A stretch of 64,000 nt of DNA from Cyanobacteriota bacterium (GCA_046045965.1 JBJOKS010000009.1:32001-96000); one strand, 5' to 3'; positions 1 to 64,000 are shown, counted from the stretch's first letter. Translations and numbers: made by a program. Notes: generated by a model from the sequence alone, not told the origin.

Positions 1-31
1 GTCTTTGCGTGAAACAAATCTTATAAACCTG

Positions 32-898
32 ATGGTAAAAAAAGCAGATATTAGCACCAAAAAATTAATCAGCCTAGCCCCCGAAAATTGGGTAAAATGG
101 GTGACACAAATTCCCGACATTATCACGGGAGAAATCATCAATTCAGAATTTCAATGGATAAGTCGAGAAAGCGATGTATTAGTTAAAGCCACCAGTCCAA
201 AGTACGGTGAATTTCTCGTACTAAACGAGTTACAATTAAGATATAAGCCAGAAATTCCCAAACGAATGCGGGCTTATGCAGCACTAGCGGAGGAAAAATA
301 TCATCTTCCCACTTACCCCGTATTAATTAACATTCTCAAAGAAAGCGAAGCAGAAATTCCTACCCGCTACGAATCAGAATTTGCTGGTTTACAAGCGCGT
401 CAAGACTACCGGGTGATCAATCTTTGGGAAGTAGATGTAGAAATAGCCTTGAGTCAACCTATTCCTTCACTACTTCCCTTTGTACCAATTCTCAAAGGTG
501 GTGGTGAAGAAGCGATAGTCAGACAAGCATTACAAATGCTCCGTGCAGATGAACAATTAAGCCAATTAGAAACAGTGATGGCTTTTTTTGCTACCTTCGT
601 ATTAGATAGCGTTTTAGTTCAGCAAATCATGAGGTGGGATATGGTGGTATTACGCGAGTCTCCCTGGTATCAGCAGATTTTAAAAGAAGGTGAAAAACGA
701 GGTGAAAAACGAGGTGAAAAACGGGGTATAGTTTCAGCCATTGAACTAAGTTTAGAGATAAAATTTGGTCAAGAAGGTTTACAACTAATGCCGGAAATAT
801 CACAAATTAGTGATTTAGAACAGTTGAAAACTATTCAAAGGGGCATTCTGACTGTCAATAATATTGATGAATTGCGGGAATTTATGCAGAGAAATTAA
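32..898 (+). CDS. Rpn-family (recombination-promoting nuclease/putative transposase-like) PD-(D/E)XK protein
   Basis: SRESDVL...NELQLRY nuclease-like motif, RMRAYAAL, LRESPWYQQILKEG followed by GEKR x3, and a LEIKFG...LEQL C-terminal helical domain. ATG at 32 preferred over TTG at 5. Confidence 0.8.
   Translation: MVKKADISTKKLISLAPENWVKWVTQIPDIITGEIINSEFQWISRESDVLVKATSPKYGEFLVLNELQLRYKPEIPKRMRAYAALAEEKYHLPTYPVLINILKESEAEIPTRYESEFAGLQARQDYRVINLWEVDVEIALSQPIPSLLPFVPILKGGGEEAIVRQALQMLRADEQLSQLETVMAFFATFVLDSVLVQQIMRWDMVVLRESPWYQQILKEGEKRGEKRGEKRGIVSAIELSLEIKFGQEGLQLMPEISQISDLEQLKTIQRGILTVNNIDELREFMQRN
688..723 (+). repeat. 12-bp in-frame tandem repeat (aggtgaaaaacg x3; GEKR x3)
   Basis: Seen directly; variable-length linker typical of Rpn-like proteins. 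Confidence 0.85.
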
Positions 899-914
899 AC
901 TGCTGGAATTTCAG

Positions 915-935
915 GTATGGTGGGCAATGCCCATC
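915..935 (+). repeat. REP-like hairpin (GTAG-type variant gtatggtgggcaatgcccatc)
   Basis: Two mismatches from the reverse complement of the copy at 43830-43850; lies just after the Rpn stop codon. Confidence 0.6.
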
Positions 936-1033
936 ATAAAAAATATAGTTATAAATTTTTCTTTTCGCAATAAGATGATGTTGCAAAATATGAGGAAGTT
1001 AGATTTAAATAAACTATCAGGTGGAGGATAATT

Positions 1034-1312
1034 GTGTTAGAAAAATCTTTCTTCTATCAAGAAATTATGCACAAGGGTAGAGAAGAAGGACGGCTAAAAG
1101 AAAGGCTGTCAGGAATTGAGTTGGCTTTAGATGTGAAATTCGGTGCTGAAGGTTTGGAACTCATGCCAGAAATAGCACAAATTTCTGATTTAGAGATTTT
1201 AAGAACTATTCAAAAAGGCGTTCTCACTGTAAATACTCTAGAGGAATTCCAAGAAATAATTCAAAGTATTCAAATACCACCAAATGAACTCATTGAATCT
1301 GAAAACTCTTAA
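1034..1312 (+). CDS. Stand-alone Rpn C-terminal domain (RpnS-like small protein or truncated paralog)
   Basis: LEKSFFYQEIMHKG...GIELALDVKFGAEGLELMPEIAQISDLE aligns with the C-terminal ~85 aa of the upstream gene; GGAGG Shine-Dalgarno precedes the GTG start. Confidence 0.75.
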   Translation: MLEKSFFYQEIMHKGREEGRLKERLSGIELALDVKFGAEGLELMPEIAQISDLEILRTIQKGVLTVNTLEEFQEIIQSIQIPPNELIESENS

Positions 1313-1323
1313 TGATGAATTAT

Positions 1324-2112
1324 TCATGCTCCCATTCCTGAATACTGCTTTAATCCTGCACGCCATAACAAGCGATTTGCACCTAAAAATATGAGTAACC
1401 AACCTAAAATGGCTAAAAATCCCCTGGTTAAATCCACTGGTAAACCGACCAAAATACTGGCAGGAAAATGAATTAAATAGGGAAATGGTGTAAACATAAC
1501 CACGTTTCGCACAGCTTCTGGAAAGACTTCTAAAGGTGCAATTAGACCTGATAAAAACAGAAAAAACAATAACCAAAAATTTTCTAATGCTGTAGCTCTT
1601 TCTGTCCAAAAAGCGAACATAGCAAAGGTATACTGAATTAAAAATCTTAACGCAAAAGCCAGCAATGCAGCTAAGATAAATAAGAAAAAATTAGATATAC
1701 TCGGTATCCAAAAAGCTTGGGGATATAATAGAAAAAAGAATCCTATTAATAGAAAGACAAAAGGTATCCGCGCAAATCTTTCGGATATGTGAGTAGCTAG
1801 ATGATGAAATACTGGGTCTATAGGTTGTAATAATCGGGGTGAAAGTTTACCTTCTACTACCTCTTTTTCAAACTCATAAATCACCCAAACAACGGTAAGT
1901 TGTCTCACCAGAAAAACAGCAAAAAAGTAACGAGCAAAATCTACAGTCTGAAAACCAAAGTCTCCCTCTTCTGACGCTTTTATCCATACACCCATGAGAA
2001 TAATTGGTAAGGAACCACATAAAACCCATAATATTAGTTCTGACCGATATTCCAGCATATAGGCATAATATACTGTTAGTAAAGTCAGGATTTTTTTGAA
2101 AATTTGTTTCAT
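1324..2112 (-). CDS. ABC-2 family transporter permease (DUF990-like)
   Basis: Multiple TM helices, GKLSPRLLQP and FLSGLIAPL motifs; downstream of an ABC ATPase. Confidence 0.85.
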   Translation of the reverse strand: MKQIFKKILTLLTVYYAYMLEYRSELILWVLCGSLPIILMGVWIKASEEGDFGFQTVDFARYFFAVFLVRQLTVVWVIYEFEKEVVEGKLSPRLLQPIDPVFHHLATHISERFARIPFVFLLIGFFFLLYPQAFWIPSISNFFLFILAALLAFALRFLIQYTFAMFAFWTERATALENFWLLFFLFLSGLIAPLEVFPEAVRNVVMFTPFPYLIHFPASILVGLPVDLTRGFLAILGWLLIFLGANRLLWRAGLKQYSGMGA

Positions 2113-2187
2113 AATATAAATTATTGAAATCTTCCTATTAACTATTCCCTATTCAACGTTAAACTGTCACCTGTTACCTTTCAGCTG

Positions 2188-3168
2188 CTATACAATACCA
2201 GATTGAAAAACTCTACCAATTACTTCTTCTACTGGTGGTTCAGTGACTGTTAAATCTACCACATCCAAATCAGCTAAAATCTGGGATACGGTGCGAGTTA
2301 GTGCTTCTCTCTGGACAATAAATCTTACTGCACGACCTTCTAAAAGTTGAATATCACCATAGGACATCAGTTTTTCTGCGGGTAATGGTTGAGCTAATTC
2401 TACATAAATTTCTCGGTAAGGTGCGAAGTTTTCTAAGAGTCCATCTAGTCTACCATCATACATTAATTTTCCTTGGTGTATTAAGAGAACACGTTCACAT
2501 AAAGCTGTGATATCTGCCATGTAATGACTTGTTAATAATACTGTGGCTTGATAAAGTTGATTGTATTCTCGTAAAAAGTCCCTTACTCCTACTTGAGCAT
2601 TAACATCTAGTCCTAAAGTTGGTTCATCTAAAAATAAAACTTGGGGACGGTGTAAAAGTGCAGCTAACAGTTCGGCTTTCATTCTTTCACCTAATGAAAG
2701 TTTTCTGACTGGTTGATTTAGCTTACTTTCTAGAGATAGCATTTCTGTTAATTCACCTACTCGTCGATGAAATTCTTGATCAGAAATGTTGTAAACTGCG
2801 GCGTTGATTTTTAAGGAATCTATTGCTGGTAAGTCCCAAATTAATTGCTGTTTTTGTCCCATGATGAGGGTAATTTTTTGCAAAAATGCTTCTTGACGAC
2901 GAAAGGGAATTTGTCCAGCAACTTTGACTTTTCCACTTGAGGGATGAATTAACCCTGTGAGCATTTTTAAAGTTGTGGTTTTACCAGCACCATTAGGTCC
3001 TAAAAATCCCACTACTTCACCTGGTTCGATGCTAAAGGAAACATCCTGAACAGCATTGATATTGCGATATGTACGGCGGAAAAAATGGGTGATAGTTCCA
3101 CGAATACCAGGTTCTTTGATGGCAACGGGATAAGATTTACTGAGGTTTTCTGCTATGATGATTGACAT
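2188..3168 (-). CDS. ABC transporter ATP-binding protein
   Basis: Walker A GPNGAGKT, signature LSLGE, Walker B LFLDEPT, H-loop TSH. Confidence 0.95.
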   Translation of the reverse strand: MSIIIAENLSKSYPVAIKEPGIRGTITHFFRRTYRNINAVQDVSFSIEPGEVVGFLGPNGAGKTTTLKMLTGLIHPSSGKVKVAGQIPFRRQEAFLQKITLIMGQKQQLIWDLPAIDSLKINAAVYNISDQEFHRRVGELTEMLSLESKLNQPVRKLSLGERMKAELLAALLHRPQVLFLDEPTLGLDVNAQVGVRDFLREYNQLYQATVLLTSHYMADITALCERVLLIHQGKLMYDGRLDGLLENFAPYREIYVELAQPLPAEKLMSYGDIQLLEGRAVRFIVQREALTRTVSQILADLDVVDLTVTEPPVEEVIGRVFQSGIV

Positions 3169-3222
3169 AAAAAATTATTTCCTTCTACCTTATGCCTTCT
3201 GCTATTTGGTTCCTGATTACTA

Positions 3223-6200
3223 CTAAGGATCACACAGATGGCGATCAGAAAGCTTCTCTCTAGAGGAGTCATTTTTGACTAATTCTTGATTATTCTGTAA
3301 ATAATCCTTGATCCAATTACAAGCATAATCTAATTCATTGAGAGCAAAAATTTTGGGTAAGTCCCAGATAATTGCGGTGCGATCGCCACTAACAGAAACT
3401 ATACTTTTACCATCAGGACTAAAGGTTAAGGAATACACCAGCCCACGATGGAAAAATAGCTTAATTATGAGTTTACCATCAAGATTCCAGAGATTTACTG
3501 TATTATATTCACCTTCAGTAGCAACAGCTATCATTTGACCATCAGGACTAAATTTGAGCCTATTTAATCTAGATTTTGACTGGACTAATGTCTTTAATAA
3601 CTTACCATTGCGTTGCCATAATTTAATAGTACGATCATCACTTAATGATGCAATTAATTTACCATCAGGACTAAAGGCAACATCAAAGACTTGGCCATTA
3701 TGTCCTGTTAAAGTGTGAAGAAGTTTACCCTCCCTAGTCCATAGACGTACTGTTTTATCATAACTGGCAGTTGTTAAAACTTGACCATCAGGACTAAAAC
3801 TAACTCCCACAACAGGTTCTTTATGTGCTTGAATAGTTTTTTTTAACCGAAAACTAAAAGATTTTTTGGGTTCTCGTTGCCACAGACGGAGAGTTTGATC
3901 AAAACCAACAGAAGCTAAAAGTTGACCATCAGGACTTAAGGTAATATTTTCAATGGGTGCAGTGTGTCCTGGAAGAGTTTCTATCAAAGTACCATCTATG
4001 TTCCAGATTTTGATAGTTTTATCATAACTAGCAGTTACTAAATATTGGCCATCGGGACTAAAGACAACGGAGGTAATACCATTTTCATGTCCTTTTATAG
4101 TTCTAATTAATGTACCATTAGGTTGCCAAAGATTAATCGCATAATCCCAACTTGTGGTGGCAATGATTTTACCATTAGGACTAACAGCAGCTTGTGTTAA
4201 GTTGAGTTGATGACCTCTTAAAACTGTGAGTAGGGGATTTTTTAACTGCCAAAATTTAACGCTACTATCTAAACTACCTGTAGCTAGAATTTTACCATCA
4301 GGATTCCAAGCGATCGCCCAAATTGCTGCTTCATGTCCTTCCAAAGTTCCTAAATCTTTACCGTCCAAACTCCACATTTTTACTACTTTATCCCAACTGG
4401 CAGCAGCAATGGATTTACCATCAGGATTAAATGTAATAGCAATTACTGAATATTGTCCGGCAAAAGTGCTGATTTTCTTACCGTCGATACTCCAAATTTC
4501 AATTTTTTTGTTATTACCACCCGTAGCTAAAAGTTTACCATCAGGAGAAATTGCTAAACCTCTAACAGCATCTTTCCCCCGGTTCAAGGTTACTAATTTT
4601 TTACCGTTTTTATGCCAAACTACAGTAGTTCCATCAAAACTACCCGTCACTATTTTTTCCCCATCAGGAGTAAATATAACTTTATAAATATTGGTTTGAT
4701 TAGTTTTAATTTTCTTTAATTTCTTTTCTGCTAAATTCCAGAGTCCCAAACTACCATCATTCATACCAATTGCTAATAGTTTACCATCTGGACTAAAAGC
4801 TATACTTTGTACTTGAGCATTAACAGGAATAGTTGCTAATTTTTTACCATCTATAGACCAAAATTTGACAGTATTATCAATACTTCCAGAAGCAATCATT
4901 TTACCATCAGGACTAAAAGCTACTGTTAAAACTGTCGAGGTATGACCTGAAAATTTACGTAGTAATTTACCATTTTTTTGCCATAACCATACTTGATCTC
5001 GATTAGGAATAACTATCATTTTACCATCAGGACTCCAAGATAAATCCCAGATAAAACTGAGATTTTCACCTGATAAACGATTTATTTCTTGCGCTCCATA
5101 ACTCGCTTGACGTAGAACATTATCTGTCAGTTCTTCTAGTTCAGGATATTTGTGATTTAAACTTTGATTTAAACTTAATTTTTGCCATTCTCTTTTGGCT
5201 TTAATAGCATCCACAAGTGACTCTAATTGTTGATGAGATTTAAACCGAGCTTGGGAAGAGGAAACCAAAGCTTTAATTTCACTAATTTTTGCTAATCTTT
5301 CGTTTTGGAGCGATTGACGATATAACCAGAACGTTATCCCTCCTAAACCCACGGCAGTTAAAAAAGCAGCACTGATTACAATTAAAAGAAATTTTTGCAA
5401 TCGAGCATTTTTTTGTTGCTCCAGCAGTTGAATTTCCACACTTTTCGCTCTTTCTGCTGCTATAATCAGTTGTTGTTCTCGTCTTTCTAATTCTGCACTT
5501 TTAGCTAAAAATTGATGATCTAAATTTGTTAAGCTTTTATCCCAAGCCCAAACTTGAGCATCTGCTAGTGCTTGTCCTCTTAATAAGCGAGATTCATCCG
5601 TTTGTTGTGAAGCTAACCACGCATTAAAAGTTTGAGAGTAGGGACGTAAATTAGCTAATTTTTTTACTACCCAATCTAAGTTAAATACTTGAGCATAAAT
5701 ACGGTTTTTAATGGACAAAAATCCTTTTTTTCTAATTACTAATCCTGAGAGTAATAATTCTATTTGTTCTCTACTGTCATCACTTGCTACTTTTGTACCT
5801 TGCAAAATTTGTTGATAAATTCCCAATAATTGTCCTGTACGTTTTTGATCATAAAGTAGCCGATCTTGTATAGTTCTCAAATGTTCAGGTTCGTCTTGGG
5901 ATTCCCAATTTTTGATAATATATTCATTAATAATATTTTCTATCCAATACTCTTCACTAAATTTAGTAAAATCGTGTGTTTTAATATCGGTCTTAAATTC
6001 AAAACTAGTAATTAAATTACATATTTTTTGAGTTAGAAAAGGCTGTCCTTCTGTCCAAATTAAAATTTTCTTGATTATAGATTCCGGTGTAGGAAATAAA
6101 GTTTCTAAGCCCCTAATTAAAGATTCAACTTCCTCTAGATTAAATCCTTTTAATTCAATAGCTTTACCAATATTAAAAGGGGTTCTTTTGGGATCTTGAA

Positions 6201-6768
6201 TTAAATCCGATGGGGTAGCAACTCCAAAAATTGCAAATGTTAGCCGCTTGTATTCTGGATCTATGGCTCTTTCATTATAGCAGTATCTAATTAGGGCAAA
6301 AAAATCATCTACCTGAAAATTTAAACTCAGAATACTATCAATTTCATCTATAAAAATAATTATTTTTTCTTCGGGAAACTGAATTAGTAACTCCTCAAAA
6401 AACCTGCTTAAATTTTGTAATAAAGAAAGATCATCTCCAGCTTGCCACCATAATTTTAAATTTAATTTTCCTAATAGTTTAAATCCTCTCCATAAATCGG
6501 CAACTATACCTTTATACCATTGACTTGGGGTGATATTCTCACTGCCAATATTAGTCATATCAACAGATGTACATTTAAATCCTTCCTGTTCTAAACGATG
6601 TTTTGTTCTCACTAATAGAGATGATTTACCCATCTGACGACAGTTGAGAACATAGCAAAATTCACCCTGTCTTAATGCTTGATACAATTCTATATCCGCT
6701 TCTCTTTCTACATAACTAGGAGCATTATTTGTCAGGCTACCACCAACTTGATAGGTATAAGTAGTCAT
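3223..6768 (-). CDS. AAA-like (AAA_35) ATPase with TM helix and ~14 WD40 repeats
   Basis: YQVGGSL start, Walker A NCRQMGKSSL, Walker B IFIDEID, WTEGQPFLTQK, a TM helix at about aa 460-483, then repeated GH...FSPDG...S.D.T.K.W units. Confidence 0.9.
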   Translation of the reverse strand: MTTYTYQVGGSLTNNAPSYVEREADIELYQALRQGEFCYVLNCRQMGKSSLLVRTKHRLEQEGFKCTSVDMTNIGSENITPSQWYKGIVADLWRGFKLLGKLNLKLWWQAGDDLSLLQNLSRFFEELLIQFPEEKIIIFIDEIDSILSLNFQVDDFFALIRYCYNERAIDPEYKRLTFAIFGVATPSDLIQDPKRTPFNIGKAIELKGFNLEEVESLIRGLETLFPTPESIIKKILIWTEGQPFLTQKICNLITSFEFKTDIKTHDFTKFSEEYWIENIINEYIIKNWESQDEPEHLRTIQDRLLYDQKRTGQLLGIYQQILQGTKVASDDSREQIELLLSGLVIRKKGFLSIKNRIYAQVFNLDWVVKKLANLRPYSQTFNAWLASQQTDESRLLRGQALADAQVWAWDKSLTNLDHQFLAKSAELERREQQLIIAAERAKSVEIQLLEQQKNARLQKFLLIVISAAFLTAVGLGGITFWLYRQSLQNERLAKISEIKALVSSSQARFKSHQQLESLVDAIKAKREWQKLSLNQSLNHKYPELEELTDNVLRQASYGAQEINRLSGENLSFIWDLSWSPDGKMIVIPNRDQVWLWQKNGKLLRKFSGHTSTVLTVAFSPDGKMIASGSIDNTVKFWSIDGKKLATIPVNAQVQSIAFSPDGKLLAIGMNDGSLGLWNLAEKKLKKIKTNQTNIYKVIFTPDGEKIVTGSFDGTTVVWHKNGKKLVTLNRGKDAVRGLAISPDGKLLATGGNNKKIEIWSIDGKKISTFAGQYSVIAITFNPDGKSIAAASWDKVVKMWSLDGKDLGTLEGHEAAIWAIAWNPDGKILATGSLDSSVKFWQLKNPLLTVLRGHQLNLTQAAVSPNGKIIATTSWDYAINLWQPNGTLIRTIKGHENGITSVVFSPDGQYLVTASYDKTIKIWNIDGTLIETLPGHTAPIENITLSPDGQLLASVGFDQTLRLWQREPKKSFSFRLKKTIQAHKEPVVGVSFSPDGQVLTTASYDKTVRLWTREGKLLHTLTGHNGQVFDVAFSPDGKLIASLSDDRTIKLWQRNGKLLKTLVQSKSRLNRLKFSPDGQMIAVATEGEYNTVNLWNLDGKLIIKLFFHRGLVYSLTFSPDGKSIVSVSGDRTAIIWDLPKIFALNELDYACNWIKDYLQNNQELVKNDSSREKLSDRHLCDP

Positions 6769-6779
6769 AATATTAATAT

Positions 6780-8453
6780 TTATTCTTCAGCATAGCCAAA
6801 TTTAAATTTGGAACTTAAAATAGTGCGATCGCGTCCCAATTGCTTGGCTTGATATAGTGCTTGATCACCCGCTTCAAAAAATTCCCTTAAAGAAAAATCT
6901 GCTGAAGGAATAATGCAGGCAATTCCTAAGCTAATTGTGACTCTAGTTATGTTTGTTTGTTGAACTTTTTTAGTTAAAAAAGGAATTTTAATTTTCAATG
7001 ATTTTACAGTTTCTCTAATTTCTTCAGCAATGATTATTGCTCCTGTTGCATCAGTCTGTGGTAAAATTGCAGCAAATTCTTCACCACCATAACGAGCAAC
7101 TAAATCACGTGGATGTTTTATTATTGAAGTCATAGCTTGAGTAACTTGACGCAAACAATCATCTCCAGCTTGATGTCCGTAACTGTCATTATAAAGTTTA
7201 AAATTATCTATATCTGCTAATATTAAAGATATGGGTTCTTGGATTTGTTTCATCCTTGTCCATTCTAATTGGAAGCGATTATCAAAATACCTCCGGTTAG
7301 CAACTTGAGTCAGTGTATCAACATTTACTAATAATTTCAATTTTTCATTTTCTTCTTCTAGCTCTTGTAACCGCATATAATGATTATTATTTTTATCTCC
7401 AATTAAATTCTCTTTTTGAAAAAATAAACGATACATTTCACAAGCAGGTTTAATGTTTTCACCTTCTAATTTAATCAGCCCTAAACTATCTAATTTATAA
7501 ATTAAATTTGTCGATATATGGGTAGATTGTTGGGAATTTATAATTTGATCATAAGCTTTAGATAATTCTGAATTACTGTGTAATCTCGTCAACAAACACC
7601 GTAAATGATTGCTATAAATGCCGTCATAACTAATAGCTGTTTCTAGGAGTTCTGGAAAAGAAATTTTTTGTTGCTGGAGATAATATAAACCTATATGAAT
7701 TAAATAAGGATGTCCACCTACAAGCTGCATTAATTGTTGTACAGCACTACTATCAAACCAATTCAATTCGTGTCGTCTAGCAAATTCTGTTACTTGTTCC
7801 CTATTAAATTCGGGAATTTTTAAGGCTAAACCCACATTAAAGGGAGATTGATTGACATTTAAAGGAATATAAACTTCTGTAGAATGAATTACAACCAGAC
7901 GCAAATTTTGCCAAATTTCAGTTTGTTTAGCTTGTTCATGCCAACTTCTTAATAAAGGCAAAAAATCCTGAGCAATTTGCGGATGTTCAAAAATATAATT
8001 TACTTCATTTAACACCAAAACTAATGGACTCTGAATTTGTTCTAATAAATACCCTTCAAAATAAATGGAAGCACTAATTTTACTCCCGATCTCCTCATCC
8101 CAATAATCGTTTAGATTGGATATAAGGGACAACTGACGAGCAACATTAATACAAAACCAGCGTAAAAATTTGTTAAGACTAACAAAAATTTGGCTATCTG
8201 CCTGTTTAAAATCTATAGTAACTATTGAGTATCCTTGATGCGTTGCTTGGTGAATTAGCCTTAACATCAAGGAACTTTTGCCCATATGGGAGGATGCTTT
8301 AATGCGGAGTAACCCCCCTGGTTTGCTCAACTCTGTGTAAGCATCGCTTTCAATTGGAGGACGTTCAATATAAAATCGGGAATTGGATGGCAGTGGATCA
8401 CCAGGTAAAGGGATATTTTCCTCCATCTGGAATATACCTTGTTGATTTAACAT
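6780..8453 (-). CDS. AAA_35 domain fused to GGDEF diguanylate cyclase
   Basis: FYIERPP, ASSHMGKSSL, SPFNVG and GGHPYL motifs, then coiled coil, DTLTQVANRR, DIDNFKLYNDSYGH and RYGGEEF. Confidence 0.9.
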   Translation of the reverse strand: MLNQQGIFQMEENIPLPGDPLPSNSRFYIERPPIESDAYTELSKPGGLLRIKASSHMGKSSLMLRLIHQATHQGYSIVTIDFKQADSQIFVSLNKFLRWFCINVARQLSLISNLNDYWDEEIGSKISASIYFEGYLLEQIQSPLVLVLNEVNYIFEHPQIAQDFLPLLRSWHEQAKQTEIWQNLRLVVIHSTEVYIPLNVNQSPFNVGLALKIPEFNREQVTEFARRHELNWFDSSAVQQLMQLVGGHPYLIHIGLYYLQQQKISFPELLETAISYDGIYSNHLRCLLTRLHSNSELSKAYDQIINSQQSTHISTNLIYKLDSLGLIKLEGENIKPACEMYRLFFQKENLIGDKNNNHYMRLQELEEENEKLKLLVNVDTLTQVANRRYFDNRFQLEWTRMKQIQEPISLILADIDNFKLYNDSYGHQAGDDCLRQVTQAMTSIIKHPRDLVARYGGEEFAAILPQTDATGAIIIAEEIRETVKSLKIKIPFLTKKVQQTNITRVTISLGIACIIPSADFSLREFFEAGDQALYQAKQLGRDRTILSSKFKFGYAEE

Positions 8454-8625
8454 GAATATTTATGTTTCAACTGAAATTGATATGATATTACAATCCTCAA
8501 CTCAAAAGCACTATTTAAGTATAATTATCTAGGTAATTTGAGCTTATGTAAGCCCCTTGTGAAAATTAGATAGAAAAGTTAACAATTGCAATTTGCCACT
8601 GCTCACCTTAGCTGAATTAATTTAG

Positions 8626-10269
8626 CTACCTTAAACGCCCTGAGCGTAAAATACTAATTATTAACCATAAACCTAACAAACTAGCAGCAGCAAACAACAC
8701 ACTGCTAACAAAAGATAATTGAGATGTTGTAACTCTGGTAGAAATAATTGCTGCCCCCATGATCAATGACCCTACTAAGATGCTAAAAGACAGTCGATTG
8801 GCGGCATCGTCCATTGTCCGGCGTACCCCGTCTAAACCCCTTAATGATAAATTCCATTGTAGAGTTTCCGATGTTACACGGTCTAATAAAAGTTCGATTT
8901 GGCGGGGAGACTGTAAAGAGAGACTTTTGATATCTAACGCAGTGCGTAAAAGGGAGCGAACAGGACTATCTCCCAATAACTGACGACGAAACAAATCTGT
9001 AATTAGTGGTTTAATCTCATCAAATAAATTAACTTCTGGATTAAAAGTACGCGCCACTCCTTCTAAATTAGCTAATGTTTTGGCATATAAACCCATATTA
9101 CTGGGTAAGCGGATTTTATTATTGCGGGCAATTTGTAAAATTTCATAGATTATTTGACTGAAATTGATCTCAGTCAGGCTGACATTATAATACTTTCGCA
9201 GCATTCGCTCATAATCATTTTCTAACCGAGATAAAATCACTGGTTGAGCAGAATCTGAAAGTTGCAAAGTTAACTGAGCGCATCTTTGAGCATCTAAATC
9301 CACAATCGCTAACAACATTTCTGTTAAAATTTGCTGAGTGCGGGGATCAAGTCTACCCACCATCCCACAGTCTAAAAGAGCAACACGTCCATCCGTGAGA
9401 TAAAATAAATTGCCGGGATGGGGATCAGCATGAAAGAAGCCATCAATATATAGTTGTTGAAAAAAGACTCTAAATAATAAAGTAGTAATTCCGTTCCGTT
9501 TAACAATAGAATCTTGACCATTTTCGGGATTTAAATCTGCTGTTAAAAGCGGAACACCATCCAACCACTGCATCACAAGTAATTTTTGTGTAGTCAGATG
9601 CCAGTAAATTTCTGCAACTACAATTTGTGTGGGATCATACCAACCACCTTGGGATAAATTGCGTCGCAGTTGGTCTGTGTGTCCGGCTTCTCGTGTAAAA
9701 TCTAATTCAGCTTCTAAAGCTTTAGTAAATTCCTCAGCAATAGCTTTAATGTCATAAGTTTGCCCAAAATCAGTCCGCGCTACTAAATCCGCGATACCTT
9801 GAATTAAGGCAATATCTTGAGCAATGGTGACATCGATCCCCGGACGTTGAACCTTGAGAGCTACTTCCCGTCCATCTGCCAGAGTAGCGCGATGGGTTTG
9901 GGCAATTGATCCCGCTGCTACTGGGATATGATTAATTGTGCGAAAGGTTTCTTCCAGTGGGCGTTTTAGCTGTTTGCGGATCACGACTTCTACCTCAGAC
10001 CAAGGAACTGGGGGTACTTCATCTTGTAGAGTTGACAGTTCCTCAATGTAAGCTGCGCTTAATAAATCTGGACGGGTAGAAAGTAGTTGACCAAGTTTGA
10101 CATAAACCGGACCCAAATCCACCAAAATATTTTTTAATACCGCAGGTGTGGGTAGTTGCGGCTCATCAGTTTTACCACCAGTCAACAGCCTTCGCATATA
10201 GTCCCAGCCGTTGCGGAGGACTACTTCAATAATTTCCCGTTGTCGAGGCACAGTTTGGGTTAAAAACAT
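8626..10269 (-). CDS. ABC1/AarF/UbiB-family atypical kinase
   Basis: LGPVYVKLGQLLSTRPDL, VALKVQRPG, FFHADPHPGN, LDCGMVG; C-terminal TM helices. Confidence 0.93.
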   Translation of the reverse strand: MFLTQTVPRQREIIEVVLRNGWDYMRRLLTGGKTDEPQLPTPAVLKNILVDLGPVYVKLGQLLSTRPDLLSAAYIEELSTLQDEVPPVPWSEVEVVIRKQLKRPLEETFRTINHIPVAAGSIAQTHRATLADGREVALKVQRPGIDVTIAQDIALIQGIADLVARTDFGQTYDIKAIAEEFTKALEAELDFTREAGHTDQLRRNLSQGGWYDPTQIVVAEIYWHLTTQKLLVMQWLDGVPLLTADLNPENGQDSIVKRNGITTLLFRVFFQQLYIDGFFHADPHPGNLFYLTDGRVALLDCGMVGRLDPRTQQILTEMLLAIVDLDAQRCAQLTLQLSDSAQPVILSRLENDYERMLRKYYNVSLTEINFSQIIYEILQIARNNKIRLPSNMGLYAKTLANLEGVARTFNPEVNLFDEIKPLITDLFRRQLLGDSPVRSLLRTALDIKSLSLQSPRQIELLLDRVTSETLQWNLSLRGLDGVRRTMDDAANRLSFSILVGSLIMGAAIISTRVTTSQLSFVSSVLFAAASLLGLWLIISILRSGRLR

Positions 10270-10279
10270 TTTTACATTT

Positions 10280-10436
10280 TTGGTAATTGGTAATTGGTAA
10301 TTGGTAATTGGTAATTGGTAATTGGTAATTGGGTGATTAATCTTCCCCTGCCTCCCCGGCTTCCCCGGCTTCCCCTGCTCCCCTGCTTCCCCTGCTTCTT
10401 ACCCAGTCCCCAGTCCCCAATCACCAGTCACCAGTT
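10280..10436. repeat. Compound STRR tract: (TTGGTAA)x7, CCCCTGCTT-type units, (CCCCA[A/G]T/CACCAGT)n
   Basis: Seen directly; short tandem repeats typical of heterocystous cyanobacteria. Confidence 0.9.
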
Positions 10437-10482
10437 ATAATTGAAAACAAGACTATTCAGCCTCTACCAAGGGTTTTAACTT

Positions 10483-11547
10483 TTACAGCAACTCAGTAAA
10501 TCGGGGATCGCTTTGGAGGGTTTTGAGGATCTGCTTAATTTCTTGAGTACGTTCCTTGTTAACTATCAGGGTAACATTGCGATCGCGCACAATCACCACA
10601 TCCTCCAAGCCAATAGTAACAACTACATCATCTGGATTAGAAGCATAAACAATAGCCCCTTGAGTATCTAACCCTACATGGGTAGCTAATTCAACATTAG
10701 GATTATCCTCTGTTTTCAGTAGACGTTCGATCGCATTCCAGTCGCCTAGATCATCCCAACCAAATTCCACCGGCAAAACGTATGCTAGACTTGTCTTTTC
10801 CATCAGCGCATAATCTATACTTTTTTTAGGCAACTGGGGATAAACATCAAGTCCTTGTTGTTCTAAGGGTTCGATAATTTCTGGGGCATGGGTACGCAGT
10901 TCTTTTAGAACCACTCCAGCCCGAAAAACGAACATACCACTATTCCAGCTAAACCGTCCCGTTGATAAAAAATGCTCGGCTGTTTCCCGGTTGGGCTTTT
11001 CAGTAAAGCGGTTGACGTGATAAGCTGGCAACTCATTAAAGCTATCAATCTTTTCACCTTGTTCAATGTAGCCGTAACCAGTTGATGGAAAAGTAGGCTT
11101 GATCCCCAAAGTGACAATCGCTGCTGTGCTAGTCGCTAACTGGGTAGCCGCACTCAAGGTATGTGCAAACACCTCTTGATCAGCAATCCAGTGGTCAGCA
11201 GGGAAAAAGCCAATTACAGCTTCTTCTCCGTAACGCTTGTTAATTTCCAAACTTGTCCAAGCAACGGCAGCGGCTGTATCCCTACCCTCTGATTCAATCA
11301 GCAAATTTTGCTCTGGCAGATCGGGTAATTGTTCTCGTACACCTTGAGCTATTTGACTAGAAGTGATGACCCACAGGTTATCCCACCCGCCAGCGAGTGT
11401 TAGCAGTCGATCAGCGGTTGCTTGTAGTAGGCTTCTAGAACTGCCATCGAGACTTAAAAATTGCTTAGGTCTGTCTTTGCGACTAAGAGGCCAAAAACGC
11501 TCACCTTTACCGCCCGCCAGAATTACAGGGATCAGTGAATTATTCAT
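10483..11547 (-). CDS. manC: Mannose-1-phosphate guanylyltransferase
   Basis: VILAGGKGERFWPLSR..RPKQFL, PADH, TGYGYI, RFTEKP, WNSGMF, SIDYALME, GWDDLGDW. Confidence 0.92.
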   Translation of the reverse strand: MNNSLIPVILAGGKGERFWPLSRKDRPKQFLSLDGSSRSLLQATADRLLTLAGGWDNLWVITSSQIAQGVREQLPDLPEQNLLIESEGRDTAAAVAWTSLEINKRYGEEAVIGFFPADHWIADQEVFAHTLSAATQLATSTAAIVTLGIKPTFPSTGYGYIEQGEKIDSFNELPAYHVNRFTEKPNRETAEHFLSTGRFSWNSGMFVFRAGVVLKELRTHAPEIIEPLEQQGLDVYPQLPKKSIDYALMEKTSLAYVLPVEFGWDDLGDWNAIERLLKTEDNPNVELATHVGLDTQGAIVYASNPDDVVVTIGLEDVVIVRDRNVTLIVNKERTQEIKQILKTLQSDPRFTELL

Positions 11548-11786
11548 GTTGTCATATACACTTACTTCAGAACAATCTTAAGTGTACATTCATTTAATTT
11601 GGGATAATCTTCACTGATCAATCTGAGTGCTGGGGAATTTTGGATTTATGAGTTAGTTAAAAATGCGAGGGTGATGAGAAAAACAAAATCTAAAAATCAG
11701 CAATCTAAAATCTAAAATCTGCACAGATAGCTCTAACTCTAGCAACAAGAATTTGTAGCTTGTATTAACATACCTTTAGGGAGTGG

Positions 11787-13322
11787 TTGAGTGGGGAGAT
11801 AATGGTGATAAAACAAGTTCAATGGTCCAAAAATCAGGTCATACCTCAGCAAACAACAGCTTTAGATCAAGAGGCACAACCGCAACAATTTCAACGGACA
11901 GAAAATCAGGTTATACCTACCCCAGTACCAGGATCAGGGACAGAGGTTAAACCAAAACAGTCAGGAACACAGTCAATAAATCATCCGCGTAACGTTGTCG
12001 AGTCAGTGGGTGCTATCCCTGATGAACTCTATAATCGCTTAGGGTTGACAATGCCTCGCTGGCTATTGTGGATATTAACTTTTGTTGTTGGCATCATTTT
12101 ATCAGGGTTACTGGTATCAACTTTGGCGCTATGGACTCCCCTCTGGAGTAATTTAGATCAAGTCAAAGATGACGATTTTGGACCTACCAGTAAAGACCAG
12201 GTAAAAGTCCCAGGGGATTTATGGAATAAACTTTCTCAGTATCAACTATCAAAACCCATGAATATTTTAGTCATGGGCATTGAACCAGTGAAGGGTACTG
12301 TTGACGGTTCCCCAGAAAGTTTTGCTGGTAGCAGCGATACGATGTTATTGATCCGGTTAAATCCTAGTGATCAATCTATCCGCGTGCTTTCCATTCCCAG
12401 AGGGACGATGATCGCCCTCCCAGAACAGGGATTAACCAAGGTGTCTGAAGCAAATGCTAAAGGTGGTCCAGTATTAGCTGCACGGGTAGTTAGTCGAACT
12501 TTAAGCAATGCCCCCATAGATCGCTATATTCGCATTTCTACTAGCGGCTTGCGGCAATTAGTTGATCAGTTGGGTGGGGTAGATGTATTTGTCCCCCAAG
12601 CGATGAATTATCAAGATAATTCCGGTGGTTTATCTGTGAATTTAGTTAGCGGTTGGCAAACCCTCAACGGTGAACAAGCAGAACAGTTTGCGCGTTTCCG
12701 AGAATCAAGTGTAGGGGATATACCAAGAGTGCAGCGACAACAGGCACTAATAACCGCTTTGGTTCAACGTCTCAATAGTCCGACAACTTTACCCAGGTTG
12801 CCCCAAATTACTCGCATTATGCGAAAGTATTTTGACACCAACCTAAAAATGGAAGAAATGATGGCATTGGCGAATTTTTCCGTGAATGTAGAACGGGATA
12901 ATTTCCAAATGGCCATGCTACCTGGTACGTTTAGTAAATTTAGTAAAGACCCGGATAGCTATTGGTTGAATCTCACTGGACAACAAAGCTTATTGAATAA
13001 TTATGTTGGGGTGGATATACCTGGTTTAAAATCAGATTCCCGTCCAGTTTCTCGCCTCAAAATCGCTATTCAAAACGCTTCCAATCAACCTCAATTAACG
13101 GAAAATGTTATTACATATCTCAAATCCAAAGGTTTTACCAATATTTACACAATTCCTGATTGGCCTGATACCCAGCGCCAAACTCAGATAATTGTCCAGA
13201 AAGGAAACCCACAACCAGGAGTTGAACTGCAAGAAGTTTTAGGATTAGGTCAAATTGACGTTTCCGCAAATGGTGATTTAGGTTCTGACCTTACAATTCG
13301 CATTGGTAAAGATTGGAAATAG
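11787..13322 (+). CDS. conR: LCP (LytR-CpsA-Psr) protein with LytR_C domain, probable ConR ortholog
   Basis: TM helix, NILVMG, SDTMLL, SIPRGT, ARFR, GDIPRVQRQQ and C-terminal DLTIRIGKD. The neighbourhood (manC divergent; pentapeptide protein and murJ downstream) matches the Anabaena conR locus as I recall it; orthology unverified. Start may be ATG 11802. Confidence 0.75.
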   Translation: MSGEIMVIKQVQWSKNQVIPQQTTALDQEAQPQQFQRTENQVIPTPVPGSGTEVKPKQSGTQSINHPRNVVESVGAIPDELYNRLGLTMPRWLLWILTFVVGIILSGLLVSTLALWTPLWSNLDQVKDDDFGPTSKDQVKVPGDLWNKLSQYQLSKPMNILVMGIEPVKGTVDGSPESFAGSSDTMLLIRLNPSDQSIRVLSIPRGTMIALPEQGLTKVSEANAKGGPVLAARVVSRTLSNAPIDRYIRISTSGLRQLVDQLGGVDVFVPQAMNYQDNSGGLSVNLVSGWQTLNGEQAEQFARFRESSVGDIPRVQRQQALITALVQRLNSPTTLPRLPQITRIMRKYFDTNLKMEEMMALANFSVNVERDNFQMAMLPGTFSKFSKDPDSYWLNLTGQQSLLNNYVGVDIPGLKSDSRPVSRLKIAIQNASNQPQLTENVITYLKSKGFTNIYTIPDWPDTQRQTQIIVQKGNPQPGVELQEVLGLGQIDVSANGDLGSDLTIRIGKDWK

Positions 13323-13395
13323 TTATTAGTCATTAGTTATTAGTCATTAGTCATTAGTTAAAACATTAACCAATGACCAATGACCAATAACCAAC
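13320..13395. repeat. STRR tracts (TTAGTCA/TTAGTTA and CCAATGA), partly inverted
   Basis: Seen directly between the LCP and pentapeptide genes. Confidence 0.8.
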
Positions 13396-13404
13396 TATAA
13401 ATTT

Positions 13405-13911
13405 ATGAAGAAGATTTTGTTGAGATTTTTTAGTTTAATATTGATTTTGCTTCTAGCTTGGTTGTGGATAATTATTAATCCTAAACCAGCTTTTGCTCAA
13501 GTTAATACCATTAATTATAACAATGCCTCTTTAGAAAATCGTGACTTTTCTAATACTGATTTAACAGGAGTTAATTTTGTGTCCGCAGAAATGCGGGGGA
13601 CAAATTTTCAAGGTGCGAATTTAACTAACGCCATGTTAACGAAAGGTGTGTTACTAAAGGCAAATTTACAAGATGCGAATTTAACAGGTGCTTTAGTTGA
13701 TCGCGTGACACTAGATGGTGCTAATCTAAAGAACGCTATTTTCACAGAAGCTACTTTAACCCGGAGCCGTTTTTATGATGCGGATATTACTGGTGCTGAT
13801 TTTACAGACGCTTTAATTGACCGTTATCAGGTTTCGCTATTGTGTGAAAGGGCTGATGGTGTTAATCCTATAACTGGTATTTCTACACGGGATAGTTTGG
13901 GGTGTAGGTAG
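13405..13911 (+). CDS. Exported pentapeptide-repeat protein
   Basis: Signal peptide ending AFA, A(N/D)LxG repeats, C-terminal LC...GVNPITG..TRDSLGC. Confidence 0.93.
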
Positions 13912-13931
13912 GTGACAGGTGACAGGTGACA
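13910..13931. repeat. STRR (AGGTGAC)x3
   Basis: Seen directly; same unit at 54771-54799 and inverted at about 2165 and 36131. Confidence 0.75.
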
Positions 13932-14040
13932 GTGAAGAAGAGGGTGTAGGGTATGGGGTAAGAAAAGGTATAGGTAGAGTCTTCATAATGGCATTTATTG
14001 TCTGAGACTGGGAACGAGATCGAATCTACTACTAACTACA

Positions 14041-14535
14041 CTATGGAAGAAACTTCTTGATTTTTTCGTTGATAAAATCTATAGCGAAGGAGTCAATGTT
14101 AGGATTTTTTGATTTAGACTTCATATTTATACAATTAACTACATCGACCATAGCACTGTGAACCTCACATTTAAAATTAAAATAAGCAAGAGAGCATAAA
14201 ACTTTATTGATTGCGAAAGGGATTTCTTCGAGAAAATCGACATTTTCAATACACTGTATTGATTCGTGATCAAGGCTTCTCTCAATAGTCTGATAAACAA
14301 CGAGTCGTATTTCTGATATACTGCTAGTATCACCTTCTTGAATATGTAATTCATAATCTCCAAAACAATCCCTATTATCAATGGAATAAAATCTTGATGG
14401 AATATCAAAGCTTAGTGTTCCATCGTAGTCTACAAAATATACACGATTACCGGTTTCATCTTGAAACGAAGCATATTCAAAACCATAAAGCATTAAATAT
14501 TCAATAAGCTTTTGCTTGATTAATTCTTTAGACAT
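14041..14535 (-). CDS. Hypothetical orphan protein
   Basis: 164-aa acidic ORF with ATG start, opposite to its flanks; no recognisable motif. Confidence 0.6.
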   Translation of the reverse strand: MSKELIKQKLIEYLMLYGFEYASFQDETGNRVYFVDYDGTLSFDIPSRFYSIDNRDCFGDYELHIQEGDTSSISEIRLVVYQTIERSLDHESIQCIENVDFLEEIPFAINKVLCSLAYFNFKCEVHSAMVDVVNCINMKSKSKNPNIDSFAIDFINEKIKKFLP

Positions 14536-14730
14536 GATTTGATTTTCGTTGGATTTTTATAATTTACAATCTATTATACACCTGAGATGTCAGTAAAAGT
14601 AGTGAGGTATGAAAAAAAGATAGACTTGTGGAGTAATAAACCATTTCTTCAAAAGTTACCTGACAAATGTTAAGATTTCAGGTTAAATATTCTCAGATAT
14701 TGACTCTGCAAGAGTTTCTAGGTATTATTC

Positions 14731-16338
14731 GTGACTGAACAACAACAAGAAAAACCCTCTCGTTCTTTTGCTGGTATTGCTGGTATTGTTGCCGCAGCAA
14801 CATTAATTAGTAAAGTATTTGGTTTAATTAGACAGCAAGCGATCGCAGCTGTTTTTGGTGTGGGTGCTGCTGCTACTGCTTACAGTTACGCCTATATTAT
14901 CCCTGGCTTTCTATTAATTTTATTAGGTGGTGTCAATGGACCCTTACATAGTGCCATTGTTAGCGTTTTAGCCAAGCGCAAAAAAGAAGAATCAGCACCT
15001 TTAGTAGAAACAGTCACAACCATAGTTGGTGGTTTGTTGTTAATAGTGACAGTTGCTCAGATTTTTTTGGCAGAACCTTTAATTGATATAGTTGGTTATG
15101 GTTTAGAACCTGCCACAAGAGCGATCGCCATTCGTCAACTGCAAATAATGGCTCCGATGGCTTTATTTTCCGGTTTAATTGGTATTGGTTTCGGTACTCT
15201 CAACGCAGCAAATCAATATTGGTTACTTTCTATTAGTCCTTTATTATCCAGTATTACTGTAGTCGCAGGTATTGGGATTTTGGCTTTGCAATATGGCAAA
15301 GATATCATCAAGCCAGAATTCGCTTTAATTGGTGGCATGGTATTAGCTTGGGGAACTTTAGCGGGGGCGATTTTGCAATGGTCAGTACAATTAATTGTGC
15401 AGTGGCGTTTAGGTTTAGGAACATTAAAACTGAGATTTGATTTTAAATCTCCCGCAGTTCAAGAAGTGATTAAAATCATGACCCCGGCAACAATTTCTTC
15501 GGGAATGATGCCGATAAATGTGGCAACAGATTTATATTTTGCCAGTCCCATTAAAGGCGCAGCCGCAGGTTTTAACTATGCCAATTTATTAGTACAAACA
15601 CCATTAGGGATTATTTCTAATATTATTTTACTGCCTTTATTACCAATATTTGCCAAATTAGCAGAACCAGAAAACTGGCCAGATTTAAAATTACGCATTC
15701 GTCAAGGACTGTTATTAACTGCGGTGACGATGCTACCTTTAGGGGCGTTAATGATAGCTTTATCTGAACCAATTGTGCAGGTAGTTTATCAACGGGGAGC
15801 ATTTAAACAAGAAGCTACCGAGTTAGTTTCTTCTCTGTTAATTGCCTATGGAATTGGGATGTTTGTTTATTTAGGGCGTGATGTTTTGGTGAGGGTATTT
15901 TATGCTTTAGGTGATGGACAAACACCTTTTAAAATTAGTACGTTTAATATTTTATTGAATGCAGTTTTAGATTTTATTTTAGTTAAACCCTTTGGTGCGC
16001 CTGGTTTGGTGTTAGCTACAGTTGGGGTAAATTGCAGTTCAATTTTAATGTTGTTGTGGTTGTTAAATAGGAAATTAAATGGTTTACCTTTGCGGGAATG
16101 GAGTTTACCAATTTTCGGTTTAACTGCGGGTAGTGTGGTTGCGGGAATTGCAAGTTATGGGACTTTGGTTGGTTGTCAGCAGGTGTTGGGGAATCAGGGT
16201 TTAGTTGTTTTAATAATTGAGTTGTGTGTTTCTGGTGCGGTGGGAATTGGTGTGTTTGCGGTTATTGCGGGGATGATGAGAATACCGGAGGTTAATAGTT
16301 TTGTGGTGAAGATGCGGCAGAAGTTTTTGAAGAGATAG
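14731..16338 (+). CDS. murJ: Lipid II flippase MurJ (MviN)
   Basis: ATLISKVFGLIRQQAIAAVFG, many TM helices, YQRGAF, RVFYALGD. Confidence 0.93.
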   Translation: MTEQQQEKPSRSFAGIAGIVAAATLISKVFGLIRQQAIAAVFGVGAAATAYSYAYIIPGFLLILLGGVNGPLHSAIVSVLAKRKKEESAPLVETVTTIVGGLLLIVTVAQIFLAEPLIDIVGYGLEPATRAIAIRQLQIMAPMALFSGLIGIGFGTLNAANQYWLLSISPLLSSITVVAGIGILALQYGKDIIKPEFALIGGMVLAWGTLAGAILQWSVQLIVQWRLGLGTLKLRFDFKSPAVQEVIKIMTPATISSGMMPINVATDLYFASPIKGAAAGFNYANLLVQTPLGIISNIILLPLLPIFAKLAEPENWPDLKLRIRQGLLLTAVTMLPLGALMIALSEPIVQVVYQRGAFKQEATELVSSLLIAYGIGMFVYLGRDVLVRVFYALGDGQTPFKISTFNILLNAVLDFILVKPFGAPGLVLATVGVNCSSILMLLWLLNRKLNGLPLREWSLPIFGLTAGSVVAGIASYGTLVGCQQVLGNQGLVVLIIELCVSGAVGIGVFAVIAGMMRIPEVNSFVVKMRQKFLKR

Positions 16339-16347
16339 GTTTGATTT

Positions 16348-17085
16348 TTAGATGATATATTTACCAAGAGATAAAGTTTGAATAAAAGTACGAGATTCGG
16401 GGACATTCTGAAAAATTCTGCCTATACTTTCTGAGTTGATAAAATCTAATGCTTTTTGATTAAATTCTTCATCACTGATTGTTTGCAGTTCAGTCGTACC
16501 ATAAAGTAATTGTTTTAATTCTCTTGGTTTTTTGCCATAAGCGTCCTTAATTAATTTTTTGGTATCTATTTTAGCAGCAGCTATAAATATTTCTGTAGAG
16601 GGAAAAACAACAACTGGAATTACTACAGGTAGATATTCATGAGTATACCCTTCTCTTGCTTTCGCTCGATAAAATTCTTCTATACTTCCTACTAATATTT
16701 TAGATATACTAAATCTCCAATCTTTAAAATAGTCATCAGGGTTGGAAAATGTATGTTCACTATCAGCAGTAAGTAATATAATATCTCGGTTACAAATTAG
16801 TTCAACTTCGCTTTTAAAATCTGCAAAAGCTCCATAAAGAGTGTTTGCAACTGAATTTTTAAAATCTAAAGCCTGTTTACCTGTTAAATAGCAACCGTCT
16901 GTAATTTTATTGGCTTCTCGACAATATTTTTCTACAGCATCATGAATAGTTTGCCTCCTTAACTCGATATAATTAAGAGTCACATTATTTTGCTCTCCAT
17001 CAGATAAAATACACTCAGAGATTTTTCTGAAAATTGCTATATCAGTTGCTCCATCTCCAACAATGCCTATATTTCTTGCCAGCAT
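16348..17085 (-). CDS. Hypothetical protein with TOPRIM/DUF4276-like N-terminus, partner of upstream ATPase
   Basis: IGIVGDGATD resembles the TOPRIM hhhEGxxD strand; LTADSE and PSTEIFI resemble the DxD and ExW-type motifs of ATPase-linked nucleases. ATG 17085 preferred. Confidence 0.6.
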   Translation of the reverse strand: MLARNIGIVGDGATDIAIFRKISECILSDGEQNNVTLNYIELRRQTIHDAVEKYCREANKITDGCYLTGKQALDFKNSVANTLYGAFADFKSEVELICNRDIILLTADSEHTFSNPDDYFKDWRFSISKILVGSIEEFYRAKAREGYTHEYLPVVIPVVVFPSTEIFIAAAKIDTKKLIKDAYGKKPRELKQLLYGTTELQTISDEEFNQKALDFINSESIGRIFQNVPESRTFIQTLSLGKYII

Positions 17086-17111
17086 CACATTTTCCCTGAT
17101 TACCCACCTGA

Positions 17112-18362
17112 TTAACCAATTGTTCCTGAATACCAAAGTTCTGCTAACTGATATTTTGGTATCTCTACTATTTTTTTACCTGTAGTTTCATCCTCTATAA
17201 TTTCACCTTCCACAGTGCCTATACCTACAAGTGTTTCCAGAGATGTATTTAGATTTCTGACATCACTGGTTCTATTACGTTTTTCTAACCGCACTGTATA
17301 GACATGATCTAAATGATTATGAAACTCGCGCAAAACAGATGGACTATGGGAAGTAATGATAAATTGAGATGTGAAACCTTCTGAAGTTGGAGATGTCATT
17401 TGCCAAATCCAACGCATTAGTTCTTGAATATTTCCAGGATTTACACCATTTTCAATTTCTTCTAAGAGTATCAAACTTGGTGGTCTGTAAAGAGAAGCAA
17501 GAAGACTAATAGCAGCTGCTTTCATGAATCCATCTGAAACCGCATCTGGTGGAAATTCTTGTACAATTGTATTTTGTCCAAGATCAAAATTCCATACAAG
17601 TTTGGAGATTTTATCACTATAGCGAACCCCTTGAAAGTTCTTTTCAAATCGCCTCATTAAAGCAGTAAATCTTGTAAATGTTCGTTCTTCTTTTTCTTTG
17701 ATATATTTAATAACAGCTTGCAGTCCACGCCCTGTACTACCTAATTCAGAAGGAATTTTAATAAAATCACTCTTGTCTATTTCATCCTGAGCATCATCAA
17801 CATCATGAATTTGCTCATCTTTAACTAAACCTTTTAAAAAAGCAGGTTGGAAGTGATAACTATATGTGTTTGCAAAATCTCCAAAAAATTCTCTACATAA
17901 TTTTTTTTCTGCTGGTTGCAAAGATGAATTATCTTCAATATTTTGTCTTAAAGCAATTAAATTAGTTGACTGATCATATCCACTTGTAATTATCTTTTCA
18001 TTATTATCTAGTCTGATTGTTATTTTTTCTTTGCAACTAGCAAACTCTGGAAAATTTTTATTCTCATGCAATTCTATTTCATAAATAATACTGCCTTTGG
18101 AATTATTCCAAGCGATTTTAAATTCCATTGGTTCGCCATCAGCTAGTCTATAACGATGAGCATATAAGTCTCTGTGGACATTAACTGTTTTTTTAGCATT
18201 TCCAGGGCGACCTCTTCTGACAAGCCTACAAAAGTGTTGTATACCTGCTAGAAGATTAGACTTACCTGAATTATTATTACCAATCAACAAGGTAACTGGA
18301 TAAAGCTCTAGAGTAGTCAGCTTATGGGTTTTAAAGTTTTTAAGTGTAACTTGCGTAAACAT
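17112..18362 (-). CDS. ABC-type (AAA_21/AAA_15-like) ATPase
   Basis: LKNFKT, Walker A GNNNSGKSN, signature VSDG, Walker B LLEEIENGVNP, ITSHSP, C-terminal LAELWYSGTIG. Confidence 0.9.
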   Translation of the reverse strand: MFTQVTLKNFKTHKLTTLELYPVTLLIGNNNSGKSNLLAGIQHFCRLVRRGRPGNAKKTVNVHRDLYAHRYRLADGEPMEFKIAWNNSKGSIIYEIELHENKNFPEFASCKEKITIRLDNNEKIITSGYDQSTNLIALRQNIEDNSSLQPAEKKLCREFFGDFANTYSYHFQPAFLKGLVKDEQIHDVDDAQDEIDKSDFIKIPSELGSTGRGLQAVIKYIKEKEERTFTRFTALMRRFEKNFQGVRYSDKISKLVWNFDLGQNTIVQEFPPDAVSDGFMKAAAISLLASLYRPPSLILLEEIENGVNPGNIQELMRWIWQMTSPTSEGFTSQFIITSHSPSVLREFHNHLDHVYTVRLEKRNRTSDVRNLNTSLETLVGIGTVEGEIIEDETTGKKIVEIPKYQLAELWYSGTIG

Positions 18363-18657
18363 AATTATTTTCTCGTAACGACTATAATTTTACATTATTA
18401 CTGTCAATAACACAACTTTTTGTGCTGGTAAAGGCTAGTAAGAGCGAGTGAAGTTATTTTAATAAAGCCATCTGATCCAAAAACAATAGATTCTTAGATT
18501 GATTTTAGTGACTTATCTGAACAGGTAAATTTTACACAAAGCAGTGATGAATGACTAATTAAACCATGCAATATCCTCGACTTCTTTAATAAGTCAGGGT
18601 ATCTAAACTTATAAAATCAGGTTACAATAACTAAAAATTAACGAAAGATAACAGTTT

Positions 18658-19890
18658 TTGGTGAATAAACCTCAAATCCCCAATTTACCCCTACCAGCAC
18701 CCCTTATAGGCTCAGATGCTGGTTCTTTTACTGAGTTTACAGTAACCCAAAGAATGCCAGATATTGCACGTCGTGTAATCACAGAAAATAAATTCTCCAC
18801 CGAGATAAATCAAAACTTGGAAAAATTAGCATCAGAACTACCAAGCGGATATTTACAACCTTTAACAAATGATTCTAGTGTCGATTTTCACGACTGGGAG
18901 AAATATCTAGAACCCTATAAAAATCAGCGTTGGGTAGATGTACCTTGGTTTGTTGCAGAAACTTATTTTTATCGTCTGATTCTCAACATTACTAATTACT
19001 TTCAATTAGGAAAATGGCAAAGTGTTGATCCATTTTTATTACAAAAAAACCAAGGTTTAGAAGCATCAATTGATGCTATTAGTTCTTTGTGTACTCAAGT
19101 ACAACAATGGTTGGATGAGTCCATAAAAGCAGGTAAACCTAGTAAATCGTCTCTCATTGCTTTATTGTATTTTGCATTATGGGGAAATCGTGTTGATTTA
19201 AGTTTATGGTCAGCTTTTGAAGATGACAGGAGTAGTTTTGATATTCAAACTCAATTAAGTAACATTTTAGTAGATGACTCCTTTGCCGTTACCAAGCTCT
19301 TAAGTAAATCTCAGAATAACCGCATTGATTTTGTCATTGATAATGCTGGGTTTGAGTTAATTTGTGATTTATGTTTAGTAGATTTTCTCTTGGGTAGTGG
19401 CTTTGCAAATCAGGTTTATTTGCATTTAAAACCCCATCCAACTTTCGTATCTGATGCGATGATCAAAGATGTGCATGAAACGAAGGAATTTTTAGAAAAA
19501 AGTAGCCATTCTCAAGTTCAATCTTTGGGACAGATACTAACAGAAAACCTAGCTTCCGGTCGGTTAGTTTTAACTGAAGATTATTTTTGGACTTCACCTT
19601 TAGCGTTTTGGGAAATGCCAAAATCACTCAAAGAAGAGTTAGGGAAGTCGAATTTAATAGTTGTTAAAGGTGATGCTAATTATCGGCGTTTGTTGGGAGA
19701 TTTACACTGGAATTTTACCACAAAATTCGCAGAGATAGTTTCTTATTTACCTGCTCCTATGGTAGCTTTACGTACTTTAAAATCAGAAGTAGCCGCAGGT
19801 TTAAAAGCTGAAGTTTTGGAGGAATTAACAATAGCTGATCCTAAGTGGTTGACAAATGGACAGTGGGGGGTAATTCAGTTGGTAGACTAA
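18658..19890 (+). CDS. Damage-control phosphatase, ARMT1/DUF89 family
   Basis: ETYFYR, LWGNRVDLS, IDNAGFEL, FVSD, KGDANYRRL, LRTLKSE. Confidence 0.9.
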   Translation: MVNKPQIPNLPLPAPLIGSDAGSFTEFTVTQRMPDIARRVITENKFSTEINQNLEKLASELPSGYLQPLTNDSSVDFHDWEKYLEPYKNQRWVDVPWFVAETYFYRLILNITNYFQLGKWQSVDPFLLQKNQGLEASIDAISSLCTQVQQWLDESIKAGKPSKSSLIALLYFALWGNRVDLSLWSAFEDDRSSFDIQTQLSNILVDDSFAVTKLLSKSQNNRIDFVIDNAGFELICDLCLVDFLLGSGFANQVYLHLKPHPTFVSDAMIKDVHETKEFLEKSSHSQVQSLGQILTENLASGRLVLTEDYFWTSPLAFWEMPKSLKEELGKSNLIVVKGDANYRRLLGDLHWNFTTKFAEIVSYLPAPMVALRTLKSEVAAGLKAEVLEELTIADPKWLTNGQWGVIQLVD

Positions 19891-19963
19891 GGAGAGGAGA
19901 GAATATTTAAAAAGTATCAAAATTCCTGATGCAAGCAAATATTCTGACTCCTGAATTCTTACA

Positions 19964-21097
19964 TTAAATTGTCATGGGTGACTCAACATAAAGAGTTGGT
20001 TCTTGCATCTTAAATTCTATACCGTAACCAAGCAATTTTTTAGAAATATGTTCATTTGCTAATTCTAATAAACGCTTGCGGAAGTCAATTGAATTTTCAT
20101 GAGAACCCAAAATAAAGAAACTCACCCTAGCGCGAACTCCTTCTTGATCTTCTTGGGGAAATAAGTTAATTTTGGTACTATTGGGATCAATTCCAAATAA
20201 AGTAATGGTACTTTCCTTAATCACTTTTTCTAGTAATGCTTCTTCTGGTTTTTCTAGGATTCTCGGAAAATCAAGATAAAGCAAAACCATTAACTTTTTC
20301 CCTCTAGTGATATTTTCAATATCAACTTTTGCCATTACTGAATTAGGAACAATTACCAAGGTACTTTTAGCAGCAATTCTCAGCTTTGTGGAACGCAAAC
20401 CAATTGATTCCACACGCGCAAATAATATACCTTGAGAACTTAAATTAACGCGAATGTATTCCCCAGGAACAAAAGGACGATCTAGATATAAAACAACAGT
20501 ACCAAAAATTTGTTCCAGAGTGCTTTGAGCAGCAAAAGCAACGGCTATACCCCCAATACCCAAACCAGCAATTAAACCTATTAAATTAACATTCTGACTC
20601 TGAGCAAATGCTAAAGCTGCTATAAAACCAATAAAGACATTAGCGACTGTTTCCACAACTAGCAATAATTCATCAACTTCTAACCCTACTTTGCGAATTA
20701 AATCAATTCCGTAAACGCGCAAAACCTGACGAAACAAACGGGATACTAAAGCTGCAAAACTACTAATTACTGCTAAATCTAGAAAAAATTTCAGGAATTG
20801 ATAAAAGCCTGTATATTGTTGCAGCAAATTCAAAGATACAGCAACAAGAACTAAAGTCCCTGTAATTTTCAGGAGATTTTCTAGAGGATCAATTAAACTT
20901 TCATAAATCTTGACTATTGGTTGGGGTGTAAATTTATGAACGATTATTGTTAACACACCCGGAGTATATTTACCAACTAGCAAAGATCCGAGAAAAAAGA
21001 ACCCAAAAATTCCCAAATTAATTGCCAATGATATCAGAAGTTTACGTGTTTCTTCGTCAATTAGCAACCAATTTGGGATGTCTAATAAAATCTGCAT
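19964..21097 (-). CDS. Mechanosensitive channel, MscS family
   Basis: GLGIGGIAVAFAAQ, DRPF, VESIGLRSTK, VPNS. Confidence 0.9.
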   Translation of the reverse strand: MQILLDIPNWLLIDEETRKLLISLAINLGIFGFFFLGSLLVGKYTPGVLTIIVHKFTPQPIVKIYESLIDPLENLLKITGTLVLVAVSLNLLQQYTGFYQFLKFFLDLAVISSFAALVSRLFRQVLRVYGIDLIRKVGLEVDELLLVVETVANVFIGFIAALAFAQSQNVNLIGLIAGLGIGGIAVAFAAQSTLEQIFGTVVLYLDRPFVPGEYIRVNLSSQGILFARVESIGLRSTKLRIAAKSTLVIVPNSVMAKVDIENITRGKKLMVLLYLDFPRILEKPEEALLEKVIKESTITLFGIDPNSTKINLFPQEDQEGVRARVSFFILGSHENSIDFRKRLLELANEHISKKLLGYGIEFKMQEPTLYVESPMTI

Positions 21098-21134
21098 TTT
21101 ACTTATTTACCGAACTTTACCGAACCGAACTTAT

Positions 21135-22157
21135 TTAAATTGTGATGGGAGCATCAATATTCACTGCTTCCTCTGCAACCTCAAAATCAATACCAAATCC
21201 TTGAAGTTGCATGGTAATATTTTGTTTGGCTATATCTAGTAATTGATGACGCATATCCATACCTATTTCCCCAGCACCGAGAATAAAAAAGCTAATTTGT
21301 GCCTGGGTAGTATGAGTTTTTTCATCTTGATATATATCTTTAAACTTTACTTCAGTATTACGGGAATCAATACCAAATAAATCCTTGGTACTTTCTAAGA
21401 TAACCTGACGAATTAAAGCTCTTTCATTTTCGTTGATTTTTTGATAGAACTTCAAATAAATTAAGGAAACAACTTTTCTACCTCCTGTGAAGTTTTCAAT
21501 ATTTAATTGAATTAGTGAATCGTTGGGAACTATAGTTACAGTTCCTTTACCGGAATTTCTAATTTTAGTAGAACGTAAACCTATTGATTCTACTTTACCA
21601 AATGTCCCATCCGGTAAACCAATATAGTCATCAACTACAAAAGGTCTATCAATATAAATGACTATTCCACCTAATAACTGTTGCAAGGTTTGTTTAGCTG
21701 CAAAAGCCAAAGCTACTCCTCCAATTCCTAAACTTGTTAATAACCCTAAGAGATTGATTTGATGAGCTTGAGCAAAAATGCAGAAGATGATGATAAAAAT
21801 TAGACCTTTGGCTATAATATTAGATACTACTAATATTTCACCGTTCATTTTTTGCTTAATCGCTGACTCTAGCACATAATAATTGAAGAATTTATCAAAC
21901 AAACGGGAAGTTAAAACACCAACCATAATGGCTATTGATATCCCCAAGGGAATCTCTACATATTTAAGCCAAGTTTGTGGGAGAATAATTAATAAGAAGA
22001 TATCAATTACCATTAATAAACAAACAAATATTACCCATTTTCGGTAAGGTGTAATAATTTGCTCATAGATTTTCTGTAGTTGAGGTGATAAAAACTGAGT
22101 AATGATTGATTGATTCATTTTCTGCAAACAGACTGATACAATAAATTCAGAAGCCAC
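21135..22157 (-). CDS. Mechanosensitive channel, MscS family (tandem paralog)
   Basis: SLGIGGVALAFAA, DRPFVVDD, VESIGLRSTKIR; start uncertain. Confidence 0.88.
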   Translation of the reverse strand: MASEFIVSVCLQKMNQSIITQFLSPQLQKIYEQIITPYRKWVIFVCLLMVIDIFLLIILPQTWLKYVEIPLGISIAIMVGVLTSRLFDKFFNYYVLESAIKQKMNGEILVVSNIIAKGLIFIIIFCIFAQAHQINLLGLLTSLGIGGVALAFAAKQTLQQLLGGIVIYIDRPFVVDDYIGLPDGTFGKVESIGLRSTKIRNSGKGTVTIVPNDSLIQLNIENFTGGRKVVSLIYLKFYQKINENERALIRQVILESTKDLFGIDSRNTEVKFKDIYQDEKTHTTQAQISFFILGAGEIGMDMRHQLLDIAKQNITMQLQGFGIDFEVAEEAVNIDAPITI

Positions 22158-22549
22158 GCAAATATTTTACAACTATGCAAAATTTGCCTAAGTTGTTTAT
22201 AACTTTTGCTAAAACGAGTCTACTTCACACCATGACTGGGAAACTTACTTATACCCAGAAGATCAAGCTTACAAACTTGTTCGTAATTTCTGCGAGTCTA
22301 AATATTATATCAAATTTATATCAAATGGATGATAATAATTTGGATATCTTGATTAGGAACCCATTCGGATATCTTTAAATCATACTGTAGACATAGGTAA
22401 AAATCTTAATCGACCAGACAACAGTGTAATTTGAAAACAAAGATAATTGGAAAATAGCTAAGTAAAATTACTAAAATAAGATATAATACTTGATAATCAA
22501 AGATTGACTTATTCGTTAGAATCAGCTTAGACGTTAGCTAATTTCAGCT

Positions 22550-24115
22550 ATGAAATTGATTTCTGAACCATCGGTTCCTGTAAAAATCCAAAAAATGAAC
22601 CAAAGGGTGCGATGGCAGCATCCTAGCATTCAGCAACGAGGAATTGACCAAACCTCGATGATTTTAGATGATGGCAAAGAGGATAGTCCAGATTTTTCGT
22701 TTATGGTAATTGGCGATACTGGAACTAAATCTCATTACGGTTCCCATCCTCAGCGTCAAGTTGCCGAAATGATGCTAAATCATAGTGATAATTGCCGTTT
22801 TATTTTGCATACTGGTGATGTCGTTTATGTGGTGGGTTCTCGTGAGTATTATCCGCCTAATTTTATTGAACCTTACCGCGAATTTTTGGTAGGTGGAGAA
22901 AACCCCAAAAATATTGCTTATGACCAGATGGTTTTTAAGTTCCCAATTTTGCCCGTTTTAGGTAATCATGACTATTATGATGTGCCTTGGATGTATCGCT
23001 TAATCACGGGTTCAACTTTACCTTTGCGTCGGATGTTGCGTTACAAAGATATTGAAATTGGTTGGCATGGTTCAAACCAAGGTGATGCTTATACAAGAGC
23101 TTTTATTGATTATTTAGCTGCTATTTCTCCCAGCGAGTTAGAAGAACATTTAGACACATATTACACAGCTAAAAGTAATACAGGTCGTTGTTTGCGTTAC
23201 CAACCAGGACAATTTACCCGCTTACCTAATCGTTATTATACGTTTCGTTATGGTGGTATTGATTTTTTTGCCCTTGATTCTAATACTTTTAATACACCGG
23301 AACCTTTACCTGAAAAGCAAGCTGGAGATATTCGTCGGGAGTTGTTACAGCGTCGTCAACAGCTAGAACAAGAAGAATTACAAATTTTGGCAGAGTGTGA
23401 TAAACTTGACTCAGAAAATCCTGAAGAATCAGAACTACTAGCTGACTTGGGTGCTAAAGTAGACCAACTAAATGAAGTCAAGATTGATATTGAAAAGCAA
23501 TTAGAAATTCACACAAGTGCTGATGTTGATTTTGAACAACTTGATTGGTTGCGAAATCGGCTAATTGAATCTTGGCATAATTCTGAAGTGAGGGGACGGG
23601 TAATATTTTTCCATCATCCTCCTTATGTGACAGAAGCTACCAAGTGGCATCAAGGACAAACTTTAGCTGTGCGTCATCGTTTGCGGGGGGTATTTGAGCA
23701 AGTTGCGGCGGCTTTGGGTAATATAAATCAAGGTAGACCGCTTGTGGATGTGGTTTTCAATGGCCACGCGCACTGTTTGGAATATCTGCGGACGGTGGAT
23801 ACAGGATATGCCGATTCTCACATTAATTATATAGTTTGTGGTGGCAGTGGTCGCCGTCCCCGTCGCCAACGACAAGAAGGAACAGAATTAGTAGAAACCT
23901 TTACCGATGGCAATGGTGATTCTACTCATAAAGTCGCTGAGTCTTTGCTGTATGTAGGACGCAGTGGTTACGGTTCTGAGAGGAAAAAACCTTATTCTTG
24001 CTTGCGGGTGGATGTGAAAGAAGGTTTTCCGGCTAAGTTTATTATTACACCATTAGTTACAGAGCGAATAGAGGGGAAATGGTGCGATCGCCAATTAGAT
24101 CCTATTGTAATTTAA
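22550..24115 (+). CDS. Calcineurin-like metallophosphoesterase
   Basis: GDTG, HTGDVVY, GNHDY, HHPPY, NGHAH motifs, with an internal helical insert. Confidence 0.9.
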   Translation: MKLISEPSVPVKIQKMNQRVRWQHPSIQQRGIDQTSMILDDGKEDSPDFSFMVIGDTGTKSHYGSHPQRQVAEMMLNHSDNCRFILHTGDVVYVVGSREYYPPNFIEPYREFLVGGENPKNIAYDQMVFKFPILPVLGNHDYYDVPWMYRLITGSTLPLRRMLRYKDIEIGWHGSNQGDAYTRAFIDYLAAISPSELEEHLDTYYTAKSNTGRCLRYQPGQFTRLPNRYYTFRYGGIDFFALDSNTFNTPEPLPEKQAGDIRRELLQRRQQLEQEELQILAECDKLDSENPEESELLADLGAKVDQLNEVKIDIEKQLEIHTSADVDFEQLDWLRNRLIESWHNSEVRGRVIFFHHPPYVTEATKWHQGQTLAVRHRLRGVFEQVAAALGNINQGRPLVDVVFNGHAHCLEYLRTVDTGYADSHINYIVCGGSGRRPRRQRQEGTELVETFTDGNGDSTHKVAESLLYVGRSGYGSERKKPYSCLRVDVKEGFPAKFIITPLVTERIEGKWCDRQLDPIVI

Positions 24116-24819
24116 TACTCATCCTGTTGCTAAGTTGGGGAACATTACTTACTTTCTCCAACCTTCCCGCAACAGCATTACCCGTTTACGAACAGCGACA
24201 AAATCACAGCCCTGATGGTATCGGTAAATACTACATGGGGCGGGAAATTTCCCAAGTCATGGGTTATACAGGTGCAGGTTGGTTAGAAAGACCCAGCAGG
24301 GAAACGGAAGAAAAACCCAGTCAAATAGTCAATCTTCTCAGCTTAAAACCTGATGATGTAGTTGCAGATATTGGTGCTGGTACGGGATATTTAAGTTTTT
24401 TAATTGCACCTTTATTACCACAAGGTAAGGTTTTAGCAGTTGATGTTCAACCGCAAATGTTGGAGATAATTGACTATTTTAAACAAGAGAAAAATATCAA
24501 TAATGTTGAACCGATTTTAGCAACTTTAACTAATCCTAACTTACCACCAGAAAGCATAGATTTAGCAATCTTTGTAGATGCTTATCACGAGTTAGCATAT
24601 CCACAAGAAGTGATGACAGAAATTGTTAAAGCTTTAAAACCAGGTGGGAGAGTTGTGTTAGTAGAATATCGGGGAGAAAACCCCTTTATTATGATTAAAC
24701 GTTTGCACAAAATGACACAAAAACAGGTGAAAAAAGAAATGCAAGCGGTGGGTTTAGTTTATCAAGAAACGAAAAATACATTACCGCAGCAGCATTTTTT
24801 GGTTTTTGCTAAAACATGA
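24079..24819 (+). CDS. Class I SAM-dependent methyltransferase, probably exported
   Basis: VADIGAGTGY, VDAYHE, LKPGGRVVLVEY; N-terminal hydrophobic signal. Confidence 0.88.
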   Translation: MVRSPIRSYCNLILILLLSWGTLLTFSNLPATALPVYEQRQNHSPDGIGKYYMGREISQVMGYTGAGWLERPSRETEEKPSQIVNLLSLKPDDVVADIGAGTGYLSFLIAPLLPQGKVLAVDVQPQMLEIIDYFKQEKNINNVEPILATLTNPNLPPESIDLAIFVDAYHELAYPQEVMTEIVKALKPGGRVVLVEYRGENPFIMIKRLHKMTQKQVKKEMQAVGLVYQETKNTLPQQHFLVFAKT

Positions 24820-24827
24820 TTTTTTTA

Positions 24828-24955
24828 TCTCACACAGAGACGCAGAGTAACAGAGGAAGAACGCAAGAGTTTTGATATAATTAAAAAAAATCTCTCTCTT
24901 TTCTCTCTTCTCTTTCTTCCCTTCGTTTCTTCGTGTCTTCGTGGTTCGTTAAAAA
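24828..24955. repeat. Dispersed CGCAGAG/AACGAACC-type repeat (two inverted halves)
   Basis: cacagagacgcagag... and ...cttcgtgtcttcgtggttcgttaaaa; relatives at 25761-25803, 37851-37874, 46600-46712 and 50200-50229. Confidence 0.6.
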
Positions 24956-24982
24956 GAAGTTTATGAAAAATATAAATAATTT

Positions 24983-25014
24983 GTTGGGTTGCGCTGTCGC
25001 TTAACCCAACCTAC
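24983..25014 (-). repeat. GTAG-type REP hairpin
   Basis: Minus strand reads gtag-gttgggtt-aagcgacagcgc-aacccaac; lies between convergent genes. Confidence 0.7.
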
Positions 25015-25020
25015 TGTAAC

Positions 25021-25302
25021 TTATAACATTTGCGGAATCAAACTAGCTTTTTTAGCTGCACTATCCCAAACTATCCAATTGATATTATCATCCAAATCAA
25101 CTGCATTATTCGTAACTTTAAAATACAACTTTTCACCTCCTTTCACTTCAACAGCAAAATCACCTTTTTGGGCATAAACAACAATAAAACCTCTATCCCG
25201 TAAACAATACATTGCCCAATTTTTTAAAGATTGTTTATAAGGTTCGTGAGGAATAGGTGGGTTAGTAATTACGTCATTAATAACTTTTAAAACTTTTTCC
25301 AT
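25021..25302 (-). CDS. Hypothetical protein
   Basis: 93-aa ORF starting 8 bp after the VOC gene; PHEPYKQSLKNWAMYCLRDRGF. Confidence 0.75.
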   Translation of the reverse strand: MEKVLKVINDVITNPPIPHEPYKQSLKNWAMYCLRDRGFIVVYAQKGDFAVEVKGGEKLYFKVTNNAVDLDDNINWIVWDSAAKKASLIPQML

Positions 25303-25310
25303 TTTCGTAT

Positions 25311-25757
25311 CTAATGAGGATCACAACGAATTTCTATCATAAACCCATCGGGGTCATAAAAGTACACTCCTCTACCTGTGGGACGGGTAAGGGGTCCATA
25401 AGCTATGACTAAATTATTTTCCCTGATAACTGACACGGCTTGATCAAATAATTCTGGATCAATATCAAATGCTAAATGATATGCTCTAGTAAAGGATTTA
25501 CTGGGATCAGGGTCTGGTGGTAATAATTCTGGTTCTCCAAATAAGTCTAATATTGTTCCATCTGGGGTGATGAAATTAGCAACTTTTCCCTCAGCAACGA
25601 GTTGTTTTAATGTTTCGGGAATTTCTTCTCCTGTGAGTTCGTGTAATCCTAAAATATGTCCATAAAAATGGCGTGATGCTTGCATATCGGCAACGTTTAA
25701 AGCGATATGATGGACTTTGCGTAGGTAGCCGGTGGGAATGGTTTTTTGAGAAATCAT
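25311..25757 (-). CDS. VOC/glyoxalase-family protein
   Basis: VHHIALNV, HLAFDI, VYFYDPDGFMIE. Confidence 0.9.
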   Translation of the reverse strand: MISQKTIPTGYLRKVHHIALNVADMQASRHFYGHILGLHELTGEEIPETLKQLVAEGKVANFITPDGTILDLFGEPELLPPDPDPSKSFTRAYHLAFDIDPELFDQAVSVIRENNLVIAYGPLTRPTGRGVYFYDPDGFMIEIRCDPH

Positions 25758-25808
25758 ATTTTTTAACGAACCGCTTCAGACGCAGAGTACGCAGAGGGAA
25801 GAGAAAAT

Positions 25809-26402
25809 TTATGGGTTTAAAATTATCTGTAAATCTAGTATAAAACCTGGTAGGATATCTTCGCCAGAAAGTTTTGGTGGGTTGTGAAAATCAAAGTTAA
25901 TAATTTTTACATTTTTTCCTGGACGATAAATTTCTACTAGGGGTGTTTGTGGGTCAATTAACCATCCTAAAAGTGCGCCATTATCTCTATATTCTCGCAT
26001 TTTAGGGCGTAGTTTTTCTAAAGTATCAGTTTCCGAACGTAGTTCAATTACAAAATCAGGACAAAGGGGAGGAAAACGTTTTTTCTCTTCTGGGTTTAAA
26101 GCCTCCCATCGTGATAATTTTACCCAAGCTGCATCAGGACAGCGATAAGCACCACTAGGTAATTTAAATTCGGTGGAAGAGTCAAATACTTTACCTAATT
26201 TCGTTTGACGATTCCATAAACCTAAATCTGTACTTAAATTAGCATTTATAATTCCGTTTTCTCCACCTGTGGGGGGCGTAATTATTAATTCTCGTGTTTG
26301 GGTAAGTTCTAATTTCCAGGGTTCGTTAGCAATGCAAAGTTGATAAAACTGCTCATCTGTTAAACCTACTGCGGGAGGTATGTTTAAGGTGAGGGTTTCC
26401 AT
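25809..26402 (-). CDS. Uma2 (DUF820) family endonuclease-fold protein
   Basis: FYQLC..N, PPTGGE, FDSSTEF, PDAAWV, CPDFVIELRS, LGWLIDP, GEDILPGF. Confidence 0.92.
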   Translation of the reverse strand: METLTLNIPPAVGLTDEQFYQLCIANEPWKLELTQTRELIITPPTGGENGIINANLSTDLGLWNRQTKLGKVFDSSTEFKLPSGAYRCPDAAWVKLSRWEALNPEEKKRFPPLCPDFVIELRSETDTLEKLRPKMREYRDNGALLGWLIDPQTPLVEIYRPGKNVKIINFDFHNPPKLSGEDILPGFILDLQIILNP

Positions 26403-26536
26403 AGGTTTTACTCAAAGAGGTTATTTTTATTATCAGCTAATATCAGCCAAGTCAATTATTCTATCTATCAATATCAGTATTTTTGCGTTAATATTATACT
26501 AAAGAGGTAAGTTTTTTACTATGACTAAACTTGACA

Positions 26537-26998
26537 ATGATCAATGATCAGGAATTCCTTCATGGTGCTGCGTTTTTACGACTAATTGATCATGGGGAAC
26601 AAATAACTATTACTCACGCATCCTGGATACACCCGTCAATTTACTTGGTTGACACTGGTAACAGTCAGTCAGCTATTCTTTTTAAAGTTTCTAAGAAACC
26701 TAAATCTGCATGGTCTTTCACTTTAAGCAGTCAAGAAGAATCAGCATTAGAGATTCTACCCAGTAAATATGATGGGATTTCACTTTTTTTAGCTCTCATC
26801 TGTCATAAAGATGGTATCTGCTGCATACCCCAAAAACGCCTTTGGAGTGTATTGGACACAGATACAGGTATTGCTGGTCAGCATATATCTGTGTCTCGCA
26901 AACCACATGGTAGTTATCATGTCAGTGGACCTGGTAGACAGAAGATGGAACAAACAGTTCCTCAGAATGACTGGCCTCGTGTACTTTTTTGCAAATAG
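26537..26998 (+). CDS. Hypothetical protein preceding the Z1 helicase
   Basis: EFLHGAAF, W.F, LALIC..DGICC motifs; ends 10 bp before the Z1 gene ATG. Confidence 0.7.
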   Translation: MINDQEFLHGAAFLRLIDHGEQITITHASWIHPSIYLVDTGNSQSAILFKVSKKPKSAWSFTLSSQEESALEILPSKYDGISLFLALICHKDGICCIPQKRLWSVLDTDTGIAGQHISVSRKPHGSYHVSGPGRQKMEQTVPQNDWPRVLFCK

Positions 26999-27008
26999 GA
27001 TAATCCCG

Positions 27009-29210
27009 ATGACTAAGATAGATATTGCAACCGATGGATATTGTATAAATCAACTTATTCAGAGAATTAAAAATAAAATTGGCGATATAGCAGGAGAACA
27101 ATTAAAACAAACTGCTGTTGAAGTAGTCCAGAATTGTGTTGATGTCTACTCAAAAACTTTCGCATTTGGTGATGTTGGTGCTGATGGTACAGGTCTTGTG
27201 AGTAAGTCTCATAAGGGAAAAATAGCTGACGGTACTACCGGCTTAATTTACGGCAAAGTTCAAAGCGGTAAAACTAATACTACCATTGCTACATTGTCAC
27301 TAGCTCAGGCTAATAATTTCCGTTGTTTTATTGTTTTGACATCAGATAATACTTGGCTGGGTAAACAAACTGCTGATCGTTTTGCTAATCAACTTGAAGG
27401 TGGTCCTGTTGTTTTTAACTGGGAACAATGGAGAAATGATCCAGACAACTTTGCTAATAATCAATTAATTGACTACATACAAGATACTGGCGTTGTTTTA
27501 GTATCTACCAAAAATGTACGTCATTTAGATAATTTGCTGAAAGTTCTCAAATCTTCTCGTGCTAGTAGTGTACCTACTCTTATATTTGATGATGAGGCTG
27601 ATAATGCTAGTCCAAATACCAACGAAGCTAAACAAGCAAAAAAAGGAAAAGATGTAGTTCCAGATAGTGCAGTTTTTGAGAAAATAGGCAACATTCGTAA
27701 GGAAGTAGCTAATCATGTCTATGTACAAATTACTGCTACTCCTCAAAGCTTATTACTACAAAATTTAGATCATCCTTGTAAGCCTGTTTTTTGTGCTGCT
27801 CTCCCTAAACCTGGAAATAATTATATTGGCGGAGATTTATTTTTTGCAGATGATAGTAAATATTGTTGTACAAAAGTTGATCTTGAAGAACTAGATCAAC
27901 TAAAAAAACAAGGTGGTAAGATAAATCCTGGGAATAATTGGGATATTCCCCCAGGTTTGAGATTAGCTCTTTGCTGTTTCTTCTTAGGTTCAATATATAA
28001 GAGCCAAACTGCAAATAATCCAGATGCTAAATACTCTTTTCTTGCTCATATTGACCATAAGCGTATCACTCATAGCACTTTAGAAAAGGTTATCCGCAGT
28101 TTTGTTACAGAAATGGATAAGGCTATTAGAGGAAAAATATCTGTAGCAAAAAGAGAACAGGCTTTAAAATGGCTAAGTGAAGCATATCAAGAATTAAGCA
28201 GTACAGCAAATTTACCGCCATTAAGTGATTTGGTAATCCAGTTGGAGCATAAACTGAGAAATGCAATACCAAAAGTTATTGATGCCAGCAATCCTGATAA
28301 AGAACCAAAGTACAATTCTGGTATGAATATTCTCATTGGAGGTAATAGACTAGGGCGTGGTGTAACTATTGAGGGATTAATGATTACTTATTATGGACGT
28401 GATGCCAAGCAAAAGATGATGGATACAGTACATCAACACGCAAGAATGTTTGGTTATCGTCAAGAATTATTAGATGTTACTCGCCTTTTTATTCCTGAAC
28501 ATATTTTAGAAGATTTTCGAGCAATTCATGAAGCTGACGAGGGGATGCGTCAAGCGATTGGAGACGACCCCTACAATATTAAAATTACGCCAGTATGGGT
28601 GGGTCGAAAACTCCAACCTACCCGTTCTAATGTTTTGAATTTAGCAGACATTAATGCTTTCATACCAGGATCGCATATTTTTCCTCGTGACCCTTTGTGG
28701 AAAGCATCAGAAGTTAGCAGAAATGTGGAAGAGTTAAATAGGCTATTGGCTAATTATGAGAGTATAGGTGAGAAAGGAGAGTATCACGAAGTAGAAGTGG
28801 ACTTTCTTATCAAAATTCTTTCTTATATACAAAGCCGCTATTGTCCTGGATACTCCTGGAAAGATGACAGAGTTAAAGACTTGCTTGTTCAAATGAAGAC
28901 AAGAGACATCTCAAAGGGAAGGCTCAATGTTTTTCGTGGAAAAAAGGGTGAGGGACTAGATTTGACACGACAAGAACCGTCTGGATGGCTAGGTGTTGGT
29001 TTTCTCAATAATAGGGTGCTAAGTAAACCTAAAACTGAGTATCCAGATGTTCCTACTCTTTTACTTTACTATTCAAAAGGTGAGAAGAAAAAAGGTTGGG
29101 ATGAGCAACCACTTTATCTTCCAACATTAATTTTACCTAAAAGTAAATTTGTCTTCATGTTCAATTATTCTGATAAAATTGAAGAAATAGACGATAGCCA
29201 ATTAGAGTAA
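27009..29210 (+). CDS. SF2 helicase-like ATPase with Z1 domain
   Basis: Walker A GKVQSGKT, IFDDEAD, TATP, Z1 signature ILIGGNRLGRGVTIEGL and DTVHQHARMFGYR. ATG 27009 preferred over 26811. Confidence 0.88.
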   Translation: MTKIDIATDGYCINQLIQRIKNKIGDIAGEQLKQTAVEVVQNCVDVYSKTFAFGDVGADGTGLVSKSHKGKIADGTTGLIYGKVQSGKTNTTIATLSLAQANNFRCFIVLTSDNTWLGKQTADRFANQLEGGPVVFNWEQWRNDPDNFANNQLIDYIQDTGVVLVSTKNVRHLDNLLKVLKSSRASSVPTLIFDDEADNASPNTNEAKQAKKGKDVVPDSAVFEKIGNIRKEVANHVYVQITATPQSLLLQNLDHPCKPVFCAALPKPGNNYIGGDLFFADDSKYCCTKVDLEELDQLKKQGGKINPGNNWDIPPGLRLALCCFFLGSIYKSQTANNPDAKYSFLAHIDHKRITHSTLEKVIRSFVTEMDKAIRGKISVAKREQALKWLSEAYQELSSTANLPPLSDLVIQLEHKLRNAIPKVIDASNPDKEPKYNSGMNILIGGNRLGRGVTIEGLMITYYGRDAKQKMMDTVHQHARMFGYRQELLDVTRLFIPEHILEDFRAIHEADEGMRQAIGDDPYNIKITPVWVGRKLQPTRSNVLNLADINAFIPGSHIFPRDPLWKASEVSRNVEELNRLLANYESIGEKGEYHEVEVDFLIKILSYIQSRYCPGYSWKDDRVKDLLVQMKTRDISKGRLNVFRGKKGEGLDLTRQEPSGWLGVGFLNNRVLSKPKTEYPDVPTLLLYYSKGEKKKGWDEQPLYLPTLILPKSKFVFMFNYSDKIEEIDDSQLE

Positions 29211-29247
29211 TACTAAGCAAGTAATTAAAACCCTAAAAAAAGTAAAT

Positions 29248-29278
29248 GGTGGGTTATACTATCGCTAACCCACCCTAC
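29248..29278 (-). repeat. GTAG-type REP hairpin between convergent genes
   Basis: Minus strand reads gtag-ggtgggtta-gcgatagta-taacccacc. Confidence 0.7.
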
Positions 29279-29293
29279 CACTGTATTTTTCAA

Positions 29294-30310
29294 CTACCTT
29301 CGATACTCATCCCCACAGTCACCAATTAACTGATACAAATCCCGCGACTGCTGCGAAACCGCATCTATCTTTTCCACATCCTCACCATCCAAACTAAACC
29401 CAAACACCCGCGCATTATCTTCTATATGTTCTGCAATTCCTAACCTAGCACCGACAATAACACCCCCTACTGCTGGCTGATTTAAAATGTAATTTACAGC
29501 CACATTAGCCATACTCACTTGATGTTTATCTGCTATTTGTTTGAGGCTAGAAAGTAACTCTTGAAATAATCTCCAACCACCCCAAGCATCAATCATGTTT
29601 TTGTATTTCTTTAAGCTGGTGGTATTCAAATCAAAACCCCGTGGTTCAGCTTGACCTAAATATTTTTCTGATAACAAACCACCGCACACACTACCGTATG
29701 TAAACAATTTAATATCATGTTCTTGACAGAACTTAGCCATATTTACCTGTGGTCTTCTGTCTACCAAGGAATACTGCACCTGGTTAGAAACAATCTTAAT
29801 TCCTGCTTCCGTGATAATTTGCAAATGTTCTGTATCAAAATTAGTTAAAGCTAAATGCTTAATTTTGCCCTCAGTTTGCAATTCTGCCATATATTTGAGA
29901 GCATCTAAATAATTAGGATCTCGATATTCCCACCAATGGAACTGCATTAAATCTAATGATTTCACATCCATTCTACGCAGAGAAATATTAATATTTTCCT
30001 CTACTATTTGTTTCGTCATCTTCCCCGGACGCGGAACCCATTTTGTAAAAGCTTGAATATTATTAACTGCTTCCTCTCCACGAGTTGCTATTAACTGACG
30101 ACGAAATTCACCAATAAAATCTTCCGCAGGTCCATAATGGTCTGCTAAGTCCCAAGTCGTAAACCCAGCATCCACATATTGAAACATGGACTCAATAGCA
30201 GCTTTCTGGTTTATCCTTCCATGTCCTCCAGAAACCTGCCACATTCCATTTAAAATTCGGCAAATCTTTAAATCAGGGGTAAATTGTAAATAACTTGATT
30301 CAGGTAACAT
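29294..30310 (-). CDS. Aldo/keto reductase
   Basis: GMWQ, WDLADHYG, FTK, LDLMQFHWW, GKIKHLALTNF, NQVQYS. ATG 30310 avoids overlap with the cytochrome gene. Confidence 0.9.
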   Translation of the reverse strand: MLPESSYLQFTPDLKICRILNGMWQVSGGHGRINQKAAIESMFQYVDAGFTTWDLADHYGPAEDFIGEFRRQLIATRGEEAVNNIQAFTKWVPRPGKMTKQIVEENINISLRRMDVKSLDLMQFHWWEYRDPNYLDALKYMAELQTEGKIKHLALTNFDTEHLQIITEAGIKIVSNQVQYSLVDRRPQVNMAKFCQEHDIKLFTYGSVCGGLLSEKYLGQAEPRGFDLNTTSLKKYKNMIDAWGGWRLFQELLSSLKQIADKHQVSMANVAVNYILNQPAVGGVIVGARLGIAEHIEDNARVFGFSLDGEDVEKIDAVSQQSRDLYQLIGDCGDEYRR

Positions 30311-30356
30311 GATATTTTTGATGTTATTGTTTGTGTTATTGTTGTTCTTGTTCTGA

Positions 30357-30692
30357 TTATTTCCAGTTGTTTTCTGCTTGTTCCAAAACATAAGCTGCGA
30401 CATTTTCAATTTCTTCGGTTGTCAACTTTTCTTTATATGCTGACATATTACTTTTACCATTAGTGACAATATTTGTAATTGCCTCTAAAGAATCCATACC
30501 ATATTTTTTCAGTGCATTCTTTTTTAAATTCTTACCTCTTCTAATAATATTACCACCATTGATATGACATCCAGCACAATGAACGCTAAAAATTTCCGCA
30601 CCATTTTGGGTATCTAAAGCGTTAGCAGGTAAGGTAAAATTGATTATCCACAAGCAAAAAGTGAATAATATCAAAATCATTAGTTTTTTCAT
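30357..30692 (-). CDS. Cytochrome c6-like protein (c6B/c6C type)
   Basis: Signal peptide, CAGCH haem motif, NIIRRGKNL, axial Met in NMSAY; Ile where c6 has the conserved Gln. Confidence 0.85.
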   Translation of the reverse strand: MKKLMILILFTFCLWIINFTLPANALDTQNGAEIFSVHCAGCHINGGNIIRRGKNLKKNALKKYGMDSLEAITNIVTNGKSNMSAYKEKLTTEEIENVAAYVLEQAENNWK

Positions 30693-30694
30693 TT

Positions 30695-30919
30695 TTATAA
30701 AGATTCAAAATCAGATGTAAAGCCTGGAAAAGTAGCGCATTTTTCTTGAAATTCCTCTGCATCGCTAACATCCTCAATTTTATATGCCATGATGCGCGTT
30801 CCATCTGGCATTTTTTTAGAAGATATCAATTCACCTTGATAATTTCCCGCCATCGTCTTAAATTCAGCACCATAGCGTTTCCATGCTTCCCCATCACAAG
30901 TGATATTTACTCGCCACAT
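30695..30919 (-). CDS. Small hypothetical protein
   Basis: MWRVNITC...; ends 2 bp before the cytochrome start; start uncertain. Confidence 0.7.
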   Translation of the reverse strand: MWRVNITCDGEAWKRYGAEFKTMAGNYQGELISSKKMPDGTRIMAYKIEDVSDAEEFQEKCATFPGFTSDFESL

Positions 30920-31082
30920 AGTTAATTTCCGATAATTACCAGTGTTATTCATCATCTCATAATAAGTGACTTTGCACAAATCTAACTTTTGATTCTGCTT
31001 TTTCTATCTCCAGGAGGTGTGTAGAGAAAAAATCCTGTTTCATAATGACTATGTAGCATTATGATTATTATAAGGGTTAACA

Positions 31083-31877
31083 ATGACTAACAACATTAAA
31101 GAAAAAATCCAAGCTGATTTACAAGAAGCTAAAGCCACTGGACAATTAAGAACAGATAACATTAGAGAAATTGTTAAAACCGCAGTTTCTCAAGTTGCGG
31201 CTGAAGTCAAAGAAGGTTCTAGTGAGTTACGCACTTTAGTTAAAGATGCTGTTTCTACAGTAATTGACAATCTCCAAGATAAAGGTAGCGAAATCAAAGA
31301 AGAAGTCACAGCTTCTATTGAAGGTGCTTTAGAAGCAGTGAATAGTAAAAGACATGAAACAATTATTCAAACCCAAACTGAACTAAAACAAATTCAGGCA
31401 AAATTAGATAATGAAGAAGAACAACTTCAGCAAGAAGTTGAGGGAATGTTGGCAGAAATTCAGGATACAAGTCAAGAAAAGTCAGATAGTATTAAAAATG
31501 CGATCGCATCAGCTATTAATGCTATCCAAAACAGTGAAGAAGTTGCTTTATTGAAGAAACGCTACGCCCAATTGCAAGCACAATTAGCCATTATCCGTGC
31601 TAATTTAGCCGCACGTTATGGCGGACGTTCTGTAGAAATAAAAGAATATTTAGACGATGCCAAAACCTGGTATAATCAAGCCCGTCCCCAAGCGGAAAAT
31701 GTGGCTACACAAGTAAAAGAAAAACATTCACAACTGGATAATAAACTCAGTGAAGCAGGTGCAGCCATAGCGAAAAAAGAGCGTCAGTTAAAGCAAAGTT
31801 TGAGAGAGTTATTGTTAGCAACCGCTGATTTATTCAAAGATAAAGACTCTCATCAGCAACAGACGAATGTTAAATAA
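31083..31877 (+). CDS. All-helical/coiled-coil hypothetical protein
   Basis: 264-aa Ala/Glu/Gln-rich heptad pattern. Confidence 0.75.
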   Translation: MTNNIKEKIQADLQEAKATGQLRTDNIREIVKTAVSQVAAEVKEGSSELRTLVKDAVSTVIDNLQDKGSEIKEEVTASIEGALEAVNSKRHETIIQTQTELKQIQAKLDNEEEQLQQEVEGMLAEIQDTSQEKSDSIKNAIASAINAIQNSEEVALLKKRYAQLQAQLAIIRANLAARYGGRSVEIKEYLDDAKTWYNQARPQAENVATQVKEKHSQLDNKLSEAGAAIAKKERQLKQSLRELLLATADLFKDKDSHQQQTNVK

Positions 31878-31887
31878 ATTTCTCGAA

Positions 31888-31920
31888 GTCCCCCTTTTTA
31901 AGGGGGATTTAGGGGGATCT
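31888..31920. repeat. CCCCCTT..AAGGGGG..GGGGGATCT hairpin repeat (half element)
   Basis: Same sequence as 57721-57753; between convergent genes. Confidence 0.85.
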
Positions 31921-31931
31921 AAAAATCCTGA

Positions 31932-33578
31932 CTACGAACTTTTATTTTCAACTGGGAATACTTGAATTAATTGATAATCCTTCACCCTACCAATAACCCG
32001 ATAATTTTTAGATAAATCCCCAGATTTAGGCGTATAAATCCAAGCATAACTCAAAGGTTGTAATTGAGAAATTGACTCTACTTTTTGACCATGAATAGGA
32101 GTATAAAAATTAATTAAAACAGAATTTTTATCATCGGATTTTACAAAATCTACCGGATGATTTTGAAGAATATTCGCAATAGATTCTTGCTGGAAAAACA
32201 TTCTAAATTCAGGATTAAAGTCTCCTAATAAGCCTAAACTACCAGCCGTAGCTATAGATAACCAACTTGCAATTAACCAACCACTCACCCAGTAACGAGC
32301 CGTGAGAAATTTTTGATGAAAATGATAACGTCCAATCCAAATTAAAGGCACAATTAAACATCCTAACCCTGAAATCAAAGCCAGAATTGCATACTTGTGA
32401 ATATCAACATGAATATCAACAAAATCAGCAACTAAAGTTACTACGCCAGCTAAAGTAAAGATAATACCTATAAACCCAAAAGCATAGCTAATATTCCGAG
32501 GAAGAGATGATTTAATCTTAGTCGATTTTCCTTGCTCGTAAATTTTCCCTAACCAGTCTAAACCGACAGATGCAAACATCGCAATAAAGGGATAAAGACA
32601 GAGAGTATAATGTGATAAACGAGTAGAAAATAAAGTCAGTTCTGTAAATAGGATGAGGGGAAAACCTACTAATAGAAATTGGTAACGAGGAACGGGTTGA
32701 CGAATTACTAAAGCTAACCCTAAAAGGCTAAAAAAGAACCAAGGAAAAGATTTTAACGGAATATTCCAAAAATAGAAAAGTATTCCATTTCCAGGTCTTT
32801 CACTGCTACCTAATTCTGCCACAAAACCCAACAACTGGCCAAGACTATCACCACCATAACGTAGCCAGCTAAACCACAACCAAGCCAAAGTAGGAATTAA
32901 ACCAACTACAAACCCTACATATAACATGGGGTTGCTAAGATGATGATGACGACGATGTTCTGCAATTAAATAAGGTAATAATGCAACCATCGGCAAAAAA
33001 ATCATAAAGCTTCTCATTAAGAAGCCTAAACCAAAACTAACACCGACAATAAAACCATAAATAGGTCGATATTTGGGATTTAATTCAGCTTGTAATAAAC
33101 ACAAAATAGCTAAACATACCAATAAAATCATCGGAATATCAGGTGCGGATAAGCGACAATATTGCAGCCAAAGAAATTCCACACTCAAAATAGCAGACGA
33201 TAGGTAAGCTAATTTTTTACCCAGTAATATTTTAGCTATTTCATATATAACTAATATGCTCAAAATTCCAGAAATCATACCAGGTATTCGTGCCGTAGTA
33301 TCACTGACACCAAATAACTTATAAAAAATAGCAATTAACCAATAAAAACCAGGGGTTTTATGATGGGCATTTTCCCAAGGTGCTATCCAGTCACCAGAAT
33401 CAAACATCAACCGCGCTCTCCTGGCATAAAGAGCTTCATCATGCGCCATCAGGCTATTTTCACCAGATGTAAAGAGCAATAAAGGTAGTAGCCAAATTAA
33501 CAAAATGCTAAGGTGGGATTTTGCCAATAAACGAATTTGCTGCCAAATATGGGCAAATAAAGGTGATTTATAAAACAT
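31932..33578 (-). CDS. ArnT/GT39-like membrane glycosyltransferase
   Basis: HDEALYA, HHKTPGFYWL, ARIP, many TM helices. Confidence 0.88.
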   Translation of the reverse strand: MFYKSPLFAHIWQQIRLLAKSHLSILLIWLLPLLLFTSGENSLMAHDEALYARRARLMFDSGDWIAPWENAHHKTPGFYWLIAIFYKLFGVSDTTARIPGMISGILSILVIYEIAKILLGKKLAYLSSAILSVEFLWLQYCRLSAPDIPMILLVCLAILCLLQAELNPKYRPIYGFIVGVSFGLGFLMRSFMIFLPMVALLPYLIAEHRRHHHLSNPMLYVGFVVGLIPTLAWLWFSWLRYGGDSLGQLLGFVAELGSSERPGNGILFYFWNIPLKSFPWFFFSLLGLALVIRQPVPRYQFLLVGFPLILFTELTLFSTRLSHYTLCLYPFIAMFASVGLDWLGKIYEQGKSTKIKSSLPRNISYAFGFIGIIFTLAGVVTLVADFVDIHVDIHKYAILALISGLGCLIVPLIWIGRYHFHQKFLTARYWVSGWLIASWLSIATAGSLGLLGDFNPEFRMFFQQESIANILQNHPVDFVKSDDKNSVLINFYTPIHGQKVESISQLQPLSYAWIYTPKSGDLSKNYRVIGRVKDYQLIQVFPVENKSS

Positions 33579-33734
33579 ATAATTTCATACAAATAAAAAG
33601 CTGATATGTAGATTATGGCACGGTTTTCTTCTAAAATTATTTCGGTTAGTATACGCAATTTAAAATCAAAATACTCACCAAATTGACTCACATCAGGCAT
33701 TTTTTTTTCAAACAAACTTACCAAACAAATTTTT

Positions 33735-34385
33735 ATGCTGTTGCGACCAGATCAACGTCTGAAGATAGATGACACAGATGATAAGTTATTTTACGACTAC
33801 CCCCGCTTTGTCACTCATGTGGATGAAGGCTTTATTCAACAATTAACAGCTTTATATCGTCAGCGACTCCAACCCAATACGCGCATTTTTGATATGATGA
33901 GTAGTTGGGTGTCTCATCTACCAGAAGAAATAGATTTTGACCATGTTGAGGGACATGGACTCAATGCTGAAGAACTAGCACGTAATCCTCGATTTAACCA
34001 TTATTTTGTACAGAATATCAATGAACAGCCTCAGCTACCCTTGCCAGATCAAAATTTTGATGCTGTTGTCAACTGTGTTTCTGTTCAGTACATCCAATAT
34101 CCAGAGGCCGTATTTTCCGAAATTCACCGCATTCTCAAACCTGGTGGTGTGGCTATGATCAGCTTTTCTAACCGGATGTTTTATCAAAAGGCGATTCAGG
34201 TCTGGCGAGATGGTTCAGAAGCGTCTAGAGTCAAGTTAGTTAAGCGTTACTTTGCTTCAGTACCGGGGTTTACTACTCCTGAAGTAATTGTCAATCAATC
34301 AACTGCGCCGAATTTCTTGCAGTGGTTGGGTTTACCTGGTGGAGATCCCTTTTATGCGGTGATAGCTTATCGCCATGAATCATAA
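33735..34385 (+). CDS. Class I SAM-dependent methyltransferase
   Basis: FYDYPRFVTHVD, DMMSSWVSHLP, ILKPGG, SFSNRMF. Confidence 0.88.
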   Translation: MLLRPDQRLKIDDTDDKLFYDYPRFVTHVDEGFIQQLTALYRQRLQPNTRIFDMMSSWVSHLPEEIDFDHVEGHGLNAEELARNPRFNHYFVQNINEQPQLPLPDQNFDAVVNCVSVQYIQYPEAVFSEIHRILKPGGVAMISFSNRMFYQKAIQVWRDGSEASRVKLVKRYFASVPGFTTPEVIVNQSTAPNFLQWLGLPGGDPFYAVIAYRHES

Positions 34386-34499
34386 AGATGCTGGAAAATT
34401 CAGTATTGCTCAATACCAATAATGATCAAATAGTAAATTTTTTGGTGCAAAGACTAAACTAGAGCAGATAATTGCCTCAAGCATTGAAGGAGAACCAAC

Positions 34500-35009
34500 G
34501 TGAGTTTATTTCGTGGACGCAGGATTTTAGCTGGTTTATTGTTGTCTGTTTTATTGCTGACTACGGCTTGTGCTACAAAAGCACCTAGTCGTTTTGACCA
34601 GGTACAACAGGAAAGCACAAAACAAAAAAGCGGTCAGGCGGTTGCTAAAAATGCAACTCAGGGTAGTGAATTAAACGCTTTCTTTCCTGACAGTGAAGAT
34701 GGTTATGATCGAGTCTATACCCAAGAGAAAAAAGGCTTTTCAGAAGCGAATTTGAAAAAAGACGGTAAAGTTGTCGCTCAATTGGCTATTTCTGACACCA
34801 CTAGCATTCCTGGATCAGCTTCAAAATATGCCAATAGCACTAAGAAAATTGATGGTTATCCGGCTGTAGAAACGGGTAAAACTCAAACTTCTGTTTTGGT
34901 TGGTAAGTATCAAGTGAAGGTGATTTCTAAAGATCCTTTATTTAACGCCAGCGACAGGGAAGATTGGATCGAAAAATTTGATCTTGATGATCTAGCTAAG
35001 TTGAAATAA
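34500..35009 (+). CDS. Predicted lipoprotein, hypothetical
   Basis: Signal peptide with lipobox-like TTAC; GAAGGAG SD before GTG. Confidence 0.8.
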   Translation: MSLFRGRRILAGLLLSVLLLTTACATKAPSRFDQVQQESTKQKSGQAVAKNATQGSELNAFFPDSEDGYDRVYTQEKKGFSEANLKKDGKVVAQLAISDTTSIPGSASKYANSTKKIDGYPAVETGKTQTSVLVGKYQVKVISKDPLFNASDREDWIEKFDLDDLAKLK

Positions 35010-35056
35010 CTTGGACTCTAAATTTCGGATAACAAACGATCAATTAGGAGATTTTT

Positions 35057-35944
35057 GTGAGTAAACCAATTTTCGAGTTAGTTGATGAATTGCCAACCAG
35101 TGGTTTAACTGTTTCTATGTTAAACGCTTTGGATTTTATTGCTCCCGGTGAATGGCAAAATACTGTTGGTTTTGTTAATACTATTAAAACCGTCACTGGT
35201 GAAGATGACGAGAGTTTAATTCAGGCTATTGGTGAAAGAGCAATTTATCTTTTTAATGATAAATCCCAAGGTTATCAAACAGCTTTATGGCTTTATCAAA
35301 CTGTTGATGGTACTGATAAAGCTTTAGGTGCAGCAGCTTTGGCTAATAAAGTAGGTCAATCAATTCCCTTATTCGGTTTTTTAAACTCTCTTACTCCTAA
35401 ACCAGATAAAGCTCAAACTATTGACTTAACCTTAAAAATAGTGGCTGAATTAGTCGCTTTTTGCCAAATTAACGGTATTCCCGGTAATAGTATTGGTGAT
35501 TTTGTCGGCGCTTTAGGCGAATATAGTGGCGAATCAATGATTCGCATGGCAGCTTTAATTTGCGTTGATGGTATCATTCCCCTTGGACCTGATTTCATCC
35601 AAAAATCTTTAACTATGATGAGTCAGATGAATCCTCAAGAGTTAGACCAAAACTCCACTTTCAGAGCGATGAGCAATGTAATTCCTGGTAGCGGTACTGG
35701 TGGTAAACTAGACTTTATTGGTCAAAGCCTTGACTCTGTTAAAGGTTGGATGAATGGTATAGTTAGTGCTAATGCTTTAACTGCTCAGAAAGTTCTTGGC
35801 AATTTCCAAGGTTTTCTTGAATTTAGTGATGACAAATTAGACTATGTAGCGGCGTTTCTAGATATGTCAACTAATTACTATGAACATACTGGAACCCAAA
35901 CTTTAGCTCGACGTTTGATTGAACGCGCATTGGCGGAAATTTAG
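35057..35944 (+). CDS. Hypothetical protein, probably co-transcribed with the lipoprotein
   Basis: AGGAG SD; 295-aa ORF ending NYYEHTGTQTLARRLIERA. Confidence 0.8.
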   Translation: MSKPIFELVDELPTSGLTVSMLNALDFIAPGEWQNTVGFVNTIKTVTGEDDESLIQAIGERAIYLFNDKSQGYQTALWLYQTVDGTDKALGAAALANKVGQSIPLFGFLNSLTPKPDKAQTIDLTLKIVAELVAFCQINGIPGNSIGDFVGALGEYSGESMIRMAALICVDGIIPLGPDFIQKSLTMMSQMNPQELDQNSTFRAMSNVIPGSGTGGKLDFIGQSLDSVKGWMNGIVSANALTAQKVLGNFQGFLEFSDDKLDYVAAFLDMSTNYYEHTGTQTLARRLIERALAEI

Positions 35945-35968
35945 CAGATTTTCTAGCCTAAATACAAC

Positions 35969-36006
35969 TTGTAGTAGTGCCGAAAACAAATACAGCACTA
36001 CTACAA
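35969..36006. terminator. 12-bp perfect inverted repeat between convergent genes
   Basis: ttgtagtagtgc-N14-gcactactacaa. Confidence 0.6.
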
Positions 36007-36151
36007 ACAGGGGTTCTATGAATTTCTACAAATTACTTGTGGCTGGTAGATTGTATCACCACAAAAAACAGAAGTTAAGCGGAATAATGAAGGGATGCTA
36101 ACTGGTTTTTACAGTTGCAATAAACATTACTGTCACCTGTCACCTGCTATC

Positions 36152-36346
36152 TTACTTGAAGCGAGTACGTTGTTGACGACGTTGCTTGTGTCTAGCGATT
36201 GCTTTACGCTTTTCTTTTTCTAAAGGTGTTTCAAAATGGCGATTCTTCCGCATATCTTGGAAAATTCCAGCTTTAGAAACTTCACGCTTAAATCTCCGCA
36301 AAGCTGATTCAATTCCTTCATTTTCCCCTAAAACTACTTGTGTCAT
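36152..36346 (-). CDS. rpsU: 30S ribosomal protein S21 (paralog 1)
   Basis: [28 protein letters not shown]...[15 protein letters not shown]. Confidence 0.96.
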
Positions 36347-36467
36347 TCCTAATTCCTCCTTTTTTTGGTTAACACATACAAACTAGAGTAAAAAAATATC
36401 TCAGCAAAGTCAAACTATTGGCTTTATCTGCTGGAGTCTCTAGATTTAAAAATTTTTCAAAACAGGA

Positions 36468-36785
36468 TTAATAACGGCGATCGCCACGACCACCACCGGC
36501 ACGACCACCGCCACCATAACCACCACCACGAGGACTTCTTTCTTCACGGGGTTTCGCCTTGTTCACTTTTAAATCTCTCCCCATCCACTCAGCACCATCC
36601 AGTGCTTCAATTGCCGCTGTTTCTTGGGCTTCAGTCTCCATTTCCACAAAAGCAAAACCCCGTGGCCGGCCTGTTTCCCTATCAGTAGGTACTTGCACAC
36701 TTTTAACTTTACCGTATTCAGCAAAAGCCTGTTTCAGGTCTTCTTCTGTGACTTGATAGGACAAATTTCCAACGTAAATCGACAT
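36468..36785 (-). CDS. rbpA: RRM RNA-binding protein with Gly-rich tail (RbpA type)
   Basis: RNP2 IYVGNL, RNP1 [16 protein letters not shown] tail; directly upstream of rpsU. Confidence 0.9.
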
Positions 36786-36789
36786 AAAT

Positions 36790-36876
36790 GGATGGTCTCC
36801 CAGACCAGAGAGTGTAGAGATTTAGATTCGGAGAGACTCATTTAAATGAAATTAAAACGATCAACTCAACCGAAAA
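36790..36876 (-). promoter_or_regulatory. rbp 5'-UTR with conserved-type boxes
   Basis: Minus strand has TTCGGTTGA, TCTCCGAA and a GGGAGA RBS; TCTCC can pair with the RBS. Resembles boxes described for cold-regulated Anabaena rbp leaders (from memory). Confidence 0.5.
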
Positions 36877-36955
36877 TAATCCTTATCTCCGCAATTATAG
36901 CACAGCCTTTGAATATGAACTCGCCATGAGTAACATTTCCAGAAAAAACCATCAT

Positions 36956-37810
36956 TTACTGATGAGCAAACTCAGCTAGGGTTTGCTCTGCTTTTTGACA
37001 TAAAATCTCATGATCTTGAGAACTACTAGCCAGCAAACCGCCCCATTGATTAATGTCACCAGTGTTATACTCTAACGGCGTGCCATCAAAGTGGGTAAAT
37101 TTACCACCAGCTTCTGTTAAAATTAACTCAGGTGCAGCCATATCCCAATCTTTAGGTGCAGACTTTCCAGACAAAGAAATGTAAATATCCGCCTGTTGTT
37201 CCACAATAGCAGTGACTTTACAACCTACACTCCCAATCGCTTTTTGTTTTTGACAGGGGAGATTTTTCAGTAAATATTCTAACCTTTCATTTCGATGGGA
37301 ACGACTGACAACAATGGTTAAATCTTCTATGGGTTTATCAGCAGGGACTTTTAAGGGATGAGAACCATCAACGGTTTCCACAAAAGTACCACCACCTTTT
37401 GTAGCATAATATATCTTTTCGGCTTCGGGGATTGCTACTACTGCTAAAATTGGCCTTGTATCTTGGACTAAAGCAATATGTATTGCATATTCCCCAGTTT
37501 TATCAATAAAGTCTCTTGTCCCATCTAAAGGATCAATGATCCATACCAACTTAGCAGGATGTTTACCCTGTTGAGATTTATAGGTTTCTTCGCTGATATA
37601 ACCAAATTCTTCATCACCGAAAGCTTCCTGTAGCTTGGCTAATATATAATGACTAACGGCTACATCAGCAACAGTAACAGGCTCATTTTGCTTATATTGT
37701 ACGTCTAAGTCTGGGTTTTGGGCAGTGCCGTTATAATAGGAACGCAGTAATTTAGCTGCACCCCAACCTACTTCACGAGTGATTTTTAGGATTTCTTGTA
37801 AGTTTGTCAT
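36956..37810 (-). CDS. cysQ: 3'(2'),5'-bisphosphate nucleotidase CysQ family
   Basis: PVTVAD, ISEE, WIIDPLDGTRDF, SRSH, WDMAA. Confidence 0.9.
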   Translation of the reverse strand: MTNLQEILKITREVGWGAAKLLRSYYNGTAQNPDLDVQYKQNEPVTVADVAVSHYILAKLQEAFGDEEFGYISEETYKSQQGKHPAKLVWIIDPLDGTRDFIDKTGEYAIHIALVQDTRPILAVVAIPEAEKIYYATKGGGTFVETVDGSHPLKVPADKPIEDLTIVVSRSHRNERLEYLLKNLPCQKQKAIGSVGCKVTAIVEQQADIYISLSGKSAPKDWDMAAPELILTEAGGKFTHFDGTPLEYNTGDINQWGGLLASSSQDHEILCQKAEQTLAEFAHQ

Positions 37811-37839
37811 TCTTTTGGTTTTAGTAAAGTATAGACTTT

Positions 37840-38475
37840 ATGAAAAGCTCACGCCAAGACGCAAAGACGCAAAGGTACAATCAGTTTACACAAAAAAAGT
37901 TATTTTTGGTTCTTATTAGTTTAGTTTCTAGTTTGGTTATGGCGATCGCCTCCACAGCTACTAGTATATATTTTTATGGTAACAATTATACTCATATCCA
38001 GGCAGATGCGGCAATTATTCTCGGTGCAGCAATTTGGGTAGAAAAACCATCTCCTGTGTTTCGAGAACGTATTAACCATGCTATTAATCTGTATAAAAAT
38101 GGCTATGTTCACACTCTCATTTTTACTGGGGGAGTGGGTGCTGGTGATGAACTAGCTGAAGCGGTCGTTGGTAAACGCTATGCTATCAGCAAAGGTGTGA
38201 AAGCTGCTGATATGATCATGGAAACTTCATCTCGCACCACTTACCAAAATCTGCAAAATGCTTCTGAATTAGCTGCAAATTACCCATTTAAAAAATTTCT
38301 CATTGTTAGTGATCCATTGCATTTAAAACGTGCGGTTTTGATGGCTAGAAATTTAGGTTTAGATGCACACCCATCTCCTACACCCACTACCCGTTATCAA
38401 AGTTTAAATAGTCAGTTACCTTTTTTAATGCGAGAAACTTATTTTTACTTTGTATTTTTATTATTTAAAATCTAA
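37840..38475 (+). CDS. YdcF/DUF218 family protein
   Basis: ADAAIILGA, RERI, IFTGG, ETSSRTTYQN, VSDPLHLKRA. Confidence 0.9.
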   Translation: MKSSRQDAKTQRYNQFTQKKLFLVLISLVSSLVMAIASTATSIYFYGNNYTHIQADAAIILGAAIWVEKPSPVFRERINHAINLYKNGYVHTLIFTGGVGAGDELAEAVVGKRYAISKGVKAADMIMETSSRTTYQNLQNASELAANYPFKKFLIVSDPLHLKRAVLMARNLGLDAHPSPTPTTRYQSLNSQLPFLMRETYFYFVFLLFKI

Positions 38476-38487
38476 TTTAAATCTCAT

Positions 38488-39345
38488 TTAACCTTCCATC
38501 CAGCGGCGTGTACCAAAATGTTTACAAGCATCCGATGCAATATTACTAGCTAATGCTAAAGCATCTGTGAAATTTGATTGTAAAATATAATGACAAAAAG
38601 CACCGTGAAAAATATCTCCTGCTCCTAATGTATCAACAGTTTTAATTTTTGGTACATTTATAAAACCTCTCTTTTCATAACTTAAATATTCTATCGGTTT
38701 TTCTCCTTGAGTAATGGCAATATGGGGAATATTAAAACTTTGTAGATAGTTAAAAACATCTTCTTGATTTTTGCATTCAGGAGGATAAAAGTTAGCCGAA
38801 CAAATAGCATAATCTACAAAAGGTAAAATTTCTGCAAATCCCGGTTTCCAACTACCTCCATCAATGACAATAGGAATATTCAGAATTTTAGCATTTTGGG
38901 CAATAATTTTACTTACTGCAATTTGATGTCCATCAATTAAAATAATATCAATATTGTCTAAGATATCGGTAGGAATAGAGGTAATATTAGCTTGGGTTTT
39001 CACAGCATTGATAGAAATTACAGCCCTTTCTCCGGTACTTTGGGTGACAATAATTGAAGAGACTGGTGGTGATGTTTGTTTATTAGTATCTAAGTCAATA
39101 ATTCCAACTTGGTAATTTGCTAAGTCTGTAGTAATTAATTGTGTGATATGATGGGAACCAAGCACACCTAAAATTTGCGATTTATTACCTAAGTAACTAA
39201 ATGTAACAGATGCGTTGGTTGCAGGACCACCTGCTGCTACAGTATAATCAGTGGCAACTAATTTTTGATTATTATTGGGCGGTGATTGGGCAAGGTAAAT
39301 TAAGTCTAAGGTAATTAAACCTACAAATAAGGCAGATTTAGTCAT
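38488..39345 (-). CDS. PfkB-family carbohydrate kinase
   Basis: GGPATNA, DGGSWK, VDTLGAGDIFHGAF. Confidence 0.92.
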   Translation of the reverse strand: MTKSALFVGLITLDLIYLAQSPPNNNQKLVATDYTVAAGGPATNASVTFSYLGNKSQILGVLGSHHITQLITTDLANYQVGIIDLDTNKQTSPPVSSIIVTQSTGERAVISINAVKTQANITSIPTDILDNIDIILIDGHQIAVSKIIAQNAKILNIPIVIDGGSWKPGFAEILPFVDYAICSANFYPPECKNQEDVFNYLQSFNIPHIAITQGEKPIEYLSYEKRGFINVPKIKTVDTLGAGDIFHGAFCHYILQSNFTDALALASNIASDACKHFGTRRWMEG

Positions 39346-39394
39346 TAGTAATTGGTAATTGGTGAAACTGATTAGGTGAATTATAGAATATTTT

Positions 39395-39829
39395 ATGAAT
39401 CAAACTACCCATGACAATGATTTTTATGCTTGGACACAAGAACAAGCACACCTGCTGAAAAATCAACAATTTCATCAAATTGATTTTGCTCACATTGCAG
39501 AAGAACTAGAAGACATGGGACGTTCTGAAAAACGAGAGTTGGAAAGCAGATTAGAAATATTAATTATGCACTTACTCAAATGGCAATTTCAGCCTAACTT
39601 ACGTTCTCGAAATTGGCAATTAACTATTAAAGAACAACGTTTGCGATTAGAAAAACTTCTGCAAGAAAACCCCAGTCTGCAATCATTTTTAGCAGATTCC
39701 TTAGAAAAAATTTATCAACTTACTACTATTATCTCCGAACGAGAAACTGGCTTGTCTTCATTTCCTGAAACTTGTCCTTACAGCTTAACAGAAATCTTTA
39801 CACAGGAATTTTTACCCACAGGTATATAA
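39395..39829 (+). CDS. DUF29 family protein
   Basis: DFYAWTQEQA, EELEDMGRSEKREL, HLLKWQFQP, NPSL, FPETCPY. Confidence 0.92.
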   Translation: MNQTTHDNDFYAWTQEQAHLLKNQQFHQIDFAHIAEELEDMGRSEKRELESRLEILIMHLLKWQFQPNLRSRNWQLTIKEQRLRLEKLLQENPSLQSFLADSLEKIYQLTTIISERETGLSSFPETCPYSLTEIFTQEFLPTGI

Positions 39830-39874
39830 TAAACATTATAATAGTAAAAACAGTTTTTTGGAGAGCAATAAATT

Positions 39875-40486
39875 ATGTTCAAAAATATGGCAATGGACGC
39901 ACTGGGTTTGAGTGATATTGGTGCTGTGATCAAACCAGAAGATTATCACAAGGTTGATAGTGATGACTATGTACTCCATGAAGAAGGAGAGAAAATCTAT
40001 TTTCTGATTAAATCAAAAACAGATGAATACTGTTTTACAAATCTAGCTTTAATTCATCTGGATGGAAGTTCTGCGGTGAGCAAAAAACGCTTACTCAAGC
40101 GTTATAATTATAGTCAGAACATGATTAAAGATGTGAGTTTAGAAACCGCAGGAACCATAGATATGGACATAGAAATCAAGTTGAGTATGGGTGATCAATA
40201 CTATTCTATTGATGTGGCAAAAATTCATATTGCACCATTGAAAGACTTGTATAAGGCTTTAATCAAAATATCATCCATTCAACGTGAAAATGCCGTCTAT
40301 TATCAATATTGTCAAACTAGTTTAAATACAGCATCCAGCACAGTTGGACGTGCTACAAATGTCTCTACTTCAGAAGAACAGTTTAAAGCAATTAATTGGT
40401 ATGCTTTTAATTGGTTAAAGTATGCCCATGAAACTTATGTACGTAAAGATTTCGGAGAGATTTTTGAGAAGTTTATTAACAACTAA
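39875..40486 (+). CDS. Bacterial PH-domain protein (YvbH-like)
   Basis: DALGLSDIG, DEYCFTNLALIHLDG, LETAGTIDMDIE. Confidence 0.8.
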   Translation: MFKNMAMDALGLSDIGAVIKPEDYHKVDSDDYVLHEEGEKIYFLIKSKTDEYCFTNLALIHLDGSSAVSKKRLLKRYNYSQNMIKDVSLETAGTIDMDIEIKLSMGDQYYSIDVAKIHIAPLKDLYKALIKISSIQRENAVYYQYCQTSLNTASSTVGRATNVSTSEEQFKAINWYAFNWLKYAHETYVRKDFGEIFEKFINN

Positions 40487-40654
40487 TTAATAGTTTCTTG
40501 TTGGTAATTCGGTTGTTTCAGTTTTGATGACCCAATAGTTAAATATGAGGTTATCTGAAGAAAAAACAAGAGTTGATCGCCTAGTTTCTGTTGGATTTTT
40601 CTACTGATCAACCTAATTTATAAATTAGAGATGTTGTTTTTTTTATGATTTCAG

Positions 40655-40800
40655 AGGGAACAGGAAACGGGAAAATCTTAACCGAAAAAACTCATGTTTA
40701 AAAACATGAGATTAAAATAATGACACTGTTTTTTGACTGATCTTTAAACTCAGAAACTTTTGTTTCTTATCTGTTCCCTGTTCCCTGTTCCCTGTTCCCT
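40655..40800. repeat. ~145-bp element bounded by inverted GGGAACA/TGTTCCC heptamers with an internal palindrome
   Basis: agggaacagg ... ctcatgttt-aa-aaacatgag ... (ctgttcc)x4. Confidence 0.6.
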
Positions 40801-40817
40801 TTTTTGTAAAATATCTT

Positions 40818-41675
40818 ATGCAAACTGAACCAAAACCAGGAACATTATACGTTGTCGCTACACCGATTGGCAATTTAGAAGATATGACTTTTCGGGCTGT
40901 ACGCATTTTACAAGCTGTGGATATAATTGCAGCAGAAGATACCAGACATACTGGAAAATTGTTGCAACACTTTCAGGTAAAAACTCAGCAAATGAGTTAT
41001 CATGAACATAACCGCAGTAGTCGCATTCCCGAATTATTAAAATATTTGCAATTTGGAAAAGCGATCGCTCTTGTTAGTGATGCAGGAATGCCAGGAATTT
41101 CTGATCCTGGATATGAGTTAATAAAAGCTTGTGTTGATGCAGGAATACCAGTTGTACCTATTCCTGGTGCAAGTGCTGTAATTACGGCTTTAAGTGCGGC
41201 TGGACTACCAACGGATAGATTTATTTTTGATGGTTTTTTACCGCCAAAAACTCAACAGCGACGGGAATATTTAGAATCATTATTAACAGAAACACGAACA
41301 TTAGTGTTTTATGAATCTCCCCATCGGTTGCGGGATACATTACAAGATTTTGCAGATATTTTAGGGAGCGATCGCCAAATAGTTATAGCACGAGAACTAA
41401 CCAAATTATATGAAGAATTTTGGCGGGGAACAATAGCAGAAGCGATCGCAAATTACCAGCAAAAAGAACCCCAAGGTGAATATACCCTATTAGTAGCAGG
41501 AACACTACCCAGTAAACCCCAACTCACAGAAGCAGAACTCAAAGCCGAATTATTAGAGATCATGAAACAAGGGGTTTCCCGTTCCCAAGCCAGCAGACAA
41601 TTAGCAAAAGATACATCAATGTCCCGTCGTCTACTATATCAATTAGCACTTTCCATTGAATTTGACGCTTTATAA
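40818..41675 (+). CDS. rsmI: 16S rRNA (cytidine1402-2'-O)-methyltransferase
   Basis: LYVVATPIGNLEDMTFRA, AAEDTR, VSDAGMPGISDPG, YESPHR, ARELTK. Confidence 0.96.
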   Translation: MQTEPKPGTLYVVATPIGNLEDMTFRAVRILQAVDIIAAEDTRHTGKLLQHFQVKTQQMSYHEHNRSSRIPELLKYLQFGKAIALVSDAGMPGISDPGYELIKACVDAGIPVVPIPGASAVITALSAAGLPTDRFIFDGFLPPKTQQRREYLESLLTETRTLVFYESPHRLRDTLQDFADILGSDRQIVIARELTKLYEEFWRGTIAEAIANYQQKEPQGEYTLLVAGTLPSKPQLTEAELKAELLEIMKQGVSRSQASRQLAKDTSMSRRLLYQLALSIEFDAL

Positions 41676-41759
41676 ACACCATTCTCAACTAGATGGTTTT
41701 GCTCAATTTGAGGCTAATATTACAATGGAGATTATTGAGAAATTGAGGACAGACTGAGA

Positions 41760-41936
41760 ATGACCCAAGTGGTTCTAGGAGAAAACGAAGGTATAGATTC
41801 AGCCCTACGTCGGTTTAAACGCCAAGTGTCAAAAGCTGGTATTTTGGCTGACGTAAAGTATCGTCGTCACTTTGAAACCCCCCTGGAAAAGCGCAAACGT
41901 AAAGCAGTCGCAGCTAGACGAAAACGTCGTTTTTAA
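41760..41936 (+). CDS. rpsU: 30S ribosomal protein S21 (paralog 2; not in ORF track)
   Basis: Hand translation: [64 protein letters not shown] upstream. Confidence 0.95.
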
Positions 41937-42185
41937 ACCTATTCGGTTTGGTATTAGCGTTGCTTGAAGAAATTAATTACAACAAGCACAATTGCTTTGC
42001 CATATTCTTAGAAAAATTACCCCAGCTGTGACGCACCCCTTGTTGATGGTCTAAATATTATTTTTCAACTTTCTGCTTCAGCCTGTTAACTTGGTTAGAT
42101 GGAACAAGCGAAAATCGCTATCCATCAACCAAAAACAAGCTGCTGATAGCAGAATATGGCTTACGCCACGCTATGCTATCAGGAG

Positions 42186-42818
42186 TCAGGATTCCACAGT
42201 GCAGCTATTACAACGATTCATCGCCTTTTCTACACCCTGCTTCAAACTGAGTTCCACACAGTCAACCACAAAGTCCAGCACCTGAGACATCAATTTATTT
42301 TCCGTAGCCGAAAACCGCCCCAAAACATGAGAAACAGTGTCACCATTATCGTCATTAGCAGCACCTTTGGGTTTACCAATACCGATGCGTAAGCGGGGAA
42401 AATTTTGACTGCTCAAATGGGAAATAGTGCTTTTCATACCGTTATGTCCGCCAGCCGAACCAGACAAACGCAGACGAGTTTTTCCTAAAGGTAAATCCAT
42501 ATCATCATAAATTACCAGCACTGATTCAGTCGGCAATTTATACCAACTTGTTACCGCTTGTATAGACTGTCCAGAACGGTTCATATAGGTTAGGGGTTTC
42601 AAGAGGCGAATTTTACCGCCACCTGGTGCAGTACCTTCGCCAAACTGTCCTTGAAACTTGCGATTTTCTGCCAGGGAAATTTGCCAAGCACGAGCAAGAC
42701 TATCTATAGCCGCAAAGCCAATATTATGGCGCGTTTGGTCATACTTAGGCTCTGGATTCCCCAACCCGACTATTAGCTGGGGAATTACCAAAGCAGCTTG
42801 GGTAACAGCTTCTGTCAT
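42186..42818 (-). CDS. pth: Peptidyl-tRNA hydrolase
   Basis: LIVGLGNP, TRHNIGF, KPLTYMNRSG, GGHNGMKS, RLRIGIG. Confidence 0.97.
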   Translation of the reverse strand: MTEAVTQAALVIPQLIVGLGNPEPKYDQTRHNIGFAAIDSLARAWQISLAENRKFQGQFGEGTAPGGGKIRLLKPLTYMNRSGQSIQAVTSWYKLPTESVLVIYDDMDLPLGKTRLRLSGSAGGHNGMKSTISHLSSQNFPRLRIGIGKPKGAANDDNGDTVSHVLGRFSATENKLMSQVLDFVVDCVELSLKQGVEKAMNRCNSCTVES

Positions 42819-42838
42819 TTTTGCTATACAATATTTTC

Positions 42839-43105
42839 CTAGCTGGTAGCAGATGAACCCGCATTATCTTGTTTAGCAGATTCAATTTGCTTAGGTTCAA
42901 TTTCAGCAGTAGTTTTTACAGTTTGTTCCAATTGTTCTGCTTCTCGTTTAAACTCACTTTGAAATTCATTAGAAGCTTCTTGGAAACTGCGAATGGTTTT
43001 ACCCAAACTCCGACCAATTTCTGGTAGCTTCTTGGGTCCGAAGATTAATAAGGCCACTACCATAATTACAGCCATTTCTGGCAGACCGATACCAAATATA
43101 TTCAT
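42839..43105 (-). CDS. tatA: Twin-arginine translocase TatA/E
   Basis: FGIGLPEM...ALLIFGPKKLPEIGRSLGK. Confidence 0.95.
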   Translation of the reverse strand: MNIFGIGLPEMAVIMVVALLIFGPKKLPEIGRSLGKTIRSFQEASNEFQSEFKREAEQLEQTVKTTAEIEPKQIESAKQDNAGSSATS

Positions 43106-43169
43106 TTCTACCTACAAGGGATAAGGTATTTATAGATAATCTTAGCTGATTGCTGATAACTGATTACTC

Positions 43170-43190
43170 AAAAACCCGGACAAGCCGGGT
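43170..43190 (-). terminator. Rho-independent terminator after psbH
   Basis: Minus strand reads acccgg-cttgt-ccgggt followed by a T run. Confidence 0.7.
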
Positions 43191-43232
43191 CTATGGTTAC
43201 TTGTGATCCAAGTTATAATGGCTGTATAGCAA

Positions 43233-43436
43233 TTAGCCGCCTAGACTGCGCCAGTCAACAAGTACATCCTGAATTAACAGTGACTTGTTGTAAACTTGCA
43301 GAATAATTAGCAAAAACACGAAAAATAAGCCCATAAAAACACCCATTAAAGGTGTTGTACCCCAACCTGGAGATACTTTACCATATTCAGCGTTTAAGGG
43401 TCTGAGGATATCTCCCAACTTAGTCCGTTGTGCCAT
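43233..43436 (-). CDS. psbH: Photosystem II PsbH
   Basis: [24 protein letters not shown]. Confidence 0.97.
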
Positions 43437-43504
43437 AGTTCACCTAAGATCAGTTGCCAAAGCTTTTTTTAATTTTCTTATTCCCCACTGTAGGGTGCTG
43501 CAAT

Positions 43505-43600
43505 ATTTCAGCAGGATTTTTACCTTACGTCTGGGATGTTCTGACTATGACGATAATACCACTATCAGGGTAGGGTCGTTTACCTGAGTTTGCTGAATGC
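43505..43600. ncRNA. Probable psbNH structured RNA motif
   Basis: Between divergent psbH and psbN, where this motif is reported. Outer stem ttcagca (43507-13)/tgctgaa (43591-97), inner stem tcagggta/tacctga. Strand and ends uncertain. Confidence 0.55.
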
Positions 43601-43668
43601 GGAAATAGTATTTACGTTAAGTTTTGTAATATTCTAGAAGATAGCTCTCATAATATAACTCTAAATTT

Positions 43669-43806
43669 ATGGACTTAGAACCCGGTTTAGTGCTTGGTGT
43701 TTCCTTCTGTGCCATTCTTGTTGCTATCACTGGTATGGCAATTTATACTTCTTTTGGTCCTCCAAGCAAGGAATTAGGCGATCCTTTTGAAGATCACGAA
43801 GATTAG
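43669..43806 (+). CDS. psbN: PsbN (not in ORF track)
   Basis: Hand translation: MDLEPGLVLGVSFCAILVAITGMAIYTSFGPPSKELGDPFEDHED*; divergent from psbH. Confidence 0.96.
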   Translation: MDLEPGLVLGVSFCAILVAITGMAIYTSFGPPSKELGDPFEDHED

Positions 43807-43829
43807 AAAGGTGCTTAATGTGATATGAT

Positions 43830-43850
43830 GGTGGGCATTGCCCACCCTAC
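43830..43850 (-). repeat. GTAG-type REP hairpin
   Basis: Minus strand reads gtag-ggtgggca-a-tgcccacc. Confidence 0.75.
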
Positions 43851-44058
43851 TGTACATTATTTGATATCTTATTTTACATGGCTTGAGGATTTTTACTAAG
43901 AATCTTGGGTAAAAAAAACAGTAAAATTATTAAAAATACTCTTGACAAGTTTTCAAGTTTTCTGTTAGTGTTTAAGTATAGTGGGAATCCGTGCGCGCAT
44001 ATATATAAGGTTTTGTTTTCCCAAGAATATTTTTGTCTGAATCAGGATTTCCAGGATT

Positions 44059-47000
44059 TTAGGATTTACAGGATGTTGTTGAATGATTGTTGGTTGGGAA
44101 GTTGAAGATTTTTTTTGTCATTATTTCAAAACTTGCTATTTTCCAAGGTGCGATTTTTTCAATTTCTTGATTTATCGGTCTTTCCAATAAATCAACTGCT
44201 TCCCCGAAATCAAAAAAGTCACTTTCTAAACCTAACTCTGCTGTTTTTCCGTGACATTCATAAAAACGAAGAATCAATTTTTGACTATCATCTTCACTGG
44301 GTTTTAAAGCCATTACAATTAAATTATCTGCTGATAACTTGAGAAAACTTTGATTTTGATAAATGCTAATTTCAGATGTTGGAATTTCTGGATTTACTAA
44401 CACATTTAATGGTATATTTAATTCATAACCTTTTTTCACTGTATCCGCTTCTTCCCAACTACCAAGATGAGGATATAAACTATAAGTAAATTCGTGTATT
44501 CCTCTATCAGCTTGAGGGTCTGGCCAGTTGGGACTTCTGAGCAGTGTTAAACGGAGTTGATTGGTTTTTGCATCGTAACCATATTTACAATCATTCAGAA
44601 GACTAAATCCGTATTTTCCGCTTTCTGTGTCTGCGGTTAAATCTGCCCATTTTAAAGCGGGGACTTCCCATTTTGCTTGTTCTGCGGGGGTTTGGGGGTT
44701 TGTAGGACGACGAATAGCACCGCAGGGAATTTCATAAGTGGCAAATTCAGCGTTAAGATTGAGAGGAAAAGCTGTTTTAACTAATACTTGATTTTCCTGC
44801 CAATTTACAGTATTATTAACTTTGAGAATTGGGGAAGCGGTTTGTAAAATGTAATCTTGAGCAAATTCCGATTTCCCAAGTTGACGAACTACCCGCAAAC
44901 GTTGTTGTATTTTTCCATGTTCTAACCATTGAATTGATTTTAATTCGGTTGGAGGTAGGGGTTTGGTGTTATAATTTGGATCAATATTCCAAGCATCCCA
45001 ATATTGTCCACTGTCTGCAAAAGCTTGGAGTTGGTTTCCTGCACCGTTTAAAATTTCCCGTTGTTGGGTTTTGTCGAATAAGCTTTCTAAGTCTCCGGTT
45101 TCTGGGTTGACTTCAACTCGCAGATATTCATTTTCCAATTTCCAGTTTTTGGGAAGTTCGTTTTTTTCAATGTGGGAATTTTCAGATGTGGGAGAAAGCC
45201 AATATATTTGATATCCTATTGATGGAACGGTTGCGAGAAATAAGAGAGAGTTTTCGCTTTGTTGGGATGGAAGTTTGTTTCCCTCAAAGTCGTAAATTTC
45301 CCAGGTTGGGTTAATGTAACCCTCAGAATGGAATTCTGGAGCTACACAAACAAAGTCCACCTGCGCGGACTGGGATTCTGTTATGATGTTGGGTAGTGTA
45401 ACGCTGACGACTTCCGAGCGTTCCCAGTTGAGAGAGTTAAAAATTATGACAGGTATGCTATTGGGTTGGGGTGGTTGTGGTAAATTGATGTGAGATGTGA
45501 TCGCTCTTAAAGATTCATCTAATATTTTCCTTCCCACTTTTTCCACTGCTTCCCATTCCGGTAACGCATCCTGGTAAACTTGAGTAATGGAAGAACCGGG
45601 GAGAATATCGTGAAACTGGTTAAACAAAACTTGTTTCCAAGCTGTTTCTATTTCTGCTTTTGGATATGGGAGACTACAGGTAACAGTTGCGAGAGTTGCG
45701 AATAACTCAGCTTGATATAATAGATGTTCAGATTTACGATTGAAGCGTTTTTGGTCTGCGTGGGTAGTATAACATCCGCGATGAAATTCTAGATATAACT
45801 CATCTTCCCATACTGGCAGATTTTGGGGCAGATTTTCCGACTGAGATTTTATTTGTTGTAAATAATTTTCCGCAGTTGTAAATTCCAACTTAGGAAAAAT
45901 GGGAGAATGTTCCCAGCGTCGTGCTACTTCTAGCATATCACGAGTTGGACCACCACCATGATCACCGACACCAGGAAGCCAAAGCGCATCATTTAAACCC
46001 GTTTGAGTTTTCCACTCACACAGATAATTAGCCATTTTAACAGGGTTGATAGTTTCGCCGATAGGTGCAGACATATAACTTAATATTTGACTACCATCGA
46101 GCGATCGCCACCAAAATAAACCATAATCAAACTTAGTCGTATCATTCCAGCGTAGCTTTTGGGTGACAAAAAACTCAATTCCTGCTTGAGTTAAAAACTG
46201 GGGTAAAGTTGCACAAAAACCAAAAGTATCAGGAACCCAAACTATGGGAGATATTTTCCCGAACTTCTGCAAAAAATAACGCTGACCATATAATAATTGT
46301 CTAACAATAGACTCACCAGAAATCAAATTTAAATCAGGTTCAACCCAAAAACCCCCCAAAACTTCCCATCTTCCTGATTTTACCTGATTTTGAATTTCTG
46401 CAAATAACTGAGGACGATTTTTTTCAACCCAAGCATATAAAGCCGGTGTAGTATGACAAAAAATCAACTCTGGAAAATCTCCCTGTAATTGTAACACAGA
46501 AGCAAAAGTATTTTCTGCTGCCTTCCAAGTTTCCGCAACAGGCCATAACCATGCTAAATCTAAATGAGCATGACCCAACAAATATATTTTATAATTTTGA
46601 ACGCCGATAAACGCAGATGAACGCAGATAGACTTCTCGTATTTTCAGCAGAAAACTTTTCCAAACTTCTTCCTTCTCTTCCTCTGCGTCCTCTGCGTCTC
46701 TGCGGTTCGTTACCTCTTCAATACCTGCAACCAAACCAACTAAACCCTGTGGTGAAAACCTTTCTAAAATAATTTGAGCGATCGCCAACTCATCAGCAAC
46801 AAAACCAGCATCTACATCATTGTAATCCAAAGACTCAAAAATTAAAAGCGATCGCATTAACGCCCCGTCACAATGTCCTGGACTCACCAACCGCACCGCA
46901 ACAAAAAAAGTATCTCCAGGATTGACCCCTTGACTTAGAAGCACCCTTGGTGAAGAATCAAATAAATCACCTGTTAATACCAGATTACCATTAACATAAA

Positions 47001-47319
47001 CTTCAGCAGCATCAGCCCACCAAACCAAAGCCAACCGCAAAGACAAACCAGATAAAGGATAACCTTGCAAATTTTCGGGAACAACGAACTTTTGCGCTAA
47101 CCAAATTACCTGCTTTCCACCTGTCCAAGCAATATGAGATTTTTCATTTAGCTCAACAGGTTGCCAGTTAGATAAGTTTGATTTTATCACCTCAGCAATT
47201 TCCCAGTCAACTTGCTGATAGAACCAAGAAAATTGAACATCAACTTGACAGCAAGAGCGTAATTTTTCTATTGCTTCTGATATAGATTTATTTTCAGACG
47301 GAGATAGAGAAAAAGTCAT
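44059..47319 (-). CDS. Alpha-mannosidase, GH38
   Basis: GHAHLDLAWLW, GESIVRQ, WVPDTFG, GVGDHGGGP, ELYLEFHRG, NQFHDILPGSSI, LLNDCKYG. Confidence 0.95.
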   Translation of the reverse strand: MTFSLSPSENKSISEAIEKLRSCCQVDVQFSWFYQQVDWEIAEVIKSNLSNWQPVELNEKSHIAWTGGKQVIWLAQKFVVPENLQGYPLSGLSLRLALVWWADAAEVYVNGNLVLTGDLFDSSPRVLLSQGVNPGDTFFVAVRLVSPGHCDGALMRSLLIFESLDYNDVDAGFVADELAIAQIILERFSPQGLVGLVAGIEEVTNRRDAEDAEEEKEEVWKSFLLKIREVYLRSSAFIGVQNYKIYLLGHAHLDLAWLWPVAETWKAAENTFASVLQLQGDFPELIFCHTTPALYAWVEKNRPQLFAEIQNQVKSGRWEVLGGFWVEPDLNLISGESIVRQLLYGQRYFLQKFGKISPIVWVPDTFGFCATLPQFLTQAGIEFFVTQKLRWNDTTKFDYGLFWWRSLDGSQILSYMSAPIGETINPVKMANYLCEWKTQTGLNDALWLPGVGDHGGGPTRDMLEVARRWEHSPIFPKLEFTTAENYLQQIKSQSENLPQNLPVWEDELYLEFHRGCYTTHADQKRFNRKSEHLLYQAELFATLATVTCSLPYPKAEIETAWKQVLFNQFHDILPGSSITQVYQDALPEWEAVEKVGRKILDESLRAITSHINLPQPPQPNSIPVIIFNSLNWERSEVVSVTLPNIITESQSAQVDFVCVAPEFHSEGYINPTWEIYDFEGNKLPSQQSENSLLFLATVPSIGYQIYWLSPTSENSHIEKNELPKNWKLENEYLRVEVNPETGDLESLFDKTQQREILNGAGNQLQAFADSGQYWDAWNIDPNYNTKPLPPTELKSIQWLEHGKIQQRLRVVRQLGKSEFAQDYILQTASPILKVNNTVNWQENQVLVKTAFPLNLNAEFATYEIPCGAIRRPTNPQTPAEQAKWEVPALKWADLTADTESGKYGFSLLNDCKYGYDAKTNQLRLTLLRSPNWPDPQADRGIHEFTYSLYPHLGSWEEADTVKKGYELNIPLNVLVNPEIPTSEISIYQNQSFLKLSADNLIVMALKPSEDDSQKLILRFYECHGKTAELGLESDFFDFGEAVDLLERPINQEIEKIAPWKIASFEIMTKKIFNFPTNNHSTTSCKS
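45320..45371. repeat. Two-hairpin dispersed repeat inserted in frame in the mannosidase gene
   Basis: cagaat-gga-attctg and agtcc-acctgcgc-ggact hairpins; encodes SAQVDFVCVAPEFHSEG. Confidence 0.65.
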
Positions 47320-47483
47320 AAGAAATTAACAATTAATGTAAAAATTCCGATGAGGATGGGGATTGTCTAAATTAAACTTACTTGATCTGATTTTCCGTTA
47401 TGATAATGGCATTGACTGACGATAACTAACAGTTTTGTGGGAGTCTCAAAACTCAAGAACATTCAAACCAACCAATATCTATC

Positions 47484-48947
47484 ATGTCTTCTGGTTCCTC
47501 TAGTCGTTATCAAAGTAAAGTATTTAACTTTATCAACCAGCATTCTCAGCGGTTGAGTCAACAGTGGGAAAACACGATCCGAAATTTGCAAGTTGCTACT
47601 AAATGGAGTGTGGAGGCGCTACTTTACCCACTTTACCAGATGTTTCAGCCAGATGAACTGACGGGAAAAAGGCTACAAACCAAACCGAAACAACCCCAAC
47701 CACAGTTACAAGCAGAAACTCCCCCACCTGCTGATGCTCCAATTCAGCAAGTGTTAGAGTTAGTTAAAAATCTACCATCTGCGGCCGCTTCGGAAACACA
47801 AACTTCACAAAATGTCAAACCTTTAGCTTTCTTGGGTGATACCCTGGGGAAAGTCGCTACCCGTCTAGGGTGGTCAAAATCTCATCCTCCGCAAATTCCA
47901 CAGCCAGAAAATACTTTACAATACCATATACCAACGGTACAGGGAATTGCTGTGAAATTGGAAAATCGCCATTTGGTGCTTGTGAGCGAAAATAACAAAG
48001 TGCTAGATGTTTTGACAATTCAACAACAAGGAAAATTAGCCGATAGCATTAATAGTGAAGTAGCTGAATATTGGCATTCTTTAAAGTTAGCCGCAGTCAG
48101 GAAAGAGCAGGAATTATTACCAGAAATTGATCGCATTTTGACCAAGTTAACTATTAATAATAATAGCACAACTGATTTACCTGAAAGCAATAATTTTAAC
48201 GTAAATATACAATCTGCTTATCCTGGCAAAATTTTAGCATTTCTAGATACAGCCTTAGCGAAATTGGAAGCTAAAACTATTGTACCTGTAAAACAACGCA
48301 GTCAGGAAATTATTCAAATAGCTCAAACGCAATTGGATATATTTATTTATGGAAAAGAACAAGTAGAAGCCAGAGGAGAAATTTCCGTTAATGCTGATGG
48401 TTTGGAAAATCAAACTTTGAATATTTCCGCATTAATTGAAGCTGCGATAAATCACTTTTTTGGTGGGAGAAAAATTCCCAAGTTTGCAGAAAACGAAACT
48501 TTCCAGAAACTACCTGCCAAACCCGTCAATAAAGTTTATCAAAATAGTCAGTTACAAACATCAAATTTAATTGCAGATTCTTGGTTAACTTGGGGTGATT
48601 TATTTGGGAATGTAGACATAAATTCTGATGATGGAAATCTAGGTTTAACGACTAATTCATTTACAGAAGATCACCAAAAAGAATTATTACCCAAATCAGA
48701 ACAGCGTTTATTTAAACGTCAAAAATCAACTAAAGGAAATACTCAATACAGTGTTGAAAATGAGAGAGAACCAGAAAAACAACAATATCAATTACAACCA
48801 GATTGGATAGAAACAACTGCAACATTTATAGGGTATGAAAAGCATCCCTTAGAGGAGATTTTAGCATGGTTGGATCATATAATGCTTTGGATAGAAATGA
48901 TATTTATGAATATGATTTATTTCTTTAAAGGGTTGTTGCAAGTTTAG
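47484..48947 (+). CDS. Hypothetical protein
   Basis: 487 aa; SRYQSKVFNF N-terminus, PPPADAPI, C-terminal WIET.A..IGYEKHPLE.IL.WLD. Confidence 0.8.
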   Translation: MSSGSSSRYQSKVFNFINQHSQRLSQQWENTIRNLQVATKWSVEALLYPLYQMFQPDELTGKRLQTKPKQPQPQLQAETPPPADAPIQQVLELVKNLPSAAASETQTSQNVKPLAFLGDTLGKVATRLGWSKSHPPQIPQPENTLQYHIPTVQGIAVKLENRHLVLVSENNKVLDVLTIQQQGKLADSINSEVAEYWHSLKLAAVRKEQELLPEIDRILTKLTINNNSTTDLPESNNFNVNIQSAYPGKILAFLDTALAKLEAKTIVPVKQRSQEIIQIAQTQLDIFIYGKEQVEARGEISVNADGLENQTLNISALIEAAINHFFGGRKIPKFAENETFQKLPAKPVNKVYQNSQLQTSNLIADSWLTWGDLFGNVDINSDDGNLGLTTNSFTEDHQKELLPKSEQRLFKRQKSTKGNTQYSVENEREPEKQQYQLQPDWIETTATFIGYEKHPLEEILAWLDHIMLWIEMIFMNMIYFFKGLLQV

Positions 48948-48957
48948 TTATCTTCAT

Positions 48958-49020
48958 ATCCCCGACTTCTACCAGAATGTTACATCTAAATAAACATAAT
49001 TTTTCAAAGAAGTCGGGGAT
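48958..49020. repeat. 13-bp inverted repeat element (atccccgacttct / agaagtcggggat)
   Basis: Between convergent genes; degenerate relative at 18573-18604. Confidence 0.75.
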
Positions 49021-49035
49021 CTAGGAATTTATAAA

Positions 49036-50100
49036 TTAAGCTACACAAATTCCATATTGGGGTAGTAAGTCGTGAATGATGTAAAATTGATGTGCTTCTA
49101 AAGCGTCGTGAAATAATTTCCAATTGCTGACCAAGAAACTGGGATGATAGGGAAAAATTTCATTTCCTCTATCAACCGTGTTTTCAGTTCCCAAAGCTTG
49201 GTATTTCCAGGAACCTTTACCTTTAGGAATATAGTTAATATTAGCTGTACCAAAACTAAATTTACCTTGGGAAATAGCATCTAACCATTTTTGATGACGA
49301 ACATGGCCTTTAACATCTGTAATATTTTCCAACATCCAAGCAATTAAACCTTTATCTGATTCTGGTAATCCTGGTACAATAGCATCAGGATCACCTTTTA
49401 AATAACGCTGCATAACCTTACACATATTATCAGCAGCTTCCAGAAAATCTTGAGGATTATTGCGTCTAATTTTTTCACCTCTACCATTAATATAACCCCA
49501 ACGTAAATAAGGCTGATCAGGATGAGTGAGAACCGCACCATGTCCTAAAGGTAAAGCTTCACTAACAAAATAATTTTTTAATCTATCCATTAAATTTTTA
49601 TCAGGTTTGTCATTTTCATCAAGTAATTTTTTCGCTTCATTTACCCGATGGTTCACACCAGCAAAACCTTGATGCGCCCAAGTATCAACATAAACGTGCA
49701 TTGTAATACCCAAACGATGTAAACTATAAGCAGTTTCACGACGGTTGATACACTCCTTGACCATCTGCTGTGCAACATCACTATTAGGACGACAAATCAA
49801 TTTTTCAATAAACTTTCCTTCTGGGTCTTCACCTGCTTTTTTACCGCCATTTCCTGGTAAAAAATGAAAAGGAATCCAAACATGATAATTTGCTAATTCC
49901 TGAAAGTTGCGATAATCTAGCATTTTATGAGCGGAACTGATGCGGGTAAACATCGCACCATTATCGAATTTTATTAAACCGCTATTAATTGCATCATCTA
50001 CATATTGAGCGCAGTAAGCCACTATACTAGCATCTTCGTGGTTAAAACCCGCTAGTCGCGCTACTACGTAGGTGACACCATGATGAAAGTCTATTTGCAT
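49036..50100 (-). CDS. DUF6765-like protein, possible Zn-dependent phospholipase C/P1-nuclease fold
   Basis: MQIDFHHGVTYVVARLAGF, AQYVDD, PFHFLPG, LGITMHVYVDTWAHQGF, LGHG. Confidence 0.65.
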   Translation of the reverse strand: MQIDFHHGVTYVVARLAGFNHEDASIVAYCAQYVDDAINSGLIKFDNGAMFTRISSAHKMLDYRNFQELANYHVWIPFHFLPGNGGKKAGEDPEGKFIEKLICRPNSDVAQQMVKECINRRETAYSLHRLGITMHVYVDTWAHQGFAGVNHRVNEAKKLLDENDKPDKNLMDRLKNYFVSEALPLGHGAVLTHPDQPYLRWGYINGRGEKIRRNNPQDFLEAADNMCKVMQRYLKGDPDAIVPGLPESDKGLIAWMLENITDVKGHVRHQKWLDAISQGKFSFGTANINYIPKGKGSWKYQALGTENTVDRGNEIFPYHPSFLVSNWKLFHDALEAHQFYIIHDLLPQYGICVA

Positions 50101-50243
50101 CTTGAGTCAGTTATGAATTAGTGAATTTACTTATAGACTACAACGATTTGGTCATCGTTAGTTATCATACCCAGATATCCAACTTCACAATAAAATTTCA
50201 TCTGCGTTTATCTGCGTTTATCTGCGTTTGAAAATTTTCCATT

Positions 50244-51209
50244 TCACCACAACATCCGATTCAAAAAATGTTGTAACAACTTGATCCCCTCCGGCTCATG
50301 ATAATCTGTAGGTAACAAATCCCGTATTGCTTGCTGTAAATTTTCCAACGCGGCATCTATTTCCTGACGCTTTGGTCTTGTAGTTGGGGAAAAATATAAA
50401 GGTTCAGCCACCCGAATTGTTAACTTTTTTCTCAAAAACAGGTCATGAGTACCAATTAATGCTATGGGTACAATTGGCACTCCAGCCCGCAACGCATAAA
50501 TTACAGTTCCTCGTTTTAGGGGATGCAAATGACCCTCAGCAGTTCCCAGTCGTCCTTCGGGAAAAATCATCAACCCATCCCCACGGGCTAAAATTGCGGC
50601 AACAATGCGATCTATGCGGCGTATTGTGTGGATATCTCCACCAGAATTAACAGTATCTTTAATAACTTGAGCAAGTTCTGTTAAATCATCTCGTCCGGCT
50701 TGAGCAGCAGCAATCACAGCTTGTTCTTCACCCCAAATGCGTTCTAAAGGGATGACACCACCTGCAAAACCTAAAATCCAGCGTTTCCACCATTTGTTAT
50801 AGAGAGTGCGGGCATCACCGAGAATATAATAGTGTGGCTGGGTAGGTATTTCTGCGAGTAAAACTAAGGGGTCGATGTGATGAAGATGGTTAGCAGCTAA
50901 AATGGCTGGTGTGGGTGGGATATTTTCGATGTTTTCGACTTTGACACTGAATAGGGAATGAATGAGCGATCGCACTACCCAACGTCTAATTTTAGCATTA
51001 ACTCGCGGTTCCGAATATCCCTGAGTAATAGCAGATAGCCCATTGAGAGTAGTGTCTATAGTATGACGAATAGAGCGATGGCTACGCCCGCCGAAGGCAT
51101 CGCTCGCCGCAGCCACACCTTCCCATACCCGCTTAATAGCAGCCTCAGTTAAAGGCGGTAAATTCTCCAACTCGTTATTATTTTCCATCTTGAGAATATA
51201 CTTTAACAA
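50244..51209 (-). CDS. Lysophospholipid acyltransferase (PlsC family)
   Basis: ANHLHHIDP (HxxxxD), IFPEG, VPIVPI. Start may be ATG 51188. Confidence 0.88.
   Translation of the reverse strand: MLKYILKMENNNELENLPPLTEAAIKRVWEGVAAASDAFGGRSHRSIRHTIDTTLNGLSAITQGYSEPRVNAKIRRWVVRSLIHSLFSVKVENIENIPPTPAILAANHLHHIDPLVLLAEIPTQPHYYILGDARTLYNKWWKRWILGFAGGVIPLERIWGEEQAVIAAAQAGRDDLTELAQVIKDTVNSGGDIHTIRRIDRIVAAILARGDGLMIFPEGRLGTAEGHLHPLKRGTVIYALRAGVPIVPIALIGTHDLFLRKKLTIRVAEPLYFSPTTRPKRQEIDAALENLQQAIRDLLPTDYHEPEGIKLLQHFLNRMLW
51078..51098. mobile_element. 21-nt SDR-like insertion splitting a HIP1 site, in frame
   Basis: GCG[atggctacgcccgccgaaggc]ATCGC; deleting the 21 nt restores GCGATCGC and keeps the frame. 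Confidence 0.75.
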
Positions 51210-51254
51210 CCCAGTCCCCAGTCCCCAGTACCCAGTCCCCAGTCCCCAATCACC
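51210..51254. repeat. STRR1-type (CCCCAGT)n
   Basis: About 6 heptamer units seen directly. Confidence 0.85.
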
Positions 51255-51352
51255 AAAATTTCTGTAATTCCTCCCACAGTTAGAAGCTATTTTCCCTACA
51301 ATGTACGTTGATAGGCTAATAGCTTGCTGGGAAAGTAGGTAAAAAATTAACC

Positions 51353-52240
51353 ATGAAAATTTACCACAGCGTAGGCACGTTTAAAGGTGTTGGGGGGATT
51401 GACCTGTATTATCAAAGCTGGAATCCAGGGGGTAAAATTAAGGCGATATTAGCATTGGTGCATGGACTTGGAGGACACAGCGGACTTTACCAAAATATAA
51501 TCCAGCATTTGTTACCTCAGCAATATGCTGTTTATGGTTTAGATTTACGTGGTCATGGACAGTCACCAGGTCAAAGAGGTTACATCAATACTTGGGCTGA
51601 GTTTCGTGATGACGTGCGAACCTTCTTACAAATGATTCAAAAGCAGCAACCAGGATGCCCAATTTTCCTTTTTGGGCATAGCATGGGCGGAATGATTGTT
51701 TTAGAATATGTTTTACGTTATCCAGAAGATACATCTGCATTACAAGGAGTAATTACTGTTGCACCGAGTATTGGAGAAGTGGGAGTATCACCTGTGCGTG
51801 TGCTGTTAGGAAAAATGCTTTCGCGGGTGTGGCCACGTTTTTCCTTAAATACTGGACTGGACGCAGATGCTGGTTCACGAGATCCGCAAATTGTAGCTTC
51901 CTACACTCAAGATCCTTTACGCCATACTCGTGCTACAGCCCGTTTTTCCACAGAGTTCTTTACTACAATAACTTGGATCAATGACCATGCTGCGGAATGG
52001 AAAATACCACTATTAATTTTACATGGTGGTGCTGACAGAGTGGTTTTACCTGGAGGCAGTAAAATTTTTTATCAGCGTGTGACTTACCCAGATAAGCTCC
52101 GCATTGAATATCCAGGAGCCTACCACGATTTACATTGTGACATTAATTATTGTGAAGTGCTGAATGATTTGAATAATTGGATGGAAAAACATTTACCTGC
52201 TGAAGCCGGAAGGTTAGAGGCGGTCATGAGTAACGAGTGA
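51353..52240 (+). CDS. Alpha/beta hydrolase, lysophospholipase/monoglyceride lipase family
   Basis: VHGLGGHSG, DLRGHGQS, GHSMGG, HGGADRVV, YHDL. Confidence 0.92.
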   Translation: MKIYHSVGTFKGVGGIDLYYQSWNPGGKIKAILALVHGLGGHSGLYQNIIQHLLPQQYAVYGLDLRGHGQSPGQRGYINTWAEFRDDVRTFLQMIQKQQPGCPIFLFGHSMGGMIVLEYVLRYPEDTSALQGVITVAPSIGEVGVSPVRVLLGKMLSRVWPRFSLNTGLDADAGSRDPQIVASYTQDPLRHTRATARFSTEFFTTITWINDHAAEWKIPLLILHGGADRVVLPGGSKIFYQRVTYPDKLRIEYPGAYHDLHCDINYCEVLNDLNNWMEKHLPAEAGRLEAVMSNE

Positions 52241-52363
52241 TGGATCATATTCCCAACCCAAAATCCAAAATCCAAAATCTCAAATTGCCACGGTCAATGC
52301 TCCTGTAGATTGGTAGAGTGGAAACATAACAAAAGATAAACTCGCCAGATTTCACCGCATAAC

Positions 52364-53224
52364 ATGGGCAGTATTTGGGAACTCGATTTTTACTCTCGTC
52401 CGATTTTGGACGCAAATCAAAAAAAAGTTTGGGAAATCTTAGTGTGTGAAAGTCCTGTGGATGTCCGCACCAAAACAGATTCCTTGTTTCGCTATGCTCA
52501 ATATTGCCCTAGTACCCAAGTAAATTCGGTTTGGTTGCGTACAGCGTTACAGGAAGCTATTGAGAAAGCAGGAGAAGCGCCCATCAAAATCCGCTTTTTC
52601 CGTCGGCAAATGAATAATATGATTACCAAAGCCTGTCAGGATGCGGGTATTCCGGCTTTACCAAGTCGGCGCACTTTGGTTCTCAACCAATGGCTACAAC
52701 AACGAATGGAGGAAGTTTATCCCCAAGAACCAGGATATCAAGGGGGTGCTAATCCTTCGGTGCGTTTAGATAGACCCTTACCCCAACGTTTACCAGATGC
52801 TTTGGAAGGTAAACAATGGGCATTTGTGACTTTAGAAGCCAGGGATTTTGCGGATATGCCAGAGTGGGAAATTGGCTTTGGTGAAGCTTTTCCCTTAGAT
52901 TTAGCCCAATTAACCCCAGAAACTCGCATTCCGGGGATTTTGATTTTTTCACCTAGAGCTTTACCTATTGCTGGGTGGATGTCTGGTTTGGAAATGGCTT
53001 ACTTACACTTTGACACCAAGCAAGGAGACAGACTGATTTTAGAAACCGGCGCAACGGAAAGCTGGGTTGTGGCAAATATCAGAACTCCCCAACTTCTGAA
53101 AGAAGCTCAAGGTTTTGAAGCAACAAAGCAACAAGCCAATGGTGTGCATTTTATTGGTGTACAGTCCGATCCCCAAGCTCAGTCTTTTGCAGGTTTTTGG
53201 CTCTTACAAGAGGTGAATCTGTAA
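52364..53224 (+). CDS. Tab2/Atab2 family RNA-binding protein
   Basis: [39 protein letters not shown]....FAGFWLL. Confidence 0.93.
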
Positions 53225-53251
53225 GAAGAGGGAACAGGTAATATCTGTCTT

Positions 53252-53353
53252 TCTTCTGCCTCCTGCCTCCTGCCTTCTGCCTTCTGCCTCCTGCCTTCTG
53301 CCTCCTGCCTTCTGCCTTCTGCCTCCTGCCTCCTGCCTTCTGCCTCCTGCCTC
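53252..53353. repeat. STRR (CT[C/T]CTGC) x~14
   Basis: Seen directly; generates the spurious GGRRQKA ORF. Confidence 0.95.
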
Positions 53354-53452
53354 CAATTACCACGAAAATTACAACTGTTGAGTCGCGCTGATGGGATAAT
53401 GGCTAGGTCTATCTAGGCTTGAACATCCGAAATCCACAATTGATCAAGGAAA

Positions 53453-54766
53453 ATGGGTTCTGCAAACTTGTCACGAGATACACTAGCGGAACAGCTGCTA
53501 GAACTTGCCTTAAAATCTGGCGCAGAGGCTGCGGAAGTGTATCAGTCGCGATCGCTTTCTCGTCCTGTGTTTTTTGAGGCTAACCGCCTGAAACAACTAG
53601 AAACCAGTCAATCTGAAGGTACAGCATTGCGGCTATGGCGAAACGGTCGTCCGGGACTTACAGTGGCCTATGGTTCTGTAGATCCTCAAGCAATGGTGGA
53701 AAAATCCACCGCCCTGAGTCAACTAAATCAGCCGGAATCAGTAGAACTCAGTAGTAATTCTGAAAAAGACTACCCTGATCTGGGGGAAGCTGTGTCAGTA
53801 GAAAAACTGATAGACTGGGGCAAAAATGCGATCGCTCTCATTCGTGAATTCTATCCTGATGTTCTCTGTAACAGTGATTGGGAATGTGATGTTGAAAATA
53901 CTCGGTTAATTAACAGCAAAGGCTTGGATTGTCACTACAGTGACACAACCCTGAGTTGCTATATGTCCGCAGAATGGGTGAGAGGTGATGATTTTTTAAG
54001 TGTTGCAGATGGACAAACCCAAAGGGGAGAACTTGATCCCGCCAGAGTAGCATATCAAATTTTACAGCGATTAAATTGGGCGCAAGAAAACGTTTCTACT
54101 CCCAGCGGCCGAGTTCCCATTTTATTTACTTCTAAAGCAGCGGATATGCTTTGGGGAACTGTCCAAGCTGCTGTAAATGGTAAACAAGTTTTAGAAAGAG
54201 CTTCTCCTTGGGCGGAAAGGTTAGGTCAACCTATTGTTGCACCTACTCTCACCCTTTACCAAGATCCACAAGCTGGTCCTTATAGTTGTCCTTTTGATGA
54301 TGAGGGCAATCCTACCAAATCTTTGATATTTATTGAAAACGGAATTTTAAAGAATTTTTATAGCGATCGCACCACTGGAAGACAATTAGGTATTGGTAGT
54401 ACCGGGAACGGTTTTCGTCCTGGTTTGGGTAGTTATCCCACCCCTGGTTTATTTAACTTCCTGATCCAACCTGGTACTGCATCCCTACAAGAATTAATTC
54501 AAGAGATGGATGAAGGTTTAATTGTCGATCAAATATTAGGAGAAAGTGGTGGAATTTCCGGTGATTTTTCTATCAATATTGATTTGGGGTATCTGGTAAA
54601 AAAAGGTCAAATAATTGGCCGAGTTAAGGATACAATGGTTGCTGGTAATGTTTACACAGCCCTGAAACAAATAGTAAAACTGGGTGGAGATGCAGATTGG
54701 AATGGTTCTTGTTATACTCCTTCATTAATAGTAGAAGGACTTTCTACGACTGGGAAAAATAGTTAA
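53453..54766 (+). CDS. TldD/PmbA family protein (TldE/PmbA-like)
   Basis: GAEAAEVY, PFDDEG, STGNG, SGDFS, VKDTMVAGN; no HExxGH motif. Confidence 0.9.
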   Translation: MGSANLSRDTLAEQLLELALKSGAEAAEVYQSRSLSRPVFFEANRLKQLETSQSEGTALRLWRNGRPGLTVAYGSVDPQAMVEKSTALSQLNQPESVELSSNSEKDYPDLGEAVSVEKLIDWGKNAIALIREFYPDVLCNSDWECDVENTRLINSKGLDCHYSDTTLSCYMSAEWVRGDDFLSVADGQTQRGELDPARVAYQILQRLNWAQENVSTPSGRVPILFTSKAADMLWGTVQAAVNGKQVLERASPWAERLGQPIVAPTLTLYQDPQAGPYSCPFDDEGNPTKSLIFIENGILKNFYSDRTTGRQLGIGSTGNGFRPGLGSYPTPGLFNFLIQPGTASLQELIQEMDEGLIVDQILGESGGISGDFSINIDLGYLVKKGQIIGRVKDTMVAGNVYTALKQIVKLGGDADWNGSCYTPSLIVEGLSTTGKNS

Positions 54767-54770
54767 TTTA

Positions 54771-54885
54771 AGGTGACAGGTGACAGGTGACAGGTGACAG
54801 TAAGAAGGGAATAGGGAATAGGTTAATTAAAAAAAATTCTGACTCTTGACTTCTGACTCCTTGATATCCTGACTCCTGACTCCTA
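54771..54885. repeat. STRR tracts (AGGTGAC)x4 and (CTGACTC)n between convergent genes
   Basis: Seen directly. Confidence 0.8.
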
Positions 54886-54899
54886 CTTGATAACTAACT

Positions 54900-56192
54900 T
54901 CAATGCAAGCGATCGCTAAAATACATCTGATATAATTTACATCTGACTCTGACATCATTACCTTCCTGTTTAATTAACCCCATCCCTTCCAATCTTTTCA
55001 GGGGAATAGTTTTTTGATCTGCTCTGACACACTCGTGATTAATAATATGTTTAAAAACATTTCCTAATTCTTGGTTATTTTGTAAATATTCCAAATATCT
55101 AATTAAATGGTGTTGATAAATTCCACCGTCCTTACCCATATCTGCCAGCAATTGTTTAAGACTAATATGATGATGATATAAATGATAAAATGCTAATCTT
55201 ACTAAATAAGGATGTCCTCCCACCATTGACATCAGAGGTATAGCATTTTCCCTATTTAGCAAATGACGAGAAGCTAAATTCTGCACTTCTTCTAAATTAA
55301 ATTCTTCTAATTGCATGGATAATCCCACATTACTAAAAGGAGATTCATTAATACTTATTTTGCCATAATCTTCCGTCGAATGGGCAAGAACTAACCGCAA
55401 TTTCTCCCAAGTTTCTGATTCTTTGGATTTTTCATGCCAAGCCCGTAACATGGGAAAAAAGTTTTGATATATTTGAGGATATTCAAATAGTCTATCTACC
55501 TCATCCAGAACTAAAACTAAATCCCGATCTAACTTTTTTAAGACATTTTGAAACTGTCGAGTACAATGAATTGTACTAGAAAGATCCTGATCCCATTCAT
55601 CTAGGGGAGGTGCGGCTGAAAACTCAACTTGAAAATAAGCATAAAATCCTCTAAAAAAATTATAGATATTACTTAATTGTTGCGTATCAATTTGGCTCAA
55701 ATCTAGTTCCACCGCATAATAATTATTATTTTTGGCTTGAGCAATTATTCTTTTGAGCAAAGAAGTTTTACCCATTTGTTTGGGGGCTTTAATCCGAATT
55801 AATGCCCCTGGTTTTTGAATTTCATTATTCCAAAGACATTGACAATTATTACCTTGAATATAATAGGGTGAATTTAGCGGTTCTGAACCTTCAGGAAAAT
55901 GGGGACTGGAACTATAGCCGTACTTTTCGGCAACTATGGGACTGACTAATTGAGGCTGAAACCGCAAAAATAACCGCACTAAACTTTCTTTATAATCTGC
56001 ATCTTCTACAGGATTAATATCAAACTTTTTGCAGATATTTTTGATATGGTGAATAGCTCCAGTTCGGTCATTAGCACCGATTTTATCAACTATTTCTTGG
56101 TCAGATATTCCTTGGAGAAACAGAGATAAAACTTGTTTTTGTTTAGGAGTTAGTTCTTCTGGATAAATTGTTTTAAAAGTTTCTTGATTCAT
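54900..56192 (-). CDS. LuxR-like HTH fused to AAA_35 ATPase (putative regulator)
   Basis: LTPKQKQVL.L...G.SDQEI......T...HIKNICKKF HTH pattern; FPEGSEPLNSPYY, Walker A APKQMGKTSL, Walker B LVLDEVD, SPFSNVG, GGHPYL. Confidence 0.85.
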   Translation of the reverse strand: MNQETFKTIYPEELTPKQKQVLSLFLQGISDQEIVDKIGANDRTGAIHHIKNICKKFDINPVEDADYKESLVRLFLRFQPQLVSPIVAEKYGYSSSPHFPEGSEPLNSPYYIQGNNCQCLWNNEIQKPGALIRIKAPKQMGKTSLLKRIIAQAKNNNYYAVELDLSQIDTQQLSNIYNFFRGFYAYFQVEFSAAPPLDEWDQDLSSTIHCTRQFQNVLKKLDRDLVLVLDEVDRLFEYPQIYQNFFPMLRAWHEKSKESETWEKLRLVLAHSTEDYGKISINESPFSNVGLSMQLEEFNLEEVQNLASRHLLNRENAIPLMSMVGGHPYLVRLAFYHLYHHHISLKQLLADMGKDGGIYQHHLIRYLEYLQNNQELGNVFKHIINHECVRADQKTIPLKRLEGMGLIKQEGNDVRVRCKLYQMYFSDRLH

Positions 56193-56431
56193 CAACTTAT
56201 CTCAATTGTATTTGCAGCATTAAATCGTAAAAAATTAAATTTTTTAATAAACAGATTACTTGGACGCGATTTAGTTACAAATGCAACGTTTGGAACTGAT
56301 TTATCTTTTGTGTCACATTATCTAATTTTACATCATTTGTGACATAATATGAAATTGCCACCGATAAAATCAACCTGTCATCTGTTATACAACTCAGACA
56401 ATTTTCACATTTTGGACTGACTTTGTGAAAT

Positions 56432-56490
56432 TTGTGAGAAATTACTCAAATTTTTAGCAGTCCGAGGAAAAACAATTAACATACTACTCA
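56432..56490 (+). promoter_or_regulatory. Putative promoter/operator copy 1 (TTGTGA-N7-CTCAA ... ATTAAnATACnACT)
   Basis: Aligns without gaps to 62735-62793. Confidence 0.55.
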
Positions 56491-56529
56491 GAAGTATAGC
56501 TTAAAAGTGATTTTACTTATACCTAAGAT

Positions 56530-57654
56530 ATGAACAGCAAATTTACACGGGTGATAACATCAGCATTTCTAACGCTTCTCATCATGGGTGGGGGAGCGAA
56601 AGTAATTGCTTCTAGACTGGGAGAAACATCGCCAAAGCAAGCTTTTCCGGGACAGGAAACACTATATAAGCTCATCCTCGCGCAAAGTTCTGAAGAAGAA
56701 ATTCGCATTCGAGTCAATGAAAAAGCCAGTCCTGCGGTAGTGACAATTAAGCATGGTGATAGTTTAGGTAGTGGGTTTATTGTGACTCGCAATGGACTGG
56801 TGTTAACAAATGCTCACGTGCTAGAAGATGCTCCATCTACTGTGACAGTGATTTTAGCAGATGGGAGACAAGTTTTAGCAGATGTAATTGGGTTTCAAGG
56901 ACAAGGTTTAGATTTAGCAGCGGTCAAAATTCGTAATCAAAATAATTTACCGACTGTGAAGTTAGCAAAACCAGGATCTACGCGTGTGGGACAATCAGTA
57001 TATGCAATTGGTTTTCCCTTTGGGTTAGAACGTACCTTTACCAGTGGTGTGGTAAGTCGCATAGATAGAAAAAGAAACTGGATACAACACGATGCAGCCA
57101 TTAATCCTGGTAATTCTGGTGGTCCGCTGCTTAATTCCAAAGCTGAAGTAATTGGGGTGAATACATTATTAATTAATCCCAATAATGAAAGTAATACAGG
57201 AATTAGTATAGCGATCGCAGTTGAAGAAGTACAACCTTTTTTAACAGCACTCATCAAGGGTGATACATCTTTAATTGCTCGTCAACCAAAATCCCGCAAT
57301 AATGAAAATGTAGCCATTAAAGAATTACCAATTGATGGCAAAACTGTCACAGCAAAACTAAAAGCAGGTGATGATGTTTTACCCAATAACACTTATTTCC
57401 AAATTTACGCCTTTAAAGGTCAAGCTGGTCAACAAGTGACAATTGAAATGAATAGTAAACAAATAGATTCAGCTTTGTTTTTAGTTTCAAGTAATCAGAA
57501 TAAATTGATTGACAATAATGATGACATTTCCCCTAACAATTTTAATGCTCGGTTGGTAGTTACTCTACCAGAAGATGGGGCTTATTATGTCATTGCTAAT
57601 GCTTTTGAACAAGGAGAATCAGGTGAATACAGCTTAAAGGCAACTTTTAAATAA
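56530..57654 (+). CDS. Exported trypsin-like (S1C) serine protease with C-terminal PPC domain
   Basis: Signal/TM segment; triad LTNAHV, DLAAVK, INPGNSGGPL; YAFKGQAGQQVTI...NDD...LPEDGAY PPC domain; no PDZ. Confidence 0.92.
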   Translation: MNSKFTRVITSAFLTLLIMGGGAKVIASRLGETSPKQAFPGQETLYKLILAQSSEEEIRIRVNEKASPAVVTIKHGDSLGSGFIVTRNGLVLTNAHVLEDAPSTVTVILADGRQVLADVIGFQGQGLDLAAVKIRNQNNLPTVKLAKPGSTRVGQSVYAIGFPFGLERTFTSGVVSRIDRKRNWIQHDAAINPGNSGGPLLNSKAEVIGVNTLLINPNNESNTGISIAIAVEEVQPFLTALIKGDTSLIARQPKSRNNENVAIKELPIDGKTVTAKLKAGDDVLPNNTYFQIYAFKGQAGQQVTIEMNSKQIDSALFLVSSNQNKLIDNNDDISPNNFNARLVVTLPEDGAYYVIANAFEQGESGEYSLKATFK

Positions 57655-57665
57655 TATTCATACCT

Positions 57666-57753
57666 AGATCCCCCCAACCCCCCTTACAAAGGGGGGCTAA
57701 ATTTCTCAAATTTTCTCAAAGTCCCCCTTTTTAAGGGGGATTTAGGGGGATCT
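57666..57753. repeat. AGATCCCCC...GGGGGATCT MITE-like element with internal hairpins
   Basis: Terminal inverted repeats; first 38 bp identical to 62608-62645, last 33 bp match 31888-31920. Confidence 0.85.
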
Positions 57754-57780
57754 GTAAACCCAACAAATCACAATCGAACC

Positions 57781-58320
57781 ATGAATAAAAAATCAGTTCT
57801 CACTTTTTTACTTACCAGCAGTTTTGCTATTGGTTTTTTAACATCTACCATTGCTCAATCTACAGATAAATCACCCGTTAAGTTTATCTGTAATCAAAGT
57901 TTTGATCAAAAGGCAAACAACAACTTACCCACAACATTTGCTTGGCATTCTAAAGGTAAAACTGCCCTCATTAGATGGGAAACAAATTATTTCCGCAATT
58001 ATTCCCCCCAGCGTCGTTGTGAGGAAGTATCTCCCCGTTTTCAACAAGCTTATGACAATGGTACTATCAACTTGATTACTAATGGCAGAATGAATAATCA
58101 ACCAGTGATTTGTACTGTTCGTGAATATGGTGCAGCTTGCGATACTTTGTTAATGACTTTACGACCAGAAGACAATTCTTTACAAGTTCTGAATTTGTTT
58201 AAACAAATTTTTAGCGGTCGTCAAGAAGGTCCTGTTAAACATAGTTCTGGTACTCCTCAAATTTACTATAAAATCAATATTGAGGAGTTTCTTCGTAATG
58301 CTCCTGTAGAGAAGAAATAA
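57781..58320 (+). CDS. COP23 (circadian oscillating protein 23) domain protein, exported
   Basis: Signal peptide; KFIC, PTT.AW, IRW, SPQRRCEEVSPRFQ, ITNGRMNNQPVIC, C..LLMTL. Confidence 0.88.
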   Translation: MNKKSVLTFLLTSSFAIGFLTSTIAQSTDKSPVKFICNQSFDQKANNNLPTTFAWHSKGKTALIRWETNYFRNYSPQRRCEEVSPRFQQAYDNGTINLITNGRMNNQPVICTVREYGAACDTLLMTLRPEDNSLQVLNLFKQIFSGRQEGPVKHSSGTPQIYYKINIEEFLRNAPVEKK

Positions 58321-58332
58321 GAAATCTTTGAT

Positions 58333-58438
58333 CTCGTTCCCAGTCTCCGACTGGGAATGTCATCACAGAGTCTCTGACTCTGATTTTACCAAAGGCAGAG
58401 CCTTTAGAATTCATTCCCATACAGAGTATGGGAACGAG
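58333..58438. mobile_element. CTCGTTCCCA...TGGGAACGAG MITE-like multi-hairpin element
   Basis: 10-bp TIRs; internal hairpins (ttcccagtc/gactgggaa, cagagtc/gactctg, aaaggc/gccttt, ttcccatac/gtatgggaa); remnant at about 14003-14020. Confidence 0.75.
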
Positions 58439-58485
58439 AGAAAATTATCCAGTTCACAAAACCATTAAATCAACTCTTAATTACC

Positions 58486-60933
58486 ATGAAAAAGCCAATT
58501 CTTCTTTCTCTCATTGCCTGTGTTGGTTCTTTATTATTTCTCCCCACAGTCACCGCTCAATTATCAACACCAAAATCAAAAAATAACCCGTCTTTAATTG
58601 CTAACCAAAACATATCAGCTAACGTGCGTCAAATTGCCCAAGCAATCACTGTAAAAGTCTATGTTGGAGATAGTCGCGGTTCTGGTGTTTTAATTGCTAA
58701 AAAAGGTCAAGCTTATACGGTTTTAACTAATGCTCATGTAGTTAGTCGTAGTAAATCCTATCGCATTCAAACACCAGATGGTAAATTTCATCAAGCCGTG
58801 ATTAAAAATCAAGGTGATTCATTAAAAGGAAATGATTTAGCAGTATTGGAGTTTCAATCATCGACTAACTATAGTATTGCTGCTTTAGGTAACTCATCGG
58901 CATTATTAGAAGGTGAAGAAGTTTATACGGCTGGATTTCCTTTTGATCAAGATAATTTGAATTTGACTGCGGGTAAAATATCGGTAGTTGTTTCTAAACC
59001 CTTGGTAGGTGGTTATCAAATTGGTTATACCAATACAACTGTTCAAGGCATGAGTGGTGGTGCATTATTAAATCAGGAAGGTAAGTTAATTGGTGTGATA
59101 GGAATGGGTGCAAATGCGATTTTAAATAATGCTTATCTTTATGAAGATGGAACAAAACCAAATGATACTACTATTGCTAAATTGAGAGATTCTAGTTTTG
59201 CTGTTCCCATTGCCACTATCCTCAAAGTCGCATCTCAATTAGCCACTACTTTACCGCGACAAAAACGTAATTATGTAGGAATAGTGGGAAAGGTAGATAA
59301 TATTGCTGAACAAATTACTGTGAAAATAGATTCAGATTCAGATAATAATGATGGTTCAGGGGTAATTGTTGCTAAACAAGGGCAAACTTATTATGTTTTA
59401 ACTGCGCGTCATGTTGTTGAAAATCAAGATAAATATCAAATTATTACTCCTGATGATCAAAAATATTCACTACAACCTAACAACATCACGCTTTTAGAAA
59501 ATGCAGATTTAGCAGTGGTGCAGTTTACTTCTAATCAAACTTATCAAGTTGCAACTATAGGTAATTATAATTTCTATGCATCACCTTGGATTTTTGTTTC
59601 TGGATTTCCAGCTAAACAAAACTTATCACAGCGACTATTAACTGCTGGAGAAAATCATTTTTTAGGAGAATCAGCCATCAAAGACCAATCTTCTTTTTCG
59701 CAAGGTCAAGAGTTATTGAACACAAATATTTCTTATCGCGGTATGAGTGGCGCACCTATTCTAGATACAAATGGGTGGGTAATTGGTATTAATACAGCCT
59801 CAGAAACTGAGTATCCTACGAATCAAAAAGGAGAGGTGGTTGAGTTTAGTGCAGGGTTTAGTTTAGGAATACCAATCAAAGAATTTTTAAGGCAAGAAAC
59901 AAAGACAAAAATTAAACCAGAGTGGTTAAAAGTGGAAACAGAAAGGCCCGATTTTTTGAACACACAAGCAGAAGAACTGATTAAACATCAATTATTTAAT
60001 TTAGTAGAACCAGCTAAAGATGCCGATGCTTTTGCTTGGCTGAATTATGGTAATCAATTATGGCGTTCAAAGAGGGCAGATGAAGCAATTAGAGCTTTTG
60101 ACAGAGCTATTGAAATTATTAAAGCACAACCAAACTTTGACAAACAATATTATGCCCTAGCTTATTATGGTAAAGGCTTGGCGTTTAGGTTTAATTTTAA
60201 ATATCCAGAAGCAATAAAAGCTTTTGAGCAAGCTATTCAAATTGATCCGCAATTGTGGCAAGCATGGCGCGGTCGTGGTGATATACTTTGGCAGCAAGCA
60301 TTTAATAAGGATGGTGATTCAACTTCAGTTTTAGAAAAATACTCAGAGGCAGCGAAATCATATCAGCAAGCGATTAGAATTATTGAAATTAATTGTAAAG
60401 AAATTAATTGTAAATTATTTAGGTTACATACAAAGCTAGGCTATACGTATGAAAAATTAGGAAATTATCAAGATGCTATTGCTGCTTACACTGAAGCAAT
60501 TAAAATTAATCCTAAAAGTCCAGAGGGTTATTCCGGTAGGGTAAGAGCTTACCAAGAACAAGGAAAATATGCAGAAGCAATAGCTGATTACACCACAATT
60601 ATTAAGATTGATCCTAATAATTTCTCTGCTTATATTAATATTGGCTTAATCAAATACGAACAAGGAGATAAACCAGCGGCACTGAAACAGTGGCAAGAAG
60701 CTTTTAACATTAACAATAAAGCCGCAGAACCTTTAACTTTAATGGGAATGGCGATTATTTTCTATTTACAAGGAGAACAGGAAAAGGGTTTAAATATGGC
60801 AGAAACTGCGGTGCGTTTAGATAAAAACTTTGCTAATGTGGAATTTTTGAAACAGAATCTGTGGGGTGAGCGTTTAGTTGCAGATGCACAAAAATTAATC
60901 TCTCATCCGCGCATTCAAGCAATCATTAAGTAG
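58486..60933 (+). CDS. Exported tandem trypsin-like serine protease with TPR repeats
   Basis: Signal peptide; domain 1 LTNAHV/DLAVL/GMSGG, domain 2 LTARHV/DLAVV/GMSGAP; about 8 TPR-like repeats. Confidence 0.92.
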   Translation: MKKPILLSLIACVGSLLFLPTVTAQLSTPKSKNNPSLIANQNISANVRQIAQAITVKVYVGDSRGSGVLIAKKGQAYTVLTNAHVVSRSKSYRIQTPDGKFHQAVIKNQGDSLKGNDLAVLEFQSSTNYSIAALGNSSALLEGEEVYTAGFPFDQDNLNLTAGKISVVVSKPLVGGYQIGYTNTTVQGMSGGALLNQEGKLIGVIGMGANAILNNAYLYEDGTKPNDTTIAKLRDSSFAVPIATILKVASQLATTLPRQKRNYVGIVGKVDNIAEQITVKIDSDSDNNDGSGVIVAKQGQTYYVLTARHVVENQDKYQIITPDDQKYSLQPNNITLLENADLAVVQFTSNQTYQVATIGNYNFYASPWIFVSGFPAKQNLSQRLLTAGENHFLGESAIKDQSSFSQGQELLNTNISYRGMSGAPILDTNGWVIGINTASETEYPTNQKGEVVEFSAGFSLGIPIKEFLRQETKTKIKPEWLKVETERPDFLNTQAEELIKHQLFNLVEPAKDADAFAWLNYGNQLWRSKRADEAIRAFDRAIEIIKAQPNFDKQYYALAYYGKGLAFRFNFKYPEAIKAFEQAIQIDPQLWQAWRGRGDILWQQAFNKDGDSTSVLEKYSEAAKSYQQAIRIIEINCKEINCKLFRLHTKLGYTYEKLGNYQDAIAAYTEAIKINPKSPEGYSGRVRAYQEQGKYAEAIADYTTIIKIDPNNFSAYINIGLIKYEQGDKPAALKQWQEAFNINNKAAEPLTLMGMAIIFYLQGEQEKGLNMAETAVRLDKNFANVEFLKQNLWGERLVADAQKLISHPRIQAIIK

Positions 60934-60940
60934 GTTTTTT

Positions 60941-61209
60941 GATCCCCCTAAATCCCCCTTAAAAAGGGGACTTTGATTCTAATTACTCCATTAATAAGGG
61001 GACTTTGGTTTTAATTACTCTATTAATAAGGGTAACTTTGATTTTAATTACTCCATTAATAAGGAGACTTTGATTCTAATTACTCCATTAAAAAGGGGGA
61101 CTTTAATTCTAATTCCACCCTTAAAAGGGGATTTTGATTCTAATTACTCCATTAAAAAGGGGGACTTTGATTCTGATTCCCCCCTTATTAAGGGGGGCTA
61201 GGGGGGATC
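60941..61209. repeat. GATCCCCC...GGGGGATC element containing ~7 tandem 31-33-bp units
   Basis: Unit consensus ctttgattctaattactccattaa(t/a)aagggga, starting at 60971, 61003, 61036, 61068, 61101, 61132 and 61165. Confidence 0.9.
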
Positions 61210-61286
61210 TAAGTAAGTGGGTGGTATTCTCGAAAATAGTCCATTTGAAAATTTCATACTTTCTACAAAATACAGGATTTAGAACC

Positions 61287-62576
61287 ATGAACAAAAAAGC
61301 CATTGCCACTGTTTTAATAACAGCAACTATCACAGGTGTAGGATTAATATCTATTATCCCCCTGATGAAAGCAGAAACTCCAGTGAAAATTATCTCTAAT
61401 CAAAGTGCAGAAGGTTATTATAATCGCGGAGATGCTTACTATAAACAAGAGAAATATCCAGAAGCTCTTGCTGATTTTAACCAAGCTATCAGTATTGATA
61501 AAAACTATGCCCAAGCCTATGTAGGACGGGGTAATGTATACAATAAACAAGAGAAATATCCAGAAGCTCTTGCTGAGTTTAATAAAGCTCTGAAAATTAA
61601 TCCCAACTTAGCAGAGGCTTATGTAGGTCGGGGTAATGTTTACACTAATCTAAAAAAATATGTAGAAGCAATAGTTGAACATAATCGAGCTATTCAGATT
61701 GATGAAAATTATGCACGAGCTTACAATGGTCGTGGAGTTACTTACATACGACAAGGAAAATATGCAGAAGCGATGGCTAATTTTAATAAAGCTATTAAAT
61801 TTGATCCTAAATTAAAAGAAGCTTACTTAAATCGGGGAATTGTTTACTTTTTACAAGACAAAGATGCAGAAGCAATTGCTGAATATGATCTAGCTATAAA
61901 GATTGATAAAAACTACGCACTAGCTTACTACTTACGGGGTAATGTTTACTCTCATCAAAATAAATATACACAAGCCATTAGTGAATACACTCAAGCTATT
62001 CAGATTAAGTCTAACTATCCAGAAGCTTACATTCGTCGTGGGTTAGCTTATTCCTCACAAAACAAATATCCAGAAGCAATTTCTGATTACACTCAAGCTA
62101 TTAAGTTTAAGCCCAACTCTACATTCGCTTACGATGGTCGTGGGTCAGCTTATATAGCACAACGAAAATTTTCAGAAGCTCTTGCTGATTTCAATCAAGC
62201 TATTAAAATTGATAAAAACTATCTTGAAGCCTATACTGGTCGAGGATTAGTTTATTTTTTACAAAAAAAATATCCAGAAGCAATTGCTGAATATAACCAA
62301 GCTCTTCAGATTGATAAAAATGATGCACTGGCTTACATTAGTCGGGGAGAGGTTTATAAAGAGCAAAGAAAATATACAGAAGCAATCACTGATTTCAAGC
62401 GAGCTATTGAAATTGATCCTAAATCTGCAATTGCTTATCACAATCGGGGTTTTATTTACGCCATAATAGGAAATCCAAAAGCCATTCAAGATTTACAAAA
62501 AGCTAAAGAATTATATCTACAACAGGGAAATATATTCGAGGCTGAAGAAGTACAGCAATTGTTAAATGGATTGTAA
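61287..62576 (+). CDS. Exported TPR-repeat protein (~11 TPRs)
   Basis: MNKKAIATVLITA signal peptide, then regular 34-aa AY.GRG..Y....KY.EA.A....AI repeats; no catalytic domain. The longer ORF start lies inside the repeat. Confidence 0.92.
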   Translation: MNKKAIATVLITATITGVGLISIIPLMKAETPVKIISNQSAEGYYNRGDAYYKQEKYPEALADFNQAISIDKNYAQAYVGRGNVYNKQEKYPEALAEFNKALKINPNLAEAYVGRGNVYTNLKKYVEAIVEHNRAIQIDENYARAYNGRGVTYIRQGKYAEAMANFNKAIKFDPKLKEAYLNRGIVYFLQDKDAEAIAEYDLAIKIDKNYALAYYLRGNVYSHQNKYTQAISEYTQAIQIKSNYPEAYIRRGLAYSSQNKYPEAISDYTQAIKFKPNSTFAYDGRGSAYIAQRKFSEALADFNQAIKIDKNYLEAYTGRGLVYFLQKKYPEAIAEYNQALQIDKNDALAYISRGEVYKEQRKYTEAITDFKRAIEIDPKSAIAYHNRGFIYAIIGNPKAIQDLQKAKELYLQQGNIFEAEEVQQLLNGL

Positions 62577-62607
62577 GAGGATGTTTTAAAAGTATCAGAA
62601 TTAATCA

Positions 62608-62645
62608 AGATCCCCCCAACCCCCCTTACAAAGGGGGGCTAAATT
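62608..62645. repeat. Half of AGATCCCCC element
   Basis: 38/38 identical to 57666-57703. Confidence 0.85.
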
Positions 62646-62734
62646 CTTCTTTAGCATTGCTTTACCCCTACCCATGCTGATTAATCAGATAAGTGTGAGA
62701 AAAAAATCACCTTTTGAGGAACTTGATAATAAAC

Positions 62735-62793
62735 TTGTGAAAATTTTCTCAACTTTGCAAACATCACCATAAAAGCTATTAAGATACAACTAA
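62735..62793 (+). promoter_or_regulatory. Putative promoter/operator copy 2 (TGTGA-N6-TCTCA, CRP-box-like)
   Basis: ttgtgaaaattttctcaa ... aaaagctattaagatacaactaa; same spacing as copy 1. Confidence 0.55.
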
Positions 62794-62819
62794 AGCTTAG
62801 TTCAGGAATTAAAAACATC

Positions 62820-63365
62820 ATGAATAAAAAACTGCTTACAACTGCTTTAATTACCGCATCTTTTGTAGTTATGGGAGCGATATTTCCCATTTCTGAAAGC
62901 AAAGCCGAATCTGATGTTAAGTTTATCTGCGGAAAAAGTTATGACCGACAGACAGCTAATAAAAATAAACGTTTACCGACAACCTTTGCTTGGACTAGCA
63001 GAGGTAAAACCGCCATTGTTCGCTGGGAAAAAAACTTTGGTAAATATTCTCCTGAAGAACGTTGTAAGTCAGTAGCTCCCCGGTTTCAAGAAGCTTATGA
63101 TAATGGGACTTTACAGATGATTACTAATGGTAAAGTGAATGGTCAACCTGTAATTTGTGCAGTTCGGGAATATGGAGATTCTTGTCAAACTGTGTTAATG
63201 ACATTGCGTCAAAAAGACAATCCTATCCAAATGCTGAACGACTTAAAAGACACTCTTAATGGTCGTGGTGTAGGTCCAGTTAAAAATAGTTCTGGGACTC
63301 CTCAAATTTACTATCAAGTCAATATGGATGAGTTTCTGCGTAACGCTCCTATAGAAAAGGAGTAA
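62820..63365 (+). CDS. COP23 domain protein, exported (paralog 2)
   Basis: Clearly similar to 57781-58320 (VKFIC, LPTTFAW, GKTA..RWE, RFQ.AYDNGT, QPVIC, SSGTPQIYY, EFLRNAP). Confidence 0.9.
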   Translation: MNKKLLTTALITASFVVMGAIFPISESKAESDVKFICGKSYDRQTANKNKRLPTTFAWTSRGKTAIVRWEKNFGKYSPEERCKSVAPRFQEAYDNGTLQMITNGKVNGQPVICAVREYGDSCQTVLMTLRQKDNPIQMLNDLKDTLNGRGVGPVKNSSGTPQIYYQVNMDEFLRNAPIEKE

Positions 63366-63396
63366 CAAAAAAATATTTATTCCCTCTTTTTTGCAA

Positions 63397-63903
63397 ATGA
63401 AAAAATTTTGTTTATCGCTGTTGGTAATTAACACATTTTTATTCTCTGTCAATTCACAATTATCAACAGCTATTTCTCCTCCTATAAACACCATTCAACA
63501 ACTAGAAAATAACTCAGATTCACAGCTAGATTTTAACACAAATGAGATGCAAATTATTGGAGATGAAATTCTGCTTAGTGAAAACTTGCAAAATCAACTA
63601 GAAACGGAAATATTAGAAGCTCAAAAAGAACTAGATAGATTATCTGCAAGTTTATCAATTCAATTTAATGACGATGTAGGGATTGTTTATTTTCACAAAG
63701 GACGGAACAATTGGGAGATTAAATTTACCTTTGGAGGATTGGTTTTAAATCAACCGCCAAAAATGATATTATCTATCAAAGAAATCTTTGCGTTAAAGGA
63801 GAGTTTTAATCAAATAAAATGGATAGAAGTTAAAGGTAAAAAATACGCCACAACTGGTTTAATGAGACAGATGGGACCGATATTACATAAAGAGGAATCA
63901 TGA
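63397..63903 (+). CDS. Exported hypothetical protein
   Basis: MKKFCLSLLVINTFLF signal-like start; about 30 bp after COP23; no recognisable domain. Confidence 0.6.
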   Translation: MKKFCLSLLVINTFLFSVNSQLSTAISPPINTIQQLENNSDSQLDFNTNEMQIIGDEILLSENLQNQLETEILEAQKELDRLSASLSIQFNDDVGIVYFHKGRNNWEIKFTFGGLVLNQPPKMILSIKEIFALKESFNQIKWIEVKGKKYATTGLMRQMGPILHKEES

Positions 63904-63916
63904 CAATCAAAATTCT

Positions 63917-64000
63917 TTAATCTTCATCACATTGTTCAACTAGCTGTGATCCATGTATAACAGCAAGAATATCAATTTGCTCAGATTTAATATAATAGAT
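63917..64000 (-). CDS. 3' end of a RelE/ParE-family toxin (partial, runs off window)
   Basis: Hand translation: ...IYYIKSEQIDILAVIHGSQLVEQCDED*, matching the typical IY...I.ILAV.HG ParE C-terminus. Confidence 0.7.
   Translation of the reverse strand: MYYIKSEQIDILAVIHGSQLVEQCDED

Follow-up and report, generated by a model that had tools for sequence, protein, structure and literature searches.

Organization of the locus

The window, i.e. the whole 64,000-nt stretch of DNA that was analysed, carries an HTH-AAA_35 regulator gene divergent from a cassette of six co-oriented genes. The features are as follows (window coordinates unless prefixed C9 or L009).

54900..56195, minus strand: HTH-AAA_35 regulator, 431 aa; NarL/GerE-type HTH, STAND NTPase, helical and winged-helix domains
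56435..56448, plus strand: predicted operator box 1, TGAGAAATTACTCA; TGAR-N6-YTCA palindrome
56477..56482, plus strand: predicted -10 element TAACAT, 28 nt 3' of box 1
56530..57654, plus strand: trypsin-like (S1) protease with C-terminal PPC, predicted exported; 374 aa, triad intact
57781..58320, plus strand: first COP23, short protease-linked type; 179 aa, four Cys
58486..60933, plus strand: double trypsin-like protease with TPRs, predicted exported; 815 aa, both triads intact
61287..62576, plus strand: TPR-only protein, predicted exported; 429 aa, N-terminus like that of the COP23 genes
62738..62751, plus strand: predicted operator box 2, TGAAAATTTTCTCA, 5' of the second COP23
62780..62785, plus strand: predicted -10 element TAAGAT, 28 nt 3' of box 2
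62820..63365, plus strand: second COP23; 181 aa, 59% identity to the first
63397..63903, plus strand: 168-aa protein, predicted exported, of no known family
63917..64000, minus strand: 3' end of a ParE-family gene continuing beyond the window; 97 aa, whole gene C9:95917-96210
C9:96630-99938 (L009:4631-7939), plus strand: AAA_35-TM-WD40 protein, predicted receptor, wholly outside the window; 1102 aa

All seven ORFs of the original prediction were recovered where it had placed them, and the system is larger than the 54900..63903 span it covered: the ParE-family gene and the AAA_35-TM-WD40 gene come next at the window end, the latter beginning 630 bp beyond it. An ORF similar to the ParE-family gene was seen at the same position in G654. 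The genes form a 13-kb accessory island: from pmbA to the next conserved gene, an 874-aa, presumably chloride-channel-like one, the distance is 13.2 kb here versus 132 bp in G026. The congener G101 keeps a 1.6-kb remnant of the island with pieces, 84-96% identical, of the second COP23, the 168-aa ORF and the WD40 tail. Only two metatranscriptome runs contain small shares (0.16 and 0.10) as contigs; compared with the right half of the island, they yielded short pieces of low depth, which indicate neither transcription nor its level and were discarded as evidence.

The regulator and its predicted receptor

The regulator matched AAA_35 in Pfam with an E-value of 5.8e-111. Its single-sequence GerE match was weak (E 0.0014, below the cut-off), and a profile of 35 regulators matched the DNA-binding domains of VraR, NarL and GerE with E-values between 2e-6 and 1e-5, so that the earlier description of a LuxR-like HTH stands. 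The Walker motifs are present as originally read (Walker A, APKQMGKTS; Walker B, LVLVLDEVD); the first Gly of Walker A is replaced by Ala, as in most family members, and its G-K pair is invariant across the 35 rows. The structure model (pLDDT 90.4) gave the archaeal ATPases SSO1545 (top match, E 2.4e-10, TM 0.54/0.64) and PAB2304 as the best Foldseek matches, and Avs3, NRC4, Apaf-1, CED-4 and MalT (structure 8bob) matched at E 4e-7 to 3e-6; ORC/Cdc6 match equally well. In the model, a P-loop NTPase is followed by helical and winged-helix domains in an NB-ARC/NACHT/MNS-like STAND arrangement. The chain stops after the winged helix, without the C-terminal sensor repeats of STAND proteins; such repeats sit on the partner gene.

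The partner combines AAA_35, one predicted transmembrane helix and WD40 repeats, and would supply the sensor that the regulator lacks. Its membrane topology was called from hydropathy alone, and some AAA_35-WD40 proteins outside the regulator clade have no helix above the hydropathy threshold. In a quick tree, the 13 cassette-linked receptors and that of G307 fall on one side of a branch with SH-aLRT 100, and 25 other receptors fall on the other. At the window locus, the cassette and the ParE-family gene, which is probably a passenger, intervene between the regulator and receptor genes. Of 201 genomes examined in this order, 173 gave a match to AAA_35 ATPases.

The predicted exported proteases and TPR proteins

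Pfam assigned Trypsin_2 and PPC to the first protease, two Trypsin_2 stretches and TPR to the double protease, and TPR and no other family to the TPR-only protein. Each of the three protease domains was confirmed to carry His/Asp/Ser motifs (H96/D128/S196, H84/D117/S190 and H309/D341/S421). Among 23 relatives, four have His in place of the catalytic Asp in the second domain of the double protease, so a second active site cannot be a requirement. The predicted trypsin fold and triad are those of the HtrA/DegP (S1C) family, and HtrA/Do models scored best for the proteases, yet below their cut-offs (TIGR02037, 176.9 bits versus 416.2); no PDZ domain was found in the proteases with Pfam, PPC or TPR taking its place. 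Signal-peptide-like N-termini, originally ascribed to the whole cassette, passed the full hydropathy rule (used here in place of SignalP) in five of the six ORFs, the sixth having a hydrophobic core and a charge of +2; 297 of 3382 ORFs of the same genome also pass. For the TPR-only gene, ATG 61287 is the most likely start, in place of TTG 61134; its first 40 nt and a subsequent 32-nt stretch resemble the starts of COP23 genes. No Pfam family was found for the 168-aa protein, and three other clusters turned up for it; a relative follows the double protease in G326, and G654 has a similar 168-aa ORF.

Over 51 close pairs, mean identity was 89% for the HTH, 85% for the regulator ATPase, 80% for the receptor ATPase, 76% for the first protease, 73% for COP23, 60% for WD40, 59% for the second protease and 55% for the TPRs; divergence in the repeat regions appears inflated because they align poorly. 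In the suggestion that TPRs provide variable specificity, the variability holds, as the TPR regions are the most variable part.

Linkage of the regulator to the cassette

The regulator clade comprises 20 genomes from five families. A trypsin gene is present in all 20 loci, COP23 together with trypsin in 19 (the remaining contig ends at 2.7 kb) and an AAA_35-WD40 partner in 18 (the other two contigs are too short); as 12 of these loci come from close relatives within one family, the counts overstate independence. More distant HTH-AAA_35 genes have a downstream AAA_35 partner in 23 of 25 cases and COP23 nearby in none of the 25. Trees of regulators and of COP23 were built with FastTree. The commonest clade arrangement (11 loci) has COP23 divergent from regulator plus receptor. 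G307 and G475 are not exceptions, since wider regions show displaced cassettes carrying the box described below. A sister regulator, in G719, has a box, the receptor and an unrelated gene for a predicted exported 207-aa protein without the COP23 cassette, which is therefore not obligatory for this regulator type. The distribution is patchy: with a threshold of E 1e-95, 14 of the 250 genomes of the family gave a match.

When loci were sampled from COP23, a trypsin gene lay at most two genes downstream of 39 of 45 short COP23 genes, versus 1 of 14 long ones, and HTH-AAA_35 occurred in just one of the 45 short-COP23 loci. The association of COP23 with trypsin-like proteases proposed earlier is borne out. 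In G299 and G133, the same COP23/protease cassette adjoins sigma/DUF1822/CHAT-type genes (EACC2-caspase type), so the cassette is a module also found next to other signalling genes. No caspase-like CHAT receptor, ECF sigma factor or DUF1822 was found between the flanking conserved genes here, and CHAT and DUF1822 probes gave no match among the clade loci probed. A PADLOC-DB 2.0 search returned no full-length match to the genes of one system, the matches being shared domains from different systems.

A predicted regulator-specific promoter box

A TGAR-N6-YTCA palindrome lies 28 nt 5' of a TAnnnT -10 element at window positions 56435 and 62738. The motif was first noticed in the window and its own clade, and it occurs in 16 of 16 intergenic regions of this training set versus 59 of 2716 upstream regions of the same genome. 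In G654 and G720, held out and obtained once the motif was fixed, and in the displaced cassettes of G307 and G475, held out too, the box precedes the first cassette gene. A looser pattern (TGAR-N7-TCA, 28 nt, TAnnnT) was found in 18 of 20 clade loci, a density of 11 per 100 kb; outside the clade, COP23 loci have it in 5 of 59 cases (0.54 per 100 kb) and HTH-AAA_35 loci in 2 of 24 (0.49 per 100 kb). Within clade loci, a spacing of 28 nt gave 34 matches versus 13 for a control spacing of 32 nt.

The box is almost never present at unlinked COP23 loci of regulator-bearing genomes, is absent from sigma-linked copies of the cassette and is retained through several rearrangements; no promoter match was found in eight regions with the same cassette and without such a regulator. 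By these comparisons, the predicted box goes with the regulator rather than with the cassette. Together with the linkage seen across the clade, this makes the HTH-ATPase very likely the transcription factor of the cassette, as originally suggested. One or two boxes occur, often 41 bp apart. A consensus -35 was not found at the predicted promoters, and a consensus sigma-70 scan was at chance (40 versus 35.9); fixed spacing 5' of a -10 without a consensus -35 is the usual signature of activation. A genome-wide scan with the promoter pattern in five genomes gave totals of 67 versus 43 for the reversed control, and no wider regulon is claimed from so little excess.

COP23

Both COP23 proteins matched PF14218 well above its cut-off of 27 bits (E 8.9e-38 and 8.2e-37; 129.6 and 126.5 bits). 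Each has the four Cys noted earlier, and C37, C80, C111 and C120 are invariant in 94 rows. Of 94 short COP23 genes, 70 lie directly 5' of a protease gene, and 17 long stand-alone forms without proteases make up a clade. Published work describes COP23 as an abundant protein, and the abundance of other homologues as under circadian or nitrogen control.

The COP23 model consists of two beta-beta-beta-alpha repeats. Foldseek gave no match at E 0.001, an ESM Atlas search gave nothing clear, and the best VIA-align match (Z 4.7 over 48 residues, rmsd 3.8) was partial and PH/PX-like; a missing fold match does not prove COP23 a new fold. Modelled together, COP23 and the double protease scored 0.38 (best control, 0.00), with at least 90% of contacts shared between runs and a partner pLDDT of at least 66. 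The mark for a complex was reached by 116 of 157 solved pairs and 2 of 215 mismatched pairs; since the range at 0.60 or under holds 18 solved pairs and both mismatched ones, this score is weak, and so is the support for the modelled binding of COP23 to that protease. The inhibitor role offered in the original prediction is not established, with binding so weakly supported and no inhibitor-like fold among the matches; the proteolytic cascade and any toxicity of the proteases are likewise conjectural. Distances of COP23 and protease are correlated (rho 0.32; permutation maximum 0.15), which was rejected as evidence of binding because neighbouring genes are co-inherited. No COP23-trypsin fusion was seen among three longer COP23 matches, which is weak evidence. 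In CHAT-COP23 and DUF1822-COP23 fusions, COP23 follows a hydrophobic stretch, in the slot of CHASE2 in CHAT-CHASE2 receptors, and this position suggests a sensory or signalling role.

Comparison with known systems

Like the present regulator, STAND transcription activators of the MalT/LAL type, MalT among them, join a STAND NTPase to a LuxR-type HTH and act as oligomers on repeated boxes 5' of the promoter, as predicted here. In contrast to them, the present regulator has its HTH at the N-terminus and no sensor domain, sensing being apparently delegated to a second, membrane-anchored WD40 STAND protein. There may be a likeness to Synechocystis Hat/HatR. Leipe et al. reportedly defined the Npun2340/2341 family of the MNS clade in 2004, which we take AAA_35 to be. 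This family of MNS-clade STAND NTPases, named in the accessible text of PMC8195603, shares with the present pair the occurrence of cyanobacterial AAA_35 ATPases in gene pairs, but no operator, regulon or protease cassette is given for it in the literature searched, and no AAA_35 ATPase function appears among the partial-text matches. Like the present locus, the EACC2-caspase neighbourhoods with ECF sigma and DUF1822 that Kaur et al. described in the same paper (2021, PMC8195603) are predicted to relay signals across the membrane to transcription in multicellular cyanobacteria; the transducer here, however, is a STAND pair with its own box, without sigma factor, DUF1822 or caspase. The trypsin-co-occurring domains Trypco1/Trypco2 (Kaur et al., 2020, PMC7159879) are also small dedicated genes that adjoin trypsin-like peptidases, in systems of the conflict type, but they belong to MoxR-vWA ternary systems, whereas COP23 is predicted to be exported. 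COP23 is absent from the text and two supplements of PMC7159879 and from 12 of 13 supplementary files of PMC8195603. Neither the COP23-protease cassette nor the AAA_35 regulator is described among the partial-text matches listed.

Proposed circuit and alternatives

We lean, with modest confidence, towards a split NLR-like (STAND) circuit in which the predicted receptor would activate the soluble HTH-AAA_35 and so induce an exported COP23/protease/TPR module. Periplasmic WD40 propellers would bind a cue, as the single hydrophobic helix between ATPase and repeats suggests. By analogy with STAND biology and from the conserved gene pair, the receptor ATPase would then oligomerise and recruit the sensor-less HTH-AAA_35 protein, which may bind the one or two boxes, the proximal one 28 nt 5' of the TAnnnT -10, and switch on the cassette. 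In the periplasm, the double protease might have COP23 docked on it, as its dedicated adaptor or regulator, with the fast-changing second protease domain and TPRs choosing targets. The likely purpose would be to survey the envelope, on induction, for foreign or damaged proteins of variable kinds. Such a circuit would mean that, in bacteria, NLR-like ATPases working in pairs carry signals across the membrane to transcription without a kinase. For HTH-AAA_35/AAA_35-WD40 pairs, the locus offers an operator, a promoter geometry and a regulon, all predicted, which makes the role of bacterial NLR-like pairs testable, and COP23 gains a candidate partner and a fold without a solved match.

A bolder version is possible rather than probable: a kinase-free 'NLR two-component system', in which the transmembrane STAND receptor, its WD40 propellers in the periplasm, nucleates the soluble HTH-STAND activator, like sensor and helper NLRs, to induce a periplasmic immune module. 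COP23 would there be a new fold coupling trypsin-like proteases to variable targets, in a module pluggable into STAND, sigma/caspase or kinase inputs. If true, it would provide the first operator and regulon for the widespread cyanobacterial pairs and the first biochemical role for COP23.

The Cpx system (CpxA/CpxR/CpxP with DegP) also has a membrane sensor, a cytoplasmic activator, a divergent small periplasmic protein and a periplasmic S1 protease output, and the island could be a similar envelope-stress response that clears misfolded proteins, COP23 acting as a CpxP-like brake on the receptor that the proteases remove. The divergent COP23 of the 11 loci parallels cpxP, which is divergent from cpxRA, and the HtrA/Do scores, although below cut-offs, and the CHASE2-like position of COP23 point the same way. 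We nevertheless consider this unlikely: the patchy distribution, the decay in the congener and the fast change of TPRs, second protease and WD40 fit conflict over housekeeping, the proteases lack a detectable PDZ in Pfam, and the protease linkage of COP23 spans several regulators, not specially this receptor. Unlike Cpx, the locus has no histidine kinase or receiver domain, and the COP23 model is alpha/beta with four Cys and matches no solved fold.

It is very unlikely that the regulator represses, or that another factor reads the box with the STAND pair as a passenger immune module. The tie between box and regulator is one of position and co-occurrence only, cassette-free pairs are common, and the box resembles CRP/FNR-type TGA...TCA sites, except that its spacer is 8 nt long where theirs is 6 nt; on the other side, the box is near chance genome-wide, is almost absent from unlinked COP23 loci of the same genomes and absent from sigma-linked copies, persists through rearrangement, and stands at the fixed distance usual for activation.

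Least likely of all, COP23 would be an immunity protein against its own exported proteases, which would be weapons aimed at competitors, grazers or phage: a small gene of disulfide-type, exported character directly 5' of the protease, the distance correlation and the weak predicted complex would agree with this, but inhibitor folds are not among the COP23 matches, an immunity gene usually comes after its toxin gene, co-inheritance by itself explains the correlation, and in fusions COP23 is the outer domain of signalling proteins.

Gene content and extent of the locus

An ORF and Pfam check recovered all seven ORFs of the original prediction in the expected places and with the expected domain content. 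Named relatives mark the genome as cyanobacterial. The locus is laid out as follows (window positions).

54900-56195, minus strand: HTH-AAA_35 regulator gene
56435: palindromic box
56530-63903, plus strand: cassette of trypsin-PPC, COP23, double protease-TPR, TPR-only, second COP23 and a 168-aa ORF
62738: second palindromic box
630 bp past the window end: start of the predicted receptor gene

As had been proposed, His, Asp and Ser are kept by all three protease domains, and four Cys are kept in both COP23 genes. Of the six cassette proteins, all of which had been read as exported, five satisfy a hydropathy-based signal-peptide rule (not SignalP) that 297 of 3382 ORFs of the same genome pass. 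The system runs beyond the window, where a ParE-family gene is followed by the predicted receptor gene. Its 1102-aa product combines AAA_35 and WD40 repeats with a single hydrophobic helix. Taken together, the genes form an island. The distance from pmbA to the next conserved gene is 13.2 kb here versus 132 bp in another genome (G026), and the GC content of the island is 34.1% versus 38.1% for the genome. A congener (G101) retains 1.6 kb at the island site, with 84–96% identical fragments of the second COP23 gene, the 168-aa ORF and the WD40 tail. Further along the contig, 11 kb past the window (L009:14502-17190), three minus-strand genes, which we take to be MazG-like, DUF1643-like and nucleotide-kinase-associated-like ORFs, resemble a small defence or DNA-modification cluster.

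Linkage of the regulator clade to the cassette

In the trees, the closest relatives of the regulator form a clade of 20 genomes, its own included, from five families, and from the regulator side the link to the COP23/trypsin cassette is tight. Among the 20 clade loci, 12 of which are close kin, a trypsin gene is present in all, COP23 in 19 (the remaining contig is only 2.7 kb) and an AAA_35-WD40 gene in 18 (two contigs are too short). The gene order is variable: the receptor directly follows the regulator, with the cassette divergent, in 11 loci, lies at the distal end of the cassette in the window locus, G127, G326 and G654, and has a rearranged position in three more loci (G307, G475 and G720). 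The cassette-linked receptors cluster together in their tree. More distant HTH-AAA_35 genes have an AAA_35 partner downstream in 23 of 25 cases, with COP23 near none of the 25 and a lone trypsin gene beside one. The regulator type is patchy, as matches at E 1e-95 or better occur in 14 of 250 genomes of its own family and in none of three congeners. A sister regulator in G719 is accompanied by a receptor and a box, but by a different predicted exported gene. The latter (L229:13020-13643) is divergent from the sister regulator and encodes a 207-aa protein without a Pfam family; the box between the two genes is a near-perfect palindrome.

Promoter box

A palindrome (TGAR-N6-YTCA) that had previously been spotted twice in the window was recovered when ten intergenic regions from outside the window were subjected to a Gibbs search. 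It is present in 16/16 intergenic regions of the clade versus 59/2716 upstream regions of the window's own genome. The proximal box lies 28 nt ahead of TAnnnT in 13 of 18 promoters, the other five having a degenerate proximal box (four) or a 29-nt spacing (one), and paired boxes 41 bp apart are common. In the window, the predicted -10 elements read TAACAT (56477-56482) and TAAGAT (62780-62785). Trypsin-PPC genes in the clade loci, displaced ones included, also carry the box upstream (7/7 distinct genes). A looser pattern (TGAR-N7-TCA, 28 nt, TAnnnT) was found in 18/20 clade loci versus 5/59 other COP23 loci and 2/24 other HTH-AAA_35 loci; in a spacing control on the clade loci, 34 matches were obtained at 28 nt, 13 at 32 nt and 0–6 at other spacings. 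The promoter pattern is present in the held-out genomes G654 and G720, obtained after the motif was set. It also led to the cassettes that have been displaced in G307 and G475, and it is almost absent from unlinked COP23 loci of regulator-bearing genomes. Cassette copies elsewhere adjoin sigma, DUF1822 and CHAT genes (G299), DUF1822 and CHAT-CHASE2 (G133), or a CHAT-nSTAND1-WD40 gene (G041). The pattern occurs in none of the eight regions with such copies, these three among them. The box thus goes with the regulator rather than with the cassette.

COP23 and proteases across genomes

Within the phylum, COP23 matched 111 of 301 genomes. Sixty regions were hand-picked from the 150 matches listed (379 in total), with a preference for strong short forms and with long ones added deliberately, and are therefore not a random sample; one yielded no COP23 ORF. 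In these hand-picked regions, a trypsin gene lies at most two genes downstream of 39/45 short COP23 genes versus 1/14 long ones, a Ser/Thr kinase gene within 6 kb of 16/45 short genes, and HTH-AAA_35 near only 1/45. The expected company of COP23 with trypsin-like proteases was thus upheld. Long stand-alone forms (n = 17) form a separate clade. The window's own genome (G000) has six other COP23 loci, and in five of these a trypsin gene is at most two genes away.

Several arrangements were also seen at individual loci. A COP23/trypsin cassette at G000 C1:95282-107891 is divergent from a cluster of three presumably Hsp70-like genes and a presumably kinase-like gene. A COP23/two-trypsin cassette at G000 C4:191036-195532 has as its divergent neighbour a 200-aa gene, which opens with an HTH of the kind borne by other AAA_35 proteins but lacks the ATPase. 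A convergent Ser/Thr kinase gene follows the COP23/trypsin cassette in ten regions (L014, L020, L023, L030, L041, L043, L047, L065, L066 and L068), and L071 and L139 carry fusions of a kinase with PPC. In L021, L031 and L046 (G044, G041 and G059), a trypsin-PPC/COP23/double-protease cassette is convergent with a CHAT-WD40 gene of ~1550 aa, which contains nSTAND1 in L031. Short COP23 genes that have no trypsin neighbours, in L022, L033, L039, L063 and L074, form a clade, and some of them adjoin kinase or WD40 genes.

Structural models and divergence

The regulator was modelled with confidence (pLDDT 90.4), and the model best matches the archaeal ATPases SSO1545 and PAB2304, followed by ORC/Cdc6, Avs3, NRC4, Apaf-1, CED-4 and MalT. 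The N-terminus of the regulator, whose HTH domain spans residues 1-95, matches VraR, NarL and GerE in a profile search, and sensor repeats are absent from the protein. The COP23 model (pLDDT 84.1) consists of two beta-beta-beta-alpha repeats, and the solved and predicted structures searched gave no clear match to it. For COP23 and the double protease, the predicted complex reached a score of 0.38 versus 0.00 for the highest-scoring of three controls, with a contact agreement of at least 90% and a partner pLDDT of at least 66. The score mark was attained by 116/157 solved pairs and 2/215 mismatched pairs; the model lends weak support to binding, because the low score range holds only 18 solved pairs and both mismatched pairs. 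Fusions of COP23 to CHAT and to DUF1822, in which COP23 comes after a hydrophobic stretch (P0095 and P0096), favour an outer binding or sensing module rather than a plain inhibitor. Among 51 close pairs, identity is 80–89% for the cytoplasmic parts, 73–76% for COP23 and the first protease, and 55–60% for WD40, the second protease and TPR; the alignment of the repeats is poor. His replaces Asp in 4/23 second proteases.

Proposed mechanism and relation to known systems

Gene content, linkage, island limits, and the promoter pattern with its specificity were observed directly. The WD40 repeats of the receptor would sense on the periplasmic side, and the ATPases of receptor and regulator are probably coupled. 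The regulator very likely activates the cassette, presumably via the box, and the cassette proteins would be exported, with COP23 acting as a putative protease adaptor. We lean slightly towards this reading as a whole, including the adaptor function and a surveillance role. The proposed system resembles MalT in output, and its layout is like that of paired sensor/helper NLRs or of Cpx. A Cpx-like stress loop is unlikely. Repression by the regulator, or a STAND pair that is a passenger, is improbable, and so is a role of COP23 as an immunity protein.

By the tests applied, the proteases do not belong to HtrA, the locus does not belong to the EACC2 systems, and none of the PADLOC systems matched as a member. 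Passages of Kaur et al., 2021 (PMC8195603) name the Npun2340/2341 STAND family and sigma/DUF1822/caspase neighbourhoods. Trypsin-co-occurring domains are described in passages of Kaur et al., 2020 (PMC7159879), and COP23 is absent from those passages and the supplements. In passages of preprints, COP23 figures as a circadian or nitrogen-linked protein of unresolved function. The non-subscription literature searched gave no account of a STAND-controlled COP23/protease system. This variant of STAND signalling is real and conserved, and appears to be undescribed.

A possible chimeric gene and repeats in the cassette

For the TPR-only gene, ATG 61287 is the most likely start; its first codons there are like those of the COP23 genes. 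The similarity covers the signal peptide and the first strand (61282-61406 versus 57776-57900 and 62815-62939), which suggests that the gene is a chimera from local recombination. Spacers between the cassette genes (57661-57760, 60933-61215 and 62608-62645) are filled with short dispersed repeats rich in CCCC/GGGG, along with a 32-nt tandem array, and these repeats could drive gene shuffling.
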